A stretch of DNA of 32,000 nucleotides, taken from assembly GCA_048938295.1 (NCBI GenBank), contig JBHLMI010000014.1, positions 27,185 to 59,184 on the forward strand, written 5' to 3'. The notes beneath the pieces were generated by a model. The model had not been told where the DNA came from and did not search any database. It worked only from the letters and a program-made list of their open reading frames with translations. The position numbers were made by a program, and so were the translations under genes. This document shows positions 1 through 32,000 of this stretch, in pieces. Source of the stretch: Promethearchaeota archaeon. GTDB taxonomy: Archaea; Asgardarchaeota; Hermodarchaeia; Hermodarchaeales; Hermodarchaeaceae. Positions within the stretch are counted from its first letter, which is position 1. The number at the start of each line of letters is the position of its first letter.

Positions 1-300
1 AACTGCGCTAGTCAGTTTTTGTTCTTCATCTCCTTCACCCCAGCGGGGACCGACAGCATGAATTACATACCGTGCTTTCAAATTACCACCAGTGGTCAGA
101 ACTGCTGTTCCGACTGAGGTGCCCCCGATATCATCGCATTCCCGTTGGATTGCTGGTCCACCACGTCGTCGAATGGCACCCGCAACACCCCCTCCCATTT
201 GTAGCGATTCATTAGCAGCATTAACAACCGCATCAGTTGCTAGGTCAGTAATATCCCCTTGAACAAGTTCGATGGTGACTCTGTTGACCAGCTTTTGCAT
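1..300 (-). CDS. Macrodomain protein (MacroD/Af1521/YmdB-like ADP-ribose binding or hydrolase), 3' end runs off the window
   Basis: Not in the ORF track. Manual translation from ATG at 300: [87 protein letters not shown]. Contains the [17 protein letters not shown] and IHAVGP macrodomain motifs. GGTG lies 7 nt upstream. Confidence 0.92.
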
Positions 301-408
301 ACTCCAACACCCATCTGACCAACCAATACTCGCAAACAGCCTAATATCTCGGATTAAAGGTTTCCCCCAATGAGAAAGCAGTCCTTGGATGAGAGATGCA
401 TTTCTAAA

Positions 409-1074
409 TTAGGGGAATAGGGGGAGCATTCCCCATCCAGTTATCCCCGAAATGAGAATGAACACCCAGCTGATAGCGATGAATAAACCACCAGTGATAA
501 GGAAGCCACGTTTAGCGCGAGGATCGACTAGCCCCAAATGCTCATCGAGGTATTCGGTTTTGAAGCTTAAACGCACATAATAGATGGCAGCAATTGCCAC
601 AGGAACCCAGATGATATCAACAAAGGTGAAAAGAACAGCAATAGCTCCAGCGATACCGAAGAGCCAGAAGTCTGCTATAACAAAGCCGATCGTTTCCCAA
701 ATTACGCCCACTATCATTGCGAGGGGTTCGCGAATTCGCCCCAGGGATTTAGCTCGCCCGATGTAGCCAACGATGAAGGCTTCTGGTGCACGAACGGCGA
801 CGATTCCAGGAATGAAGATTGCAGGTAAACCCACCGCGGTGATCAGAACCCCCTTCCCGATGAGTTGCCCAATGGTTGTGATAATGAGTCCGAAGGATGG
901 TCCATAAAGAATGGAAACCGCGAAAATCAGAACCGAAGAGGTGTCAATTGAGCCAATGGGGGGTGGCAGCACGACGGCAAACATCGCCATAAAAGCCATC
1001 AAAGCTCCTAGTACACCAACAGTCGCTATATACAGAGAGCGGGGGGCCTGCGTCTCTGTTAGTAAATCATTCAT
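409..1074 (-). CDS. Integral membrane protein resembling an ECF transporter substrate-binding (S) component
   Basis: 221 aa with about 6-7 hydrophobic segments. The N-terminal pattern (IATVGVLGALMAFMAMFAVVLPPPIGSIDTSSVLIFAVSILYGPSFG) is typical of S components. GAGG lies 10 nt upstream. Substrate unknown. Confidence 0.6.
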   Translation of the reverse strand: MNDLLTETQAPRSLYIATVGVLGALMAFMAMFAVVLPPPIGSIDTSSVLIFAVSILYGPSFGLIITTIGQLIGKGVLITAVGLPAIFIPGIVAVRAPEAFIVGYIGRAKSLGRIREPLAMIVGVIWETIGFVIADFWLFGIAGAIAVLFTFVDIIWVPVAIAAIYYVRLSFKTEYLDEHLGLVDPRAKRGFLITGGLFIAISWVFILISGITGWGMLPLFP

Positions 1075-1098
1075 GGTGATTAGTCCTCAATAAGAGCC

Positions 1099-1148
1099 TG
1101 ATTCTATACATGGCGTATATAAGCCTTGTGTAAAATGCCATAGAATCA
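1099..1148. promoter_or_regulatory. Divergent promoter region: 9-bp inverted repeat (TGATTCTAT / ATAGAATCA) bracketing a TATATAAG box
   Basis: Arms at 1099-1107 and 1140-1148 are exact reverse complements. A TATA-like element lies at 1116-1123, between two divergent genes. Confidence 0.4.
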
Positions 1149-1203
1149 AAAAGGAAGAATTATCTAGAACGTGGCAGGTTCAACCCAGTGAGGGATTGTT
1201 GTA

Positions 1204-1749
1204 TTGACCAACAATTCTGACAAACTTATTCGCCAGCTACATACTAACATCGTTGCTTTAACTCGCACTCCTAATTTTAGGAGGTTAGTCCCGGAAGTGG
1301 GGGGGAATTTTGTGGCTTGCATAACTGGTGCCACTAAATTGTCGCAAGTTGCAGGATTGACAGGTCGTATCATTTTAGTACGTGGCGAACCAAAGCCGAT
1401 CGGTGAAGTCGAACTGGGCTGGGCACCCTTTATGGGTCGAGTCCTGTTGAAAGCTCATAGCCTGAACAACACTATCCATTCAGCTGTGTCACTGAAATAT
1501 TCTACAACTATTGTTGATGCAGCGCGTCAAGCAGAGTTACAGGTTGTGGGATTCCGGCTAGGAGAAAACAAGCCTGTTCCCGATTGTATGACGTTGGAGG
1601 CACTCAATAAGTTTGGATTCGTACCAGAGGTATTGTTTGACTGGGGAGCCCATGGAATCGAGCCGCTCGTTGTTGTGTTTGGCGAGACTCCCACTGTTGT
1701 CACCAAACGCGTAAGAGCAATTCTAGCGAAATTAGCCGTTGATGAGTGA
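1204..1749 (+). CDS. Stand-alone thiamine-phosphate synthase (ThiN)-like domain protein, possibly catalytically divergent
   Basis: Motifs VPEVGGN, VAGLTGRI and VPEVLFDWGAHGIEPLVVVFG match the archaeal ThiN/ThiR C-terminal domain pattern. TTG start with GAGG upstream. No HTH or ThiD fused. Confidence 0.72.
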   Translation: MTNNSDKLIRQLHTNIVALTRTPNFRRLVPEVGGNFVACITGATKLSQVAGLTGRIILVRGEPKPIGEVELGWAPFMGRVLLKAHSLNNTIHSAVSLKYSTTIVDAARQAELQVVGFRLGENKPVPDCMTLEALNKFGFVPEVLFDWGAHGIEPLVVVFGETPTVVTKRVRAILAKLAVDE

Positions 1750-2509
1750 CAGGAGCTTGACTAATAATCCAAGAAAAGAATCGGAACATACGAATGAGGT
1801 GAGCCAAGCGTTTGGTGCAATTGCCTCATTCTATGATTCATGGTACCAGTCGCCTGTCGGAGGTTACGTCTGGGCTGTTGAAACAGAAGCGATTCAAGCG
1901 CTACTTCCAGAACCTCAAGGTGGAGTCGCGTTAGAAGTGGGTGTTGGAACTGGAATGATAGCAACCATAGTCCAAGATCCCTCACTACAATTTGTGGGTG
2001 TTGATGTTGCCTGGCAAATGCTTGCTATCGCCTATCAGAAACTCCAAAAAACGGAAAATCTACATCTGGTGCGATCCGATGGAGAACACCTTCCTTTTCG
2101 AAGGAAATGTTTTGACCTAGCACTAGCCATGACGTTGCTTGAATTCGTTCCAGACCCGGACCAAGTTCTATCCGAGATTCATCAATGTCTACAACCTGTC
2201 GGGTATCTCCTATTAGGAATACTTTCATCAACAAACCTGTGGGCAATTGAAAGACGAATCCGGAGTTTCGTTCAACCTGATGTCTTCAGATTTGCCCGAT
2301 TTCCAAGCCCATGGCAGGTTATCCGCTTACTTAATCGGAATGGATTTTCACAGGTTCAATATAGGGGTTCCGTGTATGCACCTACGTTTACACCGACACG
2401 GTGGCTTCCAAGATTTGCTTCCTTGGAACCGACATTGGGAACACGGTGGTTGAGTCGTGCTTTAGGTGCTTTCATTGTGTTTTCCGCTAGACGAAGCATG
2501 CTCAAGTGA
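1742..2509 (+). CDS. Class I SAM-dependent methyltransferase (UbiE/Methyltransf_11-like)
   Basis: Motif I LEVGVGTG, VGVDVAWQML, DGEHLPF and LEFVPDP..VLSEIHQCLQPVG. The ATG at 1742 overlaps the upstream stop. Confidence 0.85.
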   Translation: MSDRSLTNNPRKESEHTNEVSQAFGAIASFYDSWYQSPVGGYVWAVETEAIQALLPEPQGGVALEVGVGTGMIATIVQDPSLQFVGVDVAWQMLAIAYQKLQKTENLHLVRSDGEHLPFRRKCFDLALAMTLLEFVPDPDQVLSEIHQCLQPVGYLLLGILSSTNLWAIERRIRSFVQPDVFRFARFPSPWQVIRLLNRNGFSQVQYRGSVYAPTFTPTRWLPRFASLEPTLGTRWLSRALGAFIVFSARRSMLK

Positions 2510-3488
2510 TTTGGCCCGTATATCGCGTATATGGGTCTTCTCCAGGTTTAAGACGCTCTGACTTTTCATCAGCTTCAACTATCACCTGCTTCTTTTTGGT
2601 GAACGATCCGATGACAGCCGCCTTTCTGTTGAAACCTTTAACCGACTGGATGATCTCGTTTGCTGCTTCGTTCTCTGTGACGACCAGAAAGTTGCCAAAA
2701 GATGAACAATAAAGGGGGTTCCAGCGCAGATAATTGAATAGATTGAGGCTGGATTCATCCCAGGGAATCTCACTAGCCTGAATCGTGATTCCTAGCCCAG
2801 TCGCCTGCTTTAGCTCAAACAAAGCCGTAGCTAGCCCCCCTTCCGCAATATCATGTAACAGCGCTATTCTTTCCCTGGGAAGGTGGTTTATAAGAGGGAC
2901 CACTGAGAACGGGCCTAGGTCAGCTGCAATCTCTTCTCGCCGTGGACGCGAGAGGATTGCATCGACAGTTGACGGCTCCACATTGGCTAAGAACCATAGA
3001 GTTTCACGCGCAATTGGCCCCACCGCAATTAGCACATGTCCAGGAGATACTTTGGGTATTGGAGGGGATTCATCAGGAAGGATACCGATACAGGTGCTCG
3101 TGAACACCGGAATAGTAAGCCCGTCATAACCGCCAGTATGACCCCCGAGGATTTTAAGATTTAACTGGTTCGCCTCTTGACCAAGTTGGGTCATGGTTGT
3201 TGAAAGCCATTCTTCTTCTGTATCTGGTGGATAATATATTCCTAAGGACAGATATTGAGGGGTTGCCCACGCCATAGCGACATCTGTAGCAGAATAATGG
3301 ACCGCAAAAAACCCATAGAACTGAAGAGGTATCCCGAGTACAGGATCTGAGGCAACGACGACATTCCCCTCTATTCGAGCTGAGCCATAGTCTAGGAGAA
3401 TGGAACGAGGATCATCGACACGGGGCAAATGTGGAAAAACTAGGCGTTCTAGATCAGGTAACATGAGTTTGCCTTTTGGCAGGGTCAT
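2502..3488 (-). CDS. AIR synthase-related protein (PurM/ThiL/HypE/SelD superfamily)
   Basis: SDPVLG, AVHYSATDVA, ILGGHT and LHDIAEGGL motifs. GGAGG lies 7 nt upstream and TTATAA lies just upstream. Confidence 0.8.
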   Translation of the reverse strand: MTLPKGKLMLPDLERLVFPHLPRVDDPRSILLDYGSARIEGNVVVASDPVLGIPLQFYGFFAVHYSATDVAMAWATPQYLSLGIYYPPDTEEEWLSTTMTQLGQEANQLNLKILGGHTGGYDGLTIPVFTSTCIGILPDESPPIPKVSPGHVLIAVGPIARETLWFLANVEPSTVDAILSRPRREEIAADLGPFSVVPLINHLPRERIALLHDIAEGGLATALFELKQATGLGITIQASEIPWDESSLNLFNYLRWNPLYCSSFGNFLVVTENEAANEIIQSVKGFNRKAAVIGSFTKKKQVIVEADEKSERLKPGEDPYTRYTGQIT

Positions 3489-3541
3489 GGTTTAGCCTCC
3501 TCTCCTCAGACTGCATCTTCGCAGGTTATAATGGATATGGT

Positions 3542-4510
3542 TCATTGATTACCAGCATCCACAGCACTCGTAATATCTTGCCGTTTTAAGAAACGTGGCT
3601 CTAACGCAATCAATGCCGTAGCCAAGAAAATGAGAACAGCTCCAAATGCTTGCCAAATTGCTACAGGCTGGCTAAGAAAGATTACCCCAAATATAACCGC
3701 ACTTATCGGATCTAGTAAGAGGATGATTGAAGCCACTGAGGCATCGACTTTTTCGACTCCCACATTCGTCAATAAGTACGGAATGGTAGTGGCGATAAGA
3801 GCAAATGCCATGAGAAAAAGCCATACAGGAAGTGGTTGGAAAAGTTGGATGCCAACAACGCGTGGATCACTGACAAAAAGGCTGATAATGAGAATAATCG
3901 GGCCCATCCAAACCAGGGCAAAAAAGAACCCCCAGAAGGTAGTCACTGATGGCTGGTACCCTTCATAGCCACCCCATTTACGCCCCAAGACCACATAGAC
4001 AGCAGCGAAGATGGCATTCGAGAAAGACAGAATAACGCCGGCGATGGGAACAGCAGCTACATAGGGGAAGATGGGCACAGATACTATCACGGCACCGGCT
4101 ATCGAGAGGGGTACAGCAATGAGTCTTATGAACGTCAATTTTTCATTAAGAAAGATACGACCCATGATGAGAGTAATAGCTGGATACAGATAAGTGAGGG
4201 AAACAGCCACAACGACCGGAGTCCCAATGGCTATGGCCGTTATGTAAACAACTATGCTGAGAGCAATACCGATCAATCCATACACTGCAAAGAAGGAAAG
4301 ATGTTTTCGTTGAAGGGTTATCCCTCGATAGGAGTAAGCCAGACCAAGACCGACAAAGAGAAAGAGTACGGTAAAACCAATACGAAACAGCGCTTGTTGT
4401 AACGATGAAACACCGAGAAGCGATAAGTAGTAAGAAAAAACCGGGATAGTTCCAAAGCAGACTGCAGCAGTAACAAGACTCAGATAATTGATCTTTCGAG
4501 ATGTGCTCAT
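3542..4510 (-). CDS. DMT/EamA family transporter
   Basis: 322 aa, about 10 TM segments in two repeats, with LTYLYPAITLIMGRIFLNEKL and LLLDPISAVIFGVIFLSQ EamA-type motifs. Confidence 0.87.
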   Translation of the reverse strand: MSTSRKINYLSLVTAAVCFGTIPVFSYYLSLLGVSSLQQALFRIGFTVLFLFVGLGLAYSYRGITLQRKHLSFFAVYGLIGIALSIVVYITAIAIGTPVVVAVSLTYLYPAITLIMGRIFLNEKLTFIRLIAVPLSIAGAVIVSVPIFPYVAAVPIAGVILSFSNAIFAAVYVVLGRKWGGYEGYQPSVTTFWGFFFALVWMGPIILIISLFVSDPRVVGIQLFQPLPVWLFLMAFALIATTIPYLLTNVGVEKVDASVASIILLLDPISAVIFGVIFLSQPVAIWQAFGAVLIFLATALIALEPRFLKRQDITSAVDAGNQ

Positions 4511-4553
4511 TTGAATCCGCTCAAAGATTGTTCTGAGGTCCCCGGTGTCTTAA

Positions 4554-5138
4554 TCAATGAATTTTTGACTTGAGGATGGTGACGGCTTCGGCTCCACCAT
4601 GTAGAGCTTTTAGGTTTTCTTTCTCAAATCGCTTGAGTTTGCTGTCGGTTTTGATTGTTTGTTCAAGTAACGAAAGTGTAACGCGTTCATCAATGGCGGC
4701 GAGGGCACCTAGAGATGCCATACCCATGTATCGTACGTGCCCGAGCTGGTCCGCGAGTTTTCGGATGTTTACCTGATATATCGTTGTACCGTTAGTTGGG
4801 GATAAATCGGACAGGCCCATTTGTACTACGGGGTCGTTCACGATTTCGGTTTCTAGGAGGAGTAAGTCGCTGCTCAAGTCAGGAGTAATCGAACAACACT
4901 TTCTGAACGCGGGTGTGGAGAGTACAACTAGAACGTTTGGTTTTTGAAATCCTAACTCATATATCGGATCGGTAGAAACAGTGAGGTCAGCGGTGCAGGC
5001 ACCCCCACGAGCTGCCGCGCCATGGGATTCAGTTTGCAAAACGTGCAGTCCTTTTTGAGTGAAGGTGAGACCAAGGGTTCGACTTGCGGTGACGACACCA
5101 TACCCGCCATAGCCTGCAAATCGTACTGTGTAATACAT
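4554..5138 (-). CDS. korC: 2-oxoacid:ferredoxin oxidoreductase gamma subunit
   Basis: VRFAGYGGYGVVT and TESHGAAARGGAC motifs. Last gene of a delta-alpha-beta-gamma operon. Substrate specificity is not determinable from sequence. Confidence 0.85.
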   Translation of the reverse strand: MYYTVRFAGYGGYGVVTASRTLGLTFTQKGLHVLQTESHGAAARGGACTADLTVSTDPIYELGFQKPNVLVVLSTPAFRKCCSITPDLSSDLLLLETEIVNDPVVQMGLSDLSPTNGTTIYQVNIRKLADQLGHVRYMGMASLGALAAIDERVTLSLLEQTIKTDSKLKRFEKENLKALHGGAEAVTILKSKIH

Positions 5139-5157
5139 GATTACTCTTCGACCTCCA

Positions 5158-6045
5158 TCAACTCCATAACCTCTGTAAATGGTTGATTAGTGTAGGTCGT
5201 TGCTCACGCTTGAAGACTCCTAACTCCATTGGCGTATTCTTCAAGGTGAGTTGATAACGGGGATAGCCCAATGCTTCTCCTTTCTTTTTGCCTTTAAGGG
5301 CCTTGAGCATCCAGGCTCCTGGATGGCGGTGATACTGTTCCCGTTCATCAGGAGATAAGGTGGCTTGATACTCAGTTAAGAATCGTGCAGCATATGTAGG
5401 ACATTGGGCGATGACTTCAATGAAGGCAAAGCCTGGATGCAGCATCGCATCCTTGATAGTTCGGATGAGTTCATTGACATAAAAGGTGGTCCACCTCGCG
5501 ATGAAGCTTGCTCCAGCGCCTTCCACCAATCTTATGAGATCAAATGGTGCCTCTGGATGCTGGGGATAGGTTGAGGTCCGAACATGGAGAGGAGTAGTGG
5601 GAGCTGATTGGCCTCCTGTCATGCCATAATTAAGGTTGTTAACTAGGATGACCGTCATAGGGATGTTTCGTCTAGCGCCGTGAATAAGGTGGTTTCCACC
5701 AATCGCCGCCCCGTCCCCATCGCCGGTAAAGACAACGACATTCAATTTGGGGTTCATGACTTTAGCGCCAGTAGCAAAGGCGATTGGGCGCCCATGTGTT
5801 GTGTGTAAGGTGTCGCCCCGAAAATGTGGGCTTGGAATCCAAGCTGAACAACCGATGCCTGAAACAGCAAGAATGTCTTGGTGTCGGAGTTCTTTGGCTG
5901 TAATCAGTTCATCGACTGCTCTGACAAAGGCGTTGAGGATGGTGCCGTTTCCGCATCCAGCACAAAATGCGCTAGGAAGATTCCGCAGATAGGTATCACG
6001 ATAGTACTGTTGAGATTTACCTAGAGATGGATTGGGTTGGGTCAT
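5158..6045 (-). CDS. korB: 2-oxoacid:ferredoxin oxidoreductase beta (TPP-binding) subunit
   Basis: FCAGCGNG, SGIGCS, HGRP, TGDGDG..IGGNH..H..RRN and NN..YGMTGGQ.APTT motifs. Confidence 0.92.
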   Translation of the reverse strand: MTQPNPSLGKSQQYYRDTYLRNLPSAFCAGCGNGTILNAFVRAVDELITAKELRHQDILAVSGIGCSAWIPSPHFRGDTLHTTHGRPIAFATGAKVMNPKLNVVVFTGDGDGAAIGGNHLIHGARRNIPMTVILVNNLNYGMTGGQSAPTTPLHVRTSTYPQHPEAPFDLIRLVEGAGASFIARWTTFYVNELIRTIKDAMLHPGFAFIEVIAQCPTYAARFLTEYQATLSPDEREQYHRHPGAWMLKALKGKKKGEALGYPRYQLTLKNTPMELGVFKREQRPTLINHLQRLWS

Positions 6046-7178
6046 GCAGATTCAGCCTCCATGATTCGATCGAGAATTTCACTCGATTGATGGACCTCCC
6101 CTGCAACTTTTGGTACGCTGACAACAGTCGCGTGTTTGGCAATTCGAGCAATTTCGTTGACCATCATTCCCATGTTCATCTCCACAACGAGAATTCGCTG
6201 AACATTGGTTAAAACCTCGAGGAGTCGTTGTTCAGGTAAGGGCCACAGCGTTTTCAACCGAATAAAGCCGACATCGACTCCGTTCTTCCTTGCAGTAATG
6301 ACTGCCTGATAGGCGGGTCGAGCTGAGGCTCCAAAACTAAGTACAGCAGTGGACGCAGAATCGAGGTGCAAGGCATCCAAATCTAGCCGTTCTTCACTCA
6401 GGGCAACTCCAGCCTGGCGACTCTTCTCAAATAGCCATTTAATGGTTGCTCGATGAAAATGCGGAGTGTAATCTCGTACACCTGTTGGTCGATGGGCTGA
6501 ACCCGTAACCAGGAGATTCATTCCATCCCCAAACCGTGGCATTTCATAGCGTAAGAAGATCTCTTCAGGAGATGAATGCTTCTTTGTGAGGCGTTGGCGG
6601 TTAAAAACAGGGAACTCGCCGAATTTGGGAACCTTGAGAGGTTCGCGCATATAGCTGATTTCGCCATCCGCCATGACAAGAGTTGGTGTCCGGAAGCGTT
6701 CAGCGAAGTTGAACGCATGAATTGTAAACTCAAACATTTCCTGTACTGACCACGGACAGAACGCAATTGGCGCTACGTCTCCATGTGTCCCATATCTTGC
6801 CTGCATAATGTCTTGTTGGCCAGGCATGGTGGATTGACCCGTGCTGGGACCTGATCGTTGAGCATCAACAACAACCACAGGTGTTTCCGTGAGATAAGCA
6901 TAACCGAGGTTTTCTTGCATGAGACTGAAGCCGGGGCCTGAAGTGGCAGTCATCGCTTTCCCTCCCGCCCAAGAGGCTCCGATGATGGCCGCCATAGAAG
7001 CGATTTCGTCTTCCATTTGCAAGTAGTAGCCTTTCTTCTGGGGGAGTCGTTCAGCCATCCATTCAACAATACTCGTCGCAGGAGTAATGGGGTAGCCTGC
7101 AAAGAATCGACACCCCGCATAAATTGCACCTTCAGCGCAGGCAGTGCCACCATCTACAAAATACAATCCAGCCTTCAT
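6042..7178 (-). CDS. korA: 2-oxoacid:ferredoxin oxidoreductase alpha subunit
   Basis: FFAGYPITPAT, QMEDEIAS, TATSGPGFSLMQENLG and QRSGPSTG motifs. Overlaps korB by 4 nt. Confidence 0.92.
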   Translation of the reverse strand: MKAGLYFVDGGTACAEGAIYAGCRFFAGYPITPATSIVEWMAERLPQKKGYYLQMEDEIASMAAIIGASWAGGKAMTATSGPGFSLMQENLGYAYLTETPVVVVDAQRSGPSTGQSTMPGQQDIMQARYGTHGDVAPIAFCPWSVQEMFEFTIHAFNFAERFRTPTLVMADGEISYMREPLKVPKFGEFPVFNRQRLTKKHSSPEEIFLRYEMPRFGDGMNLLVTGSAHRPTGVRDYTPHFHRATIKWLFEKSRQAGVALSEERLDLDALHLDSASTAVLSFGASARPAYQAVITARKNGVDVGFIRLKTLWPLPEQRLLEVLTNVQRILVVEMNMGMMVNEIARIAKHATVVSVPKVAGEVHQSSEILDRIMEAESA

Positions 7179-7423
7179 TCTTCTTCCACCTCAATTTCTA
7201 TTGCTGCATCAGGACACCGTTTCTCGCATAATCGACACGGAATGCCCTGTTTGCTCCGAACTAACATGCACTTGGTTGCACCGCCCTCTTTGAGACATGG
7301 CCTATTTCCTCCCCACGCTGTGATTCTCCCTTCTTCAAGGATTTTCGTGGGACAAAAGAGGATGCAAATGCCACAACCCTTACACAGATTTTCATCAACG
7401 GTGACTTTGATTTGCCGCGGGAT
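7175..7423 (-). CDS. korD: 2x[4Fe-4S] ferredoxin, delta subunit of the oxidoreductase; no canonical in-frame start
   Basis: Not in the ORF track. Manual translation from ATC at 7423: (M)PRQIKVTVDENLCKGCGICILFCPTKILEEGRITAWGGNRPCLKEGGATKCMLVRSKQGIPCRLCEKRCPDAAIEIEVEEE (82 aa). Its TGA overlaps the korA ATG (ATGA). Confidence 0.85.
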   Translation of the reverse strand: MPRQIKVTVDENLCKGCGICILFCPTKILEEGRITAWGGNRPCLKEGGATKCMLVRSKQGIPCRLCEKRCPDAAIEIEVEEE

Positions 7424-7516
7424 TCTTCATTCCTCCTCAGAGATCAGCTAGGCGTTCGCATCGAGAGTTAGCATGAGCACCTAAAGTTTTATGGAAAGAC
7501 GATACAGGTTCAAGTC

Positions 7517-8875
7517 ATGACCGAGTCAGCGAAACGTCAAATTCCACGATGGCTGACAGCCATACTCTTCTTCGTCTTCACTTTGATACTCACCACGCTG
7601 ACATACTTAATTCCTATTGTGGGAGAACTCTATTATTATATCCTCATTCTTGTTGTCTTGCTGTTGTGGATTTACGTTGATAAACAGCAGCCTGAGAATT
7701 TGGGCTTTCGATTTTTCCGAACATGGTGGCTCCAACTACTCCTGGGTATTCTGCTCGCTGGCCTTATAGTTGGCCTCGTGGTGTGGCTTGAAGTGCTTTT
7801 AGGCTGGGTCAACCTTACCCCCGAGTACTTAGGTCAGCCCCTGGGTCTGCTTGCAGGAGCCCTCACTGTGTATGCATTGAACACAGCCATAGTAGTGATC
7901 GGAGAGGAAATGGGGAGTCGAGGTTACATTCAGCAAAACCTTGCAACTAGAATCATAGTGCCTTTTGCAATCCTCATCACCGCAGTCATGTTTGCAATGT
8001 TCCATATCCCAGGTATCTTACTCCATTACGTGCTTCCCCCAGTCCCAGCCATCATCATGTTTAGCAATCTCTTCATTGCGGGCATCTGGTTGGGTCTAGC
8101 TTTTACCCGTACTCGAAATCTTTGGCTGCCTATTGGCCTTCATCTGGGGTGGAATTTTGTCCTGTATTATATTATCGGAATCAGGGGCCAAGGGTTATTC
8201 CAGTACCAAAGCGTGGGTCCAGAAATTCTTACAGGAGGTATTGTGGGACCTGAAGCTGGATTAATTGGGACAGCTGCTTTCTTGTTTCTCCTTGCCATCA
8301 CGTGGATTGGAACCTCAGATGCGAAAAGACAACTTCTCCGAATGTTCGAAGCAAAGGCACTCGTGATGTTTGCTGTGGGTTTCTTGGTCATCCTCATCCC
8401 TGTAGTGCTGGGCCTTTTGGTTGCTGGACTGTGGATTTTCCTTGTCATTTGGGTTGTGTACGCGATTTTCTTTTTACAGGTTTGGGAAAACAAGATTCTA
8501 TGTAGCCATTGTCCCCATTATGGAAGCGAAGGGCGAACACTTCGGTGCCATGCGAATTATGGGCTCTATAAGCTGTGGAAGTATAATCCAGCCCCCATGA
8601 GCCGATCCGAGCAGGCCCAGATAATGATTGGAGTCGTGATAATGATTGGATTCCCCTTTCCTTTTCTGGTATGGGCTCAGCAATGGTTGTTCTTGGTGTT
8701 TGCATTATTTGGGGCCATTGTCTTGGGAGTCATTCTCTTTGGCTGGTTATGTCTCCGATGCGTAAACTTTTCATGTCCCTTTAACCGTGTGCCTAAGGAA
8801 GAAGTCGATGCCTTCTTGAAAGAGCACTCCGAGATGCGTAAAGCTTGGGAAGAAAAAGGCTACAAGGTTGGCTGA
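7517..8875 (+). CDS. CPBP (CAAX/Rce1/Abi-type) intramembrane metalloprotease fused to a C-terminal Cys-rich membrane domain
   Basis: GEEMGSRG (EExxxR), FAMFH (FxxxH) and HLGWN (HxxxN) motifs. The C-terminal ~180 aa carry CSHCPHY, RCHANYG and CLRCVNFSCPFN. Confidence 0.85.
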   Translation: MTESAKRQIPRWLTAILFFVFTLILTTLTYLIPIVGELYYYILILVVLLLWIYVDKQQPENLGFRFFRTWWLQLLLGILLAGLIVGLVVWLEVLLGWVNLTPEYLGQPLGLLAGALTVYALNTAIVVIGEEMGSRGYIQQNLATRIIVPFAILITAVMFAMFHIPGILLHYVLPPVPAIIMFSNLFIAGIWLGLAFTRTRNLWLPIGLHLGWNFVLYYIIGIRGQGLFQYQSVGPEILTGGIVGPEAGLIGTAAFLFLLAITWIGTSDAKRQLLRMFEAKALVMFAVGFLVILIPVVLGLLVAGLWIFLVIWVVYAIFFLQVWENKILCSHCPHYGSEGRTLRCHANYGLYKLWKYNPAPMSRSEQAQIMIGVVIMIGFPFPFLVWAQQWLFLVFALFGAIVLGVILFGWLCLRCVNFSCPFNRVPKEEVDAFLKEHSEMRKAWEEKGYKVG

Positions 8876-8890
8876 TTCATCAACTAAATT

Positions 8891-9514
8891 TCAGGTTTTA
8901 TGAAATATAATGGCGATGGTTGCTACCCGTTCACCGACGAGTTGGCTGTTGCGGATGGCGATTTCATCTTTGGGGGTTCCTCGCCAGGTAAAACCTTCGG
9001 TTTGTAATCCGGTCATTCCAGCCCAGGCTTCCGTCACGGGATTTCCAACCCCACCGACCACAATCATTCCTTGGCTAAGGGCGTAATTGATAATTGTGCT
9101 TGCTGTGGTTTCTTGGCCACCATGCCGGAGCCCTGCAGCCGTGATGATTCCGACGATTTTGTCGCGGAGTCGATGATCAAGCATTTTGCGGGTCCGCGAG
9201 CGATCGATGAGGTTTTTGAGGAGCCCAGGCACCGTGGAAAAATAGGAGGGGCTGGAAAAAATGATGCCCTGTGTCGCCTCTATCTTGTCAAGTACCTTGG
9301 GAACATCGTCTTTGGCATCTTCCGGGCAAGGTTTTTGTCGAACGCAGTTATCACAGCCGGTACACGGCAAGATGCTGTAGTCCGCAAGACGTATGAGTTC
9401 CGTTTCGACTTTGCCAACGGTTTTTGCTGCAGCCAATGCTTGGGCGAGTAGATATTCGGAGCTCGATTTTTCTTTCTTTGGAGACCCGCAGATCCCTAAT
9501 ACTGTGATTACCAT
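8891..9514 (-). CDS. Iron-sulfur flavoprotein / flavodoxin-like FMN-dependent reductase (Isf-like)
   Basis: GSPKK, compact Cys motif CTGCDNC..QKPCP, SPSYF..VPG.LKNLIDR and GGQE motifs. Start placed at ATG 9514; the ORF track uses GTG 9532. Confidence 0.85.
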   Translation of the reverse strand: MVITVLGICGSPKKEKSSSEYLLAQALAAAKTVGKVETELIRLADYSILPCTGCDNCVRQKPCPEDAKDDVPKVLDKIEATQGIIFSSPSYFSTVPGLLKNLIDRSRTRKMLDHRLRDKIVGIITAAGLRHGGQETTASTIINYALSQGMIVVGGVGNPVTEAWAGMTGLQTEGFTWRGTPKDEIAIRNSQLVGERVATIAIIFHKT

Positions 9515-9618
9515 GATTACACACTTCTGCACTCAGTGGTAGTTCCTATATGAGACTGCCTCAATATGCTTGCGGTATTAGAGCTAAGCCTTACTTATTA
9601 CAAAAAAGTGAGCCTTAT

Positions 9619-10257
9619 CTAACGTTGAGGCTGACGACGAAGGCTTTGCTCAATATGATGAAGATCCGAGGGTGTGTTGACATTTGTGAATGTGAGTAGT
9701 TTGGGATCGAATCGCGCCAAGGCGTTGGTTGAAAGATAGATAACCCGTCCAATATTATTGATTAGACATTGCATCCGAGGTTCCTCGTCTTCGAGACATT
9801 GTGCTGCAACTTCTTGAGCAATCTCGGTTGCAAAGACGGAGTGCAAGGGTTCTATCCACCCGTTAGGCCATCGGGGAACTGCTGCATGATGGTTTTCCAC
9901 TATACTCCACATGATCTCAAAGAACATCTCATGGATTAGTGGAGAGTCACATGGTAGTAGTTGTGTGTATGGGTTCTGAACATGCTCAAAAGCTGTGAGC
10001 GCACCAACTAGTGGACAATGTATGTCACTTGCCATATCGGTGATGATTTGTTCTTTTGGAAAATATGCTGAAAATTGTTCCCGGGCAGTATTAGAATGGA
10101 CGACAATAAAGATTTCATCCGAGTATGCTTCACAGGCATCTACTACGTGGAGAAATAGGGGTTTGCCAGCCACCGAGGCAAGAGCCTTAGAAGGCTTGAA
10201 ACGATTACTTTGACCACCAGCAAGGATAGCAACACTAACAGGTTTCATAGCCATCAC
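9619..10257 (-). CDS. mobA: Molybdenum cofactor guanylyltransferase
   Basis: ILAGGQSNRF..SKA, PLVGALTA, LPCDSP, IEPLHSVF and FTNVNTP motifs. Confidence 0.87.
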   Translation of the reverse strand: MMAMKPVSVAILAGGQSNRFKPSKALASVAGKPLFLHVVDACEAYSDEIFIVVHSNTAREQFSAYFPKEQIITDMASDIHCPLVGALTAFEHVQNPYTQLLPCDSPLIHEMFFEIMWSIVENHHAAVPRWPNGWIEPLHSVFATEIAQEVAAQCLEDEEPRMQCLINNIGRVIYLSTNALARFDPKLLTFTNVNTPSDLHHIEQSLRRQPQR

Positions 10258-10664
10258 TAGTCAATACTTTGTCCAATTAGGTGCGCGGCACCAATTAATC
10301 TCCGCATTTTAAATTTACTGATTAGCTTACTTAAAATCCAAATCGAAAATAAATATGAATGGAGTGGTCTCCCCTCCATGCTTATCTTAACATGCGCCTA
10401 AGCGCCTATAAAGCAAGAAATAGAGGCTTCTTAACTGTCTAATTCAGTATTATTCTAATTATTTCATATATTTCGAGAAAAAACTGGTAGAAACATGGCA
10501 AATCAGTAAAAAGAGGCTTTTAGAGCTTTCTTACGTAAATCTATCCAAGCATGTCTAGAAAATATAACAATAAAATAGTACTTCGAAGCATAAAAGTCGC
10601 CTATAAACCATAATTCAACCTAGTCGACGTATGACGACAAAACATGATTGTTTGAGGTCTGTTT
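10258..10664. promoter_or_regulatory. AT-rich 407-bp divergent intergenic region with repeated motifs
   Basis: CGCCTATAAA at 10403-10412 and 10598-10607. AGAGGCTT at 10422-10429 and 10512-10519. Tandem GCGCCTA at 10394 and 10402. GAGGT lies 6 nt before ATG 10665. Confidence 0.5.
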
Positions 10665-12062
10665 ATGGCAATTACTTCCGAGGAACCTTTAGAAAATTTG
10701 GAGAAACGCATTCTAGCACGTTTAGATATCGCCGATCAGAGTGATATGAAGAACCTGATACGAAATGTGATTCTATTCATTAAGCGTATTCATGGCGAAT
10801 TGCTAAGCGATGTTGAAAAGAAATTCCCTCCTCATTTTCAGTTTTCACATATACAAACCTCAGGAGGGCAAAACACGGCAAAGGCCTTGTATCACCGCTT
10901 ACAACTAATCGATAGGTATCAGCTAGATAAGCCTGCGTTAATTGAGGACGTTTTAACCAACAATCTTCCCATAGGGAGTGAAGTACCTTTATCGGCGCGA
11001 AAGGCCCAGATTCTTTGGCAGTTGAACCATGATCCAACCCTCCCAAAATACAAGCTGGCAAAGAAGGTGGGAACAACACCTAGGACGATATCAAAGGATT
11101 TAGCGGAATTGGAACAAAATTATGCGTTTCGGATTTACACTTCCGTAGATCCGCATCGATTTCACCTGATTATGAAGATGATTTTTTTTAAAACAAAATC
11201 AATTGAACACACTAAGAAATTTGAGAGGTATGTAACAAGACACCGGGGGTTTCTTCGGACATATCGGATTGACCAGGATATGCAGAGAGGGGCCATCATT
11301 TTTCGGTATCCTAACCAACATAGAGCGCATAGAATGTTTGACGAGCGGGTTCGCTGGCTTCAAGACGAGTTCTTTACCGAATGCAATCTTGTCCAGGCCC
11401 TCGGATTGCACCAATCAGTTTCCCTTGAAATGTATAATCCTTCAACGCATACATTTTCGATTGAGCCAGAAATAGTTTCTCAGGTTCCTTTTGATTACGG
11501 TAGCAGTTCTTTGGACACACTACCTCAGCCACGAGGATTTGACTTCATGGAACCATTTTGGTTTGACCAGGCAGATTTTCTCATAGTTGACATGTTGTAT
11601 TCATCTGGATTATTTAGTCATCCAGATTACAAACAAAGTCTTTTGAAGCGGTATGGCATCAATTACTCGAAGAAATCGATTTGGAAGAAAGAACAGCGCC
11701 TTCGGAAAGAAAAGGCGGGTTTCCCGACAATTGGATTACAAATCCCGGCTTTTGATGAGGAGCTGGTTATCGTCGTTTTCTGCACCTTAAGTGCTACTTT
11801 ATCGATTCAGGCGATTTCAGCATTCCTTCCCTTTGTGATGATTGTCAAAACGGATTCTGGATGTGTGCTACGAATCCAGCGCCCGGTTCACTCCGCAACT
11901 CTTACGGCTCAATTAATCCGTAAAATCCATCGTCAAATAGGAGTAACTGAGGTGAAATTGTTGCGATATCCTGATAGATTGCCAAGTCAGTATTTTCCTG
12001 GGATGGTTGAGCGCTGGAATACGGCAAACCAGAAATGGGAAATTCAGGTTGGAGACATTTAG
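10665..12062 (+). CDS. Large putative transcriptional regulator, paralogue 1 (N-terminal helical domain plus two winged-HTH / Lrp-AsnC-like modules)
   Basis: First HTH: LSARKAQILWQLNHDPTLPKYKLAKKVGTTPRTISKDLAEL. Second HTH-like segment: DQADFLIVDML...YGINYSKKSIWKKEQRL. Clear similarity to the ORFs at 12082 and 17203. Confidence 0.7.
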   Translation: MAITSEEPLENLEKRILARLDIADQSDMKNLIRNVILFIKRIHGELLSDVEKKFPPHFQFSHIQTSGGQNTAKALYHRLQLIDRYQLDKPALIEDVLTNNLPIGSEVPLSARKAQILWQLNHDPTLPKYKLAKKVGTTPRTISKDLAELEQNYAFRIYTSVDPHRFHLIMKMIFFKTKSIEHTKKFERYVTRHRGFLRTYRIDQDMQRGAIIFRYPNQHRAHRMFDERVRWLQDEFFTECNLVQALGLHQSVSLEMYNPSTHTFSIEPEIVSQVPFDYGSSSLDTLPQPRGFDFMEPFWFDQADFLIVDMLYSSGLFSHPDYKQSLLKRYGINYSKKSIWKKEQRLRKEKAGFPTIGLQIPAFDEELVIVVFCTLSATLSIQAISAFLPFVMIVKTDSGCVLRIQRPVHSATLTAQLIRKIHRQIGVTEVKLLRYPDRLPSQYFPGMVERWNTANQKWEIQVGDI

Positions 12063-12081
12063 GAAAGGAGAAGAATCAAGA

Positions 12082-13512
12082 ATGACCCAAAAAGAGGGAA
12101 GTTGCATCTCAAAGGATTGGGAAACTCCCATTGATGCGAAGCGGATTGAGGACATTATCGCCCGTTCTGAACCTGTTGAAGATCAAGAAGATTTGCGATC
12201 CTTTCTCACAAACGTGTGTCTATTTCTCAAACGTGTAGATGGCGTTGACCTTACAGAGGAAGAAAAGATGTATCCGTCACATTCACAGTTTTCGCACCTA
12301 ACCTTCCGTAAAGATCGGAGCACTGCCGAGGGTTTGAAATATCGACTTCAAATTATCGACCGTTATCAAATTACAAACGCCCAACAAATAATCAACATCA
12401 TTGCCTCCACTGCTGTATCAACTCCAGAGGGGCGACTAACTCCACGACAGACTCACCTTATCAAAGAACTACACAAAAGCCCTGAGTTGACCCAATATGA
12501 ACTCGCTGAAAGACTTTCAACCACGCCTCAGGTCATTCGGACTGAGTTAACACAACTACGTCAGTCATTTTCTTTAGCTGTCGTCTATAATCTAGATTTC
12601 GGAAAATTCCGACTAGCATTATATGAGATTGATTTCCAAACGCGTTCTCTTGACGCCTCAGAAGAGATGGAAAGGCATTTTCGGCGAAACCCGCCAGTAT
12701 TCCTTCGTCGGATAAACTTCGACCATAATTATCGTGATGGATTCTTACATTTTTCAATACCCGACCAACCCTCCGGTCGTGAGATGCTTACTCAACGCAT
12801 AAACTGGCTTAATTCAAACTTCCTTGAGAAATCAACTTATTTTCGAATGCAGAGTTTTCGTATTGATATCTCCTTTGAAAATTATGACATAGCTACCGGA
12901 AATTGGATGCTGAATAGTGACTCATTCTCCGTTGGAATGCTCCGATTCATTTCCAACACTGATCATGAGCATTTGCCACCGCGAAAACATGTGTATTCTG
13001 AGCCAATACGATTTGACAGAATTGATTACATCCTTGCATCAACGCCCTATGTCTTTGGAGAAAAGCAGCACACAGAAATTTGCCAGAAAGTTTTGGAACG
13101 ACATGGATACTCAATTTCTAAGAAGACGATTTGGAACCGTCAAAAGAAACTCATGCAAGCAGGTGCATACTATCCTTCAGTTTGGTATGATACTCCAGAA
13201 TTAGAGGAGCTAGTAAAATTCAGCATTGAATGTTCATCTAAGGCCTTAGAACCTATTTATCGATTAATCTCAATTCTGCCTTATACTTTTTCTGTAGAAA
13301 CGGATACAGGGCTGACCTTTTCGTTCCATCGACCTAGTCGTTGTTCTTCCATAACAGGACTTTTGGCACAAGCCTTTGAACAGATTGATGGTGTCTCAGA
13401 TGTAAGCATTTTCCGCTATGAGCCTACTTTTAGCCCTCAATTGTTTACTCAAACGGCGGATAGATGGGACGAGAGCCGTCAACGCTGGCTCCCCCGAAAA
13501 GGCGACATCTAA
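12082..13512 (+). CDS. Large putative transcriptional regulator, paralogue 2
   Basis: HTH: LTPRQTHLIKELHKSPELTQYELAERLSTTPQVIRTELTQL. Second module: DRIDYIL...HGYSISKKTIWNRQKKL. Start moved to ATG 12082 (GGAG 11 nt upstream, 19 nt after the paralogue 1 stop). Confidence 0.72.
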   Translation: MTQKEGSCISKDWETPIDAKRIEDIIARSEPVEDQEDLRSFLTNVCLFLKRVDGVDLTEEEKMYPSHSQFSHLTFRKDRSTAEGLKYRLQIIDRYQITNAQQIINIIASTAVSTPEGRLTPRQTHLIKELHKSPELTQYELAERLSTTPQVIRTELTQLRQSFSLAVVYNLDFGKFRLALYEIDFQTRSLDASEEMERHFRRNPPVFLRRINFDHNYRDGFLHFSIPDQPSGREMLTQRINWLNSNFLEKSTYFRMQSFRIDISFENYDIATGNWMLNSDSFSVGMLRFISNTDHEHLPPRKHVYSEPIRFDRIDYILASTPYVFGEKQHTEICQKVLERHGYSISKKTIWNRQKKLMQAGAYYPSVWYDTPELEELVKFSIECSSKALEPIYRLISILPYTFSVETDTGLTFSFHRPSRCSSITGLLAQAFEQIDGVSDVSIFRYEPTFSPQLFTQTADRWDESRQRWLPRKGDI

Positions 13513-13518
13513 GCCATA

Positions 13519-14421
13519 TTATTTACTCGCGTGGGCGTGGATTATTGAATAGAAGTGATCCACCAGTTGTTCTGCGATGTTAATATCAGTAACCTGCTGT
13601 AATCCTTGCCAACCACTGCTGCTGTTGACTTCGGTTACGATAAGCCCTTTTTCTGTTTCCAAGATGTCAACGCCTGTGTATTCAAGGTCTATAGTTTCAG
13701 CGCATTTCGTTGCAAGTTCTGATAATTCAGATGTAAGGCGACAAGGTTGGGGCTGAGCACCTTGTCGGAGAGCAGTTTTCCAAGTATCACCCAGTCGGGT
13801 CATTGCAGCGATAGCTTTCTTACCGATTACGAAGACCCGGATATCGCGATTTCCATGTTCGAGGAATTCTTGAAGGTACATGACGTAATGACTCGCTTCA
13901 AGTGCACGAAACACTCGTCTAGCGATTTCGTGGTCTGAAATACGGGTCATGCCCACACCCCCTGATCCGAAAAGGGGTTTGACTACGACATCTTTGTATC
14001 TTCGAAATGCACGGAGAGCATCACCTGTATATTGGGTTACTGTTGTACGGGGCACAGGGACACCTGCTAATTCTAAGAGGCGTAGGGTGTAGTATTTGTC
14101 CACAGCTTTTTCGATTGCATGTGGACGATTCATAAAGGGAATACCAAGTCGTTCAAGACAATGAAGGGCGTCCATCCGCAAAATAACTTGTTCGAGTGAG
14201 CCACCCGGAACGGCCCGGGTGAATACCCCTTCAAGATTTGTTAAATCCTCTTTTTTGTATTGCACTCGTGGGCTGTTTCCTCCAACACGGACAACGGTTT
14301 CGGTGAGATCAAATACGACACATTCTACATCTCGTTGTTCAATCTCTTTTACGACCTGACTTGTCTCCCAACCTTCAGGTTCAGCTGAGGCGACTCCTAC
14401 TCGGTGAATCTCTTTGCCCAT
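13519..14421 (-). CDS. RimK-family ATP-grasp alpha-L-glutamate ligase (MptN/CofF-like)
   Basis: GGSLEQVILRMDALH, DKYYT, VVKPLFGSGGVG, LQEFL, DIRVFV and GVDIL...EVNSS motifs. Directly downstream of cofE. Confidence 0.82.
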   Translation of the reverse strand: MGKEIHRVGVASAEPEGWETSQVVKEIEQRDVECVVFDLTETVVRVGGNSPRVQYKKEDLTNLEGVFTRAVPGGSLEQVILRMDALHCLERLGIPFMNRPHAIEKAVDKYYTLRLLELAGVPVPRTTVTQYTGDALRAFRRYKDVVVKPLFGSGGVGMTRISDHEIARRVFRALEASHYVMYLQEFLEHGNRDIRVFVIGKKAIAAMTRLGDTWKTALRQGAQPQPCRLTSELSELATKCAETIDLEYTGVDILETEKGLIVTEVNSSSGWQGLQQVTDINIAEQLVDHFYSIIHAHASK

Positions 14422-14427
14422 CTCGTT

Positions 14428-15210
14428 TCACCGTCGAAAAATATCTCGTTGTGCATCCCGAATAAGCATCTCAGCCGAGCCCTCACCCTTCTCATATTGG
14501 TATCCACGAATCACAACGGCGGCGTTTCCTTCATCGGCTTCACCCATTATTAACTCAGCAGCCGAAGCGAGTTCATCAGCAATAGCAACTTTAGTTGTTC
14601 GTAACTCATACCCGAAGAGATCGGTCAATCCAATGTAACTCTTAACGGGAATAAAGCCTGCGACCCCAATTGCAACATTAATTGCCCCTTCACGGAATGG
14701 TCGTCCATGCGTATCGGAAATAATGACCACGACATCAATCCCGAATTGGACCTTGATGGTTTCTCGGATCTGTTCCGCAGAATGATTCGGATCTTCAGGT
14801 AGTAGAGTCACACACTCATCCTCTGGTACATTGGAAGCATCGACTCCTGCATTTGCACAGACATATCCATGTGGTGTCTCAACGATGAGATGGCCCTGCT
14901 CTGCCCGCACCACTTGCTTTGAAGCTTGAAGAATCACTTCCACAAGCTTAGGTTCTTTACCGAGTTGTTGGGCTAAGGCTTTCGCCTTAGGAGAAGGAGT
15001 AATGTCTGAGAGTGCAACAGTTCGACCTTCGGCTCGAGAAATGATGGTTTGTGCGATAACTAAGACATCTCCGTTTTGTAGCGGAAATCCGCTCTTTTGA
15101 CTAGCTTCACAAATGTGGATGCCTACATCATCACCTTTCCGGATTATCCCTAGCCCAGGTAATGCATGAACAGAATACGATGGGGAAGGAGTGACTTTGG
15201 ATGGTGACAT
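14428..15210 (-). CDS. cofE: Coenzyme F420-0:L-glutamate ligase
   Basis: GDVLVIAQTIISRAEGR, CANAGVDASN, LLPEDP..SA, ISDTHGRPFREG and DELASAAELIMGE motifs. Confidence 0.92.
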   Translation of the reverse strand: MSPSKVTPSPSYSVHALPGLGIIRKGDDVGIHICEASQKSGFPLQNGDVLVIAQTIISRAEGRTVALSDITPSPKAKALAQQLGKEPKLVEVILQASKQVVRAEQGHLIVETPHGYVCANAGVDASNVPEDECVTLLPEDPNHSAEQIRETIKVQFGIDVVVIISDTHGRPFREGAINVAIGVAGFIPVKSYIGLTDLFGYELRTTKVAIADELASAAELIMGEADEGNAAVVIRGYQYEKGEGSAEMLIRDAQRDIFRR

Positions 15211-15239
15211 ATTCGGGTCTGTCGGGATTCCGTACTACC

Positions 15240-15292
15240 AGCTTAAGAGTTTGCCGACTTGGAAGTTAACAAAGGAAGGAAAGTTATAAAGA
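15240..15292. promoter_or_regulatory. Back-to-back archaeal promoters for cofE (minus strand) and gelsolin (plus strand)
   Basis: Plus strand: BRE-like GGAAAG at 15278-15283 followed by TTATAAA at 15284-15290. Minus strand: GGCAAACTCTTAAG about 33 nt before the cofE ATG. Confidence 0.6.
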
Positions 15293-15348
15293 CGAGAACC
15301 ACTTCAGCAGTCCTAACATTGACCCATACTTACTTGAGTGCTTAGAGC

Positions 15349-15966
15349 GTGGAAGACATGGCTAAGAAATTCATCAAATACCATATTCAAAAAGATCAAC
15401 TAGTCCGGGTTCCACAAGAATATCTGAAAGAATTTGGAACCGGTGATGTATACCTGATTGATACAGGTCCTATTATCTATTCATGGGCGGGTAAGAAATC
15501 CACTCTAGATGAACGGTTCATTGGTGCCATTACCTCCGTATGGACTGATCAAGATCGGAAGGGAGCTGTAAAACTAGTCACTGTAAACGAAGGCGAGGAG
15601 CCCAAAGAGTTTTTGAACCTCTTCGATGGCAAGATTAAAGTTACCGAGCAAGACACAGAAGGAATCCTGAAACGCGTAGCCCTCAAAAATCACGAGTTCA
15701 AGCTCTTCCGAGTTCACATCGAAGAAGAGCTAAACATGTATTATGAGGTCGAATGCTCCAAAGACTCCCTCGCTTCAGATGATGTCTTTTTACTGGACAC
15801 GTATAATACTATCTACATCTGGCGAGGACAAAAATCGACGGCTTTCGAACGCTGGGAAGCAATGCGAATTGCCGAAGGATATGATGCCCAACGCTCAGGT
15901 CACCAAGAGGTGATCATCGTCGAAGAGGGCGAAGAACCCGAAGAATTCTTCAAACTCCTCAAATAA
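15349..15966 (+). CDS. Two-domain gelsolin (Asgard 2DGel-type actin regulator)
   Basis: Two gelsolin repeats: GDVYLIDTGPIIYSWAGKKS..DER...EGEEPKEFLNLF and DDVFLLDTYNTIYIWRGQKS..FER...EEGEEPEEFFKLL. They are joined by EQDTEGILKRV (WH2-like LKRV motif). Start may be GTG 15349 or ATG 15358. Confidence 0.9.
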   Translation: MEDMAKKFIKYHIQKDQLVRVPQEYLKEFGTGDVYLIDTGPIIYSWAGKKSTLDERFIGAITSVWTDQDRKGAVKLVTVNEGEEPKEFLNLFDGKIKVTEQDTEGILKRVALKNHEFKLFRVHIEEELNMYYEVECSKDSLASDDVFLLDTYNTIYIWRGQKSTAFERWEAMRIAEGYDAQRSGHQEVIIVEEGEEPEEFFKLLK

Positions 15967-15989
15967 CCTGAATGGCAAGAATAGAAGTG

Positions 15990-16079
15990 GAGCCCAAGAA
16001 GGGGGGAAGAAACCCTTTTCGTTTAATTTAATCATAGACCCTCAAAGCCCTTCTTGGTTCGTTCCCGCTGGTCTTTTTT
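15990..16079 (+). terminator. 3' structure and oligo-T tract after the gelsolin gene
   Basis: CCAAGAAGGG (15994-16003) is complementary to CCCTTCTTGG (16048-16057). A TCTTTTTTG tract follows at about 16072-16080. Confidence 0.45.
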
Positions 16080-16105
16080 GCTTGATCTCGATATCACCTG
16101 TCAAC

Positions 16106-16163
16106 CCAGTTGAGCTCTGGCCCAGTGCAGGCGAGAGACACTGGGCCGGAGCCATGTGACTGG
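16106..16163. other. Strong GC-rich stem-loop between convergent genes
   Basis: 14-bp stem 16114-16127 / 16139-16152 (13 Watson-Crick pairs plus 1 G-U on the plus strand) with an 11-nt loop. A basal helix CCAGT 16106-16110 / ACTGG 16159-16163 extends it. Confidence 0.7.
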
Positions 16164-16511
16164 TTAAGTGGCTTCATCGAGGACTAAGCTAACGAATTTC
16201 CCCAATCGACCTGTGTGTTCGATGGCCTTGATAATGCGGGCCTCGTGCGATGCTTTTTTCACGAGCAGATGATTCTCGCGAACAACGGCGAGTTCCGTAA
16301 GAAGGTCAAAGAGTCGACGCAGTTCCATTCGATCGACTTGCTGAGAAAGGCGTTCCAGGAGGCGGAACACGTCATTCATCTCAACCTTCTTGAGTTGGTC
16401 GAAGTTGTCCGTGACATCTTGCGACCGCAAATAGGATCGGGCCAAGCGTACAATTGGGTCGCTTGTGTCTTCTGTCCCTGTGGTCACGGCAATTCCCCTC
16501 AGAGTCGCCAT
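16164..16511 (-). CDS. Hypothetical all-alpha protein, 115 aa (possible death-fold/EAD-like domain)
   Basis: Start moved to ATG 16511, 1 nt after the upstream TAG, with GGGGGTG upstream. The sequence shows amphipathic helical periodicity. The CDS is well supported; the fold is a guess. Confidence 0.65.
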   Translation of the reverse strand: MATLRGIAVTTGTEDTSDPIVRLARSYLRSQDVTDNFDQLKKVEMNDVFRLLERLSQQVDRMELRRLFDLLTELAVVRENHLLVKKASHEARIIKAIEHTGRLGKFVSLVLDEAT

Positions 16512-16512
16512 G

Positions 16513-16776
16513 CTAAGCACCCCCAATGCTGGCGACGCTTGAGACTTCATGACCAGTCGGTTCAACGCGGACGCGAACTCCACCAGGAGTTGCCTCGACG
16601 ATGATCCGACCCTTTAGGCCGGTGGTATCCTTGACTAATTCTAATAGCAAGGTACCAATCGCTCCGATTTCTCGGAGGTCTTCACACCTCGTTTTCGGGG
16701 TGATGTTGATATCGATTGGATAGGCATCATTGATGCCAATCATTCGCTGGGTTTCTTCCATCAGTTCTGTAGCCAC
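16513..16776 (-). CDS. Hypothetical alpha/beta protein, about 87 aa (possible TRADD-N-like topology)
   Basis: GTG 16776 with AGGTGGAG upstream; alternative start is ATG 16761. MATELMEETQRMIGINDAYPIDINITPKTRCEDLREIGAIGTLLLELVKDTTGLKGRIIVEATPGGVRVRVEPTGHEVSSVASIGGA. Abuts the downstream ORF. Confidence 0.6.
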   Translation of the reverse strand: MATELMEETQRMIGINDAYPIDINITPKTRCEDLREIGAIGTLLLELVKDTTGLKGRIIVEATPGGVRVRVEPTGHEVSSVASIGGA

Positions 16777-17202
16777 TTTTTCTCCACCTTTCTGAACACA
16801 TCTAGGGAAAAATAATCTGAAGCAGAACAATGCATACCTAATATCGCGAGGACCATTGAGCAAGCCAAACTCAGGTGTTGGTCCGGTTCACATGGGATAG
16901 GTTACATCGCGACCAGGTGACATTGTTTCTTTTTCACTTCCGACATGTTTTCCCGTGCGAGTGTGTTTGCTGGAATCTACCTCAACAATGGGCACTACCC
17001 TTTAAGTACCCGTTTAGAGAGCCCCTAATGGAGCGGACAAAAACGCCGTTTCCGGCAAAAGAAGCATCCAAAGCGTAGGATTAGCATTAAACTTGATTCT
17101 ATTGATGTATTCAAGTAATTGAGTTTTAAGTCAACTCGTATATGATAGGGTTTTCGTCAAAAGGAAACATTATATATTCGTTTCTTTCTTTCTGACGATG
17201 GT

Positions 17203-18639
17203 GTGGCGCGCGTGCAATCAATGGTTGAAGTAGCTGATTTGCTCTCGACATTACAGCGCAATATCCATGAAGTTCTACGTCCAAGTGAAGAACTGTACGA
17301 GATTGACCTTCTCCTTGATAACTTAAGAGTCTATGCAAAGCGCGTTAAAGGCATCACCCTCTCTGACGAAGATTATCGACTTCAACCATATAAGGACTTT
17401 TCCGGAATGGTTGTAACGCCACGAGAGCGAACCTATAACTCGTTACTCCGCCGCTTGAAAGTGATCCTTCGCTTCAACATCACCTCTTATGAGAAGGTTA
17501 CCCGAGATTTGTTGCGAGGGCTGGTATCTGATGAAGTTGACCGTCTAACCGGAAGAGAAATCCGATTAATGACCTTGTTATATCAACGTCCAACGACACC
17601 ACAAAGAGAGATTGCCAAAGAAATGAAAGTTAGCCTTCCAACGATACGAAAAGACATCAAGTCGTTGGAAGAAAAAATCGATTTACGATTCGCGAATTTG
17701 ATTGACTGGGGTCGGTTCAAGCTACGTCATTATGGCCTCATCTTTAACACAAAGGGTGTTGATGTGTCTCGATATCTTGCCAACGTGCTCAACAAAGAGA
17801 TGGCGACCTACTTATCGACAGTAAACTTTGATACATCCTTACAGCGAGGGTTTGCTGCTTTTCGTATTCCTGATCAGGGAAAACCAGTTCAACTGTTTTT
17901 AGAGCAAGTGGAATTTCTTGGTGACCACTTCTTTGAGTGGCATCAGCTTCATCAAATTACGAAGTACCATCAATCTGTATGCTTTGACTATTTCGATTAC
18001 GATACTAGCACCTGGATGATTGAAGGCGATGTTTCAACACTTGGGCTCCTTAATTTTGTTCGAGAAAACTGGGCTATTCTCCCCAAACCCCGTGGATTAT
18101 CCAATACGCTAGCACGGCCCTTTGACAAACTAGATTTCTATCTTACATCTTTTCTTGTTGGAGATGCTCACGCTTCAATGAAGAAAATAATGGAGCGGTT
18201 GAAGACCGTTGATATTGAGGCTCCCCGTACAACTATTTCAACTCGGAAGAACCGGTTATATAAGGAAAGAACAATGGAGCCTTTCTTCACCTTTTCAACA
18301 CCCCAGCTTCCCTTTTTCATCACTTTTGCCATTCGATGTGAACCTCATATCGCGGAGCAACTAAGTGTAGCAGTTGCACAAATGCCTCAGGGCTTTGCAT
18401 CAATTACTAAGATTGGATGCATTCTCCACGTTTATGCGCCTTCACGGAGCCTCGGAACTATTCTCAATGCTATTTCCATGACACTTGAAGAAGAGGGTGT
18501 TGAGGAGGTGTGGCAGATGCAGGAGTTTAAGAACATGGGAGCTTATGGTCCTGCTCAACTTGCTCCGAAGTGGAATGGCTCGTATTGGACTTGGTCAGAA
18601 GACGAGTTTGCTATTCCATCATTGGGGTTGGAGTATTAG
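17203..18639 (+). CDS. Large putative transcriptional regulator, paralogue 3
   Basis: HTH: LTGREIRLMTLLYQRPTTPQREIAKEMKVSLPTIRKDIKSL. Second module: DKLDFYL...DIEAPRTTISTRKNRL. Shares the N-terminal KR[IV]xG...FS...RL..I.R[YF] motif with paralogues 1 and 2. Confidence 0.72.
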   Translation: MARVQSMVEVADLLSTLQRNIHEVLRPSEELYEIDLLLDNLRVYAKRVKGITLSDEDYRLQPYKDFSGMVVTPRERTYNSLLRRLKVILRFNITSYEKVTRDLLRGLVSDEVDRLTGREIRLMTLLYQRPTTPQREIAKEMKVSLPTIRKDIKSLEEKIDLRFANLIDWGRFKLRHYGLIFNTKGVDVSRYLANVLNKEMATYLSTVNFDTSLQRGFAAFRIPDQGKPVQLFLEQVEFLGDHFFEWHQLHQITKYHQSVCFDYFDYDTSTWMIEGDVSTLGLLNFVRENWAILPKPRGLSNTLARPFDKLDFYLTSFLVGDAHASMKKIMERLKTVDIEAPRTTISTRKNRLYKERTMEPFFTFSTPQLPFFITFAIRCEPHIAEQLSVAVAQMPQGFASITKIGCILHVYAPSRSLGTILNAISMTLEEEGVEEVWQMQEFKNMGAYGPAQLAPKWNGSYWTWSEDEFAIPSLGLEY

Positions 18640-18720
18640 AGTAGTTCTTTGAAAGAGTTTTTCATGCTCTAATTCACAGTTATTATCCTATAGCAAATTT
18701 TGGTAGTGTTAGAGATTAAG

Positions 18721-19743
18721 ATGCCGATTGTTGTTCGGGAAGGGGATTTCATCGAAACCACTGAAGGTTTGATTTTTGATACTAAGGGGCTTCTACATCC
18801 GCCTGATCGCACTATTGCTTTCCTGCGTTATTATCCTACACCCCAAGGGAAACGTAGGCGAGGAAATCATCGGTATGATAAGGTCTACCATCTTGCTGAG
18901 CGGTTTGATTATCTTCGACAACATTACCCCAAATATCTATACGAGGATGCAGTTTTCGGACAAGAATTACAGGGGGTTCCACATACTTCTGTTCGGCAGA
19001 TCTATCAACCAAAAGAGAGCCTCCACCATTTGAAGGAGCAGGAGAAACGAGATGCTCTGCAGCAGGATGTGGTAACCTTTGCAAAAATTCTCGAGGACAC
19101 GGCTCGTGTGTCACAGGACTCGTTAGGGATTTCGGGAAGCATCCAGGTTAATCTTCATGGAGACGCTTCGGATATCGATTTAATCGTTTATGGGCGTCGT
19201 GCGGCACGAGCGGTTCAACTGGCTTTACGTCGGGCACATTTAATGCCCGAGGAAGGAATCTCGGGGTATCGTCTGGATACCTACCGCCCGGTTTACAACC
19301 TACGCTGGTCGGGCTCAGGTATTTCTATTGAAAAGATGTTGTTAGTGGATGGATTGAAATCCATGCACGGAGTGTTTGGTGGCCATCATTATTTTGTCCG
19401 AGCAGTCTTGGAGTGGGATGAAATTCATGAGCAGTATGGTGACAGCAAGTATCGTCCATTGGGTCAGGCACGTGCACATTGTAGAATCACGGATGATCGT
19501 GATGGACTCTTCACTCCTTGTCGATATGAAATCGAAGCGGTGAAGCTACTAGAAGGGCACTTTGATGTTGAATTACGGGAAATCGTGAGTTTTCGTGGGC
19601 GGTTCGCTGAACAAGTCCGTCAAGATGAGGAGGCAATTGTGCGAGGAACAGTGGAACTAGTTGAATCTGGAAAAGAAAAATGGGGACGGTTTGTGTTGGG
19701 AAATGATCCGACAGATATCTTATTACCGAGTAACGTCCTTTGA
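18721..19743 (+). CDS. Archaeal Pol-beta-superfamily nucleotidyltransferase (COG1665-like), copy A
   Basis: REGDFIET.EGLIF..KG..HP..R.IAFLRYYP N-terminus and GISGSI...H...SDIDLIVYG signature. The C-terminus (YEIE...EIVSFRGRFAEQV...VRG.VE) looks OB-fold-like. Start placed at ATG 18721; the track uses TTG 18700. Confidence 0.8.
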   Translation: MPIVVREGDFIETTEGLIFDTKGLLHPPDRTIAFLRYYPTPQGKRRRGNHRYDKVYHLAERFDYLRQHYPKYLYEDAVFGQELQGVPHTSVRQIYQPKESLHHLKEQEKRDALQQDVVTFAKILEDTARVSQDSLGISGSIQVNLHGDASDIDLIVYGRRAARAVQLALRRAHLMPEEGISGYRLDTYRPVYNLRWSGSGISIEKMLLVDGLKSMHGVFGGHHYFVRAVLEWDEIHEQYGDSKYRPLGQARAHCRITDDRDGLFTPCRYEIEAVKLLEGHFDVELREIVSFRGRFAEQVRQDEEAIVRGTVELVESGKEKWGRFVLGNDPTDILLPSNVL

Positions 19744-19764
19744 ATATGTGGCGGAGGCTTAGGG

Positions 19765-20811
19765 GTGGCACGCCTTCCGAAAGACAAAGATTACGTCGAA
19801 AGCAAAGAGGGACTCTTTTTCACGATTGTGGGGTATTTGCATCCCCCTGATGCCTATACTGCCTATCTGAAGTACCGCCCAGATCCGAAAGGAAAATGGG
19901 AACGCGAAGGCGTCAAGTATCAGCGCATGATGCAAGTGTATAGTGCCGCTGAGGTGGAATCCAGTAGTAAATGGCTCTTAGACTATTACCCGGAATACAT
20001 TCAGCTTGACCCCGTACGGGGCATTAAGCTCCCTTTGGTTCCATGGGAGAACATCGTGGCTTATTACTTGCCTGAAGTGCGATTGACTGAGATTCTACGT
20101 GATCCACAGGACCCGTTGGAATCTAAAACAAAAGCTCTTGTTACGTTATTATCAGAAAGAAGTGGTGTTGAGGAGAATCGGTTTGGGATTTCGGGTTCGA
20201 TTTTACTTGAACTTCACAATCCGATGTTCTCAGATATTGATCTGCTTGTTTACGGGCAAGAAAATGCACATCGTGTTCGGAACGTGATGGACGAGTTATT
20301 TGGTGAAGATCTGATTAAACCATATTCAGGTGAAGAGATTCAAGCGTGGCAATTGAGGCAAGTTCGTACTTTGGGCATTCCTACGCAATACGCGGAGCAG
20401 ATTTCGTGGTCGCATTGGCAACGGGGACGGTTTGGGCAAACAGCTTTTTCGATTAGTCCTGTTCGTATGGATGTAGAAATTATGGACCAGTATGGTGCTG
20501 AGACTTATTCGCCAGTGGAAAGTGTTCAATTAACAGCGACCATTGTGGAAGACGAGGACAACCTTTTCGTGCCGGCCCATTATTTGGTGGGAGAAATTAC
20601 TATGGAAGAGGGGGATACAGAACTACCTTCCTTAACCGAGGTTCTCTCGTTTGAAGGTGTTTTTTCTGCTGTATTCAATCGAGGTGATCAGGTCCGCATT
20701 AGAGGAATGGTTGAAGCGATTCGTGATACGGCTGGGAATGTTATACGTAATCATGTTGTTGTGGGAACACTTGCAACTCAGGGTTGGATTGTCCGAATTC
20801 CTTCATTCTGA
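19765..20811 (+). CDS. Archaeal Pol-beta-superfamily nucleotidyltransferase (COG1665-like), copy B
   Basis: KDKDYVESKEGLFF..VGYLHP...YTAYLKYRP and GISGSILL.LHNP.FSDIDLLVYG motifs. Same overall architecture as copy A, 21 nt downstream of it. Confidence 0.8.
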   Translation: MARLPKDKDYVESKEGLFFTIVGYLHPPDAYTAYLKYRPDPKGKWEREGVKYQRMMQVYSAAEVESSSKWLLDYYPEYIQLDPVRGIKLPLVPWENIVAYYLPEVRLTEILRDPQDPLESKTKALVTLLSERSGVEENRFGISGSILLELHNPMFSDIDLLVYGQENAHRVRNVMDELFGEDLIKPYSGEEIQAWQLRQVRTLGIPTQYAEQISWSHWQRGRFGQTAFSISPVRMDVEIMDQYGAETYSPVESVQLTATIVEDEDNLFVPAHYLVGEITMEEGDTELPSLTEVLSFEGVFSAVFNRGDQVRIRGMVEAIRDTAGNVIRNHVVVGTLATQGWIVRIPSF

Positions 20812-20902
20812 TGAAGCGGGGGATTGGCTTTGGACTTTAGCAAGAGATTTATTAGAGGTTATCAGTTATCGGTGGCAACCAGAAGTGGAGCGTAATTAGT
20901 CT

Positions 20903-21301
20903 ATGCCTAGCATAGAAGTTGTTTTGTTAACAGGTAGGACACGTCGTCAGGGTGTGGGACTCGAAGCAGGAAAACTCAGTCAGATTTACCATGAGGCTAC
21001 TACCCAAATTCGACTCGATCCAAGTGATTTGGAGAAATTAAAGATTGAACCCGGTGATGTCGTCGAGGTCACTACAAAACATGGTAGTGTGGTGCTGCAT
21101 GCAGAGCTAGCGGAACGGGCAAGCGAAGGCATGGGCTTCATCCCTTATGGGCCATGGGCTAATTGTGTCATCAGTGGAGATACCGACAGTACCGGAATGC
21201 CCACCATGAAAGGCTTGAAAGCAACAGTCACTTCTACCCCCGATAAGCAGGTTTTGAGTCTTCAAGAATTGTTTGATGCCATGCGTAAAAGCATGAGTTA
21301 A
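20903..21301 (+). CDS. fwdD: Formylmethanofuran dehydrogenase subunit D (molybdopterin dinucleotide-binding)
   Basis: LLTGRT..QG, L.P.D...L.I..GD.VEV.T..GSVVL and FIPYGPWAN......TDSTGMP..KG motifs. Mo versus W type (fmd/fwd) cannot be determined. Confidence 0.88.
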   Translation: MPSIEVVLLTGRTRRQGVGLEAGKLSQIYHEATTQIRLDPSDLEKLKIEPGDVVEVTTKHGSVVLHAELAERASEGMGFIPYGPWANCVISGDTDSTGMPTMKGLKATVTSTPDKQVLSLQELFDAMRKSMS

Positions 21302-21332
21302 TCCGTTTAAATTCCGCCATGTGAGGAATTCC

Positions 21333-21434
21333 ATGGTTACAATCATCATTCTAAGCATCGCCCTCCTCATTAAATTCATCAGCCAACGTCAAAGACTTCC
21401 CGAACTCACACCGTGGAATGCACCACATCCCTAG
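21333..21434 (+). CDS. Candidate 33-aa small membrane peptide
   Basis: MVTIIILSIALLIKFISQRQRLPELTPWNAPHP. TGAGG lies 6 nt upstream, the ORF is co-oriented 31 nt after fwdD, and it has one hydrophobic N-terminal segment. Confidence 0.35.
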   Translation: MVTIIILSIALLIKFISQRQRLPELTPWNAPHP

Positions 21435-21547
21435 CACCAGTTCAACTAATTTCGCTAAGAAAAAGAGTAGTTTGGGCGAACCGCTTAAATGACAGAACCG
21501 CCCTTTACACTACACTCTTATGCAAGATGCTATTTGAGGTTCACGCT

Positions 21548-22945
21548 ATGACCACCAAAGACACCGACGCAATCCTTTCAACTCCCCGATCACGCATCAC
21601 CAAACACGTTATCTGTCCTTTCTGTGGCTGTTTATGCGACGACATAGAAGTGGCAGTGACGATGACCGGTCCGCTTCCACGTGTTCCCGAAGGCACGATT
21701 GTGGAGGCATTGAATGCTTGCCGCATCGGGCACACCAAATTTCTGAAGGTTCGGGATGAGTACCGGATTTACAAGCCAGAGCTGCGTTCAGGCCCGAACA
21801 AATCTGAGGTCAAGCATGTTTCATTAGAAGAAGCTGTAAAGGCAACAGCCAAGATATTAGCCGAGGCTAAGCGCCCTGTGATTTACGGATTGGCTAGCAC
21901 ATCCAATGAGGCGAGCGTTAAAGCCTTGGAACTTGCTGAGGTGTCAGGTGCAGTTGTCGATAATACCTCCTCGGTCTGTCATGGTCCAGGAATTGAAGCT
22001 GTTCAACGCGTGGGTATAGGAACAGCTACGCTAGGTAAAATCAAAAACTATTCAGATTTGATTATCTATTGGGGCTGTAATCCAATTGCAGCACATCCTC
22101 GTCATACTCGACGATATTCACAATTCATCGAAGGATTATTCCAACAAGTGGAAGACCGTAAAGTTTACCACATTGATGTGCGGTCCACACGTTTCACGGA
22201 TCAAGTAACCAATTCTATCATTGTGGAACCGAACAAAGACTATGAGCTACTTCAGACCGTCCGTGCCCTGTTAAATGGTCGGGATTTACAGGCTTCTAGG
22301 GTTGCAGGTGTTCCGATGCGCCAGATCCGTGAGTTTGTGAACGATTTGAAGAGTGCCAAGTTTGTGACAATATTCTTCGGACTTGGATTAACACAAACTC
22401 ATGGCAAGGACCATAACGTCACTGCGGCTATCGATTTGACCGCGGATTTAAACCATTACACAAAAGCAGTGATAATGCCCCTGCGTGGTCACTTCAATGT
22501 CACTGGGTCAAACCACGTATCTACTTGGACCTATGGCTATCCATTTTCGGTAAGCCTTGAACAGGGATCGCCCTACTACATGCCCGGTGAAACGAGTGCA
22601 GTCGATGTATTGGTCCGAGGGGAAGCGGATGCCTTCTTCGCCATAGCAGCTGATCCCGCCGCATCATTCCCCATGGCTGCTGTTAAGGAAATGATGAAGA
22701 TTCCTGTAATCGTCTTAGATCCCAAACGGTGTGCAACGACTGAGATCGCGGATGTTGTAATTCCTTCAGCCTACGTAGGCATCGAAGCTGATGGTGTACA
22801 GACCGCTTATCGGATGGATGGGATTCCCTTACAACTTGACAAGATTGTTGATGCGCCTCCCGGCATCAAAACTGATGACCAGATTCTGGACATGATAGTT
22901 CGTGAGGTCTGTAAGCTGAAGGGAGTTAAACGCTACAACCAATAG
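21548..22945 (+). CDS. fwdB: Formylmethanofuran dehydrogenase subunit B (Mo/W-bisPGD catalytic subunit, Cys ligand)
   Basis: CPFCGCLCDDI...C..G Fe-S motif, DNTSSVCHGP metal-ligand motif, WGCNP..AHPRH, RGHFNV.G and GTAYRMDG-like QTAYRMDG motifs. Start moved to ATG 21548 (GAGGT 7 nt upstream, CTTAAAT TATA-like at about 21484). Confidence 0.92.
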   Translation: MTTKDTDAILSTPRSRITKHVICPFCGCLCDDIEVAVTMTGPLPRVPEGTIVEALNACRIGHTKFLKVRDEYRIYKPELRSGPNKSEVKHVSLEEAVKATAKILAEAKRPVIYGLASTSNEASVKALELAEVSGAVVDNTSSVCHGPGIEAVQRVGIGTATLGKIKNYSDLIIYWGCNPIAAHPRHTRRYSQFIEGLFQQVEDRKVYHIDVRSTRFTDQVTNSIIVEPNKDYELLQTVRALLNGRDLQASRVAGVPMRQIREFVNDLKSAKFVTIFFGLGLTQTHGKDHNVTAAIDLTADLNHYTKAVIMPLRGHFNVTGSNHVSTWTYGYPFSVSLEQGSPYYMPGETSAVDVLVRGEADAFFAIAADPAASFPMAAVKEMMKIPVIVLDPKRCATTEIADVVIPSAYVGIEADGVQTAYRMDGIPLQLDKIVDAPPGIKTDDQILDMIVREVCKLKGVKRYNQ

Positions 22946-22946
22946 T

Positions 22947-23633
22947 TTAGCTCGTTACGCGCTTCCCTAGCTTGCCAATTAGCGAATGAATTGTCATGCC
23001 AAGGAAGTTAGAGATGACAAGATCAGCGTGGGCAAGGTCCTCAGGGGGATTTGTAGTTGTGAGGGCAACGCACGTCATCCCAGCTGATTTCGCCGCCATT
23101 ATTCCGATCGGCGAATCTTCAAAGACTAGACACTTTTTGGGGGGAACTCTGACGGCATGGGCTGCTATTAGATAGGGTTCCGGGTCCGGTTTGATCCGAG
23201 TTACTTGGGTTACATCGATTACCGGGTGCTTTCCCAAAAGCCCCAAGCTCTCTAGCGCGGCATTCAAATTCGCCGGGTGACCTGTACTAACAAAAGCCAC
23301 AGGAAGATGGGCATTTATAACGGATTCATAAAAAGCGATGAACCCCGGAATCGGTTGTAGATCACCCCGCAGTACATGTTCTCGATAAAGGATACGCCGT
23401 TGATCGATAATTGGAGTTGGATCATCGATAATTCCATGTTCTTCAAAGAGCGTTGTCATAATTGTGGCAGATCCTGCACCGAGGAACCGTGTTTTCCATT
23501 CCTTTTCCGAAACCTCAATTCCATAGGGTTCCAGAATTTCGTTAAAAGTCTGTAAATGAAGGAGTTCACTTTCTACGACAACTCCATCGACATCAAAGAA
23601 GACTGCTTCAATCAACGCTGAAGAGGTAACCAT
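22947..23633 (-). CDS. HAD-superfamily phosphatase (beta-PGM-like, subfamily IA)
   Basis: FDVDGVVVESE, KPDPEPY and VFEDSPIGIMAAKSAGM motifs. Confidence 0.88.
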   Translation of the reverse strand: MVTSSALIEAVFFDVDGVVVESELLHLQTFNEILEPYGIEVSEKEWKTRFLGAGSATIMTTLFEEHGIIDDPTPIIDQRRILYREHVLRGDLQPIPGFIAFYESVINAHLPVAFVSTGHPANLNAALESLGLLGKHPVIDVTQVTRIKPDPEPYLIAAHAVRVPPKKCLVFEDSPIGIMAAKSAGMTCVALTTTNPPEDLAHADLVISNFLGMTIHSLIGKLGKRVTS

Positions 23634-23647
23634 AGTTCGTTATTCCC

Positions 23648-24406
23648 TCATGCATGAAATAAAAAATGTTCCAGGTCGTGCAGAGTTCCTGAGCCATCTA
23701 TGCGATACTGAGATGCTTCTAATCCTTTTTTCGCGGAGTTCCCAACCTCCTTCGAGAGAATACCCAACCGGCCTCTTTCCTGGTCTAAATCAACCAGGAA
23801 GGTGGCTATCCCCAGGTCTGATGCAGCCATATCACTAATCGGATCATTTCCTGCCATGATACAGTGCTCTGGTTCCTGGTCAACCATATCCAAAATGGCT
23901 TGAAAATATTCACGACGCGGTTTGCAGTACGACATGTTTTCAGCATGTGTCATTAGGCTAATATCCAAATCAGCAAGGTTTGCCCATCCAATGCGAATTT
24001 TCGAAGCAAGTTCAGGGAAGATTGGATTAGTGGCGATAACAACCTGCAATCCCTCCTGCAGCACTCGTTCAAGGAGTGGACGACCATAGGGCACAATAGT
24101 AATGGTCGATTCCAGTTGATGAAAGGATTCTTCATAGAACTGTTGAAACCGATTAATGCATTCGTCGTAGTTCAGTGAAGGTGTGTCTGCAATGAAATGG
24201 TGTGTAAAAACTTCAACGTTGGTCATACGGCCATCATTGTGAATCATCTGAAGTGTTGATTGGAGGAGTTTTTGAAAGAAGGTAGACTCGTCGAACAGAT
24301 CCTTTAGATAAGGATAGGCAAGTTTGGCGTAGGAGACGAGGAATTGATCTTCATTAAACAGTACAAGGGTATTGTCAAAGTCGATGAGGAGTGCTTCAAA
24401 CGCCAA
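23648..24406 (-). CDS. HAD-superfamily hydrolase
   Basis: IDFDNTL, VIATNPIFP, CKPRREYF and MAGNDPISD motifs. TTG start. Confidence 0.85.
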   Translation of the reverse strand: MAFEALLIDFDNTLVLFNEDQFLVSYAKLAYPYLKDLFDESTFFQKLLQSTLQMIHNDGRMTNVEVFTHHFIADTPSLNYDECINRFQQFYEESFHQLESTITIVPYGRPLLERVLQEGLQVVIATNPIFPELASKIRIGWANLADLDISLMTHAENMSYCKPRREYFQAILDMVDQEPEHCIMAGNDPISDMAASDLGIATFLVDLDQERGRLGILSKEVGNSAKKGLEASQYRIDGSGTLHDLEHFLFHA

Positions 24407-24449
24407 GGAGGTTACACCAATACAGCCAGCTCTGAATTAATCAAGCTCC

Positions 24450-24875
24450 TTAATCGGAAATTCCAGTAACCTCGATTTTAAGTTTAGCCGCAATATTCTG
24501 TATAAAATAGGAGACAGCAAAGGGGAGTGCATTATACTCTTCTTGGAATCCCTCAAAGCTGAGGGACGGAATTCCTTCATGACCGATAACGCCGACTCCA
24601 CCTTGATCAGTGATGAAGTATTTGACTTCGGCAAGTTGGCCATTCGCCTCAAGAAGATTAGCATAGAGTTCGCCTTTGTCAACACTTTTCAGGTCGTCAG
24701 GTTCAACGATGATGATGAAAAATCGGACCCATTTATCGCTACGGTCAACTATTAGCAGGAATCTGCGATCCTCGATTGTGTAGGGGAGAATGATGCGATC
24801 TTCGGAAGGTATCACCTTGTAGGTCAGATTCATTTGTTTAAGGTATCCTTCGATTTTTTCCATAGTTGTTGTCAT
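24450..24875 (-). CDS. YbjN / type-III-secretion-chaperone-like fold protein, copy 2
   Basis: Start moved to ATG 24875 (GAGGT 7 nt upstream), giving 141 aa. Shares LL.ANGQLAEVKYF.TD.G.VGV.GHEG with the neighbour. The fold call is by pattern. Confidence 0.6.
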   Translation of the reverse strand: MTTTMEKIEGYLKQMNLTYKVIPSEDRIILPYTIEDRRFLLIVDRSDKWVRFFIIIVEPDDLKSVDKGELYANLLEANGQLAEVKYFITDQGGVGVIGHEGIPSLSFEGFQEEYNALPFAVSYFIQNIAAKLKIEVTGISD

Positions 24876-24957
24876 AATCTTAACCTCATAAGGAGTGAAC
24901 CCATCAATGCAAGGATTTAGAAAAACGTTTCTCAGGATGACATTTGCGGATTCGGTT

Positions 24958-25422
24958 CTATGAATATATTGAAAGTTCATCTTTGGTGGGCAGCTTGAGT
25001 GAGAGATTCAACTTTTTCGCGATAACAGTAAGGAAATAGACGATTCCATATGGGATAGCTCGAAACTCTTCGCGGAAATTCTCTACTGTAAGTACCTCGA
25101 TTCCTTCGTGACCGACCACACCAACATCCCCTTTGTCGGTGAGGAAATATTTAACTTCTGCAAGTTGCCCATTCGCCAATAACAACTCAGTGTAGAGCTC
25201 TTCCTGCTTCTTCCTGGTCTTCACTCTGTCTGCCAGCATAATAAGAACCCAAAAACGTACGAATTGCCCGGAAATGTCAATTATCACATTGAACTGTAAG
25301 GATTGATCTGGTACAGTATATGGAACTACGATTCGATGAATCTCACCTTTCACTGGCTTAACTTCATAGGACAGATTCATTGACTTTAGGTAAGTCATCA
25401 CTCTGTCAAGGATTTCCGCCAT
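24958..25422 (-). CDS. YbjN / type-III-secretion-chaperone-like fold protein, copy 1
   Basis: 154 aa with helix-(beta)3-helix-(beta)2-helix periodicity. Paralogue of 24450-24875. Confidence 0.6.
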   Translation of the reverse strand: MAEILDRVMTYLKSMNLSYEVKPVKGEIHRIVVPYTVPDQSLQFNVIIDISGQFVRFWVLIMLADRVKTRKKQEELYTELLLANGQLAEVKYFLTDKGDVGVVGHEGIEVLTVENFREEFRAIPYGIVYFLTVIAKKLNLSLKLPTKDELSIYS

Positions 25423-25514
25423 CTGCGTTGCTCCATGTGTTAGAACTCACTCAACAGCACTTAATCCTCTAGAAAAAAGTATCTACCCATCCGAAACTTG
25501 AAAAGAATGACTCA

Positions 25515-25550
25515 GAAAAAAAGGAAAAACGAGGTGCGTTCAGCACCTCG
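25515..25550 (-). terminator. Hairpin plus U-tract intrinsic terminator after the MFS gene
   Basis: Minus strand reads CGAGGTGC-TGAAC-GCACCTCG followed by TTTTTCCTTTTTTT. The perfect 8-bp stem begins 9 nt after the stop. Confidence 0.75.
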
Positions 25551-25559
25551 GTGTTCTTA

Positions 25560-26894
25560 TTATGCATTGGTAACTGCTGCTTTCTCTTCACCAGCTTCTC
25601 CACTCTTCACGCCTAACATGAACAGAAAAGCAATGATGAGAACCATGACACTAAATGGCCACATTAGAACATAGTTACCTAATGGTTGACCTATTAGAAC
25701 TCCACCGTACCAGATAATGGCTCCACAGAGAACCGGTCCAACCATCGCCGCTAAGGTTGAAAAAAGATAGTAAATTCCTGTAAAAGAGCCCATTCGATGT
25801 TTTCCAATTTCCCAGACGAGAACGATTGATTGTACATTTATCATCGCCCAGAAGATACCCGCGATGAGGAGGAGAGCCATTGTCAAGAGGTAACCCATCG
25901 TAGGTGCAGCCAATGGGATGAATGGTATAAGACCGATACACACGGCGAATCCTACAATTCCTATCATTATCGCTTTCTTTCTACTGATTACATTTGCAAT
26001 GAATCCTGCAGGGATAGCGAACAGAACGAAGGAGAGTGCAAAAGCTGTTAGCATAAAACCAGCACTGGCTCGATCAATTAGCAGCACATTCTCACCATAT
26101 AAGGTGAAGAAAGCCTCCAATGCCTGGTAAGCAAGAAACCATGAAAAGATAGCAAAGAGGATGGAAATCCCGGTACGGTCCTTGCTTCGAAAGACTTCCT
26201 TGACAGCGGGAGTAATGCCAAGGTCTTTGCGTTCTTCGACATCCTCAGGAACTGGAGGTTCCTGGAGTCGCCACATCATTATCAGAAGACAAATGATCAT
26301 GATAACAGATACCGAACCAAAGGCAATCAGTGGTCCAATCGGAATCCAAGCAATATATCCCGGTACCCGATAGAGTGTCGTTCCCACGGCAAATGCAAGT
26401 ATGGATCCAATTCCACCCATAAGATTAATGACACCATTTGCTTTGGTTCGGTGTTCTGAGGGTGTGAAATCTGGCATCAGGGCAACGGTTGGTGACCGAT
26501 AAAAGGCCATAGTCACATTAAAAATGGCGATGACTCCGACAAGCACCCAGAATCCCCACACAAATTGAATTGCCCCGGCTATCGGAATGAAGATGAAGAA
26601 GACTGCTGCCAAAGGAATGCCAACCATTAGATAGGGCATCCGACGACCCCAACGTGTTCGAGTTTTATCAGATTTACCTCCGATAATTGGCTGCAAAATA
26701 AAAGCCGTAATATTATCGAGGATAAGGACAAAGCCGATGACTATTGGAACAGGGATAAGGAAGGAATACACACCGATGAAATCCTGAATATAGGGTCCCA
26801 AGAATGTGTTGTATAACGACCACGAAATTCCTGTTGTGAAAAAGCCTAGCCCTATAACGAAGACTAAGCTCCAATTGAATTTACGTTCAGCCAT
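25560..26894 (-). CDS. MFS transporter (GPH/SLC45-like sugar or oligosaccharide permease)
   Basis: 444 aa, about 12 TM segments, with IGGKSDKTRTRWGRRMPYL and ALMPDFTPSEHRTKANG..NLMGG motifs. Confidence 0.88.
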   Translation of the reverse strand: MAERKFNWSLVFVIGLGFFTTGISWSLYNTFLGPYIQDFIGVYSFLIPVPIVIGFVLILDNITAFILQPIIGGKSDKTRTRWGRRMPYLMVGIPLAAVFFIFIPIAGAIQFVWGFWVLVGVIAIFNVTMAFYRSPTVALMPDFTPSEHRTKANGVINLMGGIGSILAFAVGTTLYRVPGYIAWIPIGPLIAFGSVSVIMIICLLIMMWRLQEPPVPEDVEERKDLGITPAVKEVFRSKDRTGISILFAIFSWFLAYQALEAFFTLYGENVLLIDRASAGFMLTAFALSFVLFAIPAGFIANVISRKKAIMIGIVGFAVCIGLIPFIPLAAPTMGYLLTMALLLIAGIFWAMINVQSIVLVWEIGKHRMGSFTGIYYLFSTLAAMVGPVLCGAIIWYGGVLIGQPLGNYVLMWPFSVMVLIIAFLFMLGVKSGEAGEEKAAVTNA

Positions 26895-27096
26895 TTTATT
26901 ACACCAGAATCACATTAAGAATAAGCCTAGTACAAGAGACGAGTATGCAGCAATCTCTGATTTCTTCATTTAAGTGTAACAGCTTAAGTGGAAATTATTC
27001 GGGTATAAGTGGGAGAGGACGCCCACAGCTAATACAGCGGACTTTCTTCTCTTTTGAGCGGAGTCAAAAATATTGACGACTTTGGAGGATATTAGT

Positions 27097-27177
27097 ATGA
27101 CCACAAGAAACACTAAACCTGTAAAAATACCTAATGTAACCTGGCACTTGCGTCGTATGAGGGCACTTAAGACCTAG
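27097..27177 (+). CDS. Candidate 26-aa basic peptide
   Basis: MTTRNTKPVKIPNVTWHLRRMRALKT. GGAGG lies 8 nt upstream and TATA-like TTTAAG/CTTAAG elements lie at about 26970-26990. Confidence 0.35.
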   Translation: MTTRNTKPVKIPNVTWHLRRMRALKT

Positions 27178-27367
27178 AAGTAGCGTGGAGCGGAATAGAT
27201 CGGCCACAGTTCCTACATCGTGCCTGTTTCTCCTTGGTGAGAAGCCAATAATAAAGTGTCTTTTTGAGGAAGTTGGTTTGCCCACAGGCAGGGCAGGTGA
27301 TGGATTTACTGGTCGAGCGCTTGATTGATGTTACTGCGCCAGACTCTACAGCTGTCGTTTTCATCAC
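27167..27367 (-). CDS. Small zinc-ribbon protein (about 65 aa)
   Basis: CPACG...CRNCG double CxxC. TTTAAATA TATA-like element lies about 40 nt upstream on the minus strand. Confidence 0.6.
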   Translation of the reverse strand: MMKTTAVESGAVTSIKRSTSKSITCPACGQTNFLKKTLYYWLLTKEKQARCRNCGRSIPLHATSRS

Positions 27368-27493
27368 ATCCTATACTTATCCTCATTTTTATGCCTTCAA
27401 AAACGGTATTTAAACCCTTGGATTTCGGTATAAAGGGTTGATTTCTTCTAAATCCCCCGAAATAGAGAATAGAGACGCTTCTCTGAGCTTTCA

Positions 27494-27541
27494 GGCTTAT
27501 AAGCCGATTTATAAGAGAATTCAAGGTTTAGGGGCTTATAA
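27494..27541. promoter_or_regulatory. Palindrome GGCTTATAAGCC plus two further TTATAA copies
   Basis: Perfect 12-bp palindrome at 27494-27505, TTTATAAG at 27508-27515 and GGCTTATAA at 27533-27541. Confidence 0.4.
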
Positions 27542-27674
27542 CGTTTCTTTTATATTACGGGTAATACACTGCCGGGATTGACGAGGCTTTCTCACTCACG
27601 ACAACCGACGAGCTCTTATACACCCTTGAAGGAGTATCGATTGATAGTCGTATTGAAGGGAAGCAGAGCTTATC

Positions 27675-28073
27675 ATGTCTTTCAATGATGACCAACTGAT
27701 TCAACATGCGCGAGATGCTCAGCAACATGCTTATGCACCTTATTCTAAGTTTCTAGTAGGAGCAGCGCTCCTCACTGAGGACGGGCGTATTTTTGCGGGA
27801 TGCAATGTGGAAAATTCGACACTGGGAGCTACACTCTGTGCTGAACGGACCGCTATAGCAAATGCGGTATGTCATGGTGTACGTGAATTCAGTAAAATCG
27901 TGATTGTCTCCAATAGTGATGACCCGGTCATGCCTTGTGGAATCTGTCGAAGCGTTCTATTCGAATTCGCACCTGAATTGGAAATTATCGCCGTTAGTGC
28001 ATCGGGACAAATGGAAAAAACGAAGCTTAGTGACCTTTATCCGAAAGGATTTCGCCTCAACCTCGAAAAATAA
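27675..28073 (+). CDS. cdd: Cytidine deaminase (homotetrameric type)
   Basis: AYAPYSKF.VGAAL, GCNVENS, CAERTA and PCGICR motifs. Confidence 0.93.
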   Translation: MSFNDDQLIQHARDAQQHAYAPYSKFLVGAALLTEDGRIFAGCNVENSTLGATLCAERTAIANAVCHGVREFSKIVIVSNSDDPVMPCGICRSVLFEFAPELEIIAVSASGQMEKTKLSDLYPKGFRLNLEK

Positions 28074-28094
28074 CCTAATCCCTAATGTGTAACC

Positions 28095-28454
28095 TTACGC
28101 GTTGCGAGTCATGATCTGCCGAATGTATTTGAAGACAAGAACAAGGAGCTCATAATCCATGACTGGCCCAAAAGCAATTCGTTGGCTGTCGTTAGGTTCA
28201 GAATAGAGGAAGACGTTGGCGTTCTTCTTGATGATGACGCTAGCTTGATTGGCTTCAGCATATACATCCATGCCTTGGAAGAACTGCTTTACATATTCGA
28301 TGTCGAGAGAGCGGCTGATCTGGACGTTGGCATAACCTGATTCGGTACAATGGATTTTCATTTTGCCAAGAAAAAGCGCATCGTCAGTGACGGCGGGTTC
28401 AGCCTCTTGTAGAAGTGAAAGGAGAGTCTGCTTAACTAAGTCCTTCCTCGTCAT
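28095..28454 (-). CDS. Hypothetical protein, 119 aa
   Basis: Fills the gap between cdd and the cupin gene with protein-like composition and an ATG start. No recognised motif. Confidence 0.6.
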   Translation of the reverse strand: MTRKDLVKQTLLSLLQEAEPAVTDDALFLGKMKIHCTESGYANVQISRSLDIEYVKQFFQGMDVYAEANQASVIIKKNANVFLYSEPNDSQRIAFGPVMDYELLVLVFKYIRQIMTRNA

Positions 28455-28623
28455 TATCCGTCCCGCCAGGTTTTGATGTTCGTTTCAATTGTCCTTGTAT
28501 GCGTGGGATTGCCACCAATTAAGTCTTCTCTTAGGTCATCAGTCGTCTTTTAATATAGAATGTTTCTGGTGAAGTTCTCCGTGTATTATGTGTATTTAAG
28601 TCTTCAAGATTGGTGATTGAATT

Positions 28624-28965
28624 ATGATTGCTGGCCGATTTGATGAACGTCGAGAAGAACAGGTAACCCAGTATGGGTCATCTGGAACTACAATTCGCTG
28701 GTTGATTAACCGAGATAATGGCGCAAGGACATTTGCTATGCGCCGGTTTGTCGTGCAGCCCAGAGGCGAGATTCCCCTTCACAGGCATGAGGCTGACCAT
28801 GAAATCTACATAATCTCAGGTGAGGGAGTAGCATTCACCCCCGACAAGCAAGTGACTATCGAAGCGGATATGTTTCTGTATGTGCCACCCAACGAAGAGC
28901 ATGGTTACCGAAATACCGGAGAAACACCCTTAGTTTTCATTTGTGTCATTCCGCTTCTCGAATAG
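28624..28965 (+). CDS. Cupin_2 domain protein
   Basis: G..IPLHRHEADHEIYIISGEG and VPPNEEHGYRNTG metal-binding cupin motifs. Confidence 0.88.
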   Translation: MIAGRFDERREEQVTQYGSSGTTIRWLINRDNGARTFAMRRFVVQPRGEIPLHRHEADHEIYIISGEGVAFTPDKQVTIEADMFLYVPPNEEHGYRNTGETPLVFICVIPLLE

Positions 28966-28977
28966 AGTCAAAACGAG

Positions 28978-29838
28978 CTATTCAACCTTCTTTCGATACT
29001 GGTTACCCGTTGGGGTGTTTGCGAGCCCACCCAGTGCCGTTTCGCGGAGACTTTCGGGGAGCGAATTACCGACTTCGCTCATCGCCTCAATGACTTCATC
29101 AACGGGAATCCGGCTTTGAATACCCGCAAGGGCGAGCTCAGCGGCGAGTAGTGCTTGCATCAATCCTCCGGCGTTGCGCAGGACGCATGGAACTTCAACT
29201 AATCCAGCTACTGGATCGCAGACTAGCCCTAACATGTTAGTCAGGCATAGTGCCACGGCATGCCCGACCATAGTTGGGCTACCCCCAGCCAAATCGGTAA
29301 GAGCCCCTGCAGCCATTGCTGCAGCCACACCCGTTTCAGCTTGGCAGCCTCCTTCAGCACCGGAGATGGAAGCATTAATGGAACACACAATCCCAATCCC
29401 TGCTGCAGTGAAAAGTGCAGTAATAATTGTCTCCTCGTCAAGCGCTAAGCGTTCTTTAGCTAACATTAAAGCCGCGGGGACAATTCCAGAACTACCTGCA
29501 GTTGGACAGGCAACAATACGGCCCATTGCAGCATTCACTTCAGCTATACCTAATGCCCAAGCCACAGCTTTAGAAATGTTGGAGCTCAAGTACTTGGGCT
29601 GCCGCTCGAAGAAGAGTTTTCCATCCCCGCCAGATAATCCACTGATGGACCGAATATCTTCGGTGACACCTTTCTTGAGGGATTGCTTCATAACTTCCCA
29701 GGAAATAACCATTTGTCCACGGATGGTATCAGGTGATTCGTTTTCCTTTTCTGCCTCAACCGCTAAGACGATTTCGCCAATTCGTTTATTATCTCGGGCA
29801 GCCTGTTTCATCAGCTGCTGCATCGAAGTATAATCCAT
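28978..29838 (-). CDS. sdaAA: Fe-S L-serine dehydratase alpha subunit
   Basis: EVNAAMGRIVACPTAGSSGIVP, SISGAEGGCQAETG, LGLVCDPVAGLVEVPC and LRETALGGLA.TPTG motifs. Confidence 0.93.
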   Translation of the reverse strand: MDYTSMQQLMKQAARDNKRIGEIVLAVEAEKENESPDTIRGQMVISWEVMKQSLKKGVTEDIRSISGLSGGDGKLFFERQPKYLSSNISKAVAWALGIAEVNAAMGRIVACPTAGSSGIVPAALMLAKERLALDEETIITALFTAAGIGIVCSINASISGAEGGCQAETGVAAAMAAGALTDLAGGSPTMVGHAVALCLTNMLGLVCDPVAGLVEVPCVLRNAGGLMQALLAAELALAGIQSRIPVDEVIEAMSEVGNSLPESLRETALGGLANTPTGNQYRKKVE

Positions 29839-29857
29839 CCCTGTTCACCTCAAATGA

Positions 29858-30529
29858 CTAATAGATCGGAGGGATGAGTCGAACAATCTGGACCTTGTCC
29901 TCTAATTCCGATAGTGCCTCAAGTGGTAAGGACTGATCCATTTCCACAACCATCGCTGCCAATCCTCCACGTCGTTGTCGACTGACACACATGTTGGAAA
30001 TATTGACTTTGTGTTGAGCGATGATGGCGGTCGCCTTTGCCACAATGCCAGGGCGGTCATTATGGATGGAAATGAGTGTATAGTATTCGCCAGATATCTG
30101 CACGGAGAGTCCATTGATTTCGATGACTCCGATATTTCCTCCACCGACAGATACAGCTGTGATTTCAAAGCGCTTTTGAGTTGAACCCTCGATGAGCAGT
30201 CGGACCGTATTCGGAGGAAAATCGTCTCCAAGGTCAACCTTTTGGAATTCATAAGTCATTCCCACGTCCTTGGCAATCTGAAGGGCTGACTTGATTCGTT
30301 CATCGGCAGCATCAAGGCCTAACAGTCCCGCAATAAGTGCTTTATCGGTGCCATGCCCTTTCCCTGTTAAGGCATAGGAGCCGTGTAACTGGATAATCGC
30401 ATTTTTCACGGATTCACCGAGGATAGCGTGACTAATCAATCCAATTCGCACGGCGGCGGCCGTGTGGGAACTGGAGGGGCCAATCATAATCGGACCAATG
30501 ACTTCGAAGACACTGTCAGCTTTGCCCAT
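29858..30529 (-). CDS. sdaAB: Fe-S L-serine dehydratase beta subunit with C-terminal ACT domain
   Basis: VIGPIMIGPSSSHTAAA, LHGSYA.TGKGHGTD.AL, SVGGG.I and ACT-type HNDRPGIVA motifs. Start is ATG 30529 or GTG 30538. Confidence 0.93.
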   Translation of the reverse strand: MGKADSVFEVIGPIMIGPSSSHTAAAVRIGLISHAILGESVKNAIIQLHGSYALTGKGHGTDKALIAGLLGLDAADERIKSALQIAKDVGMTYEFQKVDLGDDFPPNTVRLLIEGSTQKRFEITAVSVGGGNIGVIEINGLSVQISGEYYTLISIHNDRPGIVAKATAIIAQHKVNISNMCVSRQRRGGLAAMVVEMDQSLPLEALSELEDKVQIVRLIPPIY

Positions 30530-30616
30530 ACGCTCCACCAGTGTATGGAGGCTTCGGTCTACTTCTTAAACGATTCGCCATCCACATGGAAATTCTTTTT
30601 ATTAATGTGAATATTC

Positions 30617-30634
30617 TGATACGATATCGTATCA
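30617..30634. promoter_or_regulatory. Perfect 18-bp palindrome, candidate operator
   Basis: TGATACGATATCGTATCA is its own reverse complement. It lies just downstream of a TTTTATTA box and 44 nt before the arsM ATG, between divergent sdaAB and arsM. Confidence 0.65.
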
Positions 30635-30678
30635 CAAGGAGACATAGCCCCTTGACCCAGGATAAGCTTCTTAGCAAG

Positions 30679-31425
30679 ATGAGTGAGGAAGAAATTAAGG
30701 AAGAAGTCAAACGTGCTTACGCGGAACTGGCAAACGCATCGAAAAGCTATTGCACGAAGAAAAGCTGTTGTGATAGTAGTAGCTCCTGGTCACCCCGACA
30801 GAACCGGGCTAAACTTTTCGGATACCCGGTTGATAAACTCCCCGAATCGTTAACCGACGCCTATGCGGGCTGTGGTAATCCCGTGGCACTCGCAAGTTTA
30901 CAGGAAGGAGAAGTGGTCTTGGATCTTGGGTCAGGAGCTGGACTCGATGCATTCATGGCCGCTGAAAAGGTCGGCGAAGGCGGGAAGGTAATCGGTGTAG
31001 ATATGACACCAGAAATGGTTCAAAAAGCCCAAGAAAACGCCCTCACCATCGGCGCAAAAAATACCGAGTTTCGACTAGGTGAGATTGAGAAGCTTCCAAT
31101 TGAGGATGAATCAGTTGATGTGATCATCAGTAACTGCGTGATTAACCTTGCCCCTAACAAAAAGAAGGTTTTTCAAGAAGCTTATCGTGTTCTCCGCCCT
31201 GGTGGTCGCCTCATGGTTTCTGACATGGTGATTATCAAATCACTTCCTGATGAAGTCCGTGAATCCATCCACTCCTATACCGGCTGCGTTGCTGGCGCAA
31301 TACCAGAGGTGGAGTACCTTCAAATTATTCGTGAAGCAGGATTCGAGAGAGTACAGACTGTGGAAATCTCCGGTGCAGGCTATGTCGCCAGTGCGAAGAT
31401 TGAAGCGTTCAAGCCCATGACGTAG
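30679..31425 (+). CDS. arsM: Arsenite S-adenosylmethionine methyltransferase
   Basis: N-terminal SCC, GCGNP, LDLGSGAG.D, IGVDMT.EM, ISNCVINL.P.K and GCVAGA motifs. Start moved to ATG 30679 (MSEEEIKEEVKRAY). Confidence 0.85.
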   Translation: MSEEEIKEEVKRAYAELANASKSYCTKKSCCDSSSSWSPRQNRAKLFGYPVDKLPESLTDAYAGCGNPVALASLQEGEVVLDLGSGAGLDAFMAAEKVGEGGKVIGVDMTPEMVQKAQENALTIGAKNTEFRLGEIEKLPIEDESVDVIISNCVINLAPNKKKVFQEAYRVLRPGGRLMVSDMVIIKSLPDEVRESIHSYTGCVAGAIPEVEYLQIIREAGFERVQTVEISGAGYVASAKIEAFKPMT

Positions 31426-31470
31426 GTTTGATTATTTTTCTACGCAGTGGTATTCATCTATAATTTGAAT

Positions 31471-31611
31471 TGTTGAACCTTTGGGCGAGGGGTTATGTGG
31501 GAATTTGTGGATCAGAGAAGCCCTTTCCTCTTAATGAGTGGAGTACAATTGCTTCTCATTCCAGCTTACTATATTGGCATGAAAAAATTGACTTGCCAAC
31601 TGAAGGTTTAG
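31471..31611 (+). pseudogene. Possible decayed C-terminal fragment of a membrane (MFS-like) transporter gene
   Basis: Two frames read ...VEPLGEGL then WEFVDQRSPFLLMSGVQLLLIPAYYIGMKKL, resembling a last MFS TM hairpin. Alternatively this is a 38-aa ORF at 31495-31611. Confidence 0.25.
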
Positions 31612-31655
31612 GGAAAAATCGAAACCAGTCCAGCTTCATATCCGAGCGACTAATC

Positions 31656-32000
31656 CTATCCTAGAACGTGAGGCAGGGCAGTAACAAAGAGGAAATTCCA
31701 AAGGAAGAAACCAGTTAGAAGTACACTGGCAATCACAATAAGCCAATCAGTAAGCGTGAATTTTGGAAAGAAGAGAAAGGTGCGGGTTGTAGAATAGCCA
31801 AACCCTCGACCGTCCATGGCCAGTGTGAGGGAATCAACCCGACCTAATGCTGAAAACAGCATGGGCATAAGGGTGTAGCGAACCCGTCGCAAGAAGCCAC
31901 GGATGACGCCTTGATCAACTGGGATTCCTCGGGCTCGTTGGGCGGACTGAACCGTATTGGATTCTTCATCAAAAAGTGGAACTAACCGTAAGGCAAGAAC
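31656..32000 (-). CDS. ecfT: ECF transporter transmembrane T component (EcfT/CbiQ), 5' part outside the window
   Basis: Open to the window edge: LALRLVPLFDEESNTVQSAQRARGIPVD...LMPMLFSALGRVDSLTLAMDGRGF. Contains the two x-R-x motifs (ARG, GRG) of T components. Confidence 0.9.
   Translation of the reverse strand, partial: VLALRLVPLFDEESNTVQSAQRARGIPVDQGVIRGFLRRVRYTLMPMLFSALGRVDSLTLAMDGRGFGYSTTRTFLFFPKFTLTDWLIVIASVLLTGFFLWNFLFVTALPHVLG

Follow-up and report, generated by a model that had tools for sequence, protein, structure and literature searches.

The window analyzed here, a 32,000-nucleotide stretch of Promethearchaeota archaeon DNA, carries three related genes for proteins of about 470 aa, and the question that it raises is what these proteins are and what they do. 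Asgard archaea are the closest prokaryotic relatives of eukaryotes, and to our knowledge, hardly anything is known of how their genes are regulated. We consider it fairly likely, for the explanation as a whole, that the three genes, together with two further genes on contig C41 of the same genome, represent an uncharacterized family of single-chain Lrp/AsnC pseudo-dimer regulators. The family has no Pfam model, and no published description of it was found in the literature searched.

Paralogue 1 (par1, P0001; 465 aa) lies at 10665..12062 on the plus strand and was assigned from its ORF, translation, orthologues, and AlphaFold (AF2) model. Paralogue 2 (par2, P0002; 476 aa) follows at 12082..13512 on the same strand with its own SD-like AAGGAG, and paralogue 3 (par3, P0003; 478 aa, GTG start) lies at 17203..18639, also on the plus strand; par2 was assigned by homology and clade membership, and par3 by homology and its conservation in the taxonomic family. 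The ORFs sit where a sequence-only reading of this DNA had placed them. That reading described three divergent paralogues with a shared layout, which agrees with the end-to-end BLASTP alignments of par1/par2 (29% identity, E 8e-78), par1/par3 (25% identity, E 4e-41), and par2/par3 (25% identity, E 1e-48) and with the AF2 model, in which the layout is reproduced. Also as described there, a gap of 19 nt separates the par1 stop codon (12060-12062) from the par2 ATG (12082), with AAGGAG just upstream of the latter, and both proteins end in GDI. The two genes are probably co-transcribed. The interval between par2 and par3 encodes a RimK-like ATP-grasp protein, CofE, gelsolin, and two orphans; the paralogues do bracket the cofE/gelsolin/orphan block, with the ATP-grasp gene as an additional member.

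The proposed local expansion was borne out only in part. The genome contains five close copies, namely the three in the window and the two on C41, and two remote copies on contig C47. The five close copies fall in separate subclades with orthologues of their own, with par1 and par2 grouping inside one 41-row clade, and the layout of the close copies recurs at the same spacing across the genus. Paralogue 3 is retained in all 18 searched genomes of the taxonomic family. Of the splits, only that between par1 and par2 looks genus-specific, since a single gene or no gene stands at their position in the sister genus. The three paralogues are thus real, but the triplet is not purely local, and the expansion as a whole is neither recent nor local. 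Orthologues of par1 in Asgard MAGs show 42-78% identity and are nearly all 463-471 aa long, mostly 465 aa. A count of copies across Asgard genomes, which had been suggested as a check on the expansion, gave family matches in 81 of 301 genomes, about a quarter of those sampled, and most of the genomes carrying the family have a single match. To date, the family is known from Asgard archaea only, and its remote members are automatically annotated as 'DNA-binding Lrp family transcriptional regulator'. The related-locus search with a single family protein led to one named genome, Ca. Hermodarchaeota FT1_005. A 467-aa ORF (L006:1055-2458) was ruled out as a family member (hhalign 0.2%).

The AF2 model of par1 (pLDDT 81.8, pTM 0.72) places seven parts in order, all encoded on the plus strand. 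The N-terminal helical domain (aa 1-105, 10665..10979), delimited from the models, contains helices at 9-18, 22-42, 49-52, 69-84, and 90-98. It is followed by wHTH 1 (aa 108-153, 10986..11123), assigned from an HTH_11 match (E 3e-6), LrpC/LrpA profile matches, and charge, and by RAM-like domain 1 (aa 156-252, 11130..11420), a beta-alpha-beta-beta-alpha-beta unit recognized from model secondary structure and Lrp/AsnC structural alignments. An acidic linker (aa 253-298, 11421..11558) with lower pLDDT (56-76) and a mean net charge of -3.4 leads to HTH 2 (aa 299-348, 11559..11708), which rests on the comparison of the two halves by hhalign, on conservation and charge, and on the relative P0144. 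RAM-like domain 2 (aa 352-435, 11718..11969; model, hhalign, and conserved columns including C373, G399, and P407) precedes the C-terminal tail (11970..12059), which is marked by the conserved columns W451 and W458, kept in about 90 of the 98 family members. The second HTH/RAM repeat, on which the sequence-only reading had staked its claim, is therefore present in the model. When the profiles of the two halves were aligned with hhalign, they matched at 91.5% (E 8.7e-7) over 130 collinear columns. BLASTP of the first against the second half in five paralogues gave nothing (best E 0.3), and the repeat is visible at the profile level only.

The best structural match of the model was the siroheme decarboxylase NirDL (4ch7), with Z 14.3, 280 of 309 residues aligned over model residues 111-464, an rmsd of 5.0, and a Foldseek E of 4.8e-6. 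Lrp/AsnC regulators came next, with Z 8-9 over about 140 residues at 108-253 (2dbb, 2cfx, 4pcq, 9w4w, 2gqq, and others), and Foldseek matched the same part of the predicted model to many Lrp/AsnC chains with a probability of 1.0. In the comparison of the family profile with PDB profiles, LrpC (E 0.0013) and LrpA (E 0.0019) were matched from the HTH into the RAM domain (111-192). The profile repeat, the NirDL match, the matches of single Lrp/AsnC regulators to 108-253, and an N-domain that matches nothing in Pfam, the PDB, or the ESM Atlas together support the earlier suggestion that these proteins are covalently fused Lrp dimers to which an N-terminal domain has been added. An internal duplication would have given each chain two wHTH + RAM modules behind a helical domain of about 100 residues without known relatives. 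Judged by the NirDL superposition, the two RAM domains of one predicted chain appear to be packed like those between the subunits of a normal Lrp dimer.

The clear margin by which NirDL leads the structural matches (Z 14.3 versus about 9) also speaks for a different function, in which the proteins would catalyze a reaction or bind a cofactor in the manner of the siroheme decarboxylases NirDL/AhbAB; these decarboxylases are a precedent for the double Lrp fold acting as an enzyme (PMC4145669, PMC4835899), and the F420 tail-synthesis genes (CofE, RimK-like) adjoin par2. However, the conserved HxYxR motif that faces the cavity in AhbA/AhbB (PMC4145669) was absent from all 98 full-length family members (regex H.Y.R). 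PF17805 (AsnC_trans_reg2) and PF22451 (NirdL-like_HTH) had no match at E<=1 in the paralogues, and PF17805 had none in the whole genome, whereas control genomes do match it. The best scores of the AhbC and AhbD models against this genome, which is 91.6% complete so that absence is not proven, were 193 and 308 bits, far below the cut-offs of 650 and 500. Moreover, a set of five to seven paralogues whose recognition helices are basic and conserved is easier to reconcile with regulators than with one enzyme of a pathway. Taken together, an enzymatic role seems very improbable.

The two HTHs carry much of the regulator reading. In the Pfam and NCBIfam searches of the three paralogues, only the first HTH was recognized: HTH_11 scored above the cut-off in par1 and par3 and just under it in par2 (24.4 versus 25 bits), and HTH_24 scored above it in par3 (22.9 versus 21.9 bits). 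HTH_AsnC-type matched the distant members P0064, P0073, P0088, and P0168 below the cut-off, and in the relative P0144, its match falls at the position of the second HTH. Both HTHs are net basic, with a mean of +4.2 for wHTH 1 in the core clade and about +4.5 to +4.8 for HTH 2, and no segment is better conserved or more basic than the recognition helix of HTH 2 (column entropy 1.47). Since the HxYxR motif is missing, the decarboxylase Pfam models are unmatched, and both HTHs are basic, we interpret the family as Lrp-type regulators in which one chain forms a pseudo-dimer. The evidence for regulators over enzymes is indirect, and some points weigh against it. The RAM-like domains fall short of Pfam AsnC_trans_reg (PF01037), which had no match at E<=1 in par1, par2, or par3 despite 15 canonical matches in the same genome, all outside the three paralogues. 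In addition, the best structural match, NirDL, is an enzyme, and we know of no reported role in gene regulation for its HTH domains.

A regulator of this kind would bind DNA through two non-identical basic HTHs, and its sites would therefore be asymmetric or imperfectly palindromic; the target need not be a palindrome. In the RAM-like domains, residues of the beta2-beta3 hairpins are conserved (D203/G209 and T396/G399), and by analogy with Lrp/AsnC proteins, these hairpins probably sense a small molecule. Strongly basic HTHs would also be expected of architectural, low-specificity chromatin proteins, that is, Lrp-like nucleoid-associated proteins rather than ligand-gated specific regulators, and some archaeal Lrp-type proteins are global or architectural, for example Sa-Lrp (PMC3584215). 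The conservation of the ligand-hairpin residues argues against this, as does the finding that each paralogue forms its own orthologue group with a distinct, conserved upstream element, and the presence of several diverged copies in one genome is more in keeping with specific regulons. We regard a chromatin role as decidedly unlikely.

The motif of the N-terminal domain, KR[IV]xGxxL..FS..T..LxxRLxxIxR[YF], which had been picked out beforehand, is visible as invariant alignment columns (K40, R41, G44, L47, F60, S61, T71, L75, R78, L79, I82, and R84). No Pfam family matched the domain at E<=1. Folded alone, it gave nothing specific by Foldseek against the PDB (best E 1.1), generic helical matches by VIA-align against 48,161 chains (best Z 6.6), and no usable match in the ESM Atlas (TM<0.5). 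The domain thus has no recognizable relative in Pfam, the PDB, or the ESM Atlas, as had been supposed. The two C47 proteins (577 and 588 aa) give hhalign matches of 95% and 87% to the core of the family and share the fused double-Lrp core with the window paralogues, but their N-terminal region of about 200 aa shows no similarity to the domain of about 100 aa in the window family. The N-terminal position therefore appears to take different domains on the same core, and the variable domain would probably serve higher-order assembly or partner contacts. Forms of 350-380 aa seemingly lacking the N-domain were also encountered; of the two looked up, P0088 (376 aa) represents a cluster whose longest members reach 503 aa, and the annotation of P0119 marks it as partial, so they provide no evidence for a core-only form.

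The arrangement of the genes allows a further reading, in which adjacent genes (par1 and par2, the C41 pair, and the C47 pair) encode obligate hetero-oligomers. Two different pseudo-dimers would then form a dimer with four distinct HTHs and with the N-domain as the pairing interface. All three multi-copy loci of the genome are tandem or near-tandem pairs, a tandem pair is also found in the complete genome G039 from another Asgard family, par1 and par2 are only 19 nt apart, and obligate heteromers with this fold are already known from AhbA/AhbB (PMC4145669). However, tandem duplication is enough to explain the adjacency, at most one gene stands at the par1/par2 position in the sister genus, and one match is the rule in Asgard genomes carrying the family. 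Obligate pairing is conceivable on these grounds but rather unlikely.

For the single-chain regulators, upstream elements offer candidate sites. An imperfect palindrome, TCGTCAAAAGGAAAC-N11-GTTTCTTTCTTTCTGACGA, surrounds a TATA-like ATTATATAT at 17154..17198 (assigned to neither strand), overlaps the par3 promoter, and ends 4 nt short of the start of par3. In the 2.5-Mb genome, this is the only place matched by a degenerate, gapped pattern built from the palindrome. The palindrome is near-invariant in 9 genomes of the genus and recognizable in one of the two aligned sister-genus genomes (G018), and as an RNA hairpin it is weak (z -1.4). The inverted repeat, its conservation, and its position make it a candidate operator. 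Most likely, par3 acts through this unique palindrome, which brackets the TATA-like box, to repress its own, probably leaderless promoter. Upstream of par1, an AT-rich region (10258..10664, 34% GC, likewise strandless) contains five blocks conserved across the genus in an alignment of 10 genomes; these include the inverted repeat of a hairpin at 10353-10385, which carries the invariant GGTCTCCCCTCC, as well as CCTATAAA. The 12-mer GGTCTCCCCTCC occurs once more in the genome, within a coding gene, probably by chance. The window had no Rfam match, and no common motif was found when the upstream regions of the different paralogues were compared. Paralogues that are about 25% identical and have different upstream elements suggest separate regulons.

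Paralogue 3 may also control the divergent two-orphan operon at 16164..16863 on the minus strand, a candidate target by its presence in the taxonomic family and its position beside par3. With the first orphan as query, matches were obtained in all 18 genomes of the taxonomic family and in none of the other families, and the gene runs divergently from par3 both in the window and at all three sister-genus loci compared (G015, G017, and G018). Divergent ORFs beside family members in G025 and G039, which belong to other Asgard families, showed no similarity to the window orphan; with these loci, the link between regulator and orphan is therefore not reproduced beyond the taxonomic family. The synteny is that of close relatives only, among which it counts as weak evidence. 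Paralogue 3, its unique promoter palindrome, and the conserved divergent two-gene unit form a concrete regulator-operator-target hypothesis that is testable in vitro without culturing.

In one Hermodarchaeota-type genus, the family has expanded to five to seven copies. When both halves of a pseudo-dimer lie in a single chain, the two DNA-reading heads can diverge, which would permit asymmetric site recognition of a kind more familiar from eukaryotic factors. A bolder proposal, which we regard as a long shot, is that the double-Lrp barrel senses a cofactor-sized ligand and that the Asgard-specific N-domain links pairs of differing pseudo-dimers into hetero-tetramers contacting the basal transcription machinery; a deazaflavin F420 species or a tetrapyrrole would be the candidate ligand, as suggested by a cavity like that of NirDL and by cofE/cofF-like genes in the flanks. 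If true, such cofactor-sensing hetero-tetramers would amount to transcription factors of a modular, combinatorial type for which we know of no example outside Asgard archaea.

No account of a double-Lrp architecture with an N-domain as a regulator was found in the literature searched, and the 2010 Lrp review makes no mention of tandem or fused forms. Compared with the Lrp/AsnC (FFRP) regulators, such as PH0061 of P. horikoshii (2dbb), LrpC of B. subtilis (2cfx), LrpA of P. furiosus (1i1g), and Lrp of E. coli (2gqq), each half of the window proteins has the same order of a wHTH followed by a RAM-type domain, the HTHs are likewise basic, and the sequence profiles match weakly but collinearly. 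The known regulators are homodimers of chains of about 150 aa joined through their RAM domains, whereas in the window family a single chain, about 470 aa long, carries two modules and adds the N-terminal helical domain of about 100 aa, a 45-aa acidic linker, and the Trp tail. Unlike those of canonical Lrp/AsnC proteins, its RAM-like domains are too diverged for PF01037. The double Lrp/AsnC fold itself is shared with the fused NirDL (4ch7/4czc) and the heterodimeric, two-chain AhbA/AhbB (4un1), from which the window family differs by its extra N-domain and its multiple paralogues.

Three open reading frames on the forward strand were compared: par1 (10665-12062, 465 aa), par2 (12082-13512, 476 aa), and par3 (17203-18639, 478 aa, GTG start). 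The par2 frame lies 19 nt from the par1 stop, and AAGGAG precedes its ATG. The proteins aligned over their full lengths with 25-29% identity (pairwise BLASTP E values of 8e-78, 4e-41, and 1e-48), confirming the paralogy proposed in the sequence-only reading. The N-terminal motif described there consists of invariant columns in the paralogue alignment, and GDI is indeed the C terminus of both par1 and par2. Pfam recognized a single winged HTH at approximately residues 110-160, with HTH_11 above the cut-off in par1 and par3 and slightly under it in par2, and HTH_24 above the cut-off in par3; the first 100 and last 300 residues had no Pfam match. In NCBIfam, extra HTH matches, LrpA, Lrp, and LysM among them, were sub-threshold only. 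When PDB sequences were searched with the profile of the family represented by these proteins, LrpC (E 0.0013; positions 111-192, covering the HTH and the start of the RAM domain) and LrpA were retrieved, together with very weak matches of PH0140 to positions 299-391 in the second half.

An AlphaFold2 model built from a 10-sequence alignment (pLDDT 81.8, pTM 0.72; par1 numbering) comprises helices at residues 9-98, a first HTH (111-153), a first beta-alpha-beta-beta-alpha-beta unit (156-252), a linker of lower confidence (253-298), a second three-helix unit (302-348), a second beta-alpha-beta-beta-alpha-beta unit (352-435), and, after residue 435, a short C-terminal tail containing W451 and W458. 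The top Foldseek hits of this model were the siroheme decarboxylase NirDL (4ch7, 4czc), followed by approximately 30 Lrp/AsnC regulators with a probability of 1.0. In VIA-align, NirDL reached Z 14.3, with 280 residues aligned over 111-464, and single-module regulators scored clearly below it (Z 8-9 over 108-253). NirDL itself consists of two AsnC-like units, duplicated in tandem and fused, and its two ferredoxin-like domains together make up a single barrel (PMC4835899; PMC4145669); a best structural match to such a double protein therefore indicates that the paralogue protein is a fused Lrp dimer. BLASTP of the first against the second halves of the paralogues found nothing, and hhalign of profile 105-255 against 296-440 from the 98-sequence family alignment gave a collinear alignment of 130 columns (91.5% probability, E 8.7e-7). 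Together with the NirDL match, this alignment bears out the earlier proposal of a covalent fusion. The remote relative P0144 has a Pfam HTH_AsnC-type match where the second HTH sits.

An alternative in keeping with the NirDL match is that the family proteins are enzymes of the NirDL/AhbAB siroheme decarboxylase type, which we consider very improbable. An HxYxR motif that points into the cavity is conserved in both AhbA and AhbB (PMC4145669); H.Y.R occurred in none of the 98 family members, searched over their whole sequences. Neither PF17805 nor PF22451 matched par1-3 in Pfam, PF17805 had no match in the entire source genome (91.6% complete) and did match control genomes, and the genome's scores for the AhbC and AhbD models were far under the cut-offs. 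In the core clade, the two HTH units carry net charges of +4.2 and +4.8, and the linker is acidic. No other stretch of the protein is as conserved or as basic as the recognition helix of the second HTH, SKK[ST]IW.[KR]..[KR]L. Both RAM-like domains also have conserved residues in their beta2-beta3 hairpins (D203/G209 in the first, T396/G399 within a TD.G pattern in the second), and in Lrp/AsnC proteins effector contacts are made at this hairpin of the RAM domain. Because the decarboxylase signatures are absent, the HTHs are basic and conserved, and the hairpin residues are retained, we infer that the family proteins are likely regulators, predicted to bind DNA and probably responsive to a ligand.

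The N-terminal domain, modeled alone from 37 sequences, formed five helices (pLDDT 83.7). Foldseek against the PDB returned nothing (best E 1.1), the best exhaustive VIA-align matches were generic or designed helical bundles at Z 6.6, under the noise level stated for helical models, and the ESM Atlas gave no usable match. The suggestion that this domain belongs to no known family thus held in Pfam, the PDB, and the ESM Atlas. More distant clades match only its last two helices (approximately residues 60-100). On contig C47 of the same genome, two adjacent remote family members (locus L007, 3322-5055 and 5444-7210; 577 and 588 aa, 30% mutual identity) match the family in the double-Lrp core at hhalign probabilities of 95% and 87%, and their N-region of approximately 200 residues is unrelated; therefore, the common core appears to accept various domains at the N-terminal position. 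A VWA-domain gene adjoins this pair.

The genome (2.5 Mb, 66 contigs) contains five close copies: par1-3 and a further two that are separated by 680 nt on contig C41. The C41 pair is followed, 2.6 kb downstream, by a gene (L006:12773-13996) for a 407-aa protein in which a TackOD1 output domain (PF18551, E 4e-34) is joined to an AsnC-type HTH. In a FastTree phylogeny of 98 full-length members, with local support only, the five copies fell into one well-supported clade, in separate subclades with their own orthologues, and par1 and par2 grouped inside one 41-row subclade. The family was present in all genus genomes searched (14 of 14 in one search, 9 of 9 in another), with 2-6 matches each, most often five, and the spacing par1-par2-5 kb-par3 recurred wherever contigs spanned the locus. 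Separate orthologues and recurrence across the genus point to an old and stable multi-copy state belonging to one genus. The idea of a local expansion therefore does not stand for the set as a whole, but a recent origin is plausible for the par1/par2 split alone: the sister genus retains par3 together with the entire surrounding gene order, and where par1 and par2 would be it carries a single gene equally close to both (33% and 32%) or no gene at all. At one sister-genus locus (L011, G015:C97, approximately 1680-3328), a MobA-like gene directly adjoins a RimK-like gene with no par1/par2-type regulator there, but par3 and the remaining genes of the block are retained. Among 301 Asgard genomes with completeness of at least 80%, five candidates being scored per genome, 81 had a family match at E<=1e-10. 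One large Asgard family accounted for matches in 56 of 71 genomes, usually one each, and two others had none at this threshold (0/92 and 0/27). The named members looked up came from Thor-, Odin-, and 'Asgardarchaeia' MAGs, one par1 orthologue was labelled 'Bathyarchaeota', and the nearest named genome was Ca. Hermodarchaeota FT1_005. Databases annotate the proteins as 'hypothetical protein', and remote members automatically as 'DNA-binding Lrp family transcriptional regulator'.

Immediately before par3 is an imperfect palindrome with a TATA-like centre, TCGTCAAAAGGAAAC-ATTATATATTC-GTTTCTTTCTTTCTGACGA (17154-17198), whose right arm stops 4 nt short of the GTG. Nine genus genomes show almost no variation in the block from approximately 17152 to the start codon, whereas the adjoining intergenic DNA is variable, and the palindrome is still recognisable in G018, one of two sister-genus genomes aligned. 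A degenerate, gapped pattern derived from it matched the genome only at the palindrome itself, and as RNA it folds poorly (z -1.4). Its position and conservation suggest a candidate operator overlapping the promoter of a leaderless par3 transcript; an operator over par3's own promoter would imply autorepression. Divergent from par3 is a two-gene orphan unit (16164-16863, reverse strand). The first orphan was found in 18/18 genomes of the taxonomic family and, with the same query, not beyond it; it is divergent from par3 in the window, as it is in each of the three sister-genus genomes compared by coordinates, one of which lacks par1/par2. At two loci of the regulator family from other Asgard families, the neighbours were unrelated to this orphan. 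A second, distant copy of the first orphan (27% identity), present in the genus too, lies on contig C10 (13128-13430), where no family regulator was detected. Upstream of par1, a 407-nt stretch (34% GC) has five blocks conserved in the genus. Among them is a small hairpin, ATATGAATGGAGTGG / CCCCTCCATGCTTAT (10353-10385), without an Rfam match; it contains the 12-mer GGTCTCCCCTCC, which is invariant in 10 genus genomes amid otherwise variable intergenic DNA; its one other genomic copy is inside a coding gene.

Several neighbouring genes were also recorded. Two paralogous proteins of approximately 347 aa (18700-20811, forward strand) follow par3 by 60 nt, may be co-transcribed with it, and are conserved after par3 in both sister-genus loci; the second weakly matches Pol-beta nucleotidyltransferase. 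Between the regulators, 15349-15966 encodes a 205-aa Asgard eukaryotic-signature protein with two gelsolin repeats (PF00626, E 6e-28), its position kept in the sister genus. At 13519-15210 (reverse strand), CofE (F420-0:gamma-glutamyl ligase) is followed directly downstream by a RimK-type ATP-grasp gene in the same orientation, and the pair is kept in the sister genus. Because archaeal CofF is a RimK homologue, these genes may be a cofE-cofF pair building the F420 tail.

No published description of the family was found in the literature searched. Lrp/AsnC regulators are mechanistically the nearest known system and NirDL/AhbAB architecturally the nearest. The family falls outside the RAM-domain sequence definition and the single-module architecture of Lrp/AsnC proteins, and it departs from the siroheme decarboxylases on three of four points. 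It is therefore filed as a variant form of the Lrp/AsnC kind, a member of neither Lrp/AsnC nor NirDL/AhbAB.
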